A DNA stretch of 64,000 bases from an uncultured virus (IMG/VR IMGVR_UViG_3300017991_000099) (taxonomy: Duplodnaviria; Heunggongvirae; Uroviricota; Caudoviricetes), in the IMG/VR virus record IMGVR_UViG_3300017991_000099; one strand, written 5' to 3'. The translations under genes and the position numbers were made by a program. Positions 1 through 64,000 of this stretch are shown here, piece after piece (positions within the stretch are counted from its first letter, which is position 1; each line of letters starts with the position of its first letter). The notes beneath the pieces were generated by a model, which searched no databases, was not told the DNA's origin, and was given only the letters and a program-made list of their open reading frames with translations.

Positions 1-117
1 ATCTTACTTCGTAATGACAATGATCAGGAGCACCATACTTCAATATACTCAAATTTAAAAAACATATCCCACCAGATATAAAAAGTATAAACAACTTACC
101 TATACGCTTTAACATGC

Positions 118-345
118 CTATTTCTCCCCCTCTGTAACACCGTATTGACAACAATGCTTGGGTATCTTGTTAGTCCTGTGTAATTTTACATTTATCGGAA
201 TAAGACCAGATTCCTTATGCGCCGAAAAACCAGGAAATTCTTCGTCAGGACAACCTATATATCCAGCCTTCCAACGACCTTCATCCCAAACCTTCTCGTT
301 TTTCTGATAACATTTGCTACAGATTTCCCTCTTCAAAATACGCAT
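118..345 (-). CDS. hypothetical protein (Cys-rich)
   Basis: ORF with purine-rich RBS upstream. Confidence 0.55.
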   Translation of the reverse strand: MRILKREICSKCYQKNEKVWDEGRWKAGYIGCPDEEFPGFSAHKESGLIPINVKLHRTNKIPKHCCQYGVTEGEK

Positions 346-453
346 ATCATAAACCTTTCCCTTTTCAAATCTGTATCAATTGTTAGTTCATTTTTCCTTT
401 ATATTATACCCCCAAATAGTTGAAAATTTGTCATTATATCAGGAGAAACCCAA

Positions 454-867
454 ATGTCCAAAGAAGAACTTATTTTTGCAAGTGAAACAGAAGCACTCCA
501 ATATCTTTCCAACTTAACAGGAAAGAGAGTGAAGGTGGCATATGATAAAAGAACAAATGCAGCTAAATATCTCGTATCTAAATTCGGATACGAGATTCCT
601 CAAGACTTAGAAGAATCTATTAATGAAATGAGCGAGCAAGAACAAATATCAATTGTTCGAAAAAACCCAACAGATATTGCATTTATACGCAATCCATCTG
701 AAAAAGTTCAATTAGCGGCGTTCGAAAAAGGATATCAAGAGACTATGAAAATGCTAGTACTAAATCAAATTCCTATTTCTGACAAATTAAAAGAAAAAAT
801 TATTAATAAATATAAGGGGATTTTAAGAGAATTGGATGGACAAAAAATTATTTATGTAAACCCATAA
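454..867 (+). CDS. hypothetical protein with shared 29-aa N-terminal leader; DUF4116-like helical repeat
   Basis: AGGAG RBS; N-terminus nearly identical to next gene; IAFIRNPSEKVQLAA repeat-like motif. Confidence 0.8.
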   Translation: MSKEELIFASETEALQYLSNLTGKRVKVAYDKRTNAAKYLVSKFGYEIPQDLEESINEMSEQEQISIVRKNPTDIAFIRNPSEKVQLAAFEKGYQETMKMLVLNQIPISDKLKEKIINKYKGILRELDGQKIIYVNP

Positions 868-895
868 ATGGCCTTCAAAACCAGGAGAAATCCAA

Positions 896-1424
896 ATGTC
901 CAAAGAAGAACTTATTTTCTCAAGTGAAACAGAAGCACTCCAATACCTCTCTAACTTAACAGGAAAGAGAGTGAAGGTGGCAGTAAAAAATATAACAGAA
1001 AAAGAAGCACTGGCCGACCCCAATAAAGCAGTCCTATTTATCAATCAAGAAAATCTCAAAATTACACAAAAATACGGTTTGGCGTCTTCAACCTTAAACC
1101 GCTCGTGAATTTATGGACGGACATTTCAGAAATCAAAAAGACTGGAAACAAAGTGGTAGTAATATAGTAGAAATGTTTCAAAAAGTGGGAGATGTAGCCT
1201 ATCAAGATGATGCCGATGACTACGAACCAAAAGTCGGAGATAAAGTGGAAATATATGAAAGAACATTAAACGTGCCCACCTATGTAGGCGATAGATCTGT
1301 TACAGAATTCTATGGAACTATCAAAGATAAAAATGGAGATCAATACGAAATCCTTATCGAAGACCCATGGGATAAAGAACACCTCATAACCCTTACAAAA
1401 GATCAATTCCACAAAGCAACATAA
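896..1424 (+). CDS. hypothetical protein with the same leader; probably one gene split by a 1-nt frameshift (896-1108 + 1113-1424)
   Basis: AGGAG RBS at 883; no RBS before 1113; deleting one A at 1096-1098 fuses the frames. Confidence 0.55.
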
Positions 1425-1466
1425 TTTTGTAGTGTAACAAACCAACATTCTTAACATTTCCCAATA

Positions 1467-1497
1467 ACCCCTGTCACTCAACAAGACAGGGGGTTTC
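1467..1497 (+). terminator. intrinsic terminator-like hairpin
   Basis: CCCCTGTC...GACAGGGG followed by T-rich run, after the 1424 stop. Confidence 0.6.
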
Positions 1498-1643
1498 TTA
1501 CATACATCTTCATCCTTATCCTCTTCATAATAACAACCACCCAAAGATCCCGCTCTCCAGGTCGTAATGACTTAACCCTACACATAAATCCCCAATACTA
1601 AATCAATCCTTAAGCATATCTGTATCAACCCCTATCTATTCAT

Positions 1644-1925
1644 TCATTCTTCCAAAAACCCCCTCTTCTTAATTTTCCTAATAACCAACTCCTCAGAATC
1701 CCAATTTGCAGAAACCGAATTGTCTCCAATAATATCACCGTATTCCTTCTGTACTAAATCCCAAAATGCCATAGTATCCTTCTCAAATGCATCCTCAGCC
1801 TTTATAACAGCAGATTCACTAAAATCCCAAGATTCAAACGATACCTTCTGACTCCGTAACCTAGCCATTAAAACATTCGTGCTTTCATTCAAATTCCTGT
1901 GTAAAGAAATCATAGCATCCGTCAT
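1644..1925 (-). CDS. hypothetical protein
   Basis: ORF with protein-like composition. Confidence 0.6.
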   Translation of the reverse strand: MTDAMISLHRNLNESTNVLMARLRSQKVSFESWDFSESAVIKAEDAFEKDTMAFWDLVQKEYGDIIGDNSVSANWDSEELVIRKIKKRGFLEE

Positions 1926-2138
1926 CTTTAAACGTACCTCTTCCTTGTCTTCCTTGTCTTCCTTGTAAATGTCAGAATCACCACCACAACCAACACTATT
2001 ATCACCAGCATAAGAAAAATCAATATAATCATAACTCTAAAACCCCTTCTTTATATTATACCCGCTTCATTCTTACTCTTACTTTCTCATCATTTTACTT
2101 TCTCATCATTAATTAAATCTATAATCATAAACCAAATC

Positions 2139-2825
2139 CTATAAACTCCATAATTTCCCATATCTTAAATATTCCTCACTATTATATTCCGTAAAATCTT
2201 CTAACTCTAACTCGTCATCAGTAGGAGCTAACCTGTTCACTACCCCAAATGTGCCCTCAGAACTAATCTTGCATTTTTCATAAGAACCCATCTGATTATA
2301 TACCCTGGCATCATACAAAATACCAAGATCCCAAAAATAAGTAGACACAATATAGTCAAATGCCCTCAAAGGACTCTCACAAATACCTCTCAAATATTTT
2401 TCGTCCTTCTTCACCTTGTCTTCATAAGCCCGTCCTACACCATCAAGACGAATTCGCAATATTTCATCGTCATCCCAATTAAACCACCTAAAACACTCAT
2501 CTCCACTGTCCTTATACTTTTCCTCGTAAATCAAAGAGTAATATTCCAAAATACGATATAAAAGATAAAAATGATACTCAGTTGGCATATAAAGAATACG
2601 CCTGCCTATACCATCTATTAATTTTTTGCACTCTCTACGAAATGTCTCAATATCAGGGAAAAGACGAGAACACTGAAATATGTCTCTATCTCCTTCCCAT
2701 ATAACTTCAGAAAAAGTGTCCCGCAATGCATAATTTAATAAATCAACTACTAATCGATCAAACCCTTCCGTTGGCTCTTCTGCCCATCTTAACATTCTTA
2801 TTCTCTCTTTAAAAATCTGTATCAA
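2139..2825 (-). CDS. hypothetical protein
   Basis: 228-aa ORF, GAAGAGGG upstream. Confidence 0.75.
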   Translation of the reverse strand: MIQIFKERIRMLRWAEEPTEGFDRLVVDLLNYALRDTFSEVIWEGDRDIFQCSRLFPDIETFRRECKKLIDGIGRRILYMPTEYHFYLLYRILEYYSLIYEEKYKDSGDECFRWFNWDDDEILRIRLDGVGRAYEDKVKKDEKYLRGICESPLRAFDYIVSTYFWDLGILYDARVYNQMGSYEKCKISSEGTFGVVNRLAPTDDELELEDFTEYNSEEYLRYGKLWSL

Positions 2826-3036
2826 ACCCTCTTCCCAATCCCCAAATTCACAATCCCAATAAATTTATTTCCTGCTTAACCCCCGCATTATCAATTTCAT
2901 CACAAAAAGACTGAGGTAATTCCCCCTTAGTATTTAAATGATGAATCGCCCGTACATGATCAATATTATACGGATCAAAATAATCATAAAGTCTCATCTG
3001 TATCAACTCCTCTTCCTTAAAATAAACGGAATATTG

Positions 3037-3351
3037 CTACAAATCTTCTTTCCCATCCCTCATCTTACATATTAATCGATCCAAATCACTCAAACCACGA
3101 ATTCCTAAATTGTGAACCCCTTTTAATCTTTTATATAAATCTGTATCAACTGCCCCATTAGACTTCAACTCCTCTAACATCAACCTTATTAAATGATTCG
3201 CTCCCTCTATATCCTCATGCTTAAATGCCCTTTCCAATATCCCCATTATATAATCCCGATGCGATATCTTCTTCTTACCCTCATTCCTTAAACCTTCAAA
3301 TAACTCACCCACATAAACATTCAAACGATCAGTCAACTCTTCCCTACTCAT
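3037..3351 (-). CDS. hypothetical protein
   Basis: RBS GAGAGG; ends RDGKEDL. Confidence 0.7.
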   Translation of the reverse strand: MSREELTDRLNVYVGELFEGLRNEGKKKISHRDYIMGILERAFKHEDIEGANHLIRLMLEELKSNGAVDTDLYKRLKGVHNLGIRGLSDLDRLICKMRDGKEDL

Positions 3352-3378
3352 ATCTTATTCCCTCTCTTTTATATATTG

Positions 3379-3612
3379 CTACAAATCTTCTTTCCCATCC
3401 CTTATCTCTTCAATCTCAGTCTTTAACCTATTCTTCAACGATTCAGACAATAATCGGAAAATAGTTAAAGTACGAAGAGAATCCCTACCCACAAAAGAAA
3501 AACCAAAATCATGAATAACTAACGCCTGCTCCAATAACTTCTCAACATCACTTTCCGGAATACCCTCAAACATCTGGTAAATCGTATATCGTACCTCTTC
3601 CCTTAATCCCAT
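3379..3612 (-). CDS. hypothetical protein
   Basis: RBS GGGGGTG; ends RDGKEDL. Confidence 0.7.
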   Translation of the reverse strand: MGLREEVRYTIYQMFEGIPESDVEKLLEQALVIHDFGFSFVGRDSLRTLTIFRLLSESLKNRLKTEIEEIRDGKEDL

Positions 3613-4116
3613 CTATATCACCCCCAATTCAAATTTGCTACAACTCTATTCCCATTATTATACCGACTTACTACGAATTATGCCAACTTTTGCTGCAAAA
3701 TATAGCAAATAAAATAGGCTTGATACAACTTAAATCCTTATATATCAACGCTTTGTAGTGATTAGAAAGGGGTTGGGAAATAACTTTTCGCGAGAATTTT
3801 TTTTAATTTCACTCTTTTTCTAAAAAATTTGATACAGATATGCTTTTCTGATTTAAATATTTAATTATATGGCGTTATATTGCCCTTTTATATTACCTCT
3901 TAGAATAGATCCCGTTTCATTCCGCTACTTTTCACTTGGTTGCACTTAATTACACTACGCTATTTCTATTCTATCTTTCGTTTTTAAAATTTTCGTTTTT
4001 TGTTTTGAAATTTTTAACTTGGAAATTGTATATCATTATTGTAGCATAGAGACAAATTGTGCTTTTGATGAGATTTGTAGTAAAGATACAGATTTATAGA
4101 AAAAAGAGAAAAAGAA

Positions 4117-4281
4117 ATGTCTAGACTTGAGATTGATACAAATGGGAATAGATTTTGGTATAACGACAAAAGACATAGAATAGATGGACCTGCTATTGAA
4201 TGTAGTAATGGAGTAAAATGGTGGTATAAAAACAGCAAACAATATACAGAAAAAGAATATAGGAAAATCTGTAGCAAATAA
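4117..4281 (+). CDS. HRxDGPA-repeat protein (54 aa, below ORF-track cutoff)
   Basis: MSRLEIDTNGNRFWYNDKRHRIDGPAIECSNG... Confidence 0.75.
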   Translation: MSRLEIDTNGNRFWYNDKRHRIDGPAIECSNGVKWWYKNSKQYTEKEYRKICSK

Positions 4282-4712
4282 ATTTTTGTTTGGATTAAGG
4301 TTTTCGCGGCGATTTTTTGAAATTTGATTGCGCTATACAAATTTGATATTTTATGTGCCAAATTTGTATTTTAGAGAATTAGAAGAAGTTACCTATCCGT
4401 TCATATCCACTTCAATCTACTCTCTTCTCGTGGGTTCGACTCGGTTATGTTTATTATATCTTTCTTAGGATTGAAAATAAAGCCTTGTATTTCTTTTTTC
4501 TTTTGAGGATGGGTTAGAAGTCAATATTGGTTCTTATTTGATTTTACATAGCCAAATTTCTAAAATAAAAGGTGTTTCTTGTTTTCTTCTTTTATTCTTT
4601 TCTGGGAATTCTTAAAAATTTTGTCTTTCTAATTTGTCTATATATTTGAGGTTGCTAATTTATGTATCAGACTGTAAGATATATGCTACAGATTTAGAAG
4701 AAGAATAGAGAT

Positions 4713-5033
4713 ATGAGTTTAGAGATAGATAAATTTGGGAATAGGTGGTGGCTTATTAACAGCAAATTACATAGAGACAATGGTCCTGCTGTTGAAATAA
4801 ATAATGGATATAAAGAATGGTATAAAAACGGTAAAAAACATAGATTAGATGGTCCTGCTGTTGAATGTAGTAATGGATCTAAATTTTGGTATAAAAACGG
4901 AAAACTACATAGAGAAGACGGTCCTGCTATTGAAAAAAGCAATGGATATAAAGAATACTGGATAAACAATATACAATATACAGAAGAAGAATATGTAGTA
5001 AAGATACATGAAATATCTAAAGAGGAGAAATAG
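4713..5033 (+). CDS. HRxDGPA-repeat protein (3 repeats)
   Basis: 22-aa HRxDGPA[IV]ExxNGxKxW repeats. Confidence 0.9.
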   Translation: MSLEIDKFGNRWWLINSKLHRDNGPAVEINNGYKEWYKNGKKHRLDGPAVECSNGSKFWYKNGKLHREDGPAIEKSNGYKEYWINNIQYTEEEYVVKIHEISKEEK

Positions 5034-5267
5034 ATGAGTTTGAAGACAGATAGATTTGGAAATAGATTTTGGTTAGATGATAAAAACAGGTATCATAGGG
5101 AAGATGGACCAGCAATAGAGTGGCCTAGTGGATTTAAAGAATATTGGGTATATGGGGTAAGCTGTTCAGGATACAAGGACTATTTAGAAAGGATACATGA
5201 AATATCTAAAGAGGAAAAATTTGAAGAATATTTAAAGAGGGAAATAGATGAGATTAAGAATACTTGA
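5034..5267 (+). CDS. HRxDGPA-repeat protein
   Basis: HREDGPAIEW motif. Confidence 0.85.
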   Translation: MSLKTDRFGNRFWLDDKNRYHREDGPAIEWPSGFKEYWVYGVSCSGYKDYLERIHEISKEEKFEEYLKREIDEIKNT

Positions 5268-5433
5268 TGATTGCAGGTTATGGTCGGATTATAAGGGGAG
5301 GATACATAGAATAGACGGTCCTGCAATTGAGTATTATAATGGTGGTCGTTTATATTATTTAGAGGGATATAGATATTGTTATTCTGAATGGCGGGATAAG
5401 ATTAACAAATACAGGATATCTAAAGATGTCTAA
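5248..5433 (+). CDS. HRxDGPA-repeat protein
   Basis: HRIDGPAIEY motif. Confidence 0.8.
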   Translation: MRLRILDDCRLWSDYKGRIHRIDGPAIEYYNGGRLYYLEGYRYCYSEWRDKINKYRISKDV

Positions 5434-5818
5434 TTTAACAGTAGATAGATTTGGAAATAGAGTATGGGTTAATTCTGAAGATGAAAGACATAGGTTAGAT
5501 GGGGCTGCTGTAGAATGGTGTAATGGAGATAAAGAATATTGGGTTAACGGAAAAAGGCACAGGTTAAATGGTCCAGCGATTGAGTATAAGAATGGTGAGA
5601 GATATTGGTATAAAGAAGGCAAGATAGATAGAGAAGACGGACCTGCTGTAGAAGATCCTATATTAAAAGTTAAGGTTTGGTTTAAAAATGGAATTAAACA
5701 TAGAGAGGATGGGGCTGCTGTAGAACATAGTGATGGCTCTAAAGAATATTGGATAAATGGAGTAAAATATACAGAAGAAGAATATTGGAGAAAGATGGAT
5801 GAAATTAATAATAGATGA
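5426..5818 (+). CDS. HRxDGPA-repeat protein (4 repeats)
   Basis: repeat motif. Confidence 0.9.
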   Translation: MSNLTVDRFGNRVWVNSEDERHRLDGAAVEWCNGDKEYWVNGKRHRLNGPAIEYKNGERYWYKEGKIDREDGPAVEDPILKVKVWFKNGIKHREDGAAVEHSDGSKEYWINGVKYTEEEYWRKMDEINNR

Positions 5819-6002
5819 ATTTGGGAATCGTTTTTGGCATGATGAATTTGAGCATTTATATAGAGAAGATGGTCCTGCAATTGAATGGAGTAATGGAGAA
5901 AAGACTTATTGCTTAAACAACATTACTTATACTTATCATATTTGGTTTGAGAAGACTAAGCGCTTTCTTGAGTCTCCGAATAGAACAGAATGGGAAAGAT
6001 GA
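5799..6002 (+). CDS. HRxDGPA-repeat protein
   Basis: YREDGPAIEW motif. Confidence 0.8.
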   Translation: MKLIIDEFGNRFWHDEFEHLYREDGPAIEWSNGEKTYCLNNITYTYHIWFEKTKRFLESPNRTEWER

Positions 6003-6226
6003 AATTATTAATAACTGAAAATGGCAACAGATATTGGATGAATGATAGAAAATGTTTTCACAGAGATAATGGTCCAGCTATTGAATATAATGATGGGGCG
6101 AAAGAATGGTATAAGAATGGAAAATTACACAGAGATAATGGACCAGCAGTGGAATGTAGTGATGGATATAGAGAATGGTGGCTTAACGGCAAAAAAACAG
6201 GAAGAGCTATGGGGAAATTTGATTGA
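5999..6226 (+). CDS. HRxDGPA-repeat protein (2 repeats)
   Basis: HRDNGPA x2. Confidence 0.85.
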   Translation: MKLLITENGNRYWMNDRKCFHRDNGPAIEYNDGAKEWYKNGKLHRDNGPAVECSDGYREWWLNGKKTGRAMGKFD

Positions 6227-6263
6227 TTATTCCTAAAACTAATGGTTTTTGATTTTTAGATAT

Positions 6264-6306
6264 GGGTGTGCATCTGAAGTTATAATTGATTTTCAGATAC
6301 ACACCC
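6264..6306. terminator. hairpin between convergent genes
   Basis: GGGTGTGCATCTGAA...TTCAGATACACACCC. Confidence 0.6.
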
Positions 6307-6317
6307 TTTATTTAGTT

Positions 6318-6983
6318 TTAATCGAGTGGAATTAGATCTTCTCCGTCTGCTGTATTATTATTCTTTTTCCAATTTTCTGCTGGGTCGTTATTATTTTCGT
6401 CAAGTTTTTTATATTGATCTTCATTCCATTCAATATCTAGAGGAATAACTTTATCTGTTGGTTCTTCTTTTTGTGGGGCTTCTGCTTTCTTTTCCTTCTC
6501 TTCCGTTTGTTTACGTTTAAATATGTTTAGGAATTTTCTTTCTTCTTTATTATATTTATCTCTGATTGAATTCATAATTTCTTCGGGAGTTTCAAGGTTT
6601 TTTCTTCTCTCCATATAGTCTTTTTTGTTTTGGTTCATGATAGTTGGGACAGCATATTTGAATGCATAATACCATGTGCTTAAGTATGTATTTGGATCTA
6701 AGTCTGTGTGTGCTTTTAAATATTTCACAGCGCGTTCGAATTCTGTTTTTCTTGAATTAGGGCCAAATGGAATATATTTTACGCAGACGACGACATCAGG
6801 ATCCATACGAACAAGGGCAACACCTCCAAATTCGGGTGCATATCGTCCTTTATACTCCAATGCTCCATAACTGATAATTGCTAATTTGCCTGCATATTTT
6901 GTTTTTACTTCACACATGTCCTCTATAAACATAAACGGGGACATATTTTTAGGCAATTCGGTATTAAATCGTTTGGTTATCAT
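6318..6983 (-). CDS. hypothetical protein
   Basis: 221-aa ORF, AAAGGA RBS. Confidence 0.8.
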   Translation of the reverse strand: MITKRFNTELPKNMSPFMFIEDMCEVKTKYAGKLAIISYGALEYKGRYAPEFGGVALVRMDPDVVVCVKYIPFGPNSRKTEFERAVKYLKAHTDLDPNTYLSTWYYAFKYAVPTIMNQNKKDYMERRKNLETPEEIMNSIRDKYNKEERKFLNIFKRKQTEEKEKKAEAPQKEEPTDKVIPLDIEWNEDQYKKLDENNNDPAENWKKNNNTADGEDLIPLD

Positions 6984-7010
6984 TACACTAGGTTCCTTTC
7001 TAAGGTGTTT

Positions 7011-7418
7011 TTAAATAAAGGGAGTGCTCATACAATCTTCAAGCACTTCTTTAATCTTCTTGCTTGTTTTGACTGTATATTCATTTCTCAGGTCATATCG
7101 GTTTTCATCAAGATTGGCCCATTGTTCACAGAGTTTCAAGAAGAGGCCAAAGACAGATTGCTGCAATGTTCGGTGGTCGCTTAATACTGCATTTGCGAAT
7201 TTTTGTTTGTCTTCCTCGTTGCAATAATTCACAAAAGAAGTAAGTTGTTTTCCTACTACATTTCCTTTGGGGTACACATCGACTTTTTCTGAGTACTTGT
7301 CGATTTGTTCTACTGCTTTTGTTAAGTTCTCTTTTGCACTTTCCTCATCTCCATCTTTCAGGGCAGTGAGGGCGATTCTGATTTGTGAGATTGTTGAGTC
7401 TGATACTTTGAAGCTCAT
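7011..7418 (-). CDS. hypothetical protein
   Basis: AAGGAG RBS before MSFKVSD. Confidence 0.75.
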   Translation of the reverse strand: MSFKVSDSTISQIRIALTALKDGDEESAKENLTKAVEQIDKYSEKVDVYPKGNVVGKQLTSFVNYCNEEDKQKFANAVLSDHRTLQQSVFGLFLKLCEQWANLDENRYDLRNEYTVKTSKKIKEVLEDCMSTPFI

Positions 7419-7434
7419 TTTATTTCTCCTTAAA

Positions 7435-7908
7435 TTAGGGCATATAAAAGCCATCACAAGTTTCCAGGAATTCGATAAGCTCTTTTGCTTCTGTTTCTGA
7501 GGCTCTTAACATGCTTTTGAGGTTTTCTTCTTTGTGATCTTTTTTATTAGCAACGATCAAACTTGTAACTGTATCGACTATATTATTTGTACAGAGTTCG
7601 ATAGGATATGTAAAATAGAACTTTCCGTCTTCCATATCAGCGGTCATTCCAAAGTCGATTAGCATCATAGGATCATTGATGAGCATTTTGAGTTTTTCAG
7701 CGATATCTCTACAAAAGAATGTAACTGAGATGCCATGTCCGCTATTATCTTCAAGTTCTATAAATCGTTCTGTTTTTACGAATCTTTTTCCTTCTTCGGC
7801 ATTGAGTTGGTTTGCAATAGACATCATAGTTCGTAGAGGTTCCCAAGCCCATTCTGTTATTTGAAGGACATTGTCTTCATTTCCTTTGTCTACTAGTTCA
7901 ACGTTCAT
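7435..7908 (-). CDS. hypothetical protein
   Basis: AAGGAG RBS and promoter motif. Confidence 0.8.
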   Translation of the reverse strand: MNVELVDKGNEDNVLQITEWAWEPLRTMMSIANQLNAEEGKRFVKTERFIELEDNSGHGISVTFFCRDIAEKLKMLINDPMMLIDFGMTADMEDGKFYFTYPIELCTNNIVDTVTSLIVANKKDHKEENLKSMLRASETEAKELIEFLETCDGFYMP

Positions 7909-8197
7909 ATTTCTTTCTCCTTTCTTGTTTGTATAGACAATTTAGGAGATGAAAATTTTTGAACTTTTTTATTATTTTAAAGGGGGTTTTAGGTTACATC
8001 GATTTAATCTGTTTAGGAATAAAAAGGTCGTGCTCGGGAGAAATTTTAAGCACGACCAAAAAAGGGGGAAGTGAGCATTAGGCAGATATGGGTGGGGGGT
8101 TTATAGTTTTTAAGCTTTAAATTTTTAGCCTATAACTGTAACCGCCTAAGCTCATTAAGTAGAAAAATTTATAAAAGAATTATGAAAAATGAAGATC

Positions 8198-8982
8198 TTA
8201 TTTTCGACGTATAAGCATTTCAGAGATGGTTTGGGCTTCTAATTTTTTAATTTGTATGTCTTCTTTGCTGTATATAAGATTTTTCGATTCCATTTCTAAT
8301 ATAGTGTCGATAAGTTTGTCTACAATTCTATTTTTCTCGATTATTGATTTGGAAGAATATTTAAGTTGGAATTTATGTTTAATTTTGTTTAGTTCTTTTT
8401 CTGTTAGTGTTTTGGGTTCAGCAGTCGTCATATATAGTTCTCCTTTTTAAAGAGTTGTTTCCATTTTAGAAAGAGTTGTTCTATTGTACCAATTTCATAT
8501 ATAAGTTTAAGCATTTTCTTTTGTTGATGTTTTATACAGACCTCAAAGGCTTCGTATAATTCTTTGTTTTTCTTTTCGTATGCTTGGTCTGCTCTTAGTT
8601 TTAAATAATTATGCTGATTTGATCTTCTTTCTAATTCTCTCTTTTTGTTTTTCAAGATTTTCGACATAACTTTTAGTTTTCTTTCCATACTTTATATATC
8701 GGAAAGAGTGTTATTTATTCTTTAGATTAGTTCTGAATTTTCGTCATCATCTTCTTCTGGGACTATATTTGTTATTTCGCTGAATTCGTGTCTGAGTTGT
8801 TGCTTTGCTATATCTGTTAAGCCTAGCATATGGCAAATATCTTCTCTTCTAACGCCAAAGGAGAAAAAGGGTAATGTTTCGTGAGGAGGACCGTTAAAGT
8901 ATTGTGCGATAAAGACAAAGCTTAGGTTTCGATTTCCTAATTCTGAGCAGATGTCGTGTAGAGTTGCTTCTGTTAATTGCAT
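8198..8982 (-). CDS. three small hypothetical genes (8198-8431, 8428-8688, 8722-8982)
   Basis: co-oriented ORFs, GGAG RBSs. Confidence 0.65.
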
Positions 8983-9033
8983 TCTTTCTCCTTACTATTT
9001 CTTAGGTTAGCTTATATAAGGAGAAAGTGTTAT

Positions 9034-9381
9034 TCAAGAAAAATGTAAATTTGGTTTATATCTTATTTGTTTCAGGTCATTTATTTCTTTATTGTATTCT
9101 TCTTCTGTATCATATCGAATCCCCCATATCCAGTATTCTTTTGTTCCGTCGCCATATTCAATTGCAGGTCCATCTTCTCTATCTAACCTTCCATGAACCA
9201 TCCAATATTTGTCTCCGTTGCTTAGTATAATAGCAGGACCGTCTTCTTTATGTCTTGTCCCGTTTTTATACCAGAATTTGCTTCCATCGGGATATTCAAC
9301 GGCTGGACCATTATCTCTGTGTCTTCTTTTGTATTTGTTTAACCAGACTCTTTTCTCATTTTTGTAGATTTTTAAAGGCAT
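9034..9381 (-). CDS. HRxDGPA-repeat protein (3 repeats)
   Basis: start MPLKIYK; repeat motif. Confidence 0.85.
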   Translation of the reverse strand: MPLKIYKNEKRVWLNKYKRRHRDNGPAVEYPDGSKFWYKNGTRHKEDGPAIILSNGDKYWMVHGRLDREDGPAIEYGDGTKEYWIWGIRYDTEEEYNKEINDLKQIRYKPNLHFS

Positions 9382-9611
9382 TTTGTTTTTTCCTCGTATT
9401 CTTCTTTTGTGTATTGTTTGCCGTTTATCCAATATTCTTTAAATCCATTGCTTCCTTCAACAGCTGGCCCATTTAGTCTGTGTAGTTTGCCATTTTTACA
9501 CCAACCCCTATATCCATTATTCTATTCAATAGCAGGTCCATTTTCTCTATGCAATTGACCTTTTTCGTTATACCAGTATCTATCTCCATTTTTATCAATT
9601 CTTAGAGGCAT
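9372..9611 (-). pseudogene. HRxDGPA-repeat gene with internal TAG
   Basis: MPLRIDKNG...HRENGPAIE*NNG...HRLNGPAVE; TAG at 9522-9524. Confidence 0.75.
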
Positions 9612-9645
9612 TTTATTTTTTCCTAAAACTAATAGGTTTTGATAT

Positions 9646-12233
<2,588 letters not shown>

Positions 12234-12234
12234 T

Positions 12235-12483
12235 TCACTTAGGAAATTTTAGAGACTTTTTATTATATTCTTTTTTTGTGTATAGTTTATCGTTAAGAAA
12301 ATATTCTTTCTCTCCAAAATGCCATTCAATAGCGGGTCCACCTATTCTATGAAACTTTCCATTTTTGAACCATTGCTTAGTTCCATTAACACATTCAACG
12401 GCTGGACCATCTTCTCTGTGATAATAACCTTGATCGTTATACCACAATCTACTTCCATCTTCATCAATCTCAAGTCTAGACAT
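12235..12483 (-). CDS. HRxDGPA-repeat protein
   Basis: start MSRLEID. Confidence 0.85.
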   Translation of the reverse strand: MSRLEIDEDGSRLWYNDQGYYHREDGPAVECVNGTKQWFKNGKFHRIGGPAIEWHFGEKEYFLNDKLYTKKEYNKKSLKFPK

Positions 12484-12601
12484 TTTTAATTTCCTTATAT
12501 AAAAGCGGACTCTGGGCATTGGATAATTTAGGCAGGATTCCAACACCCAGAGTCCACACACAGGAGTTAAGTTATATTTCCTTTTCCTAAAACTAATAGG
12601 T

Positions 12602-13177
12602 TTACAATTCTTTCATCTTTTTATTCAAAGCATTCTCAATAAAGTTTTTACCGTACACCATTCCCTCGATCATATCCCATCCAGTACTGCCGATCCGATT
12701 GATTTGTTCGTCCAAGTAAAAACCAATCATACCCATCAATCCCTGCAGACGATTCTTTAAGATTTTATTCACATACTTTTCAGCGTCATCCCAGGAAGCA
12801 AATTTATATTCTCCGTCTTCCTCAATGTACTCAATACCAAGCCAATCTTCATTCATCCCGGAGCACCACTTTTGTTTAACAGGAACACCGCCAAAGTTGT
12901 GATGTAGATTTTCAATGTACACTCGATCTGCTTCCGGGACCTTAGAGTATTTAATTCCTTCTTCAGTCAAGCTATCTGGATGTACAACAATATGAGCATC
13001 AACTACGTAAGGATAGTCTTCGTTAGCTTCTGAGTCGTAATCTTTGGTATCCAGATATTCAACATAGACTGCTAGCTGGACTTCTCGTGCTTCTTCTAGA
13101 TCTGTCAAGCCACAAGTCCAGTTCGGGTCATATAGTTCTACTGCAAATTCACCAACTTCATTTTCTACGATAGGCAT
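12602..13177 (-). CDS. hypothetical acidic protein
   Basis: 191-aa ORF. Confidence 0.8.
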   Translation of the reverse strand: MPIVENEVGEFAVELYDPNWTCGLTDLEEAREVQLAVYVEYLDTKDYDSEANEDYPYVVDAHIVVHPDSLTEEGIKYSKVPEADRVYIENLHHNFGGVPVKQKWCSGMNEDWLGIEYIEEDGEYKFASWDDAEKYVNKILKNRLQGLMGMIGFYLDEQINRIGSTGWDMIEGMVYGKNFIENALNKKMKEL

Positions 13178-13410
13178 TTCATTATCTCCTTATACTCTTC
13201 TTCTGTATATTTTTTATCATTTATCCACCAAGATTTAGTTCCATTACTCCATTCAATTGCTGGTCCATTTAATCTATGTCTTTTGCCGTTAACAAACCAA
13301 ACTTTACCTCCATTATTACATTCAACAGCTGGACCATTATCTCTATGTAATTGTCCCTCAGAATTATACCAGCGTCTATTGTTGTATTGTGTAATTTCCA
13401 TATATGGCAT
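13165..13410 (-). CDS. HRxDGPA-repeat protein
   Basis: 2 repeats. Confidence 0.88.
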   Translation of the reverse strand: MPYMEITQYNNRRWYNSEGQLHRDNGPAVECNNGGKVWFVNGKRHRLNGPAIEWSNGTKSWWINDKKYTEEEYKEIMKCLS

Positions 13411-13411
13411 T

Positions 13412-13612
13412 CTATTCTCCTACAAAAACATCGGGAATGCTGTCTTCTGCATCACCAAAGATTTCTACTTCCCCCATTTCTTGTACAATAAAACCATTGG
13501 GAAAATAATCTTCTTTTTCATATTCACTAGTTTGATATGTTTCTTTTTCGATCAGTGCAGTTTTGAGATTATATCCAAGCTTTTCTGCACATAAAACAAT
13601 ATAGGTAGACAT
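13412..13612 (-). CDS. hypothetical protein
   Basis: ORF with RBS. Confidence 0.65.
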   Translation of the reverse strand: MSTYIVLCAEKLGYNLKTALIEKETYQTSEYEKEDYFPNGFIVQEMGEVEIFGDAEDSIPDVFVGE

Positions 13613-13626
13613 TTTGTTTTTCCTTT

Positions 13627-14313
13627 TTAGTGCTTCTTATATGCAACAGTCCTAACCCTCTTATCCCAACACATACGGCAGTTATTACCCAGGCAGCCTT
13701 TGTGATTAATAATGCTAGGGCAAATATGAGCTTTGTTCTTAGGTTCATGATGCCGAGTATATACAACAGCCTTAGGAAGATTCAACTCATAATCTGCAGG
13801 CTTGTCAATATACTGTGCAGAAAGACGAATTGTCATATTTTTTGGCAGCCTATGTGTCTTGAGAAATTCCTTAACTGTTGCCTCTTCTTTTGTAGGGATC
13901 CAGTGCTTAACATGTGGGGTCTTTTTCGCGACCTTGTAGATAAGCTGAAGATGTTCAACGTTAAGGATATCTCCGGAATCATGCCAACGGAAATACCACA
14001 TGCTTTCTGGATTCTTATCTGTTTCTTTGTTGATCAGAAAGACCATAGCGTCAACCCAAAGATCATGACATTCCAGATCTTTGCAGGCCTTTTTGACAGC
14101 ATTAAATCGATTCTTTTGGGCCTTTTTGACGCTGGAGTACCGATAGTTGTTTTGAGTAGCATAGCAGCCAAAACAAGTGGTGCCCTCAATTTTGGCAAGC
14201 TTACAACCAACGTTACAGGCAGTGCGAGCGGGAAGGCCATACGAAAACCCGGTCTTTGTCGTAAAGCCAATTCCCCCGGTTACCTCTCGTGCATGCTTAA
14301 TTGTCTTAATCAT
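13627..14313 (-). CDS. gp88-like (GP88 family) Cys-rich protein
   Basis: C..C...CFGCYA, FRWHDSGD, HWIPTKE, IRLSA, C-terminal CRMCW. Confidence 0.75.
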   Translation of the reverse strand: MIKTIKHAREVTGGIGFTTKTGFSYGLPARTACNVGCKLAKIEGTTCFGCYATQNNYRYSSVKKAQKNRFNAVKKACKDLECHDLWVDAMVFLINKETDKNPESMWYFRWHDSGDILNVEHLQLIYKVAKKTPHVKHWIPTKEEATVKEFLKTHRLPKNMTIRLSAQYIDKPADYELNLPKAVVYTRHHEPKNKAHICPSIINHKGCLGNNCRMCWDKRVRTVAYKKH

Positions 14314-14387
14314 TTTCTTTTCTCCTGTGTGTGTTTTTTGCTTCTGCTAATATATACAAAAGTACTGTCGAAAATTTTGTAGGTATT

Positions 14388-14912
14388 TCAATTTTTTGTT
14401 GCGATGATCAGTTTTCCTTTTCTTGTGACATTGCCTTTACCGAATACGTTTTCAATTTCTTGTACATAGTCTTGAGTAGGCCGGTTTTCTTGCCAACAAT
14501 CTTCTTTTGTTTTCTTTCCTTTTCCTGACTTATTGCCTTCATATACAGTCAGATAGAGGATTCCGCCCTTTTGCAGACGATTACGCATAAGGACCAGGGA
14601 TACACGCCGATCTCCACTTTTTTGGATAACGTTTAGAACATTGCTGCACAGGACTACGTTAGCATGTTGCATAGGGATAAGGAAAGAGGCCCTGCTGTTT
14701 TCATTTGATGTTCTGTTGTAGGGATCAAAGCCTGCATAGATCAGATCGTAGTTGTCCAGGATTGCAGCTTTAGTAGTCTCCGGGTATTTTCCACAGCCAA
14801 AATCGAATACATGTTGTCCGTCGTGAAATCCGTTAACCTTTTCCACGAGCTTAACGATAGCCGGAGCCTTTGTTTTGTTAATGCTTGTGTTGGCGCTTGT
14901 GATTGTACTCAT
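14388..14912 (-). CDS. class I SAM-dependent methyltransferase
   Basis: VFDFGCGK motif I, FDPY, VLCSNVLNVI. Confidence 0.8.
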   Translation of the reverse strand: MSTITSANTSINKTKAPAIVKLVEKVNGFHDGQHVFDFGCGKYPETTKAAILDNYDLIYAGFDPYNRTSNENSRASFLIPMQHANVVLCSNVLNVIQKSGDRRVSLVLMRNRLQKGGILYLTVYEGNKSGKGKKTKEDCWQENRPTQDYVQEIENVFGKGNVTRKGKLIIATKN

Positions 14913-14980
14913 TTGTCTTTTCTCCTGTGTGTGTGCTTATATAGACAAATGTCAACTTAAAAATTTCGGATGTTTTTTTA

Positions 14981-15727
14981 TTAATCTTCCTCTCCATCAA
15001 TAAATTTCTTATCCGATAATTCTTGTGTTTTCATATTCAGAATACAATAGAACACTTCATCCCATTCAAGGCGATACATATTTTCTCCCTGGTCAATAAT
15101 TTTTCGAATAGTCAGATAAGCCAGGGACTTTTCTCCAAGACAATTCTTTACTGTTTCTTCGATCTTTTTAAGTGTTTCCGGGTCTATGTTGAGTCTATCT
15201 GCCCGTTTTTGCAATTCCTTTTTATTGATGTTATTTCGTGTTTTGACGAGCCCTTTCAATTCTTCAACAAGCTTGGTGTTATCTTCTGTATCGAGAGATT
15301 TTTCAAAGGCATCGGCAGCTTTGGTAATTGAATATGTAAGGCTTGAAAGTTCATATGCGTTACATACGATTTGATGATTCATATCTGCAACCATCTTCAT
15401 AAGTGGAATGTCTTTTTCTGTTTGTGGTTCTGGCATATTGTGTACATTGTCTTCAAAGAACCATCCCTGATCACGAGAAGAACGCGATGGGGCTTCAAAT
15501 TCAGTTGGTTTCCCTGCAAGTTTATAACAAGCTTCGTGATAAGCTTCTGGATTACTGCCGATATCGTATTCATCCAGGCGACCGTAGCCATCATATTCGC
15601 CTTTGAGGATAGAGCCATCTGCTATAAGTGCGACACCTTGAGTCATCCATTCATTTTTATCTTCCGTAGCGTCTTGGCACAAAAGCGGGTGACCACAAAC
15701 TTTACAATCCCAACTAAAGAAACCCAT
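14981..15727 (-). CDS. hypothetical phage protein
   Basis: MGFFSWDCKVC, GEYDGYGR; promoter and RBS. Confidence 0.8.
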   Translation of the reverse strand: MGFFSWDCKVCGHPLLCQDATEDKNEWMTQGVALIADGSILKGEYDGYGRLDEYDIGSNPEAYHEACYKLAGKPTEFEAPSRSSRDQGWFFEDNVHNMPEPQTEKDIPLMKMVADMNHQIVCNAYELSSLTYSITKAADAFEKSLDTEDNTKLVEELKGLVKTRNNINKKELQKRADRLNIDPETLKKIEETVKNCLGEKSLAYLTIRKIIDQGENMYRLEWDEVFYCILNMKTQELSDKKFIDGEED

Positions 15728-15967
15728 TTTTTTCTCCTGTGTGTGTTTTAAATAAATAAACTCTCACTTTCTATATAGACAAATGAGAGTTTAAAAATTT
15801 AGAGATTATTTTAGAATTTATATCAAGATTGTTCAATTAATATTATTTCGCCAAGAGAAGCACCATTTTCCATAAACCATTCATCCGCATACATAGATTC
15901 TAGCACACTTTCTTTATCGTACCCCTTCATTTTATTTCTGTTGGCTTTTGATTTTCTCCTGTTTAAA

Positions 15968-16366
15968 TTAATCCCACCAAGCAGAAAGAACAGTATCATT
16001 CATAGTTCGTTCGTCAGCATAGGAAGCAAAATTAGCAAAGTCAATAACATCTTGCTTGGTAGTTTCTCCTTCATATGTCAGACCTTCAATAGACACTCGA
16101 TAATCATCACGCTTAGGACTTACAACATATCCATCAAAAGTAAATCCTTCGTGTCCTTCTGCATATTCAATCATTTCTGCAATATTGGGAGCACTATTTT
16201 GACAGTCTTCCGGGTCTGCAAATCCTTCTTCTACAAGCAATTTAAGATCGTCAACAGTAAGATTATCAAAATGATGAATACCACCCGTAGACTTTTCCCA
16301 ATCGCAAGGCTTACCAAAGACAATAGTATCCCGACGTTCCCAGTCCTTATTCAGTTCTTTACGCAT
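15968..16366 (-). CDS. hypothetical protein
   Basis: promoter and AGGAG. Confidence 0.8.
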   Translation of the reverse strand: MRKELNKDWERRDTIVFGKPCDWEKSTGGIHHFDNLTVDDLKLLVEEGFADPEDCQNSAPNIAEMIEYAEGHEGFTFDGYVVSPKRDDYRVSIEGLTYEGETTKQDVIDFANFASYADERTMNDTVLSAWWD

Positions 16367-16414
16367 TTTAGTTTCTCCTTTCTTGCCACTATATACAATT
16401 CTCAAATCAAAAAT

Positions 16415-17338
16415 TTAGAAGTTTTTTCTATTTTCTGGAGTTTTATATTCAACACCCAAAGCTTCAAAAATTTCTTCTTCTGTTTTGCCTGCGATGTGAT
16501 TTCCGTTATGTCCCCAAAGACCGTATTCGTTCAACTTATATCCCATTACATTTGCCCGATTACGCATAGAAATATTGAAATGCTTAGGTCCGGTAAAATA
16601 AAGACACATAGCACCAAAGGATTCACAACTAGCAAGACGGACTTGAACATTCATTTCACAATATCTACCAGCAATCTTTGATTCTCCTACTTCTCGTGCT
16701 GAATCTAAACACTTACCAATAATTTCAGGAATATCAACAGGGGAATTCAAAACTTCTACAACAATATCAATATCCCCAACACTTTCCTTGTGCCTGCGAA
16801 TAGAACCACACGCCTCAATACGACCAATACATTTGCCAAGATCGCAAGTAATGTCGGAAATTAGGTCGGTAGCTACATCATTTGCAGTTTCCCAGGATAC
16901 ACGGTCAGGCATATCGAGAGCATTCACACCGTCTACAATTCTTTTAGCCTTGATTGTTCCAGACTTTACGGCAGCCACAACATCTTCAACAGTATGAATT
17001 CCCTGATCCCAAAACTTCAATGCGGTTTTTGCTCCGATACCGCTAATACTCATAAGTTCGAGTTTATCCCCATGTTCTTTTGTCAGTTCATCTAGGAGAT
17101 TACAAGTTCCGGTTAGCATAATATTTGCAATTTTCAGGGCAATACTTTCACCAACTCCATCAATAGACTCATATGACATAACCCCTTCAAAGTATTCTGT
17201 ACTAAGTTCTTTGATAGCGTCGGCAGCCCGGTCATATGCTGCACACTTAAAATGATTTTCTCCATCGAGCCTACAGAGATTTCCAAGGTCTTTCAGTTTT
17301 TTTACAAGTTCGTCTTTTGTTATTGTTGTTGCAGTCAT
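16415..17338 (-). CDS. polX: family X DNA polymerase
   Basis: HhH motifs, GSIRR..VGDIDIV, YFTGPKHFN, LNEYGL. Confidence 0.93.
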   Translation of the reverse strand: MTATTITKDELVKKLKDLGNLCRLDGENHFKCAAYDRAADAIKELSTEYFEGVMSYESIDGVGESIALKIANIMLTGTCNLLDELTKEHGDKLELMSISGIGAKTALKFWDQGIHTVEDVVAAVKSGTIKAKRIVDGVNALDMPDRVSWETANDVATDLISDITCDLGKCIGRIEACGSIRRHKESVGDIDIVVEVLNSPVDIPEIIGKCLDSAREVGESKIAGRYCEMNVQVRLASCESFGAMCLYFTGPKHFNISMRNRANVMGYKLNEYGLWGHNGNHIAGKTEEEIFEALGVEYKTPENRKNF

Positions 17339-17341
17339 ACT

Positions 17342-17728
17342 TTACTCCCATACGATTTTTGCGGTTTGTTCGGTAATTGTTCCGTTGTCAAAAATATATC
17401 GCCATCTCTCATGTTCCTCACCTACACAGCTAATCATAGGTTTTGGATCGTTATCTCGGATAAATGGGGCAATAGTGTTAAATAGAATTTCATCGTCACC
17501 CAACTTTTCACCTTCAAAGTATTCAAGAGTCAGGTTGCCTTCTAGATCAAAATTGCTAGAATATCTCCATGCGCTAAATGCTTCTTGGAGATTTTCACGT
17601 TCTCCTTTTTCAACCCAGGACCATGAACGATCCTTTTCTTGCAGCTTATTGATAGCCTTAAGACAATCCTCAACCTTATCAGCAGGAATTACAACATTAT
17701 CAATTTCGATTTGAACGTAATATCCCAT
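17342..17728 (-). CDS. hypothetical protein
   Basis: ORF with RBS. Confidence 0.8.
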   Translation of the reverse strand: MGYYVQIEIDNVVIPADKVEDCLKAINKLQEKDRSWSWVEKGERENLQEAFSAWRYSSNFDLEGNLTLEYFEGEKLGDDEILFNTIAPFIRDNDPKPMISCVGEEHERWRYIFDNGTITEQTAKIVWE

Positions 17729-17829
17729 TTTTAAATCCTTTCCAACTCTTCAACCGCTCTTCTGTGTGTTAAAAACTCCTATTCGCACTTATATAGACAA
17801 ATAGGAGTCTTAAAAATTCGTATCTTTTT

Positions 17830-18126
17830 TTATTTAATTTTAAGTGCTCGAACAATTCCTGAAACTAGAGCATCTTGATTTAGGCCATTATACTTATACG
17901 TATAGGCAGTAATCATAGCTTCTTCTAAACTGCCAAGAGAATGACGAATATCTTCTCCGGCAACATAAGGATGAAACAACCGAGAATTTTTATTTGATTT
18001 CTCGTTATAGCTTTCATACTCAACAACAGAAATATCCCCGCACTGATGAACATAGAGAACACGACCCCAAGGGAATTTCTCTACTTGCTTATCTGTTATT
18101 CCGTTTTTGAATTTCTTAGCCTGCAT
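17830..18126 (-). CDS. hypothetical protein
   Basis: promoter and RBS. Confidence 0.75.
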   Translation of the reverse strand: MQAKKFKNGITDKQVEKFPWGRVLYVHQCGDISVVEYESYNEKSNKNSRLFHPYVAGEDIRHSLGSLEEAMITAYTYKYNGLNQDALVSGIVRALKIK

Positions 18127-18200
18127 TTTATTTCTCCTTCCCTATATATACAAAAGTCATGTAGAAAATTTCGTAATAAAGTTCCTAAAACTAATAGGTT

Positions 18201-18710
18201 TTAACTTTTCCCTGAGAATAGTGCTGCGAGACCTTCTTGACGGTGAATAAGATCGGTTACTTTATTCTTATCAACTGCTCCTTCATATCCAAGCAACTGA
18301 TCCACCCAACGATCAGGACAAAAACCTCTCCATTCCACATATACCGTCTTCTTATTTTCTCGAACGACGACATAGTAAGCTCGTCCATCAGCAACATTAA
18401 CATTAAACATTTTATTCTTTAGGGTCTTGGCCTTCTTTGACTTTTCCTTTGCCTTTTCGAATTCAGCTGTAACAAAATTATCAAACTCATTTTCACCAGG
18501 GGCAGAAAGTGGGATATCTACAATCTCAATATCTTCATACTTCACCTTATATGAGTTTGGGAGGACAGCATCCTGAATAACAACATACCCTTCCTTCCAG
18601 AGTTTTTTAGAGTCTCTGTTGTAACGTTCCATAATCCCATAACGCCAAGGTGATCTCTTCTGTTCCTTGTAGCGGTACTTAATTTGGTAATGATCAGGCA
18701 TATCAGACAT
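18201..18710 (-). CDS. hypothetical protein
   Basis: ORF with RBS. Confidence 0.8.
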   Translation of the reverse strand: MSDMPDHYQIKYRYKEQKRSPWRYGIMERYNRDSKKLWKEGYVVIQDAVLPNSYKVKYEDIEIVDIPLSAPGENEFDNFVTAEFEKAKEKSKKAKTLKNKMFNVNVADGRAYYVVVRENKKTVYVEWRGFCPDRWVDQLLGYEGAVDKNKVTDLIHRQEGLAALFSGKS

Positions 18711-18726
18711 TTTCTATTATCCTTTC

Positions 18727-19485
18727 TTAGGCGATAGACATAGTATTGCGTGAGTATCCATTTGCTTCTGCAGTTTTAGTCCAGTCGATTTGAGAGTATT
18801 TGATTTTAATTGTTGACGTTGGCCCGGTATAACAAACAAAATAACGCTTTCTCTTTGGCCTTTGAACAACTTCGAAAGGACCAGCAGTGCCCATATAACG
18901 CCATCCACCCTTAAGAAAGATCTTATCCCCTTCCTTAATCTTTCCTCTGGCGTCATAAAAATTGCAGGCAGCATTATATTGTTTAAGTGTGTGTTCGTCC
19001 ATGATTTTATGTGCGATTGTAATTCCAGGAACAATATCCAAGGTAGCCACTTCAGCAATAGGTTTAAGGTGTTTAGCGGATTTTGTAACACCAGTGCTTG
19101 AACCTTGAATAACATAATCGGTCCAAAGATTCCCGTCAGTGCCGCCAGATACAGAAAGGACATACTTCTGCCCGTTGATTTGAAGATGGACATAAGAATA
19201 TCCAGATTTTTCGGTATTCAGCATAATTTTGGATTTAGGGACGATAAAGGTGTAGGAAATTCCAGGCTTTTCTACCCACCACTTTCCTCTAGAGCGGGAG
19301 TAGTATTTAAAGCTTAGAATTTCTTTGTGAGTTTGTGCAATGTTGGGATGATCGAAACGTGAAGCAGGCGATCCATATTCAACAGGCACCTTTATCATAA
19401 GATAGGGGCCTTCGGGGAATTTGATTTCGTATGTCCCCTCTTCATTTGTGTACATGTTGTTTTCAATTTCGCATAGATTAATCAT
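18727..19485 (-). CDS. hypothetical protein
   Basis: CAGGAG RBS before MINLCE. Confidence 0.8.
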   Translation of the reverse strand: MINLCEIENNMYTNEEGTYEIKFPEGPYLMIKVPVEYGSPASRFDHPNIAQTHKEILSFKYYSRSRGKWWVEKPGISYTFIVPKSKIMLNTEKSGYSYVHLQINGQKYVLSVSGGTDGNLWTDYVIQGSSTGVTKSAKHLKPIAEVATLDIVPGITIAHKIMDEHTLKQYNAACNFYDARGKIKEGDKIFLKGGWRYMGTAGPFEVVQRPKRKRYFVCYTGPTSTIKIKYSQIDWTKTAEANGYSRNTMSIA

Positions 19486-19544
19486 TTGTCTATTCTCCTG
19501 TGTATTGTTGACCTGCATATATAGACAAAAGCAAAGTCGAAAAT

Positions 19545-20195
19545 TTAGCGATAATTTGCAGTCATTTTTCCTTTTTGTGCTTTAGGTCCGTATGTTGCCT
19601 TTACATAGTTACCCCCACTGCCAGCCTCATAGGAATCGCCATTATATTCATCATTTCCTACGATTTGACCGCCAGTACCCCTAGTCCATTTAACGGTGCT
19701 TAGGATCTTAAAGAATACCTTACCCAATTCATGTTGTTTAGCTCTTTCGCAGGCATGATTATTTTCGTCAACATGCCAGATAATAGTTTTATTTTGATCG
19801 TTAAAAGAGATAGAAGTTTCCTCAAAATGAATACAAAACTTCTTACGATCAATGTTAGGCTTAAAATCTTTCTTCTTGGGTTTAGGTGGACGTTTATTGC
19901 CCATACTGTAAGAGTTATAAACTTTTCCTTCCGGATCAAGTTCTTCTGTATATTCTACTCTATGTCCAAAAGAATAATGAGCACAATTAACAAACGAACA
20001 ACCTTGATAAATTTGTTGCCAATTCACATTTCGTTTACCCTTGGCAGCAGCAATCATCTTTTCATATACTTTAAGAGCGTTGATATAGTAGTTATCCCAA
20101 TACTCTTTATATGCTGCAATCATTTGCTTTTTGACCCGACGATATTCAGCACAAGATAGTTTAAATTCTCCACGTTCCCATTCATAGCAAGACAT
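19545..20195 (-). CDS. hypothetical protein
   Basis: start MSCYEWE after GGAG. Confidence 0.8.
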   Translation of the reverse strand: MSCYEWERGEFKLSCAEYRRVKKQMIAAYKEYWDNYYINALKVYEKMIAAAKGKRNVNWQQIYQGCSFVNCAHYSFGHRVEYTEELDPEGKVYNSYSMGNKRPPKPKKKDFKPNIDRKKFCIHFEETSISFNDQNKTIIWHVDENNHACERAKQHELGKVFFKILSTVKWTRGTGGQIVGNDEYNGDSYEAGSGGNYVKATYGPKAQKGKMTANYR

Positions 20196-20199
20196 AATT

Positions 20200-23100
20200 T
20201 TATTCTCCAAAAATGTTTCCAAAACCCCATCCACTATAATAAATATATGATTCAGTGCCTTTAAGAAAAAGATTTTTTGGTTCGTCTTGGATAAATTTCA
20301 TTGCTTCTTCATATGTTTTATGATCGAAGCCAACCCATAAACGCATTCCAATTCCAATCTTCCCATACCAAAAAATAATTTTTCCTATTCTTTTTTCTTC
20401 TCCTGTTTCTGGATTCCTACCCATCATTATTGGCCGCTTCCCTTGTTGGACCTTATCGTAGTCATATTTCTGGTACTCTACATCTTTATTTATCGAAAAA
20501 TGTAGATGATTCATTAATAGGGGTAGTTCTTTTGTTGGCTGTGGAGGTTTCAGTGGTTGTGGTTGTTCCATTTTGTTTCTCCTGTGTGTTTAATGACCTG
20601 CTTGTATATACAAAAGTTATGTCGAAAATTTCAATGTAATCTTGAAAAATCTGTCTCTAGGAATTCCTCAAAGGTATATTTTTCTTCCGTGTTTTGGTGG
20701 ATTTTTGTAATAGATACAGTTTTCTCAGCCATATCAATTTTATAGAGAAAGTCAATATCTCCATGTTGACCATCTGTAACTTCATATGCCCCTACCTTCC
20801 AACCTGTAAATGAATTTTCTGGTTCGTTGGATGCCATATCGTCTTTTGCATATTCATTGTTGCCAAGGATAATCAGCCAAGATGCACCCTGAGAAACATT
20901 AGGTCGAATCTTTCCCTCAACAAGCCAGCCAACAAAGACTTTAAGGGATTCGGCAGTAACAGAACGATAACCGTCACAATGCCGATAAAACCATTGCTCT
21001 GAATACTTATCCTTAACCAACACATTACAGCGAGTAGACATATTTTCTCCTTATTAAACTAGAATTGTATCTGTCTTATAATCAGGATCAATTTCCCATT
21101 CCATAATTTCTGTGCTTGGAATATCAGCATGTTCCTCATTCGGACTAGGCTCAAAATCATAATTCATATCTTGCAAAACAGTCTCAATATCTGTTTTGTT
21201 AGTATCTACTGTCACAATTAACTTTGTCTTAACCAGAACACGATATTGTTTAATTTTAGACATTGTTATTTTCCTTTAATAGGGAAATCATTTTTTCTGC
21301 ATGTGCTTTTTGTCTTTGGTAGCCTTCGATCATATTCTTTGCAACATCTTCAGGTACTTTATCTACTTCTTCCCATTTTGAGATAGGCCAATCAAGATCC
21401 CGGCAAAGTTCATAAAGATATTCATCTATTTCTTCTGCATCAATAGATTTCCACCATTCGTATTCAATGAGAGTTCCTTGGTGACCGGGACCATGCATAA
21501 CTGAAAATTTTATCCAGGGCATTACTCTGTCTCCAAATCTTCAAGCCCACCCTTCTCGTATTGCTGCTGAACGTGCCACATAGCATCACACCAATATGTT
21601 TGTTTTCCTCTTACAATAACAAATGCTCCACCGCCAAATTCGTCAATGCGGGGTTTTGAACAGGTGTAGGCCCAAGAAGCATAGAATGGTTTATCAATTT
21701 CCAGTTCTTCGATTAATGCTCTTGCAATTGCTTCCATATGCTCAGTATTAATGCTTTCGTCTTCATGGAACCAAACACCATCATCTTCTACTTCTGCCTG
21801 ACAATTACAATACCCAATTTCTTCATCATCCTCAAGTTCTTTAACAACCCGATCAATGATGGTCTGTGCCTTGTCGATCTTGTCCTTGGGAATTTCCAGA
21901 AACGATGAGCTTTCACAATAATTATTAGCCATTTTTCTTTTCTCCTGTGTGTGTTGATCTGCCTATATATACAAATGCTACTTCAAAAACTTTCCTTTAT
22001 TCTTCAATCTTTTCAAATACTTCTGGCCGATTTTCTTTCAACCACCTCATAGCATCATTTGAATCAACACTACAGCCGAAGCCCATAGTTTCAACTTTCC
22101 CACGAACCTCAATATAGGCAAACATAGCTGTAACATTTTCATTATGTTCTGCTTCATCCATGGCAATTTCATCTGTTGCATATCCAAACTTCCAATCTTC
22201 TGCCGCTACATTCAAAATCTCTGTTTCAGAAGCGTTTTCAAACCAACGAACGGCATCAAACTCAACCTCTGAAGCATGATCATCCGAATGACACTCTGCT
22301 TTAATCAACATTTTCTTTTCTCCTGTGTGTTTTCTGACATACATATATACAAATCTGGTTGTGAAAATTTAGGAAAGAAGTCGCTTAATTTCTCTGAATT
22401 TGTATCCGTCAGAAATAAGACATTGAATTTTGGTCTTCAACTGTCCAACACCAATCTCAGTTAGAGGCTTATATGACTTAATAGTGTTATCCATATTTTT
22501 CATAGACTGTTCAAAGAAAGAAATCCGTTCCCCATCATCAGAATCGCAAGCCTCAACAATCAGAGCATTGCCATCTTTATCAGGGGCAAAACCAATACAA
22601 CCACAATCAAAACGGACAAGATTCATTTTATTCAACTCCTTTAATAACAATAGCTTTTGGATAATTTTTCTTTGCTTCATTAATTGTTTTATATGTACTA
22701 AGGACAGTCTCGAAAAAACGGATCATTGTATCAGACTTGTCAATATATTCGTTACCATTATTTTCGTCTCTAACAACAATATACTTATCCATTGTTCTTT
22801 CTCCCTTTCTTTATATAGACAAAACTCAACTCAATTTTTTAGCAATTTTTTCAAACAATCCCTCATGTTCTAGAAAAGTTTGATTGCCTGTTTTATAGTC
22901 AGCAACAGCGTCAATTAGCTTATTCATTTCCTTTCTGCGTTCTGGTTCTCTGTTTGCCCATTCGTCATTTCTAGCAGCAGTATTACACTTATCTCTAAAC
23001 CCTCTCGGAAAAGTAGCACCAGAAGCCATAATCAATACTGCCAACACCTGAAAAAAAATGTGATAGTATTCTTCATCCTTTTCTTCATATTTCTTATATT

Positions 23101-23323
23101 CAGTCTCAATTTTATGCCAATTCTTCTTCAAGGCCTTAGCAATACGTTTCCCATGTTCTTTGCTAATACGCCCAAGAGGATACAGCATATAGCCGCCATA
23201 ATCGTTTGGATCTTCTTTGCCTTCCATTGCTTCATCGTTAGGCACCTTGAGAATACCAGCAATAGTCCCAAGAACGTCCATAGGAGGATCGCCACCCATA
23301 ACATCATATCCAAACCAACCCAT
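20200..23323 (-). CDS. run of hypothetical genes: 20200-20571, 20631-21041, 21054-21263, 21256-21522, 21522-21932, 21997-22311, 22369-22626, 22826-23323
   Basis: co-oriented, closely packed ORFs with GGAG RBSs and cassette promoters. Confidence 0.75.
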
Positions 23324-23402
23324 TGTTCTTTCTCCCTTCTACCCTATATATACAAAAGTCAGGTAGAAAATTTCGTAGTTAAAATAGAAAAAGACAACAA
23401 TA

Positions 23403-23432
23403 GGGGCGGGTATTTCCTTTATACCCGCCCCA
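23403..23432. terminator. GC-rich hairpin terminator
   Basis: GGGGCGGGTAT...ATACCCGCCCC. Confidence 0.7.
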
Positions 23433-23449
23433 TTAGAGAAGAGAAAGAT

Positions 23450-23869
23450 TCAGAGTTCGATCCCTGAATCTGCGACAGCTTGAGCAATCTGATGTTCAGG
23501 ATTATTCAGGCAAAACTGGCGGCAATTTTCGGTAAGAACGACATATTCCTCTTTTGCCATTTTGAGCATAACAAGATGATCCCAGGAGAAGGAACGATAG
23601 CCCTTAGCATTAATATCATATACAGAGCTAAGCCGACGATCTGTGAAGTTGTATTTACGACCTTCTCCATTTTCAGTCTTCAGGTGCTTCTTGACCTTGG
23701 TACGACAGGTCATTTCCCTGAGAGTACCGGCAGCAGCAACAAGGATTTTTTCTCCTGTCTGTTGATCCTTTTCTACCTTATCATGCTTACGGATAAAGGT
23801 AGCATGGAAAATCTTGGTGCCATTCTTCTTAATCATTTCGTTTGCTTTTTCTGCGTTGATAATCTTCAT
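23450..23869 (-). CDS. SH3/WYL_2 (DUF2693)-like protein
   Basis: GTLREMTC...VYDINAKGYRSF motif. Confidence 0.55.
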   Translation of the reverse strand: MKIINAEKANEMIKKNGTKIFHATFIRKHDKVEKDQQTGEKILVAAAGTLREMTCRTKVKKHLKTENGEGRKYNFTDRRLSSVYDINAKGYRSFSWDHLVMLKMAKEEYVVLTENCRQFCLNNPEHQIAQAVADSGIEL

Positions 23870-24192
23870 TTCTTTTTCTCCTTTGTTTTCCTTTTCGGAC
23901 AATCGTATATACAAATCTCAAATCAAAAATTCTACAACTTTTTTCTTTTTTCTCGGACAAACATATAAACAATTTCCAGGCTGCAGATTTCGTACCTATT
24001 TCAGATTTTCTTGTTTTTTCTTTGCCAGTTTCTTTGTATTATGTATATTGTATAGGGTTTATGTTTTGTCTTTGCTATATTCAGATACATTACTATATAT
24101 GCATGTGCGAGAATCAATCCATCAATTTTTGTTGGATTCGCTCAAAATTTTAGGTGTTGGATTTGTATATGTTGGAAAAGGAGAATATAGAA

Positions 24193-24408
24193 ATGTCTAA
24201 GCTTGAGATTGATAAAAATAAAAATAGATTTTGGCGTAATGATTATGGTAAATTGCATAGATTAGATGGTCCTGCTATTGAATTTAGTGATGGATCTAAA
24301 TTTTGGTATAAAAACGGTCAAAGACATAGAGAAGATGGTCCTGCCGTTGAATGTAACAATGGATATAAAGCTTGGATGATTAATAATATTGAATATAAAA
24401 AAGATTGA
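24193..24408 (+). CDS. HRxDGPA-repeat protein
   Basis: 2 repeats. Confidence 0.85.
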   Translation: MSKLEIDKNKNRFWRNDYGKLHRLDGPAIEFSDGSKFWYKNGQRHREDGPAVECNNGYKAWMINNIEYKKD

Positions 24409-24478
24409 ATTTAATAAAAAGTTGCTAAATTTTCTACTTGAGTTTTGTATCTATGCAGCAGAATAGGAGAATATAGGA

Positions 24479-25072
24479 ATGTCTAGACTTAAGATTAATA
24501 AAGAAGGAAATAGGTGGTGGTATAATTCTAAAAATCAAAGACATAGAGAAGACGGTCCTGCTATTGAAAGAAGCAATGGACATAAAGAATGGTATAAAAA
24601 CGGTAAATTGCATAGAGAAGACGGTCCTGCTGTTGAAGATAGTAGAGGATATAAATATTGGTATAAAAACGATAAGCTACATAGGGAAGATGGACCCGCT
24701 GTTGAAATAAATAATGGAGATAAAGAATGGTATAAAAACGGCAAAAGACACAGAATAGATGGTCCTGCAATAGAATTTAGTAATGGATATAAATATTGGT
24801 ATAAAAACGGAAAACTACATAGATTAGATGGTCCTGCTGTTGAAATAAATAATGGATATAAAGAATGGTATAAAAATGGTAAACTACATAGATTAGATGG
24901 TCCTGCTGTTGAATATACTGATGGAGAAAAATATTGGTATAAAAATGATAAAAGACATAGAATAGATGGTCCTGCTTGTGAATATACTGATGGGTCTAAA
25001 GAATGGTATATAAACAATAAAAAATATACAGAGGAAGAATTTAATAAAAAAGTTGCGAAAATTTCTACTTGA
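24479..25072 (+). CDS. HRxDGPA-repeat protein (7 repeats)
   Basis: 66-bp tandem coding repeats. Confidence 0.92.
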   Translation: MSRLKINKEGNRWWYNSKNQRHREDGPAIERSNGHKEWYKNGKLHREDGPAVEDSRGYKYWYKNDKLHREDGPAVEINNGDKEWYKNGKRHRIDGPAIEFSNGYKYWYKNGKLHRLDGPAVEINNGYKEWYKNGKLHRLDGPAVEYTDGEKYWYKNDKRHRIDGPACEYTDGSKEWYINNKKYTEEEFNKKVAKIST

Positions 25073-25126
25073 GTTTTGTATATATATCTGTTAACTTAGA
25101 ACAACAAACAAAAAGGAGAAAAAGAA

Positions 25127-25732
25127 ATGACAGCTAAGTGTGAAGAAATTCCTCTGCCCAACGGTGAAATTGAAACCTATTACTACAACGAAAATGGGCA
25201 AAAGCACCGTACTGATGGTCCTGCTGTTGACGGTCCTAATAGTACAGAGTATTGGGTAAATGGCCAGCTTCATCGAGATAATGGCCCCAGTATTGTCTAT
25301 CATAAGGGCGACGAAAATGGTGTAGGTGTTGGACAAAAACTCTGGCATCTTAATGGTGTTCGTATGCCCGAGTATATTGTGACAGCGAATAATGCAGATT
25401 TCAAGCGTGAGTGGTATTTTGAAGAGAAAAATGCTGAAGTCCGTCGTGAAATCCTTCGTAAGTTTGGAATTGAGCGGATTATCACAATTGTCAACAAAAA
25501 GCGGCTGAAGATTGGTGATGCTGTCCTGCTCGATAAGGAAGATAATAACGACCTTGAGTATGAGTTGTATAAGGTCCGTCTAACTCAGCAGACATACGGC
25601 ATTTACCTGAAAATGAAGAATCCTAGCGTTGGAGTATATCATTTTGAGGGTGTGCCAAATGAGATTAAAACCGTAGAGGAAGCAATTAATTGGCGAAATC
25701 ATGGACACGGAAGGCCAGAATTTTTGTCCTAA
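25127..25732 (+). CDS. DUF6745-like protein with N-terminal HRxDGP repeats
   Basis: HRTDGPA; NAEVRREILRKFG; YLKMKNPS..YHFEGVP..TVEEAINW. Confidence 0.6.
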   Translation: MTAKCEEIPLPNGEIETYYYNENGQKHRTDGPAVDGPNSTEYWVNGQLHRDNGPSIVYHKGDENGVGVGQKLWHLNGVRMPEYIVTANNADFKREWYFEEKNAEVRREILRKFGIERIITIVNKKRLKIGDAVLLDKEDNNDLEYELYKVRLTQQTYGIYLKMKNPSVGVYHFEGVPNEIKTVEEAINWRNHGHGRPEFLS

Positions 25733-25822
25733 TTTCAAAAATAAAAAGAAAAATACGAAATTTTTACTTGATTAATTGTCTATAATACTACATATTGAGG
25801 ATAACGTCTAAAAGGAGAGAAA

Positions 25823-26134
25823 ATGAATAAGATCTATCAGCAAGGAGATGTGTTGTTTGTTCCCCGTGCTGACAACATTCCTGAGAACACTGAGGTTAAG
25901 AAGGATATGATTGTTGCAGAGGGTGAAGTAACTGGACATATGCATGAGGTTATTTCGCCTGATGCTACTGTCTATGTCGATAAGGAAGGCAATATCTTCC
26001 TTGATGCTGAAAAGGGTGCTACTGTTACGCACCAAGAGCATCATAAGGTCGATGTTCCTCCTGGCAAGTACGACATTAAGATTGTCCGTGAGTATGATCC
26101 CCTGGAAAATGAGGTTCGAGAAGTCAGGGATTAA
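25823..26134 (+). CDS. conserved His-containing protein (usual partner of DUF6745-like genes)
   Basis: QQGDVLF, AEGEVTGHMH, HQEH, PGKY..REYDP. Confidence 0.75.
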   Translation: MNKIYQQGDVLFVPRADNIPENTEVKKDMIVAEGEVTGHMHEVISPDATVYVDKEGNIFLDAEKGATVTHQEHHKVDVPPGKYDIKIVREYDPLENEVREVRD

Positions 26135-26179
26135 GAAAATTGAGTTGCCACTTATATAAAGGTGGCTCAATATTAGAGA

Positions 26180-26548
26180 AAGGGGAATCGGGCTGTTAGT
26201 AGGGATCTGCAGGCCCTCCCATCCCCGAATAGAAGCCCTTGTAACCGCTGACAGACCGAGTAGGTGACGACCTCTTGGAAATTGCGGGGCTAAAATTGAA
26301 GTTTAAAGTAGTACATAAGATGAGAGAATTAATGTGAGTGGTAAAATGGAGAAGTAAAAGAAACTGCCTGCAGGCCCATATTTTTGGTGTGGCAGACCGT
26401 CCTAGGAAGGAATATGGGAAACCCTCAACGTGGAGTACAGCCTTTAGCCCGGAGGCGTTGTATTCGGGATTATGCAGTGTAAGACTATATTGGCTCCCGT
26501 TGGATAAAGAAAGAGGGCATGAGAGTATCCGAGACTCTCACTTTTTTT
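26180..26548 (+). ncRNA. candidate ~370-nt structured RNA
   Basis: GC-rich, no credible ORF, many complementary segments, ends in TGAGAGT/ACTCTCA hairpin + T7. Confidence 0.5.
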
Positions 26549-26892
26549 GAAAATAAATCAGCAGAAGTGGATGGAAGTCGAATAGATCGCAGTGAAGATG
26601 GAATGCAAGGTATTGTAACGGTTTTTCATTTTTCTTTTATATTAATTGCTACTTTTAATGTATGGGATAGAAGTGTAAGGTAAGAGAGTGCAGCGGTAAT
26701 CGACAGTAACGGGAAGCACTTAAACAATGCAACAATACAAAAACATATTATCACACCCCCACCTTATAGGACGATTAAGATCTTATATACACAGGTCTTA
26801 AATAAATCGTTCTGTACAAAGTAATTTTTCTACAATTTAATTTCGAAATTTTCTGCTCAGATTTTGTATATAAAGGCAGAAGGAAATAAATC

Positions 26893-27108
26893 ATGCTAAA
26901 AAGAATTAAATGCTTTTGGAAATCATTTATAAAAGGAGCCGGATCAATCTCTCTATATCAACCAATAATTACTTATGAAGATATACAAGCAGAAGTGGAT
27001 GATATTGAAAAAGAAGTTGATGAAAAACTGAAGGATGAAGGATATGCTCCCAGAAATCACACTGGAAGACACACTCAGAATTGCAGGCGTAGTGACTGGC
27101 CTATATAA
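26893..27108 (+). CDS. hypothetical protein
   Basis: promoter and RBS. Confidence 0.6.
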   Translation: MLKRIKCFWKSFIKGAGSISLYQPIITYEDIQAEVDDIEKEVDEKLKDEGYAPRNHTGRHTQNCRRSDWPI

Positions 27109-27625
27109 AATCGGCTCTGCTAATGGTTCAGAGCTTTCAACAGCATTGGAAGACTTTGCTGCTGAAACAATAGACGTTAATTGGGCATTGATTGGTGGTC
27201 TTGCTGTAGGTTTCCATTCAAGACCAAGAGGTACACAAGACGTAGATATTCTGTTGAAAAGCGGAGGAGATATTGATAAACTGGTTCATATGCTGAAAAG
27301 TTTTAAAAGACATAGATCACATGCTTTTGAACATAAAAAGACCGGAGTAGAGGTTGAAGTTCTTACTCCTGAATTTCTTAATATTGATTCAAGCATTGTT
27401 TCAAAAGCAATCGAGACAAGTGAAAAACATAACCTAAAAGGATCTCAAGTTCCCGTCGTTTCAAAAGCGGGATTAGTAGCTCTTAAACTGCAAAGAGGAA
27501 AACGACAAGACCTAGCAGATATTGAGAGTGTATTGTCCAAGGATCGTTCTATTGATTGTTCTGAATATAATCTGACTGAAGAACAAAAGAAAACACTAGA
27601 GGAAATTAGAGAGGATTTAAAATAA
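27035..27625 (+). CDS. nucleotidyltransferase (AbiEii/DUF6036-like)
   Basis: LIGGLAV..H.RPRGTQDVDIL; LVALKL..GKRQDLADI. Confidence 0.8.
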   Translation: MKDMLPEITLEDTLRIAGVVTGLYKIGSANGSELSTALEDFAAETIDVNWALIGGLAVGFHSRPRGTQDVDILLKSGGDIDKLVHMLKSFKRHRSHAFEHKKTGVEVEVLTPEFLNIDSSIVSKAIETSEKHNLKGSQVPVVSKAGLVALKLQRGKRQDLADIESVLSKDRSIDCSEYNLTEEQKKTLEEIREDLK

Positions 27626-27626
27626 T

Positions 27627-27647
27627 GGGCCTTTAGCTCAGTTGGTT
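27627..27647 (+). pseudogene. tRNA 5' stub
   Basis: GGGCCTTTAGCTCAGTTGGTT, then AT-rich non-tRNA sequence. Confidence 0.7.
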
Positions 27648-27700
27648 GAAAATATTAATTTAACTACGAATTTTTCGATAATACTTTTGTCTATATGTTT

Positions 27701-27712
27701 GTTCTTTGAAAA
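27701..27712 (+). promoter_or_regulatory. boxA-like antitermination site upstream of tRNA
   Basis: GTTCTTTGAAAA after the phage promoter motif. Confidence 0.5.
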
Positions 27713-27757
27713 TTAGGTGTGGGTCCGTAGCTCAGTTGGTCAGAGCGGTTGACTCAT

Positions 27758-28535
27758 CTGAACTTCAATTCATAGTTCAAATTTTTGAATAGTTGGATAT
27801 AATATAGAAGACTATTCAAAAAGGAGATTGCTATGAAAACCAAATGTGAAGTTAGAATGTTGAATGGTTACCGAGTTCTTTTGGTTCCTGATCATCCAAG
27901 AGCAATGAAAAACGACAATTGGAATGGTTATGTTTATGAACACATTCTTGTTGTAGAAAAATTCTTAAAACGATCATTATATCCAAATGAAGTAGTACAC
28001 CATTTGGATGGAAATAGAGCTAATAATCGAATTGAGAATTTGTTGGTTTTGGATAGAGGACAACATACAAAACTTCATATGTGGTTAGAATCAGGTGCTC
28101 CCGGAATCGAAAGATACGGTGAGAATGGGGTGAATTCAGGGAAATCTAAGGTTGCTTATTGTAAGTGTTGTCAGCAAACTTTGCAGCGTAAACAAAAAGA
28201 ATATTGTTCACGAGGATGTGCAAATACAGGTCGAAGAAAAGCAGAAAGACCTACTAAAGAACAATTAGCTAAAGATATTGATGATATGTCTTGGTTAGCA
28301 ATTGGAAGAAAATATGAGGTTAGCGATAATGCTGCAAGAAAGTGGGCACGACAATATGGTTTACTATGATAATCCTGAGCCAAGCTTGCCGAATTGGCAT
28401 AAAAGTAAGCAAGAAGGTGCAGAGACTAGAAAGTGAGAAGCCAGATCAATAAACTTTCAAATAGCGCCCCATACCCTAACGTAAAGTCGAGGGTAATGAG
28501 ATAGTCCACGGAGTAGTGAAAGCTACACAAACGTG
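27758..28535 (+). mobile_element. group I intron
   Basis: exon ends in U, intron ends in G; P1 CAU/CUGA pairs with UCAGGUG 28091-28097; P3 ATGGGGTG/CGCCCCAT; P GAATTCAGGGAA, Q AATCCTGAGCCAAG, R GCAGAGACTA, S GAGATAGTCC; P9 GAAA hairpin. Confidence 0.92.
27833..28369 (+). CDS. intron-encoded HNH homing endonuclease with C-terminal Zn-finger/HTH
   Basis: YVYEH...VVHHLDGNRANNRIENL; CKCC..YCSRGC; SWLAIGRKYEVSDNAARKW. Confidence 0.9.
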   Translation: MKTKCEVRMLNGYRVLLVPDHPRAMKNDNWNGYVYEHILVVEKFLKRSLYPNEVVHHLDGNRANNRIENLLVLDRGQHTKLHMWLESGAPGIERYGENGVNSGKSKVAYCKCCQQTLQRKQKEYCSRGCANTGRRKAERPTKEQLAKDIDDMSWLAIGRKYEVSDNAARKWARQYGLL

Positions 28536-28644
28536 AATCAATTGGTCGGGGGTTCAAGTCCCTCCGGACCCACCAAAAAATAAATTAGTTCTGAAATTTT
28601 TAAGACTAATTTTGTATATATGCTTGTTGAAGAAAGAGAAGAAA

Positions 28645-28896
28645 ATGGAAAAACTTACAGAAATGCTTGAAGCACATGAACGTAAAAACCTGAAAATTCT
28701 TTGTCGAATGTTCATGGCTAACCGATATGATAATGAAATGAAAGATGCACTTATCCCAGTAATGGATGCTTTCTCTGTTTGGATTGATAATCATTTTGGA
28801 GAAGGCACAACAGAAAAATGGATCGAACAAATTTGTATTGAAGCAGAAGAATCATATAAAAAGTATTGCGAAATGAGGAAAGAAATTAAAGTTTAG
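28645..28896 (+). CDS. hypothetical protein
   Basis: promoter motif upstream. Confidence 0.7.
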   Translation: MEKLTEMLEAHERKNLKILCRMFMANRYDNEMKDALIPVMDAFSVWIDNHFGEGTTEKWIEQICIEAEESYKKYCEMRKEIKV

Positions 28897-28906
28897 AAAG
28901 GAAAAT

Positions 28907-28995
28907 GCCGGGGTAGCCCAATTGGCAGGAGGCAACGGACTTAAAATCCGTTCGGCGTAAGCCGCGTGTGGGTTCGAATCCCATCCCCGGTACCA
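28907..28995 (+). tRNA. tRNA-Leu(TAA)
   Basis: cloverleaf, ACGGA-CTTAAAA-TCCGT, long variable arm, CCA. Confidence 0.95.
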
Positions 28996-29003
28996 AAATA
29001 AAA

Positions 29004-29082
29004 TGGGCGGAAAGCGTGGTTCGCTCGGGAATTCTTATAAAATTCTGTCTGCTGTAGGGTTCAATTCCCTCCCGCCCAACCA
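29004..29082 (+). tRNA. tRNA-Ile(TAT), atypical short D-loop
   Basis: TGGGCGG/CCGCCCA acceptor, GAATT-CTTATAA-AATTC, TTCAATT loop, CCA. Confidence 0.75.
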
Positions 29083-29204
29083 ATTATTTATTTTCTTCCT
29101 AATTTTTTGCAGGGAGAATTGTATATAATAGAAGTAGAGGCAATGTACTGGACAGAAGCCGATAGTAGCTGCAACGTAAGCCAGGGTAGAGTAAAGGAGA
29201 GGTT

Positions 29205-29660
29205 ATGCTTACACAAGAAAAAAGCACTGTTGGCAAAAAGGTCGGCTCGTGCATTTATATTCACCGTTTGTATGAAAAAGAAGTAATACCTAGTTTTACT
29301 TTGAATCGAGCAAAAGAAATTGCCGGAGACATAATTGAAGGATATACGGCAGTTCGATATAACAAGAAAGAACAGTCGGTATGTTTTCAATTTAGCCCTG
29401 ATTTTGATACGGCTGATGAACCGATTGTTGGTGATTGTATTTTGGTTAAGAAGAATGGTGAAGTTACTATTACAAAGCAGAAGAAAGACCCACAGATTTG
29501 GCATCATAAATGGATGTGGGTTAGGCCGGAGTATAAGGGTTTTAATTATGAGGAAAGCAAAAAGCGTAGTTGGCTTTGGATTTCTCATATAACGTCCGAA
29601 GAAAAACGAAAGATTGGCACTAAGTCTTTTTGGGATAGCATTAGGACAAGATGGGAGTAA
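29205..29660 (+). CDS. hypothetical protein resembling C-terminal region of phosphorothioation-associated putative methyltransferases
   Basis: VGKK...IYIH, PDFDTADEP, DPQIWHHKWMWV; similarity recalled, not searched. Confidence 0.5.
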   Translation: MLTQEKSTVGKKVGSCIYIHRLYEKEVIPSFTLNRAKEIAGDIIEGYTAVRYNKKEQSVCFQFSPDFDTADEPIVGDCILVKKNGEVTITKQKKDPQIWHHKWMWVRPEYKGFNYEESKKRSWLWISHITSEEKRKIGTKSFWDSIRTRWE

Positions 29661-30352
29661 TTTTGTCATTAAATAGAAACAATCAAAACAAAGATTCTGT
29701 TTCTTATAAGAGATCATTAATTATTGGGACTCTTTTAGGAGATGCATATTCTAGAAAAAGAATTTTAAAAAATGGAGGTTTAAGAGTAGAATATACAATA
29801 AGTCACTCTTTAAAACAAAAGGATTTAGTTTATTGGAAAGCATCTGAAATATCTCGTGTTTTTAATGTAAAAATTAATGTTAAAGATGAAAAATATAACA
29901 GAGCAGTTTTTTATTTAATTGGATCCAAACGGTTGCGAGTAATTCATGAGTGGTTTCATAATAAAAGAAGGAAAATAATAAGCCCAAAAATTAGATTTAT
30001 GAATCATCCTATAGGTTTGTCGATGTTGCTTTGTGATGATGGTTGTATAAACAAAAGGAAAAAGAAGCATAAAGATGGATCTATTTATTATCTTAAACCA
30101 ACAATAACAATTGCAACACATTGTTTTTTAAAAAAAGAAGTTGATATATTGTTAAATCATTTAGAAAGAACATGGGGAATTTGTGGATATATCAATCCAG
30201 AACGCAGAAACAGAAACGGATCAATTAAAGAATATCAGAGAATTTGGTTCAATTCTCAAAACAGTGAAATTTTATGGAACATTGTTTCAGATTGGATTCC
30301 TAATGTGAATTCAATGTTTAATAAGTTTGCTTTTGCTTTTGAGAGATTTTAA
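29651..30352 (+). CDS. LAGLIDADG homing endonuclease (free-standing)
   Basis: IIGTLLGDA and LSMLLCDDG motifs; SHSLKQKDLVYWK. Confidence 0.88.
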   Translation: MGVILSLNRNNQNKDSVSYKRSLIIGTLLGDAYSRKRILKNGGLRVEYTISHSLKQKDLVYWKASEISRVFNVKINVKDEKYNRAVFYLIGSKRLRVIHEWFHNKRRKIISPKIRFMNHPIGLSMLLCDDGCINKRKKKHKDGSIYYLKPTITIATHCFLKKEVDILLNHLERTWGICGYINPERRNRNGSIKEYQRIWFNSQNSEILWNIVSDWIPNVNSMFNKFAFAFERF

Positions 30353-30359
30353 ATTATAA

Positions 30360-30383
30360 GCCCCGTAGCTCAATTGAATAGAG
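30360..30383 (+). pseudogene. tRNA-Arg-like 5' stub
   Basis: GCCCCGTAGCTCAATTGAATAGAG, then non-tRNA sequence. Confidence 0.65.
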
Positions 30384-30421
30384 TAAAAACAACTTGCAAA
30401 AGGAATTTTATGTAATATAAT

Positions 30422-30496
30422 GCTCCCGTAGGTCAACGGATAGACTCAGAGATTTCTAATCTCTAGATCCCAGTTCGATTCTGGGCGGGAGTACCA
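30422..30496 (+). tRNA. tRNA-Arg(TCT)
   Basis: AGAGA-TTTCTAA-TCTCT; acceptor GCTCCCG/CGGGAGT; CCA. Confidence 0.93.
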
Positions 30497-30498
30497 AA

Positions 30499-30984
30499 AT
30501 GAAAAGTCCCCCTTGGAAAATTAAAAAGTTGATTTCTAAGGGGGATTACATATATACAAAAATCCCTAACCATCCTAAATCCACAAAACATGGATATATA
30601 TTGGAACACAGAATCATAATGGAGAATCATTTGGGGAGAATCCTTACAGCTTCTGAGATAATTCATCATAAAAATGGTAACAAGAAAGATAATCGAATTG
30701 AAAATCTGGAATTAACAAACAAAAGTAAACATGCTAGAAACCACATGAGAGAACATGGGCTTAAAATGGTTGAGCTAAAATGCCCCTTTTGTAATAAAGT
30801 TTTCAATCGTCAACACAATCTTACTCATTTAGGGAGGGGAAACGCAATAGCAACTTATTGTTCTCGAAGTTGCAATGGGAAAATGAGCAGACAAAAACAA
30901 CTTGGCAAAATCTCAAGAGAAGAATATAATAAAGCTATTGCTGGAAATGTAATCAAAGAGTATTTACGATTTATTGAGGAGTAA
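30499..30984 (+). CDS. HNH homing endonuclease
   Basis: GYILEHRIIMENHLGR..IIHHKNGNKKDNRIENL; CPFC..YCSRSC. Confidence 0.9.
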   Translation: MKSPPWKIKKLISKGDYIYTKIPNHPKSTKHGYILEHRIIMENHLGRILTASEIIHHKNGNKKDNRIENLELTNKSKHARNHMREHGLKMVELKCPFCNKVFNRQHNLTHLGRGNAIATYCSRSCNGKMSRQKQLGKISREEYNKAIAGNVIKEYLRFIEE

Positions 30985-30992
30985 AATTTCTT

Positions 30993-31190
30993 ATGTCAGA
31001 TAAAGTAGATTTAGACAGTATTGGTTATTTATGTTCTGAGTGTGCTAATAAGTTAGGTGGCAAATGGCCCGAAGGTCATGTTGCTACTTTTCATTTTGGT
31101 GATTGCGATGTATGTGGTAAGAATAAGTCGTTAGCCAATGTAGGTGATTGGAATTGGCCTGATAAAAAGCATAGAGGAATGAGAGATTAA
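30993..31190 (+). CDS. small Cys-rich hypothetical protein
   Basis: CSEC...CDVC; GAGGAG RBS. Confidence 0.65.
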   Translation: MSDKVDLDSIGYLCSECANKLGGKWPEGHVATFHFGDCDVCGKNKSLANVGDWNWPDKKHRGMRD

Positions 31191-31575
31191 TCGTTTCCTA
31201 AGACGATCATCCAATTAATCAAGTCTGCGTGGTTAAATTGGAAAAACACACCTTGAGAAGCGATAACTGTAAGCGGAGTGATATTTTCATAATCTCTTAG
31301 CAGCAATAAACTTTTAGCACATTCTTTTTTATATTCTTCTTTTTCTTCTTCATGTTCCGGTTTTGCATCTTTATCGTTCAAAAATCACTCCTTAAGATCA
31401 AAAACCTCAACCTTTGCATCTTTCATCCCCATTGATTTAGCCTGTCTTTCTCCCCATTCATATGCCTCAACCTTATCTTTTGTATTGGTTATGAATGTCT
31501 GCGAGTCTTTGTTCTTTTTGATTTTAACTTCGAATTTCATAAGTTAATTCCTTTTCTACATAATAAGAAAAATTA

Positions 31576-32706
31576 TTACATTTTTTGCAATATCTCTAAC
31601 AATGCTTCTTCTTTCATATTGATAACGTACTCATAAACCGATTCTACTTTACCGTTATTGAAAGCGAATAATGCGTGAGGCCATAGGGTTTTCTTAGCCT
31701 CCATAGCAAATGCCTTCTTATCTTCTTTCAGGTGTTGGAGTCGTTTGTAGTCTTCTTCTATTTTACTTGTTAATGAGTCCAATCTTCTTTTCATTTCAGT
31801 AATTTGCGATTCGTACTCCGGGAAATACGACAATACTTCATCTACTTCTCCTGTACGAATGAGGATAACTAGGCGTTTGGAGTTGAGCAGGTCTTCATCT
31901 CCGGCTCCTAGAAGGTGGCTCAGAGCAAGATAACGCGGGTTTTTAATCTTTACCCGCTTGTTGTTATACTCTCCTTCATTTAGAGCATATTGAGTTAAAA
32001 CAAAGCCTTCATCTGTCGGGTTGAAGTTTTCCAGAATAGCTTGGATATCTTCTCGGGTATTGAATTCATATTCCTTGGGTCTTGCGATTACCATATTTTC
32101 AGAGATATCGTTCAAGGTTTCTTCAGAGGCTTCACACAAAGTCTCCATATTACGAGCAGTTAGAAGTCTCAGGTCGCATTCGTTGTATAGAGTAAGAACA
32201 CGATTTTCAGGACCAATCAGTTCAAAGACAAAGACGATATGTTGTTTATCTTCAATATATCTTTGGGCATTAGGATATTTTGCCCATGCTTCGTTGAACA
32301 GATCGTTGAAAGTCTTATTTTCGTTATTTCCTACATTTCCAGAGGCAAGTACGGAACCTCTTGTAGCTGCTTGCCATTTGTTTTTGTGGGGGTGGAAATA
32401 CAGGATGATAAGAGAACCGTCAACCTTCTCTTGCAATTTGGCTACATTTAGATTGAGTTGTTCTGCCGGTCCTTCGTGTTCATTAAAAAAGCGATAGAAA
32501 GGAAAGGCTACGGAATTCCAGTTATTTTTAGAATCAAGAATAAGGCCACGACATTCATTGCATTCCTGGACGTTATTGGGTGAATTTATCATATGGTAGT
32601 TGATTTGTACTAGCCCGGTATCGTCTTCGTTAACTCTGAGGGACCATTTTTCTACAGCAGCCTCTAGTCCGTGTTCTCTTATGAATTTTTGGATTGCGAG
32701 TTCCAT
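31576..32706 (-). CDS. T4 Rnl1-like RNA ligase
   Basis: ECRGLIL, PFYRFFN, EKVDGS, ATRGS, FELIGPENR, DEGFVL, RVKIK. Confidence 0.9.
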   Translation of the reverse strand: MELAIQKFIREHGLEAAVEKWSLRVNEDDTGLVQINYHMINSPNNVQECNECRGLILDSKNNWNSVAFPFYRFFNEHEGPAEQLNLNVAKLQEKVDGSLIILYFHPHKNKWQAATRGSVLASGNVGNNENKTFNDLFNEAWAKYPNAQRYIEDKQHIVFVFELIGPENRVLTLYNECDLRLLTARNMETLCEASEETLNDISENMVIARPKEYEFNTREDIQAILENFNPTDEGFVLTQYALNEGEYNNKRVKIKNPRYLALSHLLGAGDEDLLNSKRLVILIRTGEVDEVLSYFPEYESQITEMKRRLDSLTSKIEEDYKRLQHLKEDKKAFAMEAKKTLWPHALFAFNNGKVESVYEYVINMKEEALLEILQKM

Positions 32707-32952
32707 TTATATATCCTTATTAAACATGGAATGGAGTTCTTTGGCTTCTTGTATGAGTTCGGGAGTTAAAAGAGCACCATCTGTAGACAAGTGTTCTAAG
32801 ACAGCCTTGATTCTTTGCATGGTGTCATAATCAACATCATAATAATCTTCACCAGTATCGTCAACCATACATTCAATAGGCATATATTCTCCCTTTATCT
32901 TTATTGTCTCTTTATATATACAAAAGTAAAGGGAAAAATTTAGGATATGTTT

Positions 32953-33570
32953 TTAATAATCTTCCGCATTCATTCTATTGATACGGAATTGCAGAGATTC
33001 ATTTTCGAGTTTTGTTTGTAGCACATTGATAAGTTTGAGTAGTTGGAGTGTTTGGATTGTGCTTAGTGGTTCTACAATCTCTTCAAAGTTTTCATTAATG
33101 ATGATTAGGTTGTCGTGGAATTCTTTCATGTCCATATTTAGTTTTCCTTATGATTTGTTTTAAGTGTTTCACAGGCTTTATCGTGCAATTATTTTACGCC
33201 AAGTTCATAAGATCTAACCTTAATTTGATCTAATGCTTTACGAAGGCGAACAATTTCATCTTCTAGTTTTTTACATTTTTGGCATGTTGTCATATTATAC
33301 TCTTTTGATTTAACGAAAACGATACTCTTTCTTACTTTCTTTTAATGTTTCTTTTATTAATTTGCTTATTTCTTTATCTTCTTTATTGAGATGCCAACGT
33401 TTAAAATGCTCTAGACAATTAATCATTTTTCTGATTCTTATATTAGAAAGCATACAATTATGTCGCATTCTACAATATGCTTTTTCATACATTTCCACTT
33501 CCAACTCAAGATTCTCAATTTTAACTTTCAAGAATTCAATTTCTTTTAATAGATCTTTTTTCTTAGGCAT
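32953..33570 (-). CDS. small hypothetical genes (32953-33135, 33310-33570)
   Basis: ORFs with RBSs. Confidence 0.6.
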
Positions 33571-33589
33571 TATTATTCTCCTTTTAAAA

Positions 33590-33707
33590 TAGATTGGTAT
33601 AGGGGAGAACCTTCAGCATGGGGGGCAGTTCTCACACTGGGCGCTCAATCCCAATCCCCATTTCGCCCTAGGCCTTACGGCACATTCTAGGCACCTATAC
33701 CAATCTA
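33590..33707 (-). ncRNA. candidate 118-nt structured RNA
   Basis: perfect 14-bp closing stem TAGATTGGTATAGG/CCTATACCAATCTA with GC-rich internal hairpins; strand inferred from flanking genes. Confidence 0.55.
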
Positions 33708-33950
33708 AGAATTCCTAAAACTAATAGATTTTATATTTCCTCCATGACAACTTCAACAATTTCTTCAAGGAATTCTTTTTCTCGTTCTATCAATTCCATA
33801 CCAAACATAGCACTTTTAAATTCTTCGGGTTTTAAATTATACTCAAAATCTTTAAAAGCCAAAATCCCTGCCCCCATTCCATCTTTAAATTCCTTTGTGC
33901 AGTCTTTAGCTTTTAAAGTAAATCGGATAGTCTTTTTCATCTTGTTCTTT

Positions 33951-34670
33951 CTAGAGTTCAAAATCCTTCAGCTTTTCTTCGGCAGTAAGACCAGCACCAC
34001 CGATAACTTCTGTGCCAAACTTATCCTGAAGTGCCCCTGTCATAGCAGCAATCATTTTAAGATTAGACTCTCCATTATCTGCAAGAACCGTTATATCTTC
34101 ATTGTCGTAATAATCCCCTTCATCACTAACCTCATTGACAAGGCCCATCTTCTCAGCAGCCTTTAGAAGTGTACAAACAGCGACATGAGCCTTGACGAAC
34201 TCCTTGGCATATTGGGTCTTAGTAAAGCTAGACCCCTTCCATACCTTTCCTTTGCCCTTTCGAATAAAGCAAAGGTTAGTAGGCTCAGATCCTTCCCCAA
34301 TCCAAAGACTAAGAACATAGCCGTTATACTTATGCATATTAGCCTGTAGAGTATCGTGTTCCTTTTGCTTCTTCTTTCTTTGTGCAGAAGTATCGTCATA
34401 TGAGAAAAATCCAAAAGAAACCCTAGGCTCTGCTTGGATTTTAGCCCAACGATAAGAGCCGTCAATTTCTTCTTTGCCAGTTTCTGGATTGGTTACCATA
34501 GGAGTGTTGCCGTCAGGAGTGTTAAAGTCAGTTGCATAAGACACAAAGTACCTAGGAACAACTTTAGCAAACCCAATAACGCGAGCAAAATCAGCAATTT
34601 CTTCGAGTTTTTCTAGAAGCTGATTTTCGGTGCCTCTGAATTCTGTTCCGTAATGAATCGTAATACCCAT
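33951..34670 (-). CDS. hypothetical phage protein
   Basis: MGITIHY..., FTKTQYA..HVAVC..VSDEGDYY. Confidence 0.8.
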   Translation of the reverse strand: MGITIHYGTEFRGTENQLLEKLEEIADFARVIGFAKVVPRYFVSYATDFNTPDGNTPMVTNPETGKEEIDGSYRWAKIQAEPRVSFGFFSYDDTSAQRKKKQKEHDTLQANMHKYNGYVLSLWIGEGSEPTNLCFIRKGKGKVWKGSSFTKTQYAKEFVKAHVAVCTLLKAAEKMGLVNEVSDEGDYYDNEDITVLADNGESNLKMIAAMTGALQDKFGTEVIGGAGLTAEEKLKDFEL

Positions 34671-34690
34671 TGTTCTATTCTCCTGTGTGT

Positions 34691-35170
34691 TTAACTCCCG
34701 TAAAAAACACAAACAACATTATCTTCAATGCTATCCTTCATATTTTCCATTAGTCCAAGAAGCCATTTAAAACGTCTGTAATCGTTATTCTCAGCATCTT
34801 TACGGGCAGCCTCAAGCACTTCATTAAATGGAGCAACTACAAGAGGATCACCGTAATTATCTTCATCAAATTGAGTGTTACCGTCAGAATGGTAGAAATA
34901 GACGACATTTTCTTCAATGGTTTCTTTTGCTACATTAAGATATGCTTTGTGTATCTTTTCGATTTCACTGTCATAAATTTTACAAAGATCGACAGACACC
35001 ATAGGAATAAAGAATTGTTTAGTTCTTCCGGTTTCGATATATTTTCCATCTTTATCTCTAAGGGCAGGATAACCAGAACCATCCTCATAGGGATTGTCCA
35101 TATCAAGTTTGTATTCTGGATATTGATTTTTAGAAAGTTTCCCAATTACAATATGCGTATCATAACCCAT
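34691..35170 (-). CDS. hypothetical protein
   Basis: promoter and RBS. Confidence 0.8.
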   Translation of the reverse strand: MGYDTHIVIGKLSKNQYPEYKLDMDNPYEDGSGYPALRDKDGKYIETGRTKQFFIPMVSVDLCKIYDSEIEKIHKAYLNVAKETIEENVVYFYHSDGNTQFDEDNYGDPLVVAPFNEVLEAARKDAENNDYRRFKWLLGLMENMKDSIEDNVVCVFYGS

Positions 35171-35223
35171 TATATATTCTCCTTTCTGCCCTTATATACA
35201 AAAGTCAGGTTGAAAATTTGGAG

Positions 35224-37682
35224 TTATTTTCGAGAATTAATTTGTTCTTGAAGCTCTTTTCGTTCTAGGAGAAGTTTGTTAATATCCTCTCTAGTAAATT
35301 CCCCTTGTAGTTCTCTGTCTTTAGAATCGCAATGGGGGCACTTGATTGTTTCGTGCCTAACAACATACTGATTCTGACAATTTTGACATGTATAAAGAGT
35401 AAACATAATTAGATTTCCACTCCTGAATCCTTAACAAAATACTTCCAAAGACGGTGGGCAATAGCATATACATGGCGACACTCAAGATTTTCAGCAATCT
35501 TATAAATAATATCCAGAGCTTCATCGCTTTCAAGATTGCCATTCATTCTCAATTCACTCAGGCGATTAACATCCTTTTCGTCAACAATATCGCAATACAC
35601 ATCACTTTCAACAATAGAGTCAACAAAATCCTCAAACTCATGTTCAAAAGTATAAGAGGTTAACCCATCCAAATCTTCAAGTAGAGCCTTGTTCATTATT
35701 TCTCCTTTTTAGTACATATGAATATATTGGGCATCGACTTCATTTGCCTTTTCAACAATCTCCCTCAGTTCTGCGTTTTCAGGAGTATCGTTATCAGGCA
35801 TGCGATCACCAACAGTATCCATATCAATAAAAATATCTTCCTCACCTGAAGCAATACAGACGTTCAATGCTTCATCTTTTACAGCGTCACTTGCATGAAC
35901 AATAAAAACCTTGGCAATATTCGGATTCATAATACATTCTCCTTTCTGCCTATATAGACAAAAGTGAAGTAGAAAATTTTGTAGTTATTTTAGAATTCGA
36001 TATAAAAAAGAAAAGGTAGCCACAAGCTACCTTTTCTTCCATCTGTTTTGGAAATCAAGGAGATCAGATACTCTTATTATACCCAGCGGCGAATGGTTGT
36101 ACTAGCCCATCTTTGATTATTTTTTGAAAAGAATGATTTTTGTGAATTAAAACTTGTATCAGGAATCCAACCTTCCGGGCAAACTTCCTGTATGATTTCT
36201 CGTGCTTTCTTTTTGTCCCTGAAATCAACTTCATCTTCTGGTCCAAGAGGGAATTCAAAAATCTTATGCTCATGCTTTTTACCTACTCTATCAAGGCAAC
36301 GTACTTCACCCTCACATTTTGCTCCACTCAAGCCACTTATACACATAGCATAATCTTTCAGGGACAACTTCAATGTGACAAAGGTATTACATGAGTTTTC
36401 GTCGCATACTTCAATCTTAATATAATCATCTTCTGCATTAGAGATAACACGATTGATAGATAACGACATAGGGAGTTTTTCTCTGCCCATTTTCTAACCT
36501 CTCCTAAGCAACATAACTGAAAGAAACTGGGCTTCTTTCTTTATATTCTTCAGCTTATTATTCTTAATTTTTCCCGACGCAATCAAATCAATACGCTTAT
36601 CAATTTCTTCTTGCATCTGAACCTTGCTGAGATTATGTGCCTTTCGTAGCACTTCACTTTCAAAATCAATTTCACAGCTGCATTTTTGCCAAAGATCGTC
36701 CAGCTTTGGTCTTGTAAGTGTGTTATTCATTTGTAGCTTCTCCTTTTATCAAAGATGTTTTTACCTCCTGGTTATATAGACAAAACTCAAGGAGAAAATT
36801 TAGGAAGAAAATCGGATTTTATCAAGAATTTTACTCCACAACTTCCATTTCAATAACATCAGCAAGCTTGTAGTAATCAACCCATTCCTTATCGCAGTTA
36901 TTGCAAAAAATTTCCTGGGTTGCTCCACCTGCGTCAATTTCCACACTACTTCCCTCAATATCCGTACTTTTACAATAAGGACAACGCGCACCACGGGATC
37001 GAATATAACCCTTTTTCTGTTCCTGTGTCAGACTCATTTTTATATCCTTTCTTTCAAAAAATTCCGAATAAAAGTGTCAATTCTGTATCCGCTTTCAAGA
37101 ATATACTTAGCTTGTGCCTCGATCCCATTATTATTAATTTCTGCTGCTTCTGTTGATTTGAGTTCATGCACAATATCGTCAAGCATATGAGATTCAATGC
37201 TGGTCTTTTCAAGTGCAATAACAGCATCGGAAATTTCATCAGTTGTTGGCATATTCTTCCTCCATTTCCTTATAAACCCATCCCCATACATCATCTTCAG
37301 AGACAGGATGACCAACTTCTTTTTCAAGCTCATGCCATTTCTTCATAATCTGCTTATATCTTTTCCTAGTTTGTGCAGGACTTAGCAATCCGTCGCAGCA
37401 AAGATTCTCCGGGGAAAGATCGCAAGCCAAATCCTTGAATTGCTCTTTGATTTTGCTGTTCATTTTTATTTCCCTCTACAATTCGATATAAGAACCCGCC
37501 CAAAGATACAATTCAATGTTGCTTCCTTTTCCCATCATTGTGTCTTTAGTAATAATCAGCACTTTTTTATTGTTAATTGTGTTGATTTTATTTCCACCAT
37601 AAGCACAATCCATAATACTTTGGACAATTTCAGGAGAAAGTTTTGCAATAGCCAATCCATCTTCTGTTCTTAGTGTTTGCAT
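35224..37682 (-). CDS. run of small hypothetical genes: 35224-35406, 35409-35696, 35709-35930, 36077-36490, 36494-36730, 36831-37037, 37040-37252, 37239-37463, 37476-37682
   Basis: closely packed co-oriented ORFs with RBSs; several CxxC zinc ribbons. Confidence 0.7.
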
Positions 37683-37771
37683 TTTTATTCTCCTGTGTGT
37701 TTTTCCTGAATATATATACAAAAGTGGATCTAAAAATTTACGAAAGAAATCAGAATTACGAAAGTTTTTAC

Positions 37772-38147
37772 GAAAGAAAGCCCACTACTTAAGTTGTGGG
37801 ATGAATTTCGTCTATTTCCCTCTTGACAACGATCATAATTAAACATATAATGTATCTAGTTCTTTGAAAAATTGGGTATATGGTTGCCTACAATTAAAGC
37901 CTTTGTAGGTGTAAAACCCTAAAACGGGTACAAAATTGTAGCTATATAAGAAAACTTAAAAAGAATTCATGACGGGTAAAATCGCAGCTTTCTTTCTAAG
38001 TTTAAACATTCTTATATAACTTCAAAATTAATTTTTATACAGAAGGGGCATCTTCTGTTGGTTTAGATACTGTAAGACTATTCCTTCGGATAGCTAGTAT
38101 TGTTTGAAGCCAGAATCCCAAGTATTTTAACCTTGGGAGTATGTCAA
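37772..38147 (+). mobile_element. non-autonomous IS200/IS605-family element (no ORF)
   Basis: preceded by TTAC; left hairpin AAGCCCACTACTTAAGTTGTGGGATGAAT; right end GAATCCCAAG..CTTGGGAGTATGTCAA; removal restores a TAA stop in the neighbouring gene. Confidence 0.85.
37823..37851 (+). promoter_or_regulatory. consensus sigma70 promoter
   Basis: TTGACA-17 nt-TATAAT. Confidence 0.8.
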
Positions 38148-38573
38148 ATGGTACACTGATTAATAACATCTCCAACTTCCCAGGCATTTGTAAAGTGTGT
38201 AGGCTCACCGTTCTTGTCAAACACATCAGCAATAATACCTTCATGTGTCAAAACGACTTGGAGTTGGCCTTCCACATCTTCCTCGTTTTCGTCAATGTCA
38301 TAAATAACATCTTCATAAATAATTCGGACATCATTCTGGACCTTGACCTCTTTTCCATCAACCATCAGAATCATTTTTGTTTCCTTTTTATCCGCTAGAA
38401 TCAACAGTATATGTATAGCCACAAATTTCACAAGTCATACGGTGATAACAATTGCCCAGTTTTGTTTCGGTTTCTTTGTGTCCCTTTTCGTAACAGTCTT
38501 TTCTAATCTGTTCGTATTCTTTTTCTTCTTCTTTATTTCTGTACCAACTATTTATACACCCAAGGTCTTTCAT
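38144..38573 (-). CDS. two small hypothetical genes (38144-38374, 38388-38573)
   Basis: RBSs and promoter. Confidence 0.7.
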
Positions 38574-38792
38574 TTTCGTTTCTCCTTAATATATAGACAA
38601 TTCCGATACCAAAAATTTAGGACTTATTTGGCTTTTTCTCTATCTTGTCACGGAGTTTGTAAATGTCAGAAATGTCTATCTTCAATTGATCTGCAACAAA
38701 ATCCGAAAAATCCAAATCTCGTAAAACAATATCCAGGATTCTTGAAACAGTAAATTGTTCTACTCTGGAAAGATCGTTTATAGACATAATTT

Positions 38793-39293
38793 TTATCCTG
38801 CTTCAAAAACTTCACAACCAGAAAATCCATTACCTTCTTCGTTGTAGTGAATCTCAATCCTACAATCAGGGAATTTCTCAGACAAAGCAGAAAGAACAGG
38901 AATAGGCGGACTCCAGGCTGTATCAAATTCATATGATAGCCAACCTTCTTTTGTATCGCCTTGAACTTCTACATTGTCAGTATTATTCCACTTAGTACCC
39001 CAATTCTTACAAGCCCAATCATACCAGTCAGTTGCTCCATACTTCTCTTGCCATTCGTTCAGGGTTTCTTCGGGAATTTCAGTCTTGTTACCTTCTTCAT
39101 CTTCCCACCATCGAGTTACCTGTTTACCATTGATTTTGTTACCACCACTCTTTACTTTTCGCAATTCTTCAGGCATAGGAATAATAGCATTGAAGTCAAA
39201 CTTGGATTGTTCTGTGGTAATCAACTTCTCCAGCTTTGCAATAGATTCAGCCGGTCCTTCAATTTCGATTTGATTATAGCACCAATTAGGCAT
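38793..39293 (-). CDS. DUF1281-like protein
   Basis: MPNWCYN, FDFNAIIPMP, WYDW...NWGTKWN, FDTAWSPP. Confidence 0.8.
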   Translation of the reverse strand: MPNWCYNQIEIEGPAESIAKLEKLITTEQSKFDFNAIIPMPEELRKVKSGGNKINGKQVTRWWEDEEGNKTEIPEETLNEWQEKYGATDWYDWACKNWGTKWNNTDNVEVQGDTKEGWLSYEFDTAWSPPIPVLSALSEKFPDCRIEIHYNEEGNGFSGCEVFEAG

Positions 39294-39295
39294 TT

Positions 39296-41081
39296 TTACT
39301 CTCCTTCTAGTTGTTTTTCCTCAATATAAACATCTTTAGCACCAGAAATTGCAGAATAAATATCCAATTCCAAAGCATCAGCCACATGCCAAACATCAGT
39401 CAAAAGATCCCTAAGTGCTGTCTGTTCATCAATTTCGTCTTTGTTGATATAATACTGAATCAAATCAAACAAACGCTCTTTAGGCTTTTTCATTTTACTT
39501 TCCTTCTACAGTCTCGTATGTATCGTAAACTTCACAACACTCTCTGAATTCTGGTTCGTTTTCAAGAAGCAACAACAATCTACGCAAAAGCCCGTGTAGA
39601 ATTTCGTCCTTTGTCAGATTGCCTTCAGGATCATCATTCTCAACAACAAACGCAATTGTAGCAGCATGATTATACTTAGCTTCTTTGTTCAAATGCCTAT
39701 GTTCTGGGTGCATGTTTGTTCTCCTGTGTATTGTCAGCGTCATTGCCAACACACATATATACAATTCTCAATTCAAAAATTTCTGAAAATTAGGTGTGAA
39801 TATCGACCATAACAATAGCATTTTCTGCCGGATTGAAGTCTGTGCCGGAATCGCTTCTAGCATCAAAACAACGCCATACATAAGGACTTTCAGTATAAAC
39901 CGTAAAGGGATAGATGTGGGAATTGATAAAGAGTTCATATCCCCTAGACAACTTATACCTTGTATATGCTTCTCTATCAAATCCCATAACATCAATTTTC
40001 TGCCCAACAGCTTTCTTATACAATTCAGAAAGTGTATTAGGTACTTCTGTAATAATAGCCTCGATCAATTCTTCTTTTGTCATACTATTAATTTTATTTT
40101 GTCCGTCGTCTTGTGGCATACCTGGGATACTAATTCCACAAGTGTCATACATCCTCAAATCAATAGCGGCAATTCTCAAAGCAGACAAGAAAGGATCAAA
40201 GAAATAATCGTTATCTTCATCCTTCTTAGCTTCAACAAAATCATCTCCTTCATCTTCTCGGACATATGTAGTGTTATTCAGATAAACACCCCAGACCTTA
40301 TACCAATTGTTTTCGTCCAACTTCGATTCAAAACGACACTCAAAAGATCCAATGGCCTCAGCAGCCTTTTCCTGAATATCGTCTGTGTCTGAATCAAGGT
40401 CTACAAGAAACAAAAAATTACTGTGCATAGTTTTTCTCCTGTGTGTTTGATTTCTACTGCATATATACAAAAGTCATGTAGAAAATTTTGAGGTGAAGTT
40501 TACTTTTTAGCTTCTTTTAGCCACAATTCCTTTACTTCTTTTGCAGATTTGAAACCATGATCAGCCCCAAAGAAATAATCATCAGCAGCAATGTTTAAAG
40601 CATCATTTTGCTGTTTGATCTTTTCGTAAATTTTATCCAAACCCGAGTTGTATGGAATTTCAAGAACATCACAGATTGCATTAACCCAGCTTATCAATTC
40701 TGCTTCGGCGTTCATTTTTATACTCCTAATTCCTAAAACTAATAGGATTTAAAAAAGGATACTCGCAAGAGCCTGATCGTCTTTTATTCTTTCTTTTTCA
40801 AGTTCTACTTCTTTTTCATTCAAAATATCAACAATAAACTTGGCCCATTTTTGTGTTTCGCCAAGTTCATTACAACTAAAGTTAGCAACATCAAAAGATT
40901 CACCGTCAATTTCACAACGAAGAAAAATATCGTCTTTATCGTTAAAAGGACCGTTAATAAACCAGACCTTTTTACCCTCACAAGTACAATGTTGGGGAAT
41001 TTCATTATCCCCTAAGCAGGCACTCCATTCATATCCACAAAGAGTACAAGTATATCTGCCGTTAATTTCTTCAATACTCAT
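39296..41081 (-). CDS. hypothetical genes 39296-39493, 39495-39713, 39790-40428, 40500-40715, 40749-41081
   Basis: co-oriented ORFs with RBSs. Confidence 0.7.
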
Positions 41082-41106
41082 TATTTGTTCTCCTTTAAAT
41101 TATTTT

Positions 41107-41182
41107 TGGTAGGGGCAGCAGGATTTGAACCTGCGACCTTTCGCTTAAAAGGCGAGTGCTCTACCAACTGAGCTATACCCCC
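41107..41182 (-). tRNA. tRNA-Lys(TTT)
   Basis: 76-nt cloverleaf, loop CTTTTAA, CCA; own promoter motif. Confidence 0.95.
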
Positions 41183-41215
41183 TTGTTCTTTTATATATAC
41201 AAAACCCAACGTAAT

Positions 41216-44200
41216 TTATTCGACATTTTTCCGATAATACTCAAAAGAATGTGGCAACTCAATTTCACAAATACCATATTCAACAACAGGGAAACAAGAC
41301 TTCATTACTCCATTATACATTTCCCAAGCCTTATGCCTAGCACCCTCAACATTGACAAACACTTCAGAATCACCAAAATACTGAACAACATATTCTGGGT
41401 TTCCATCTTTGCGTTCATAGGTAATATTATCAATTGCCTGTGCATGTCGAACACGGTATTCAAAAATTCCAGTTTCTCCTTCAACAATAGGGGTTTTTAG
41501 AATATAGATTCCATTATCAGCAGACATTTTTCTTTCCTCTTGAATTTACTCCAGAATTGCAAGAATCACATCACCTTCACGAAAGTCATCGCTTAAAAGT
41601 CCACCTTCCACTCGATTGCGGTCTATAGGATCAATGTTTCTCCATTTCGCAATGTATTCAACATTACGAGCCAGACCAATTGGTTCATCACGGCACATCG
41701 AACCAACAGTATAACCAAGTTCTTTCGCTTTTCTTTCAGCAGCTCCAACAGCTGTGAAAACACCTGTAGATTGAAACTCAATAGTTTCAACAACATTTTT
41801 GCATGTAGCGTTTTCAAATTGCTTGATCAGTTTCTTTTGCGAATCTGTCATAATTTCTCCTTTAGGTTTTGTTTTTTTATATATACAAATCCTAACCCAA
41901 TTTATTCGACATTTTCTCGATTTTATTTGAAAAGAGGAGCAGTTTCAAGAGCATGATGTGGGTAAATTCTCCATTCAGCCCATTCATCCTCTCTTTCAAG
42001 TTCAGGATTGTCTACAAAAAACTTTTCTTTTAAAAGTTCGTTTGTAATTTCGGGCAGTTTTTCTGGATCAAAATCCCTATCTACTTTGGCAGGGAGAATA
42101 TCAGTTCCATGCCTATGTTGATAAATAATGATTGCCAAATAATAATCTTCATTCATTGTTGATTCTCCTTAATCCGCATGAACCTGTCTAATGGCCCCAG
42201 GAAGGCAACCGATAAACAGCCTACCCTCTTTGATAGTCTTGAAATTCTCAGCAGTCAATCCAACATCCCGAACATAATCACCCTTGTCCTCAACAATTTC
42301 AAACACTTGCTCAAGATCAGACAAGGCACAGAGATAGCGATTGCAGCCAGTACGAACAAGAACCTGAAGCTGAGAAAAAGCATCGCCCAATTCCTCTGCA
42401 TCCTTCTCGGTAATGAAGCCACACTGTTCATTGATAATACGGTTAAGAGCAGCATTCATTTTCTTTTCTCCCTTGTTCTATATACAAAACCAATTTTCTC
42501 CAACACCTATATATACAAAAGTGAAGTCGAAAATTTAGGAGTTATTTAGGATTTTCTTTCCCATAAACCCGACAATAAATCTTGTGAATGACTTTGATTT
42601 GCTTATATGAAAAAGCCCTGTCTTGAGCATCCACACACAGAAGAAAATCAAATTCCCAATCGTTAATTTTATTTTCTTCTTTAAGTTTATTTCTTTCACG
42701 CACCAAAACAGTTAATTTACGTCTTGGAGTCAAACCCCTTTCTTTGCAATCAATTACCCATTGTTCGTCTTTCATATTTTCTCTATTCTGTCATCTTCAA
42801 ACGATCATCCCAACATTCTTCACAGATATACTTGCCTTGGTGCAAATGAGCTTCTTCTGCGTTGACATTGGACCCACACCTATCACAAATTAAATTATCC
42901 TCATCTGCATCGTCGTCAAAGTCGCCAAAGAAATCGGTATTATCCCAATCCTTATCATTCTCAGGATTTGCAATTTCTTCACTTTCTATACGAGAGCAAT
43001 AAGATTCACCAGAACAAGCATCACGGGCAAGATATTCAAGATCAACAGCAGGAGTCTTACCAGGATCATACTCACTCCAAATCACAATTGTAGTCTTATA
43101 CAGCTTCATTATTCTTCTCCCTCTTGCTTGGGCCATCCTTCAAAAACAAACCAGACAGCACCATCATATTCGTCGTCCAGCAATTTACCAAGATCATCAG
43201 TCTCAACACGATCAAACTTTGTAATGCTATTCATATGAGAGCCAATCATCTTTGTATCAGCATAAACAATTGTATACTTCTTCATTTTTATTCTCCTTGT
43301 TTGCAATGCCTAAGAATCCATTTAGTAAGATCCTGGCAATCATTTACAGCAACACCCTTTTCTTCAAGTACATAGCCACAATTGATACACTGATAACACT
43401 CAATATTCCCGTCCATATTTGTTTGCTCACCGTAATTGTGATCGCCCTCTGGATCAATATAAGCAATCTCAGAAGCAACAGTAACATCAGACATAATTTC
43501 TTCAAGCCGATGATCTTCACACTTAGGACAGGTAAATTTAAGAGAATCAGACATTTATGCTACCTCACTTTCATTCTCAGAAACAACAACGCACTCAACT
43601 TCAACAGTATTATTCAGCAATTCCTCAACAGCCTGCTTTAGAGCATTATCGTTACGAGCCAGAGCAATTTGACGAACATACTCCAAATCCTTACCACGCT
43701 CATTCAGGTAATAATTGATTATGTTTTCAGGTGTTCTAGCCATTTTTATTTCTCCCTTTATTTTGTCAGAAGAACCAATTTCCTCCAACAAATGTATATA
43801 CAATTCTCAACTCAATTTTTTCGACATAAAAGGGAGAAGGGGGTGAAGAAAACACAGGTGTCGGGCAGTTTAGGTGGGAGATAAAGCGTTTTCTCCACCC
43901 CCAGAACAAGGGATTTCTATTTATTCTTTCTCTTTAAACATTTGATAAAGAAATTCTGCAACTTCTCGTTCTTTTGATTCAACCAACTTTTCTATTTCAT
44001 CAGCAGAAACCATAGCATCTTGTTTATTGAGGCTGTTTCTAACATCATCTCGAATAAAACGCTGCAAATTTTCAAGAAAGTTGTTATATAACATCATTTA
44101 TCCAAGAATACAACAAGGGTAGGAGAGAGGTAGACCCAATTCTACCCCTCTCCTGTACCCGAAATAAATGTCTTAGATGAATACCGAAAGTGGCGAAAGG

Positions 44201-44385
44201 ACCAGCAACACCCCGGCAATAATCTCCAGAGTTGCAAGACGGCCACAATTCAGATTAGGATACCGAGCATGAACATTCGGCTCAATAACATCACGACGAG
44301 CAAAGAAAAACAAACCATCACCAACAGCCACCAGACCAGCAACCACAAGAATAACATAAAGAATAAACATAACTTGTTCTCCCAT
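41216..44385 (-). CDS. run of small hypothetical genes: 41216-41527, 41546-41851, 41923-42156, 42169-42459, 42542-42775, 42783-43109, 43109-43285, 43288-43554, 43555-43743, 44173-44385 (membrane)
   Basis: cassette promoters and GGAG RBSs. Confidence 0.7.
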
Positions 44386-44462
44386 TCTTTTTGCCAGAAG
44401 AACCAATTTTCCTCTGACAAATATATATACAAAAGTCAAGTCGAAAATTTCAGCATAAAATC

Positions 44463-45008
44463 CTAAACTTCTACCAAACCATCAGCACTTTCTTTTGCAG
44501 CTTCACGACAATACTCAAGGCCATAAAATCCCCAACAAGAATCAAAATGCTGTTCTTTCTCGTCAAGGACAGTAAAGCCATATACTTCGCCTCTAAGGTA
44601 TTGATCAAACTCTTCAACCTCTGCCCTCAAAACTCCCTCAACTTTCTTTCTAAGGTCATCTGTGAGCGTTTTAGAGCTATATTCCTTCAATACGTCCTCA
44701 ACCTCAATGTAGATAACCCCACATTGACCACTATCCCAAGGACAATGAAAACCTGTAGTATTGATCGTAACACCAGAATGAATGTAAGCATAAACCGGCA
44801 ACCAAATCACATCATCCCGAGAAGTAATGTCGTCAATCTCGTCTGAAGATACCCTTTCGTCACCAAGGATATAACGATCAGAGACATAGAGCATAGTGCC
44901 AAGATGATCATGTCCTTCTCTTGGATTATCAGGACATTCATCGTGGGAAATAATTACCGTGCTATCTCCAACTTTAAATCTTTCTATTTCATATGGAAAT
45001 TCAGACAT
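44463..45008 (-). CDS. conserved hypothetical phage protein
   Basis: LPVYAYIHSG..CPWDSGQCG..YLRGEVYG..DSCWGFYG. Confidence 0.8.
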   Translation of the reverse strand: MSEFPYEIERFKVGDSTVIISHDECPDNPREGHDHLGTMLYVSDRYILGDERVSSDEIDDITSRDDVIWLPVYAYIHSGVTINTTGFHCPWDSGQCGVIYIEVEDVLKEYSSKTLTDDLRKKVEGVLRAEVEEFDQYLRGEVYGFTVLDEKEQHFDSCWGFYGLEYCREAAKESADGLVEV

Positions 45009-45010
45009 TG

Positions 45011-48000
45011 TTAAATTCTTTCTGTTTTAGCTAGAGCATTAATTGCAGCTTCAGGACAAATGGGACAAGAATTTTTACCGTTAATAGAATCGTAAGCCTT
45101 AATCTGTTCAACAACATCTTTCAATGCTGCAACAAGATCAGGAATTGCTGCAATACTATCAAGACTAACATTGCTTACTTCTGTACCATCCTGAAAGAAA
45201 GCAACACCTTTTTCAATAGTCACAATTTGATTAGACATTATTAATCCTTCAAGCGATAAGAGAAAACTTCATCTTCATCCAGCCCACAATGGTCAACAGC
45301 ATAATCTTGAATATCGTCAATCAGATTCAGAATGCCATTGATAGCATCACGTTCTTCATCCGTAGGTGGCCGTGGAGCATCCCTTAGCACAGCCAACAGT
45401 CCCTTCTGCTTCTTCAACAGTGGGAAATCAATCTCTTTAATGGGAATCTGAATGTTCATTGTTATTTCTCCCTTAGAACCAAGCTTCAAGTGCTTCTTCA
45501 GTAATAAAGTGCCAACCCTTCTTTTCCATATTCTGAATAACATCGCTCACATTCCACTCATCGGGATTTGCTTGTTTTGCTTCTTTTAGTGCAGCGTCCC
45601 AATCAGTGTGAAAGCGGTCAGAATCAAGCATATTAACATCAAGGTTTTCAACAGTCCAAGTGTCATATACTTTTTCATCTTCTATTGCTAGTGCGTTTAC
45701 AATAAAGCGAGCCATTTTATTTTCCTTTTTAGCAGGCAACATAATCCTTATTTTCTTCTGCTATCTTCTTGTTTTTATAGTAAGTTGGATAAATTTTGCC
45801 GTGTTCTTTTTTATAAACCACATACTTCAACCCATCAAAAGGCTTCTTAAGTTTATATACATGATAAAGTTTCATTGTCTTTCCCTTCTGCATATATATA
45901 CAATTTATTAGGCAGGAATTTCAGAGTTATTCTTAATTTCTTCCCAACCAAAAGAGGCACAAAGATGAATCGTATTCTTTTCAGGATCATCTTCATTAAA
46001 TTCTACAACAATATCACCAGTAGAAGTAGAGCGGCGAGCATCATGACTTGGAAGAACATTCTCGTTTTCCCGCCAATCGTGGTCAATGTGATTCGTCAAC
46101 TCAAAAACCTTATCAATATCTGGAGCAAGAACCACCGCAACTAGCTTATATTCACCAGGAAAAGAAGGTCCATCAGAATCACGACGAGAACCAGCATCAC
46201 GGTCAACTTCCATCCACTGACCAAAGCTGTAGAGATACTTTTCCATGTCATAGTGATAAACGATAAAAGTCTTCATTCTTGTTTCTCCCTTGTTTGTTAG
46301 AGACTCATTTCCCCAACAAATATATATACAATTCTCAACTCAATTTTTTCGGAGTTATTTTTCGATAATTTCAAGAGTTTCGTTTTTCTTCAACTCTTCC
46401 AAATGCTTTGAACAAACATGCCGACATACAACCCTGCCAAAATCATTCGTAAACTTGACCTTGTGTTCTGCTGCACTTATAAAACCACGACCAGCATTTA
46501 CACAAGCTTTACAAACTTCACCTTTAGGAAGTGCAACAGTATCCCATTTATAATCAGTATTATCGCCCATATGAGAACCGTCACCAGCACGTTCCCCATA
46601 AAACTGAACAGCACCTTGATTTACAAACTGGCTCCTGCCCCATTCCTCAGCTTCTTCCTTAGTTGCAAAACCCTTATGGGGCTGTCCTTTTACAGTCTTA
46701 ATACGGAAATTGCATCCACACCAATCAGAAACATGACCGTCAGCCTGTCCCCAAATGCAGACCTTCCAATTGCCAGACTTGAGTTGTTTAACACATAGAC
46801 CTGCACCAATCATTATTTTCTCCCTTCTGGCAATATATACAATTCTAAGATCAAAAATTTCAGTAAAAAACAAGGGCAGAGAGAAAATATAGACCCAATT
46901 CTATACTCTCTCTGCCCTGAAAATTAGTCAGTTTAACTTCAGTCCAGCAAATTACCAAACCACTCATCACATTCCCTAACCTGCTTGAGTGTGGCCTTGT
47001 CAGCAGCCTTGAGAACCTTTTTACAAGCAGTCGTCAGAGCGTTATGTGCTCTTTTCCAGCCAGACACACTAGAGTAAAGTTCCCACATGTTATGCTCGAT
47101 GGCAGGGAACACATCACCAACAGGCTTCTCAGTATGCGGAAGAAATGTAACTTCTTCTCCCCTCAGATGCTTACGAAGAATATTGTAGAACACACAACGC
47201 GGCTCAGTGTCAGATGCTCCCAGGTGACGATACTTGCTCTGCACCTTATGGAATTTCTCAATTGCACGGTACAGAGGATTTGTCTTTTCCAGGTATTCCT
47301 TCTTTGCTGCCAAGGCTCTTTTTCGTTCTTCCCAGCTAATTTCAGTTGTACTCATTCTTTATTCTCCCTTGTTCGTTTGTCAGAAGAACCAATTTCCTCC
47401 AACAAATATATATACAATTCTCAACTCAATTTTTTCGGATTTATTTTAATTTTCTTCCTTGTTCAACTGAGCCTTCTGAACGGGATAAACAACCATTCCA
47501 AGACCCATGCTATCCTGCTGCGTCGGAACACTAGTATAGAAGTCGCCAGCACCTTTCAAATTAACCGCTGGCCCCTCCCAATAAAAACGACCGTGATAGT
47601 GATAAGGCTCAAGACCACACTCTTCAGCATCACGGATAAACTGCTTGGCAATCTCACTGTCATAATCCTCTTCTTCAACTACTGTACGATATTCTCCCTC
47701 ATACATTTTTGTTTCTCCTTTGTTTAATGTGCCGGAGACTTATTTCCCCGGCACACATATATACAATTCCCAATATCATTATTTCGATATAAAATTAAAT
47801 TTATTCTCAACTTTTACCAATCTTCATAAACTTCTTCCATTTCCTCTTCTTCCATTTCCTCTTCTTCTATTGCTTCCTCTGCATCGCGACATGTCCTAGC
47901 ACTAGGTTCTTGAAGCCATTTCCAGACAGTAGACAGAGACACACTTTGACCATCAACTGAGACTTCCCAGTTATCGTTTGTCATCATAGGAAAATAACGG

Positions 48001-51000
48001 TGACACATATAATAGTCAGGATTATGTTTGTCTTCCAGTACTACCAAGACATGACCCATAGCAATGTTTTCTTTTGGGTACAACTGAACATTTTCGATGA
48101 CCGTCAAAACGTTACTTCCCTTTTCCCATTGTTCACGCTTTTCCTCAATATTCATTGTCTTTAACTCCTTTCTGCATATATATACAATTCCCAACTCAAT
48201 TATTTAGACAGAAACTTCCTTTTTCTCATGTTCTTTTTCATCTTTTTTAATTGTAACTTCTATGTTTTCTCCGTTTATCCCACATACTGTAACCTTTCCT
48301 TCTTTAAGAGAAATGTATATATATTCATTACATCCATACTTATCCCTCTTGTCACGCTGCAATTTTTTTGTTGTCTTAAAACAAGAGAGTTCAACTTCAT
48401 ATATAAATTCTTCAATGTTGGTATGTCGAATCCTTACATAATCTACAACATAAGATCTGATTTTACCCCTCAGAGTATAAGAGATAACATCGCCCTTTTT
48501 AGGAAGAAAAGGCTCTGCCATCATACGCATTTGACGTTTAAGATCATTTTCTGCTTTGTTTTTTTGATGTTGTTCTTCAGATTCCTTTATGCTTTTCTTA
48601 GATTCTTCTCGGGCATTAAAATAAGCACAGAGTTTTTCTTGTTCTAAAAGTTCTTCTTCAAGCTTTTCTTGGTACTCTTTTACTTTGCGCTGAATTTCTT
48701 CACAGGTTGTCTGATACTCCTTATTAAGTTCTGCTACTCGTTTTTCTTTGCAATCAGCTTCAATTTTTGCCTCCAGAGCTTCTACCGCAGAATCGTATTT
48801 GGCTTTGAGTTGATCAAGTATTTGCATTTCTTTTTTCCTTTCTGCATCTATATACAATTCCAAGACTAAAAAATTCGGTATAAAATTAATTAATCAGCAA
48901 AATAAGATTGAGACTCCCACCACTCTGTAACAGTATAAAAAGCACGAGCAGCATTTACCCACTCACCACTTATAGGCAAAGTAAATGCTTCAGATTTCAC
49001 TTCATCTTCTGTATATACAGCAGCAGAAGCAAGATCAACCCAGCCTTGATCGTTACTCCAAAACAAAGGTTCATCATTTGTAGTATCTTTTTCACCAGCA
49101 ATTACCATCAAATTCTCAAATCGCATTTTATTTTCCTTGTTCAGAATAAATATCTTAAATAATTCCCGCCAACACCAAACAAGACATGACAGATTGCTTG
49201 CCACAAACTTCACAATAACCCTTACGACAATCCGGCTCTACTTCGGTTGTATAATCACAGTCCTCAGAAGAACAAATACCCTTGGCAATACTATCAAAAG
49301 TGCCTTGCTCAAGCATTTCATCTTCAGACATACCCTCAATTTCCGCAAGATCTTCAAGTTTTTGCATCTTCCAGTTCTTACCCATTTTTATGTTCTCCCT
49401 TCTTCATATATATACAATTCTCAAACTTTAAAATTCAGGAAAATAAATGTTTATTTTTTGCCCGATAATAAACCTTGGCCAAACTAGGAATCATCAACAG
49501 AGCATCTTTATAATACATTCCTTGCTCGATAGTCCCATCAAAAATTGAAGCTTTGACAGACTTGCATCGCTGACATTCTTCAATCCTGGCAATACCCGAA
49601 ATGTCTCTCTGAGTATTGCCAAAAAAGTCGCTACTATACAACTTGCAATGAGTCTTGGCAATTGTCTTATTTTTATGAAACCCCAACCAACATAGAATCT
49701 TTCCAAACATATCCCTGTTCTCCCTTCTCCCTTTATAGACAAAAGTGGGGTAGAAAAATTCAAATAATAATTCCTAAAACTAATAGACTTTTTATTCCCA
49801 ACTCAACTCGGCATCATACTCTGGCGGATCAAGACGAGTACCCATCCAGTACGATTCAGTAAATACACAAGCCCTCTCACTTCCATCCTTGCACTTGACC
49901 TTGCTGCGAATGAGAGTAGTGCTTCCGGAAAAGTTGCTATTCAACTTAACATCAACAACTTCAAGAATCTCAACAGGATACTCGGCATCTGTATATTCGT
50001 CCTCAGATACCCATTCCTGCATTTGCTTAAGAATAGTAGCAGTATCCTCAGCAATATGCTTTTCATTCTCACGGTCATTCTCACCCATTTCCTCAATCAC
50101 ATCACCAAGAATATCACCACCAGTACGTCCTTCACCTTCCTTCTCAGCCATGTCATTAAGAAACTCAGGCATCGTCATAACCGTGCAACCAGTAACAGGA
50201 TCAATCTTAGGCATATTAACTCTCCTTTTCTAAGTGTATATACAATCACAACACCTAGAATTTCAGACCTTTATCAGATTTCTTTTCACAAGATCAGCGG
50301 CAAACTTGAACGACCTACCATCACTTCTCTCAGCCAACACAGGATACTTATAACTGCGGGGCTTTAGACCTACAATCTTATACATTTCACCCCTAAAGAG
50401 AAAGGAAGAACCAAGATCGTCAGGCTCCAAACCAAACCGATAACACTCACGCTTGAAATTCTCAGACTTGGTATCCCTTACTTCTCCGTCCTCAGTCACA
50501 TCCGCAAACTCGATCTTAAAAGTAACATTGGCATCATCAAATCGAGCAGCACCAACCGTCACCCTTACATTAAACTTTTCCTCAAGAGCCTCAAAAACAT
50601 TTGCCTCAAGAATCTCACGAATTTCCTTGCACTTTTTCCTATCCATTGTTCTTCTCCTTTTCTGATTGAATCGCACACTTACAAATAACAGCGACATACT
50701 TAGCAATTGTCTTTGCCCAATACTTCTGAGCCTCTGACATTGTAAGAGTTCCAGAATTGTCGTCGCCTCTTTTTTCGAGAATCTCTTTTGGTTTTCCTAA
50801 TTACAGTAGGACAATCAGCAAGCCAAAATTCCCCATGAGCAGCTTTAACTGCCTGTTCAAAAATAGCCTCATTTATCATCCTTCTTTCTTCCTTCTAGAC
50901 ATATATACAATTCCTAGAGCAATTATTTAGACAGAAACTTCCTTTTTCTCATGCTCCTGAATGTAAGCCTGGAGCCTCTTAGCAAAGGCAAAGGCAGACT

Positions 51001-52462
51001 TCTCACTTGTGAACCGAATCACAAGAGCACAAGACTCAGTATCGGTCTGGTTACGCTTGTGAATAACCCCAGCCTTACGCAACCTGTCCTCTACTTCATA
51101 GTTGCTGTCACAATCATCAAACACGCCAGGAAAGGTGCTAATCATGGCAGCCTCGAAGTGTCCTTCCTTACGGAGCTTTGTCTGCCTTCCCCAACGCCGA
51201 CTCCTGGCCTCATACTCCTGATACCACAGGCTAGGCGCACAACGACGATCTGTAATTTCGTACCAGGGGATATTGCGAGACTCATATGCCCTATCAAATG
51301 CCTCATGTGTAGTAGGTTCATTGTAATACATTCTTGTTCTCCCTTGTGTTGTGCCAGAAGAACCAACTTTCCTCTGACAAATATATATACAATTCCCAAC
51401 CCAAAAATTTCGTATAAAAGTTCCTAAAACTAATACAAAAATCAGGTAAGCAACATCACTTCCTTTGTTTGCGGTGGAAGAAGCCTAGCCACATTATGCA
51501 ACTTCTCCACAACTTCATCCTGGGTCAAATACCCCTCAACATCATGCTCAACAATGCCAGGAACCGATACAATTTCCCCGTCATAAATAATAGCCATTTC
51601 AAAAGGCATATTTTTAGTCCCATATGCCCCTTCACCAGCAATTATACTGACTTCATAGCCATTCTTGAACGTGACATACATCCTCGGACCCATATAATAA
51701 CGCTCTTGAATGTCGTACTTCTCAACAGCGTCTTTGATTTCGTACAGCATAATATCGTACATTAGGCAGCCCCCTTGTCCTTCTTCTTCTTGACTAGGAT
51801 CTGTACGTTTGTCCGTTCCAGTACCCATTCCTGCTGCTTCTGCTCATGTTCCTTGCGCTTCTTCTGTAAATCCGTCATTGTCTTTCTCCCTTGTTCCTTC
51901 GACACCTATATAGACAATTCAGAGACTTATTTTTTCGTACTAATCTTACAAATAAAAGAGGGGAGAACAGTCAGACACTCCTGGCCATTCCCCCCTCTGT
52001 ATGCGGTTCTTAGTTCTCGTCCTCCCCTGCCTCTTCGATCAGAGTAACATCGAGCTTGGCCGTGACCGTACCCTTACGGGGGATTTCAGTCTTAGCCAGA
52101 ATCTGCTCATGCCACTCCTTTGCCCCGGCCTTGATCTTCTTTTCCTGCTCCACAGCCGCTTCCTTTTCCTCGGCTGTCTCGTGCTGCTCCATCAACTCGG
52201 CATACTCACGCCCGACCTTGTTCCGGGTTGCCTCGTTGACGTTGCTTGCGAAGATCCCAGCAAGCAGATCCCACTTTGCACGGGGCCAAGAAAGCATTGT
52301 GCTATCCTTCCCCTTCTTGACAGCCCCGACAACTCGCACCAGCATGTCCACAGCCTCGGACGTTCCCTGCTGGAAATCCTCCTTGGCCTTGTCTGCGAGT
52401 GTCTTACTGACCGCCTTGTGCAATGCCAAAAGCTGTGCCAGACTCATTTTCTCCAGACTCAT
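45011..52462 (-). CDS. cassette array of hypothetical genes: 45011-45238, 45241-45459, 45473-45715, 45908-46276, 46355-46813, 46939-47355, 47446-47706, 47814-48155, 48204-48827, 48890-49126, 49155-49385, 49435-49710, 49792-50214, 50263-50646, 50927-51331, 51442-51762, 52010-52462
   Basis: most have their own promoter motif and an AAGGGAG/AGGAG RBS. Confidence 0.75.
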
Positions 52463-53010
52463 AATGTTTCTCCTAAAATACTTCCGTTCCCAAAATTGTT
52501 GGTTTGGGCCATTCCCTCGCCAACACTTACATAAACAAATCTCGATTCAAATTTTTCGTATCTTTTTCAATCTTTTTTGCAAGGTGATAAAAATAATTCT
52601 TTGGGGCGATTTGGATATTCTCCACATTCTCCCCGCGTGTGATTGTATAATGTATTTCCACTTGGATACTTTCGTTGTTGCGTTCGTTGTTGTTATTTGG
52701 TTCGGTGTATGTTGCAATCATTTTCGATCTCCTTGCACACATAAACAAATCTCGATTCAATTTTTTCGTACTTTTCTGAGATTTTTTTGCCTCTCCCTCG
52801 CGTGTATGTGTATGTAGATGTATACACAAACAAGGTATAAACAGACCTTGGCGTACCTCTGGACCAAGGACTAACCCTTCCCGCAAGCATATAGACAAAT
52901 CCAACAGCAAATAATTCGACACAAAATAAATAAACTTTGATACGAAAAAATTACTCTGACTTTTGTTTATATATTCAGCAGCAAAGAGGACAAAACAAAA
53001 GGGAGAAAAA

Positions 53011-54042
53011 ATGAGCATGACAAACATCAAAACCGTTTACTGTTGGGATGTAAAAGGACGGCATGATCCTTGTGGTTGTCGCCTGTGTAAGAAGATTCAA
53101 AATGTGGTTTACAAGCGTAGTATCAATAAGCGTATGCGTGATTATTATGTGCAGCAAGAGGATGGTTCTCAAGTGGCGATGGTTGAGATAAGTATTTCTG
53201 AAAAAGATACGAAAAATACTGCTTGAGAATTGTATATCCAAGTAGGCCAAGACAAGGGAGAAAACGAAATGAAAACGCTCGAATGTGAATGTGGTCGTAA
53301 GGTCAAGAACGTGGATGACAATGCCGTTGCTGTAATGTGTTATTTGTGCTTGAATGGAACGCAACCTATTGACCCTAACGCACCTATTCCCGAAGAAAAG
53401 CCCCAGGAACCCAAGCAAGAAAAGCCAAAGCCGGAACCTAAGAAAAGCATGGAAATCGTCGTGTTCAATAAGGACGATTCTACTGCTACAGGACAGGCTA
53501 ACGGTATCCAGTTCAAGGCTACACGCAAAATGGGTCTGGACAAGAAGTTGCATTGGATTCTGGAAGGTGATTGGAGTAGGGGACAACGTATCGCAATTTC
53601 TCGAAAAATCAACGCGAAAAGTTAGAAAAAATAGGCTCCAGATTTGTATATGTAATTAGAAGAAAGGAGAAAAATGAAAAAGCATACGTGAGCGCCCCAA
53701 CCTGCTTCTAAGGCGCTATGACATAAATGGGGGAAGCAGGGGCCAGGAGTTGATCGCCCTGGCCATGAGAAAATAAAAAGAAATTGATCAAAAATAATCA
53801 TCTTGAGAATTGTATATATAGGGAGAAGGGAGAAGAAAACAATGGCCACTATTCGTTGCTACAATATCAAATGGGACACAGACGGCGAAGAAATTGATTT
53901 GCCGGGTGAAGTGGTTATTGAAATTGAGGAAGAAGAGGGAATCGACCTTGAGACTCTGGTCAATGAACAAGGGGCAGATGTTCTTTCCGATGAATATGGC
54001 TGGTGTATTTTTGGATATAATTGGGAAGAAGTTACGAAATAA
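53011..54042 (+). CDS. hypothetical genes 53011-53226, 53269-53625, 53842-54042
   Basis: promoter and AAGGGAG RBS each. Confidence 0.75.
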
Positions 54043-54084
54043 TTGCTTTAGGATTTGTATATATAAATACAAGGGAGAAAGACA

Positions 54085-54480
54085 ATGAAAAAGGGTGTAT
54101 TGATCGACGCAGTAAACAAGACAGTGACAGACGTAGAAGTAGAGGATGGAATTGACGCTATCTATGAAAAGATCCAGGCAAACAATTTCGATGTTGTGGA
54201 TATTGCCGACAATGCTACTCTGTACGTCGATGGAGAAGCATTGTGCAAGCAAGCATACATTGACGAAGACGGTACAAAACACGGTCTACATGCGTTTTCT
54301 TTTGATGGTATTTCTCAAGTTATGATGGGTCATGGTCTTATTCTTGGTTTTGATGCTAAGACTGGTGAAAGTGTCGATTCTCCCTTCAATGCAGAAAATA
54401 TCGAAGGCTATATCACCTTTTGCGAGTATGACAGGCCAGAAGATCGACCGCAACCATTTATGCAGTTTTTCTCGTTTTAG
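54085..54480 (+). CDS. DUF3846-like protein
   Basis: VLIDAVNKTVTDVE...LYVDGEAL...GHGLILG. Confidence 0.55.
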   Translation: MKKGVLIDAVNKTVTDVEVEDGIDAIYEKIQANNFDVVDIADNATLYVDGEALCKQAYIDEDGTKHGLHAFSFDGISQVMMGHGLILGFDAKTGESVDSPFNAENIEGYITFCEYDRPEDRPQPFMQFFSF

Positions 54481-54561
54481 TTGCGAAAAAACAGGCTTTT
54501 GAATTGTATATACTGTTGTCGAGGGAATAAACCTAAGACAAAAACAACAAGGGAGGAAAGA

Positions 54562-55322
54562 ATGGACGCAATCCTGACAAAAGAAGAAGCAATAGACCGT
54601 ATCGAGAATGGCGAGTTTCAGTGTCATAATTGCGGGGAATGGCACCAGACCGATTTTGACAACTGGAATTACGACCATCAGGGCAACATGTATTGCAGCA
54701 AGTGTACGGATGCCTTGATCTGGCGGTTGAGAATTGTTGCATCAAATTACGAAACGCTCTAAAATAACTGCCTTGTCTTTTGTATATATAGGGCAGAAGG
54801 GAGAAAAAGATGCTGTACCTTGTCAAGTTTGGTTGCTTTCCAAGCGGTCCTAGAAGTTGCCTGATTTCTGCCGATTCCAAAGAAGAGGCAAAAGGGTATG
54901 TCTCTGAGTATTATAGTTACGGTGAAGATAAGTGGCAAGAGACAGACGAAGACCCGGTGTATGATTATAAAAATGAAATCTACACCTACACCATTGAACA
55001 GGTTGAATTGACAAACGGGATTCTTCATCGGTCATATAATTGTTGCTAAAAACAAGAAAAAGATACGAAAAAACAGGCTTTTGAATTGTATATACTGTTG
55101 TCGAGGGAATAAGCCCAAGACAAAACAACAAGGGAGAAAAGAACAATGCAAGATGTAATGACCGAAATCAACACCGACGTTATTGGAAAGTTCAAAATGT
55201 CCGAGTTCGTGGAGTATCTTGAGCTTGACGAAAAGCTGGCTCGTAAGTTCTGGAGAGCATTGCGGAGAAAAGAAGTTATCCAGAAGAAGAATAACCAGTT
55301 CTATGTTGACGGAAATCTCTAA
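54562..55322 (+). CDS. hypothetical genes 54562-54762, 54810-55049, 55146-55322
   Basis: promoter and RBS each. Confidence 0.7.
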
Positions 55323-55475
55323 ATAGATCCTTTCCTTCCATGTTCGTGTTTCAAATGCTCTTGGGGGTGGAGAAACCACATACTCTCCACCCCCTTCCCT
55401 CCCTAAAAAAATAAAAGTTTTACCCCGAAATAATTGCCCTGTGTTTTGTATATATAGGCACAAGGGAGAAAACAA

Positions 55476-55898
55476 ATGAATATCGTTTTCCTAGACATTG
55501 ACGGGGTACTAAACCAAAACGGAAGTATGGATTTCCCGCCTGCATTGGATACAGCAAAGGTGGGCAATCTGAATCTGATTCTTGAAAATACAAACGCCAA
55601 TATCGTAATTTCAAGCACTTGGCGTTTCATGTTCTCGCAAGAAGAAATCGAAAATGCTCTGACTACTGCTGGCTTCATGTTTCTTGACCGGATTATTGAT
55701 AAGACTCCGGTTCTAAATGAAGGAACAAGGGGAAGTGAAATCGCTATGTGGATGCAAGATAAGGACATACAGAGCTTTGCGATTCTTGACGATGACGATG
55801 ATTTCTTGCCAGATCAAATGCCTTTCCTGGTCAAGACAGACTTCGATACTGGTCTGACAAGAGAACATGTAGAAAAAGCAATCGAAATCTTGAGTTAG
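55476..55898 (+). CDS. HAD phosphatase (HAD_SAK_2, RNA-repair associated type)
   Basis: FLDIDGVLN, IVISSTWR, RGSEI..W, AILDDD, TGLT. Confidence 0.85.
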   Translation: MNIVFLDIDGVLNQNGSMDFPPALDTAKVGNLNLILENTNANIVISSTWRFMFSQEEIENALTTAGFMFLDRIIDKTPVLNEGTRGSEIAMWMQDKDIQSFAILDDDDDFLPDQMPFLVKTDFDTGLTREHVEKAIEILS

Positions 55899-55969
55899 AA
55901 AATAAGCATTTTACTCCGAAATAATACGCTTCAGAATTGTATATAGAAGTACAAGGGAGGAATAAGAAA

Positions 55970-56552
55970 ATGCCATATGTCACGAAAAAACACTTCACAG
56001 TTGACGGCAAAAGACCTACTACAGCAGATTGGAATGAGTTGTGCAAAGACGACAATTTCAATTCTGCTGTTTCTTTCTTTGAGGAAGCACAGTACAGTAA
56101 AAAACTTGCCAAACAATACGCAACAGAAGAGGGAGAAAATATTTCCTCTATCTGTGCCTTTATTGATAGGCTTGGTATAGGCACACACCAAGAAGAGGCA
56201 AAAAATTACTCCGGTTATTCTGGACCTATTTCATAAATAATCCAGAAATAATGACCTTGAGAATTGTATATATGTTCAGTAAAGGGGAGATAAGAGTATG
56301 CCGCCAAAACTGATTGCTGAAGGAGAAGAGAGTATGAACAATGTCGATCAACTCTGGAACAAGTATTGGTATGATCGCGGCTTCAAGGATGGATATGAGG
56401 CGTTTGGAACCGAAGCACATCCTCTCTTTGCTGACCATGCTGTTTATATGTGTGGTTGGGAAGATGGTCAAGAATATGGAGATGCAGTAGTAGAAGGTGA
56501 GGAACAGTGGTTTGTTGCAAAGGGTTATCGCTCTGCCCTTTCTGCTTCTTAG
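55970..56552 (+). CDS. hypothetical genes 55970-56236, 56298-56552
   Basis: promoter and RBS each. Confidence 0.7.
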
Positions 56553-56676
56553 ACGTTGTTCGTTCTCTGGGAGGGGAGTCTGGTCAACTCCCCTCCCTCC
56601 TCTAAAAATAAATAGTTTTACCCCGAAATAATTACTCTGCCTTTTGTATATATAAACACAAGGGAGGAATAAAAAA

Positions 56677-57000
56677 ATGCTTACCGTCGAATACTACTGG
56701 CATTGCGTATCTGCTGAAAAGGCTGTCTACAAGATCGAGGGCAGCAAAGATACATACACTGTTTCTTACGATCACAATTATATCAATACCAAGGGTCAGG
56801 GTTGGCATTGTCCTTGTCAGGGTTTCACTTTTCGTAAGACCTGCAAGCACGTAAAAGAAGCACAGGCAAAGCATTGTGGTTGGCTCCAGTTCGTTTCTGG
56901 TGGGGATGCTGTTGACGTTCCTGAGAATGACGAATATACTAACGGAAAAGCCTGCCCTGAGTGTGGCGGTCCAGTTGCTTCAAGAGGATGGGGAGTGTAA
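56677..57000 (+). CDS. SWIM zinc-finger protein
   Basis: WHCPCQGFTFRKTCKHV. Confidence 0.8.
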   Translation: MLTVEYYWHCVSAEKAVYKIEGSKDTYTVSYDHNYINTKGQGWHCPCQGFTFRKTCKHVKEAQAKHCGWLQFVSGGDAVDVPENDEYTNGKACPECGGPVASRGWGV

Positions 57001-57003
57001 TAA

Positions 57004-57612
57004 ATGCTCTTTGTTGGTGACGTACACGGTAAGTTTGACGCATTTGAGAGCCTACTATATAAACACCTGGATAATAAACCAGTCTTCCAATTAGGAGATA
57101 TGGGAATAGGCTTTACAAATTGGAATGATGGTCTATATTCCCGTATCGTCCCTAACCATAGATTCATAAGAGGCAACCACGACGACCCGGAAAAGTGTGA
57201 AAAAGAATACAATTATTTAGGTGACTTTGGTTTCCTGAAAGAACATAATCTCTTTTATATAAGTGGGGCGCATTCAATAGATAAACATTTGAGAACAGAA
57301 GGTAGGGATTGGTGGCCTGGAGAAGTATTCAATTATACACAACAAGAGGAATGTGTAAAATTATATACAGAAGCAAAACCTAAAATTGTAATGTCGCATG
57401 AATGTCCTAACGATTGTGTTCAATATGTTGCAAAATACGGTTCGAGTAAAAATAATAACGATAGCATGAAAATGATGTTGAATCATATGCTTTCGATACA
57501 TGAACCAGAACATTGGATATTTGGGCATTATCATATTACATTGCATTTTGAATTGCCGGATTGCTCAACAAACTTTCATGCTGTAGACGAATTAGATACT
57601 TTTTCTCTCTAA
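57004..57612 (+). CDS. calcineurin-like metallophosphoesterase
   Basis: GDVHG, LGDMG, RGNHD, SHECP, FGHYH. Confidence 0.9.
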   Translation: MLFVGDVHGKFDAFESLLYKHLDNKPVFQLGDMGIGFTNWNDGLYSRIVPNHRFIRGNHDDPEKCEKEYNYLGDFGFLKEHNLFYISGAHSIDKHLRTEGRDWWPGEVFNYTQQEECVKLYTEAKPKIVMSHECPNDCVQYVAKYGSSKNNNDSMKMMLNHMLSIHEPEHWIFGHYHITLHFELPDCSTNFHAVDELDTFSL

Positions 57613-57675
57613 ATAATTGCCTTGTGTTTTGTATATATGTTTGTTGGAGAAAGACACTCAAACAAGGGAGAAAAA

Positions 57676-58241
57676 ATGCTCAATTCGCTTCTGACCGGCA
57701 ATGCACCTATCGAGACTAACGAGATTCACGCAGCAGTAACAGAGCGATTCAATGCTATTCGTCATACCCTCAATGAAAAGGAAGGCGATTATATTTATTT
57801 GGGCAATCGCTGTAATCCTGTCAATTTGGGTTGGCGTTTTTGTCAGAATGTTGGTGGCTACTTGGGTTGTGAAGATTTTGACCCGGCAGATATTCTCGCT
57901 GGCAAGTATGACGAAGGAATTGAAGCTACTTGGCATGACGCAGCTTCCGCACAACATTGGTATACTTACGAAAAAGAATGGGAATAAAAAACAAAACCCC
58001 TAAATAATTGCCTTGTGTTTTGTATATATAAGCACAAGGGAGAAATAAGAAAATGAATATGCTCGAAAAAATGGCAGAAAGAATCGTGCAAGAAGGTGAT
58101 TATCAAAAACTTATCAACGCTCTGATGAAGGCTGCCAAGGAATGCAATAAGGATTACGAAGCACAAATTGAATTGATCAGAACACTTGAAGAACACAAAG
58201 AAGGAAATGAAAATCTTGCTTTTCTAAGTAGTTTTTCCTAA
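57676..58241 (+). CDS. hypothetical genes 57676-57987, 58053-58241
   Basis: promoter and RBS each. Confidence 0.7.
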
Positions 58242-58293
58242 AATAATTGACCTGGAAATTGTATATATAAAAAGACATAAAGGAGAAAATAAA

Positions 58294-58620
58294 ATGAAGG
58301 TCGAAATTACTGGCTTCAACAAAGAGCGTAAGATTCCCGCTATCAAGGCTGTCCGTACTTTGACAGGTATGGGCCTCAAGGAATCCAAAAACATTATTGA
58401 CGATACTCAGGATGGAAATAAACATAGTATCGAAACCAATCCTGAATTTGATGTGCGTCAGATTGTCAATATTTTGGATGAAGGAGAAGTTCAATACAAC
58501 ATTATTTCCAATCTTGTTACTCACCATTTGAAGGAAACACTTCAGGTTGCTCTTGATAAACACAACTTTGAACTGGTTTGTGATCTTGCTGCCGTTGCTA
58601 AAAAGCATGGATTGGAGTAA
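58294..58620 (+). CDS. protein with ribosomal bL12 C-terminal-like domain
   Basis: KIPAIKAVRTLTGMGLKESKNIID. Confidence 0.7.
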   Translation: MKVEITGFNKERKIPAIKAVRTLTGMGLKESKNIIDDTQDGNKHSIETNPEFDVRQIVNILDEGEVQYNIISNLVTHHLKETLQVALDKHNFELVCDLAAVAKKHGLE

Positions 58621-58624
58621 AAAA

Positions 58625-60698
58625 ATGAATGTTTATCTTGCAGAACCGGGATTTGTTAATCCAGTATTCAAGAGTGGAATTCAAACTGTTCGCTGCTGGG
58701 ATGCTTTGAAACACTATCTCGAAAAGGAAGTTGCACTGAAAGAGAATGAAGAAATTGAAGCTATCGAAGTTGGGGGATACGGAATAAAAATCAAGATTGT
58801 TCAGAAATAATTGAGTTGACTTTTGTATATATAATTGTTGGAAGGGAATGGACCTAACCAACAAAAACATAAGGGAGAACAAAACAATGTCAGTCAATGC
58901 AAGGGGTGGAGAGTTTCGTGGTTCCGAGCGTTCCCAGGCACACAATGCAATTTTCGAGTGTCCTATCTGTGGCACTATGAACACCAAGCGTAAGTCTTTT
59001 GCTGTTCGTGGTGGTCGTTTTTGTAAGAAGCACGGGGACGAGACTTCTGTTATTATGGTCATGGATCACCGCAAGAAGAGAAAGAGAGCGTAAAAATGGC
59101 TAAATACGAAGCGGAAAGAGAATTGATCAAGAGAAACCTTAGCACTATGGGAGTGACGAAAGGTGCAATGAAGGGGTGCAGAATCAACACGTTACGTATG
59201 ATGTTGCTTGAAAAGGTGCTTCCTATGAGCCAAGAAAATCGGCAGATCATTATGAGGGCGGTTTGGCCCAACGGAATGCCAAATAATGACTGAAAAATCT
59301 CTTTTGTTCTGAATTTTTTACTTTAACTTTTGTATATATAAAAAGAAAGGAAACAAAACAAATGGCTAAGTCAAAAAAGCAACTTTACGAAGAAGCAGTT
59401 GAGCGGAACCTTGCAACTGCCCAAAACGCCAAAAAGAGCAAGTATAAGGGTATGGCGTTCAATGAGGCAAAAATTAAGATTGGGATTCGCAACGACGACG
59501 AATCTTATGACGATCAGGTAAAACAAGCAATCAAATAGCAAAATCACAAAAGATAAATAAAAATGAATGATTGGCCTAAGTATGATCGACCGTTTTTCTT
59601 CCATGTCAATACGGATCTTTTGGCTTTTAAGGAAATTACCGTATGTGCCAAACCTAAAGAACCTGGAAGTGAATATTTTGCAGTTGGAGTAGCCTGTTGC
59701 AGTAAAGGTGACTCGTACAATAAGAAGTTGGGAAATAGGATTGCAAGGGGCCGAGCTACTGTCAGGTCAAATATTTCAGTTAAAGCAAAGAGTCCTACTG
59801 AATTGAAAAATGTTGTTGATTCTCTTGCCCATGATATAGACGAAAAACAGCATTGGCTCTATAAAGATAAGAATTGTGCTTGCGGATCTTGCTCGCACTA
59901 AAAGAAATCCCTTGTGTCCTGGGTAGAGAGAGTATGTTTATCCCCCACCTAAAAACTGCCCAACAAAAATATGCTCTCTCTACCCTCTCCCTTGTTATAT
60001 AAAGGATAAATAAAAATGTCAGAAGAAGATAATAGACTCACTCCCAAATACTGCAAAAAATGTGGTACTCAACAATATTCCACTATTGTTTGCCCTATCT
60101 GTGGAAATAAATCATATACAACATTCAAACAAAAGAAAATCCTTGGCGGTAGAGAAATATTAGACGAAAACCCACACGATAAATATGGAAATGATTAGAA
60201 ACTTTTGCTCCTGGAATTGTATATACATAAAGAAATAACAAAATGAAGAAATGCCCTGTTTGTTCTAGTACAAAATACTAGAACAATATGCAAACCCAAA
60301 GACGAACTAAGAGAATGTAAATCCTGTGGACATATCTATCTCAAACAAGAAAGAAAATAAAAATGTTCAATATAGACTCGCAACCTAGATACTTACACGA
60401 TTGCGATAATTGCCTTTTCCTTGGCTGTTATAAAGAGTTTGATTGCTACTGGTGTCAAGGCTCTACCTCAATCGCTGGAGGCTCTGTAATCGCTCGATAT
60501 GGCTCAGAAGGACGTGAATATAGCTCAAGTCCTGTTGCTATTGTCCTGTATGCTGATATTACAGATAATGTCCTCTTCAAAATTGCCCAATATCTACTAA
60601 GAGCAGGATATATCAAACTACAAGTAAACCAGGAAAGAATTGAAGAAGACGAACCACTCTATGAAAGCCTATGGAATGCAAGAAAAACTGTATATTGA
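58625..60698 (+). CDS. hypothetical genes 58625-58810, 58887-59093, 59096-59293, 59362-59538, 59563-59901, 60016-60198, 60363-60698
   Basis: co-oriented, closely packed ORFs. Confidence 0.7.
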
Positions 60699-60906
60699 TA
60701 AATTCGGCAATCGCTACTGGTATAATGATGATGGATACCTGCATCGTAATAATGGACCAGCAGTAGAATGGAATAGTGGCTCTAAAACATATGCTAAAGA
60801 TGGAAGAATAATAAGACACTCATATCCTTTGAAATATAACGATAATATCTCGCAATCATTTATTCTCTGTGCAATGGGCTTTCCAAGAATAAAAGGAATA
60901 AAATAA
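60676..60906 (+). CDS. HRxDGPA-repeat protein
   Basis: IDKFGNRYWYNDDGYLHRNNGPAVEW. Confidence 0.8.
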   Translation: MQEKLYIDKFGNRYWYNDDGYLHRNNGPAVEWNSGSKTYAKDGRIIRHSYPLKYNDNISQSFILCAMGFPRIKGIK

Positions 60907-60974
60907 AAAACAGGGAACAAACTCCTTTTGCCAAGCGTATGTATTCGAACGCTATATAAAAAGGAGAATATACA

Positions 60975-61325
60975 ATGAAAGATCCCAAAGATTACCTGAA
61001 GAAACCCAAACCAGTTGTCATTGATAGAGGAGCATATGGCCTAAAAGAAGGTCAACAAGTCCCAATAGAATTCTGCCCTGCATTTGTATGTATCGACTGT
61101 GGACATAAACAAAGAGAAACATGGTCGAAAATGAAACGGGCCGCAATGCCTAGATGCCAATTGTGCGGTGGAGCCTTAGACCTGCCAACAAAAGTAAAAG
61201 AAGAAGCAAAGAAAGATAGAGAAATTGACAGTACAGATTATAGATGTAAAAAATGTGGATGCAAATTAAGAAGAGGAAATTTTGATGATTATTGCTCCCC
61301 ATGTCAAAATTCCTTCAAGTTATAA
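60975..61325 (+). CDS. zinc-ribbon hypothetical protein
   Basis: four CxxC pairs; AAGGAG RBS. Confidence 0.75.
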   Translation: MKDPKDYLKKPKPVVIDRGAYGLKEGQQVPIEFCPAFVCIDCGHKQRETWSKMKRAAMPRCQLCGGALDLPTKVKEEAKKDREIDSTDYRCKKCGCKLRRGNFDDYCSPCQNSFKL

Positions 61326-61547
61326 TTCCTGAATAGTCGATATAATATATAGGGAACAAAAGGAAGCCAACACTGGTTCCTTAAAAAGAGGAAGCCATGA
61401 CATAACCCCCAATTAGAAAGGGGAATATGAACATGGTACGCTTTATTGCGGCAAGAGTTTTAGTAGCAGCAGTAAAAACATTGGCAAAATTGGCAATCAA
61501 GTTGGCAGGCCATGGATACTTCGAAATACAAATATTCAGAATAAAAA

Positions 61548-61769
61548 ATGGCTAACTTACACATAGATGAAAATGGTAGTAGATATTGGTTTGAAGAAGA
61601 TGATTTGCATAGAGATAATGGTCCCGCTGTTGAATTTATGGACGGTAGTAAAATATGGTATTACAAAGGCGAATACCATAGAGATAACGGACCAGCTGTA
61701 GAATGGAATGATGGATTTAAAGAATGGTATAAACACGGTAGGCTAATCAAAAGCGAAGGAGTAGAATAA
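61548..61769 (+). CDS. HRxDGPA-repeat protein
   Basis: HRDNGPAVE x2. Confidence 0.85.
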   Translation: MANLHIDENGSRYWFEEDDLHRDNGPAVEFMDGSKIWYYKGEYHRDNGPAVEWNDGFKEWYKHGRLIKSEGVE

Positions 61770-61804
61770 CCTAATAATTAGTCCAAATCAAATGTGGAAT
61801 ATTA

Positions 61805-62253
61805 TTAGACCTTATCTTTACCCCTTTCCTCCTTCCAATCCAATGCCAATAACTTTTCTTTATTCTTATTATACTCTTCTTCGTTAGATAAGAAAAATTG
61901 ACGATAATTCCAGTAACGATGACCATTTCTTACAGTGCTATACCACATTGTCAATACACGATTATCATCCATTTTTCCTATCCTCCTGAATATATACAAT
62001 TCCTACACTGAAAATTTCCTAAAACTAATAGAGAAATTCAAAAACCCAAACATTACCATACAATTCCATCAGAAGAACCCCTATTCCCCTCAATGAAATC
62101 CTTCTTTGCCTGCTTCCGGTTCTGTCCGTATACATGAATCTTATTCGGACAATAAGAAACATCGTGCCAAAAATGATGCGGAAAATCAGCACCCTCCACA
62201 ACTTCATACTTCGCCTTCTGCTTGCAATGATAACAATGCAAACCCATATTCAT
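61805..62253 (-). CDS. hypothetical genes 61805-61972, 62053-62253
   Basis: promoter and RBS each. Confidence 0.65.
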
Positions 62254-62389
62254 ATCCCCTTATATATACAAACAACAAACCCCTTTTCCAACACCTATAT
62301 ATATACAATACCAACCCCAATAATTTCTAAACAAAACAAAAGGGAAGGGGGATAATTATTTCTATCCCCCTTCCCTGAATAACCAACCC

Positions 62390-63211
62390 TTACGCTTCAA
62401 CCCCAATCTCTTCAGCGGTCTTAAGAATGTGCTCAACAATCTTGCACACCCGGTTGACCACCTTGTAGCAAGCATCCGCCACAGACTTGCCTTCCCGTTC
62501 CGCCCAAGTCTTGACATACTCAAAACAACCGCCCAAATCCGCTTCAGTCTCGTAACCGATGCACTTCAGAAGAACCGCACCAGCAAACTCGGCAGTCACT
62601 TCACCCAAAGCACGACTGTCTTTGCCAAGGTTGCCCAGCAGATCGTCGCTCTTGTGTGCCAACTCATGCGCCCAAGTTGACAGATTCTTAGTGCCAAGGC
62701 CAATCGCGTTCGGTCCAGGCATGTAAACACCCAAAGCACCATGCTCAGAACCATTGAAAGCCTCGACCGAAACCCCCCAATGCTTCGCAACTTCAATCAG
62801 GGGCAAACTCGACATAAACTCTTGCACATCTGAAGCATGTTCAATCGGCTTGCCTTCAGTCTGTTCCAAGCCGTAAACCCGCACAGCCTTGAAACCGATC
62901 AAAAACGACTTCTTTTCGCCCGTATCCTTGTCCTTGTAAGAACGCATGACAGGGGCAAGAATGTGAACCGGATTGCTCCATTCCTCGCTCTTCACCCAAC
63001 GACCCAGCTTTTTCCACTGTTTGGCTCCACGGGCATCAGAATAACCATGCAACAGCACAATCAGCCGGTTCATAAAGCTGTAACCCGAAATGTGCTTATC
63101 CGCAGCCCCCTGAACAAACACCTGAGAAAGAGCCGCAGGAATATCGCCATTCTCAAAGGCCCGGATCACACTGTTTGCTGCATTCTGTGCCTGCCCAAAA
63201 TACTTAGCCAT
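62390..63211 (-). CDS. ArdC-like (DUF1738) ssDNA-binding/antirestriction protein with zincin-like domain
   Basis: YSFMNRLI..., QWKKLGRWVK, VYGLEQTEG, WAHELAH, EVTAE. Confidence 0.75.
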   Translation of the reverse strand: MAKYFGQAQNAANSVIRAFENGDIPAALSQVFVQGAADKHISGYSFMNRLIVLLHGYSDARGAKQWKKLGRWVKSEEWSNPVHILAPVMRSYKDKDTGEKKSFLIGFKAVRVYGLEQTEGKPIEHASDVQEFMSSLPLIEVAKHWGVSVEAFNGSEHGALGVYMPGPNAIGLGTKNLSTWAHELAHKSDDLLGNLGKDSRALGEVTAEFAGAVLLKCIGYETEADLGGCFEYVKTWAEREGKSVADACYKVVNRVCKIVEHILKTAEEIGVEA

Positions 63212-63791
63212 TTTTGTATCTCCCTTGTCCCTTGTTCTCTGTGGCTTGAACCCCATTGTTCTCGCCACAACCAGATAAACAATTCTCAAGACGATTTTTT
63301 CGACACTATCTTTTTTTTATTTTGATACGAATTTTTCGAATCCAGAATTGTATATCTGAACCCATGTGCTAAAAATAGACCTTGGCGTAACTCTGGACCA
63401 AGGGCGCGTATGTCCCTTCCCGCAATAAAATAAACAAATCTCAAGACAATATTTTCGACACTATCTTTTATTTATTTAGATACGAAAAAATTGATCTGAC
63501 TTTTGTATATACATTCAGGACAAGACAAGGGAGAAAAGAACAATGGCTAAGAACATGAAAAACAACAAAAACAAGAAGCAGAAAAGCAACACAATCACTA
63601 TCCCCGTCGAACACAAGGCCCCAAGGGTTTTCTTCAAGAAACAGACCCACAAGGACAAGAAAAAGCATGCAAAAAAGTATGCTTGTCGCGGAAAAAATTG
63701 GGATTAGTTACGAAAAAATTGATCTACGTTTTGTATATATAATTGTTGGAAGGGAATGAGCCCAACCAACAAAACAAGGGAGACACAAAAC

Positions 63792-64000
63792 ATGGCAATC
63801 ACCCGCGAAAAGGTCTGCATCGACGGCAAGGTTTACGAGCGCGAAATTGACACAAACGAAGCACAGGTCCACCGCTTCATGGTCAGCGATCAAATCATGG
63901 GTCGCCTTGGCCTCCGGTTAGACTCCTACGCAGCAAGAGTCGAACAGGGACGCAAAGGCCCAATGGCCTCCGCAATGGCCGCTCGCAACCACAAGAATGG
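63792..64000 (+). CDS. hypothetical protein (partial)
   Basis: promoter, AAGGGAG RBS, open to window end. Confidence 0.6.
   Translation, partial: MAITREKVCIDGKVYEREIDTNEAQVHRFMVSDQIMGRLGLRLDSYAARVEQGRKGPMASAMAARNHKN

What the first reader, a model, noticed from the sequence alone, without database searches (positions are those of the whole stretch)
27721..28575. tRNA(CAT) group I intron whose HNH endonuclease ORF runs through the ribozyme core
Seen: the intron sits right after anticodon CAT. The internal guide UCAGGUG (28091-28097, U.G at the splice site), P2 (CTCCCGGAATC-GAAA-GATACGGTGAG), the 5' strand of P3 (28125-28132) and the P element (GAATTCAGGGAA) all lie inside the 27833-28369 ORF and encode the linker SGAPGIERYGENGVNSGKS. 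The HNH domain sits in a ~330-nt L1 loop; the Zn-finger/HTH domain lies between P and Q, ending just before Q (28371). Known: the Azoarcus tRNA-Ile(CAU) intron uses this same site but has no ORF; intron ORFs usually occupy one peripheral loop. Inference: two loop insertions were fused by reading across catalytic RNA, so translation and splicing should compete. That would couple endonuclease output to tRNA supply.
Basis: partly seen in the sequence, partly recalled or inferred. Interest (0 to 1): 0.82.

Follow-up and report, generated by a model that had tools for sequence, protein, structure and literature searches.

The report
Endonuclease gene threaded through tRNA intron
A phage tRNA gene is split by a self-splicing-type intron whose DNA-cutting enzyme gene runs straight through half of the catalytic RNA, so one 60-base stretch serves both as ribozyme core and as the flexible link between the enzyme's two domains.

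Summary
Window 27721-28575 is a tRNA(CAU) gene split after the anticodon by a 778-nt group I intron (Rfam RF00028, 76.3 bits). The 178-codon HNH ORF (27833-28369) reads through the guide sequence, P2 and the 5' strands of P3, P4 and P5. Its stop codon lies in the 3' strand of P5.

Thirteen other distinct metagenomic or viral loci keep the same architecture. Across 14 sequences, 90.2% of pair cells are standard pairs (0 of 500 shuffles as high), and P2 is a GNRA hairpin in 14 of 14. Codon periodicity is lost over P3-P5 (third-position identity 0.74 against 0.39 in the domains). AlphaFold2 places this stretch in the low-confidence linker between the domains.

An ORF-less sister intron shows that L1 and L5 are the two expanded loops. 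But both protein domains, in the same order, occur in free-standing relatives that sit next to intact tRNA(CAU) genes, so this is one gene threaded through the core, not two unrelated insertions. Competition between translation and splicing is plausible but untested.

ORFs that cross ribozyme cores are in print, and this scan has noted similar cases on other DNA. I rate it a new variant of a known kind.

The parts
27721..27757 (+). tRNA(CAU) 5' exon: acceptor 5' strand, D arm, anticodon-stem 5' strand, CUCAU
   Evidence: sequence; ARAGORN intron mode; anticodon stem 94.3% paired, with changes on both sides at 5 of 5 pairs
27758..28535 (+). group I intron, 778 nt, ending in omega-G 28535
   Evidence: RF00028 76.3 bits; G at 28535 invariant in 14 of 14
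27755..27761 (+). P1 5' strand (CAU|CUGA) holding the 5' splice site
   Evidence: pairs with 28091-28097; CG, AU and UG pairs in 14 of 14
27762..28090 (+). L1, 329 nt: leader plus the HNH-domain coding part
   Evidence: the ORF-less sister intron in L099 has an L1 of 30 nt
27776..27803 (+). promoter-like site TTCAAA-16-TATAAT inside the intron, upstream of the ORF
   Evidence: 10 of 12 matches; the number of such sites in the region is not above chance (5 found, 6.6 expected)
27769..27835 (+). predicted leader hairpins that pair the start codon and part of the Shine-Dalgarno (AAGGAG, 27821-27826) with intron bases 27769-27778
   Evidence: MFE -27.5 kcal/mol, z -3.56, 1 of 200 shuffles as good; start codon at least 2 of 3 nt paired in 10 of 11 long-leader relatives (no shuffle control)
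27833..28369 (+). HNH homing-endonuclease ORF, 178 aa: HNH domain, linker, C4 zinc ribbon, helical HTH-like domain
   Evidence: PF13392 E 1.1e-9; phrog_15471 E 1.3e-30; AF2 mean pLDDT 89.2
28091..28097 (+). internal guide sequence UCAGGUG (P1 3' strand), codons S87-G88-(A89)
28098..28123 (+). P2 hairpin with GAAA loop, codons A89-E97
   Evidence: hairpin capped by a GNRA loop in 14 of 14 (13 GAAA, 1 GAGA) with unrelated stem sequences
28125..28132 (+). P3 5' strand (pairs with 28465-28472)
   Evidence: helix 4: 4 of 8 pairs changed on both sides
28135..28141 (+). P4 5' strand, the P element (pairs with 28373-28379)
   Evidence: helix 5: 99.0% paired, 4 of 7 pairs changed on both sides
28145..28150 (+). 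P5 5' strand UCUAAG (pairs with UAUGA 28365-28369)
   Evidence: helices 6-7; the likeness to a tetraloop-receptor motif is recalled, not tested
28151..28364 (+). L5: coding part for the zinc ribbon and HTH-like domain
   Evidence: C110, C113, C125, C129 invariant; L5 is 4 nt in the ORF-less sister intron
28365..28379 (+). P5 3' strand holding the stop codon TGA (28367-69), J5/4, and P4 3' strand (Q element)
28385..28413 (+). P6 hairpin
   Evidence: helix 8: 100% paired, 4 of 5 pairs changed on both sides
28422..28428 (+). P7 5' strand in the R element (pairs with 28502-28507)
   Evidence: helix 9: 100% paired, 5 of 6 pairs invariant
28465..28472 (+). P3 3' strand
28473..28494 (+). P8 hairpin
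   Evidence: helix 10: 82.9% paired
28502..28507 (+). P7 3' strand (S element)
28513..28526 (+). P9 hairpin with GAAA loop
   Evidence: helix 11: 95.7% paired, 4 of 5 pairs changed on both sides
28536..28575 (+). tRNA(CAU) 3' exon: AA of the anticodon loop, stem, variable loop, T arm, acceptor, and encoded CCA 28573-75

Best explanation
**What it is.** This is a mobile-type group I intron of the Azoarcus kind. It sits after the CAU anticodon (position '5Ug' in Williams' naming) of a tRNA(CAU) gene in an uncultured large phage. The tRNA is not an initiator type. Whether it is an elongator Met or an Ile2 tRNA is undecided.

**The gene inside it.** One complete two-domain HNH homing-endonuclease gene is threaded through the 5' half of the ribozyme. 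The nuclease domain is encoded in loop L1. The zinc-ribbon/HTH DNA-binding domain is encoded in loop L5. The roughly 20-codon linker between them is encoded by the guide sequence, P2 and the 5' strands of P3, P4 and P5.

**Which constraint wins.** In that stretch the RNA sets the sequence and the protein follows. This is tolerated because the stretch is a flexible linker.

**Inferred function (not shown).**
- The pre-tRNA folds with a long-range P1, 334 nt apart, and self-splices to give tRNA(CAU).
- The enzyme cuts intron-less tRNA(CAU) genes of related phages, and repair copies in the intron and its gene.
- A ribosome on codons 87-178 must melt P1 to P5. A given RNA molecule can therefore be translated or spliced at one moment, not both.
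- A predicted hairpin over the start codon in the pre-tRNA, and a promoter-like site inside the intron, may keep translation off the precursor.

**Inferred origin.** The gene comes from a family of free-standing HNH genes that sit beside tRNA(CAU) genes. It was captured once, and some descendants later lost the ribozyme.
For: **Ribozyme**
- RF00028 scores 76.3 bits.
- On 14 sequences and 51 pairs, 90.2% of pair cells are standard pairs against 75.0% in shuffles (0 of 500 as high).
- 29 of the 51 pairs change on both sides. Controls with the 3' partner slid by 1-3 columns give 32-41% paired.
- U.G at the splice site and omega-G are kept in 14 of 14.
- P2 is a GNRA hairpin in 14 of 14.

**Same architecture elsewhere**
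- An RF00028 hit starts about 225 nt into the ORF in L005, L007, L008, L012/13, L017, L018, L019, L020, L022, L023, L024/30, L097 and L099, at 34-78 bits. L008 (42.2), L018 (41.6) and L022 (34.2) fall below the gathering score of 50.
- All have a tRNA 5' half ending in CTCAT upstream.

**Dual coding**
- Pairwise identity at codon positions 1/2/3 is 0.63/0.78/0.41 in the HNH part and 0.56/0.60/0.38 in the ZnF/HTH part.
- It is 0.73/0.87/0.74 over P3-P5 and 0.48/0.52/0.48 over the guide sequence plus P2.
- Third positions: 0.74 (n=9) against 0.39 (n=145), Mann-Whitney p 5.8e-5.

**Protein**
- PF13392 and phrog_15471 over the full length.
- H56, H57, N65, N69, H78 and four Cys are invariant in 25 sequences.
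- AF2 mean pLDDT is 89.2. The lowest block is residues 91-100 (mean 52), and residues 97-100 are below 50. That is the stretch encoded by the 3' side of P2 and by P3.

**One gene, not two**
- Free-standing homologues carry both domains.
- No intron is found at E up to 0.1 in the 4 cultured-phage loci examined.

**Link to tRNA(CAU)**
- 6 of 11 free-standing metagenomic or genomic loci have an intact tRNA(CAT) gene within 30 nt of the ORF.

**Phylogeny**
- A branch with 96/96 support unites all 17 intron-associated rows with 6 free-standing rows.

**Decay series**
- L029 keeps the 5' exon, the ORF, the guide sequence and P2, but has a decayed P4 and no 3' exon.
Against: - No RNA data exist. No listed sequencing run that holds the stretch is an RNA run, so neither splicing nor translation is shown.
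- Cleavage specificity is unknown.
- The tree is unrooted and unresolved inside the key clade. The bootstrap had not settled, and the label 'embedded' needs 4 changes on the drawn tree. Direction and number of captures are therefore inferred.
- How one gene came to straddle a 60-nt core segment needs at least two rearrangements, and I found no intermediate for this family.
- The promoter-like site is no more than chance would give.
- The count of hidden start codons in relatives has no shuffle control.
- Three relatives (L005, L008, L099) have their start codon 1-16 nt from the splice site, with no room for such controls.
- Foldseek and PDB sequence searches gave no significant match for the protein.
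Confidence: 0.8

Rival explanations
1. One reading: two separate loop insertions, a nuclease module in L1 and a DNA-binding module in L5, became one protein only by reading across the ribozyme. On this view the two-domain family was born in this intron, and free-standing members are escapees whose linker is a decayed piece of ribozyme.
For: - Relative to the ORF-less sister intron in L099, exactly two loops are expanded.
- The tree is unrooted, so a root inside the intron-associated clade is not excluded.
- Free-standing members inside that clade keep GGTGCTCC (guide sequence plus the start of P2) in the linker (L026, L031), or a P2-like GNRA hairpin (L021). L029 is caught mid-decay.
Against: - The two-domain protein is widespread as a free-standing gene in unrelated cultured phages of Pseudomonas, Bacillus, Vibrio, Salmonella and others. 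34 records cover at least 80% of it.
- The outgroup linkers show no trace of the guide sequence, P3 or P4.
- Other HNH genes in neighbouring tRNA introns sit whole in L1 (L007 1593-2090).
Confidence: 0.1
2. The overlap is a regulatory device. Ribosome passage through P1-P5 is used to time or ration tRNA(CAU) maturation against endonuclease synthesis, which is the reader's coupling of enzyme output to tRNA supply.
For: - Mutual exclusion on one RNA molecule follows from the anatomy.
- In T4, ribosome occupancy of I-TevI intron sequence causes a splicing defect (passage of PMC3073962).
- In L099 the start codon lies inside P1, and in L005 and L008 it lies within 16 nt of the splice site.
Against: - There is no expression data.
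- Predicted hiding of the start codon and a possible internal promoter point to avoidance of the conflict rather than use of it.
- The excised intron still carries the whole ORF and could serve as the message.
- The variable position of the stop codon among relatives looks like drift.
Confidence: 0.15
3. The ribozyme is a dead relic and the tRNA a pseudogene. On this view the ORF is in effect a free-standing gene lying in the wreck of an intron.
For: Such a state exists in L029. The long-range P1 across a 329-nt loop might be inefficient.
Against: - The window scores 76.3 bits.
- Every helix is intact, and covariation and third-position constraint persist across 14 loci.
- Exons are intact, with a covarying anticodon stem.
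Confidence: 0.05

Closest known systems
Azoarcus sp. BH72 tRNA-Ile(CAU) group I intron, the 'Ile2.5Ug' class, subgroup IC3 (class and subgroup from Williams 2020, bioRxiv 10.1101/2020.01.27.920355, text read; details of the Azoarcus RNA are recalled)
   Same: Same insertion site, after CAU in the anticodon loop. U.G at the splice site and omega-G. Compact core with GAAA loops on P2 and P9.
   Different: The Azoarcus intron has no ORF (recalled) and is bacterial. Here L1 and L5 carry a 178-codon gene and the host is a phage. Whether this tRNA is Ile2 or Met is not decided.
Synechocystis PCC 6803 tRNA-fMet intron encoding I-Ssp6803I (Table 1 of PMC3073962, passage read)
   Same: A tRNA(CAU)-type gene with a group I intron. 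The endonuclease ORF is in P1 and overlaps P1/P2 by 61 nt.
   Different: Different site (fMet.2Ug in Williams 2020). The enzyme is a PD-(D/E)XK nuclease. The overlap is at the end of the ORF, with no protein domain beyond the core.
Synechococcus LSU rDNA intron L1917 with a LAGLIDADG ORF (Haugen 2007, PMC1995217, one passage read)
   Same: The ORF leaves its loop and reads through core helices (P6 to P7, P3 and P8, stopping in P9). The authors note the double constraint.
   Different: rRNA host, other enzyme family, and the 3' half of the core. I did not see whether a conserved domain lies on both sides of the core there.
'Core creep' and the T4 td intron with I-TevI (Edgell, Chalamcharla and Belfort 2011, PMC3073962, passages read)
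   Same: ORF/core overlap. The 3' end varies among relatives, as that model predicts. A hidden ribosome-binding site and a splicing defect when ribosomes occupy core sequence.
   Different: Core creep explains extensions at the ends of an ORF. Here the overlapped stretch lies between two conserved domains, which a moved stop or start codon cannot produce.
Free-standing HNH genes in phage tRNA clusters, such as phiKZ gp296 (PHIKZ296), Psa21_414, pW2 gp172, Emiliahah gp51
   Same: Same protein family and domain order: 40-48% identity, with invariant catalytic and Cys residues. All are associated with tRNA genes.
   Different: No intron nearby. Linkers are shorter and unrelated.

Membership tests
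Group I intron (Rfam RF00028) | Core matches the covariance model above the curated threshold | tested here: met
   76.3 bits against a gathering score of 50, E 1.4e-17
Group I intron (Rfam RF00028) | U at -1 forming a U.G wobble with the guide sequence in P1 | tested here: met
   T27757.G28095; UG in 14 of 14, flanked by CG and AU in 14 of 14
Group I intron (Rfam RF00028) | G at the last intron position (omega-G) | tested here: met
   G28535 is invariant in 14 of 14
Group I intron (Rfam RF00028) | P3-P9 helices, including the P7 pseudoknot, supported by comparison | tested here: met
   90.2% of cells paired, 29 of 51 pairs changed on both sides, 0 of 500 shuffles as high; P7 100% paired
Group I intron (Rfam RF00028) | Guanosine-dependent self-splicing | not testable with these tools
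   No RNA run listed; needs a bench assay
tRNA 'Ile2.5Ug' / IC3 class | Insertion after the fifth anticodon-loop base (CUCAU/AA) | tested here: met
   class definition from Williams 2020
tRNA 'Ile2.5Ug' / IC3 class | Host tRNA is tRNA-Ile2 (lysidine type) | tested here: inconclusive
   A G1-C72 pair and no run of three G-C pairs in the anticodon stem argue against an initiator (established knowledge). No tool here separates Met from Ile2.
tRNA 'Ile2.5Ug' / IC3 class | Subgroup IC3 core and peripheral features | not tested
   GAAA loops on P2 and P9 were seen. The comparison with IC3 is recalled; no subgroup model was run.
HNH homing endonuclease | HNH domain above the Pfam cut-off with conserved His/Asn | tested here: met
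   PF13392 38.2 bits against 24.8; H56, H57, N65, N69, H78 invariant in 25 sequences
HNH homing endonuclease | Cuts the intron-less allele; presence/absence polymorphism at one site | tested here: inconclusive
   Intact tRNA(CAT) genes lie beside free-standing relatives, and an ORF-less sister intron exists. No intron-less allele of this phage was seen. The joints come from other organisms' tRNA genes.
Core creep (Edgell 2011) | Overlap arises at an ORF end and varies in length among relatives | tested here: met
   Among 17 rows the stop lies in P5' in 5 (window, L018, L020, L024, L025), one or two codons past that point, still before P4', in 2 (L019, L029), in P4' in 1 (L005), 22-25 codons further in 7 (L007, L008, L012, L013, L022, L023, L097), and further still in 2 (L017, L099).
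Core creep (Edgell 2011) | Overlapped codons are a dispensable terminal extension | tested here: not met
   The overlap 28091-28150 is followed by a conserved zinc-ribbon/HTH domain with coding periodicity (0.56/0.60/0.38) and pLDDT 84-96.

The most novel reading that the evidence does not exclude
Ribozyme sequence has been taken over as protein. Once the gene was threaded, the guide sequence, P2, P3 and P4 became the enzyme's interdomain linker. When the ribozyme later decayed, free-standing descendants kept that RNA-derived peptide (GAPG/GAPS in L026 and L031). In the strongest form, the whole two-domain tRNA-cluster HNH family, including phiKZ gp296, was first joined by reading across this ribozyme. 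Ribosome passage through the core would then gate tRNA(CAU) maturation.
Probability: 0.12. Interest if true: 0.8.

Novelty: new variant of a known kind. Interest (0 to 1): 0.6.

Why it matters
- **A test bed for RNA against protein constraint.** Sixty bases are under measurable RNA constraint while encoding the middle of a working protein, and at least 14 natural variants are available. This makes the open questions raised by Edgell et al. (2011) testable. How do an ORF and a core co-evolve? What does translation do to splicing?
- **An exception to the published pattern.** A 2014 review stated that all phage introns seen to that date lie in protein-coding genes despite the many phage tRNA genes (PMC3984707, passage read). 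A 2025 study still asks why phage introns colonise only core genes (PMC11878797, passage read). These loci show tRNA clusters of uncultured phages crowded with introns and homing-endonuclease genes.
- **A practical point.** Standard tRNA finders miss such genes, so phage tRNA repertoires are under-counted.

Tried and rejected
- **DNA search.** blastn of 27600-28700 against 50,697 phage records: no match.
- **Whole genome.** None is held for this window.
- **Alternative stop-codon readings.** No jump to long ORFs, so the standard code is kept.
- **Structure and sequence searches.** Foldseek of the AF2 model against PDB gave nothing at E up to 0.001. A profile of A5 against PDB sequences gave nothing below E 0.1.
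- **RNA evidence.** No RNA holder is listed.
- **Read laying on three DNA runs.**
  - Fragments identical to the window, including both intron borders, occur in two further runs.
  - The many 'skips about 780-800' joints have short sides (20-37 letters), were laid at 85% likeness, and carry other letters. I read them as other organisms' uninterrupted tRNA genes, not as intron-less alleles of this phage.
- **Alignment failure.** MAFFT placed the 5' core of the ORF-less L099 intron wrongly. I replaced it with segment-wise pairwise alignment.
- **T-arm-like motif.** The leader of many relatives holds GGTTCAAAT or GGTTCGAGTC. I considered that it is a remnant of a former tRNA 3' half, or a -35 box. 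I could not decide and make no claim.
- **Short-range guide sequence.** None found: there is no GTG between 27758 and 27832.
- **Rearrangement routes.** I considered tandem duplication of the core segment followed by two deletions. No intermediate was found.
Full report
**1. The observation**

The sequence shows a tRNA gene in two pieces. The 5' exon, 27721-27757, runs through the acceptor strand, the D arm and the anticodon-stem strand to CTCAT. The 3' exon, 28536-28572, begins AATCAAT and is followed by an encoded CCA.

Default ARAGORN does not see the gene. With introns allowed it reports a split tRNA at exactly 27721-28575 with a 778-nt intron. It names the tRNA Gln(ctg), because moving the intron by two bases also leaves a seven-base loop. 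Only the CAT reading puts U before the 5' splice site and G at the end of the intron, and it is the reading shared by all relatives.

Rfam's group I model scores 76.3 bits (gathering score 50) at 28077-28528.

The model cannot span the 329-nt L1, so it draws a false local P1.

ORF 27833-28369 covers all of these elements. Its TGA is part of the 3' strand of P5.

**2. Evidence that the ribozyme inside the ORF is real**

The protein query brought in related loci from IMG/VR, JGI/ENA metagenomes and GTDB genomes. In 13 distinct loci besides the window, an RF00028 hit begins about 225 nt into the homologous ORF. These are L005/6, L007, L008, L012/13, L017, L018, L019, L020, L022, L023, L024/30, L097 and L099. 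Scores run from 34 to 78 bits, and L008, L018 and L022 are below the gathering score. Each has a tRNA 5' half ending in CTCAT just upstream.

I mapped my helices onto a 14-sequence alignment (A4). The results:

| Measure | Value |
|---|---|
| Pair cells that are standard pairs | 90.2% |
| Same, 3' letters shuffled | 75.0% (0 of 500 shuffles as high) |
| Same, 3' partner slid by 1-3 columns | 32-41% |
| Pairs changed on both sides | 29 of 51 |
| P4 | 99% paired, 4 of 7 pairs changed on both sides |
| P3 | 4 of 8 pairs changed on both sides |
| Three P1 pairs around the splice site | invariant, 14 of 14 |

The P1 extension differs and still pairs: CUGA/UCAG in the window, AGGAG/CUCUU in L008, CCGC/GCGG in L017 and UAU/AUA in L099 (read).

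P2 does not align column by column. Folded singly, it is a hairpin capped by a GNRA loop in 14 of 14 (13 GAAA, 1 GAGA), with unrelated stems.

**3. Dual coding**

Mean pairwise identity by codon position:

| Region | Position 1 | Position 2 | Position 3 |
|---|---|---|---|
| HNH part | 0.63 | 0.78 | 0.41 |
| ZnF/HTH part | 0.56 | 0.60 | 0.38 |
| P3 to P5 (28124-28150) | 0.73 | 0.87 | 0.74 |
| Guide sequence plus P2 | 0.48 | 0.52 | 0.48 |

The two domain parts show ordinary coding periodicity. The two core parts show none. Third positions are more conserved in the P3-P5 stretch than in the domains: 0.74 (n=9) against 0.39 (n=145), Mann-Whitney p 5.8e-5.

The amino acids follow the RNA. ENGVNSGK becomes VNGKNCKK in L008, where P3 and P4 carry compensatory changes.

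An AlphaFold2 model built on 25 sequences has a mean pLDDT of 89.2. The weakest block is residues 91-100 (mean 52) and residues 97-100 are below 50. That places the RNA-dictated stretch in a flexible link between two confident domains.

**4. What the protein is**

- Pfam HNH_3, E 1.1e-9.
- phrog_15471 over residues 28-176 of 178.
- Invariant H56, H57, N65, N69, H78 and four cysteines.
- tblastn finds 128 cultured-phage records. 34 of them cover at least 80% of the protein, and the best is 47.6% identical.

The four homologues I opened (phiKZ gp296, Psa21_414, pW2 gp172, Emiliahah gp51) all lie inside tRNA gene clusters. None has a group I match at E up to 0.1. They have both domains in the same order and a shorter, unrelated linker.

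I examined 11 free-standing metagenomic or genomic relatives. Six have an uninterrupted tRNA(CAT) gene within 30 nt of the ORF: L021, L031, L033, L035, L036 and L039. A seventh, L040, has one 420 nt away. L016, L026, L034 and L098 have none adjacent.

The family therefore lives beside, or inside, tRNA(CAU) genes. This fits a homing enzyme whose target is that gene. That step is inferred.

**5. Origin**

Locus L099 carries two neighbouring tRNA(CAU) genes with sister introns:

| | ORF-less copy | ORF-bearing copy |
|---|---|---|
| L1 | 30 nt | 253 nt |
| L5 | 4 nt | 232 nt |
| 3' core | 163 nt | 163 nt |

131 of 164 aligned 3'-core columns are identical.

But the two inserts are the two halves of one older gene. 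'Fused by reading across' therefore describes the result, not the history.

A maximum-likelihood tree of 32 proteins puts all 17 intron-associated rows, together with 6 free-standing rows, on one side of a 96/96 branch. The phiKZ-like, Bacillus-phage and L033/34/39/40 forms lie on the other side. Inside the clade the tree is unresolved, the bootstrap had not settled, and the tree is unrooted.

Some free-standing members inside that clade keep traces of the ribozyme in the linker. L026 and L031 keep GGTGCTCC, and L021 keeps a GNRA hairpin. L029 keeps the 5' exon, the ORF, the guide sequence and P2, but has a decayed P4 and no 3' exon. I read these as secondary losses of the ribozyme.

I found no intermediate for how a whole gene came to straddle a 60-nt core segment. 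Whole HNH genes that sit in L1 and creep through the core at their 3' end do occur in neighbouring tRNA introns: L007 tRNA-Arg(UCU), ORF 1593-2090, and L033 tRNA-Leu(UAA), ORF 535-1116. One possible route is capture into L1, then duplication of the core segment into the linker, then loss of the spare copies. This is conjecture.

**6. Translation against splicing**

A ribosome on codons 87-178 must unwind P1 to P5, so translation and folding exclude each other on one molecule. In T4, ribosome occupancy of I-TevI intron sequence causes a splicing defect (passage of PMC3073962).

In the window the leader folds well: -27.5 kcal/mol, z -3.56, with 1 of 200 shuffles as good. The fold pairs the start codon with 27769-27774. 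In 10 of 11 long-leader relatives, at least two of the three start-codon bases are paired in the minimum-energy fold. That count has no shuffle control.

A TTCAAA-16-TATAAT site at 27776-27803 could start a message that lacks the masking arm. Such sites are no more frequent here than chance.

L005, L008 and L099 have their start codons 1-16 nt from the splice site, and in L099 the start codon is inside P1.

I could not test expression, because no RNA run is listed. Fragments identical to the window, including both intron borders, occur in two other metagenome runs.

Nothing supports a designed coupling of enzyme output to tRNA supply.

**7. Comparison with what is known**

- **Insertion site.** It is that of the classical Ile2.5Ug (Azoarcus) class. 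The Synechocystis fMet intron is at another site, 2Ug (Williams 2020, text read; its table and figures are images and its supplements are closed, so I could not see whether ORF-bearing 5Ug introns are listed).
- **ORF/core overlap is described.** Table 1 of Edgell et al. 2011 lists I-Ssp6803I in P1, overlapping P1/P2 by 61 nt. Haugen et al. 2007 describe an ORF that starts in P6 and runs through P7, P3 and P8 to P9, and call such cases uncommon.
- **Core creep.** The model explains the variable 3' end seen here. Among 17 rows the stop lies in P5' in 5, one or two codons beyond it in 2, in P4' in 1, and 22 or more codons further in 9. It does not explain an overlap that lies between two conserved domains.
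- **Phage introns.** The 2014 review says all phage introns known to that date lie in protein-coding genes.
- **Literature searches.** Three full-text searches turned up no paper describing a group I intron in a phage tRNA gene. The library lacks most subscription journals.
- **Earlier notes of this scan.** These are unchecked AI notes on other genomes. They report phage tRNA introns with HNH genes and ORFs threaded through ribozyme cores. The general phenomenon is therefore not new to the scan.

**8. Verdict**

This is a new variant of a known kind: a conserved lineage of phage tRNA(CAU) introns in which the 5' half of the ribozyme doubles as the interdomain linker of its own homing endonuclease. 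Interest 0.6.

Noticed in passing
window 27627-27649: A 23-nt fragment (GGGCCTTTAGCTCAGTTGGTTGA) looks like the 5' end of a tRNA gene (acceptor strand plus half of the D arm) and then breaks off. It starts two bases after the stop of ORF 27035-27625. A similar orphan fragment stands at about L033 1326.
   Followed up: no
window 29651-30984: tRNA-Arg(UCU) (30422-30496) is flanked by a weak LAGLIDADG-like ORF (29651-30352, phrog_11023, E 2.2e-6) and, two bases after its end, a second HNH ORF (30499-30984, phrog_20891, E 1.1e-22). The tRNA cluster is a hot-spot for homing-endonuclease genes.
   Followed up: partly
window 29004-29082: ARAGORN calls a tRNA-Ile(UAU) here, but Rfam's tRNA model does not reach its gathering score.
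   Followed up: no
window 27035-27625: The ORF just upstream has weak, below-threshold matches to nucleotidyltransferases of the AbiEii / DUF6036 kind (E 2e-3 and 9e-4).
   Followed up: no
window 9646-11667 and 31576-32706: NAD-dependent DNA ligase (phrog_3869, E 1.3e-170) and an Rnl1-type RNA ligase (phrog_562, E 1.2e-42). Otherwise the window holds mostly short ORFs without family matches. It looks like the early region of a large phage.
   Followed up: partly
L008 3337-3632: tRNA-Leu(UAA) split between U and AA by an ORF-less 212-nt group I intron (59.4 bits). This is the classical cyanobacterial/plastid site, here on a 170-kb viral contig.
   Followed up: partly
L007 1553-2231: tRNA-Arg(UCU) with a 606-nt intron. 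Its HNH ORF (1593-2090) starts 6 nt after the splice site and ends in the 3' strand of P4, so the whole gene sits in L1 with creep at its 3' end.
   Followed up: partly
L033 446-1279: tRNA-Leu(UAA) with a 749-nt intron (80.3 bits). Its 193-codon zinc-finger/HNH ORF (535-1116) overlaps about 180 nt of the core.
   Followed up: partly
L022 2869-3471; also L023 859-1203 and L037 233-592: Phage-like contigs carry tmRNA genes. In L022 the tmRNA match (102.5 bits) runs into a strong group I match (85.6 bits), as in the intron-split tmRNA genes mentioned by Williams 2020.
   Followed up: no
L036 1012-1627: A ROOL RNA (RF03087, 195.3 bits) lies directly after the free-standing HNH gene.
   Followed up: no
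L099 989-2766: Three group I matches lie within 3.5 kb of a contig binned as Bacteroidales (74.7, 69.5 and 75.3 bits). They include two neighbouring tRNA(CAU) genes with sister introns, one ORF-less.
   Followed up: yes
L029 1425-2110: tRNA(CAU) 5' exon plus an intact HNH ORF, with a decayed ribozyme and no 3' exon. The endonuclease gene has outlived its intron and its host gene.
   Followed up: partly
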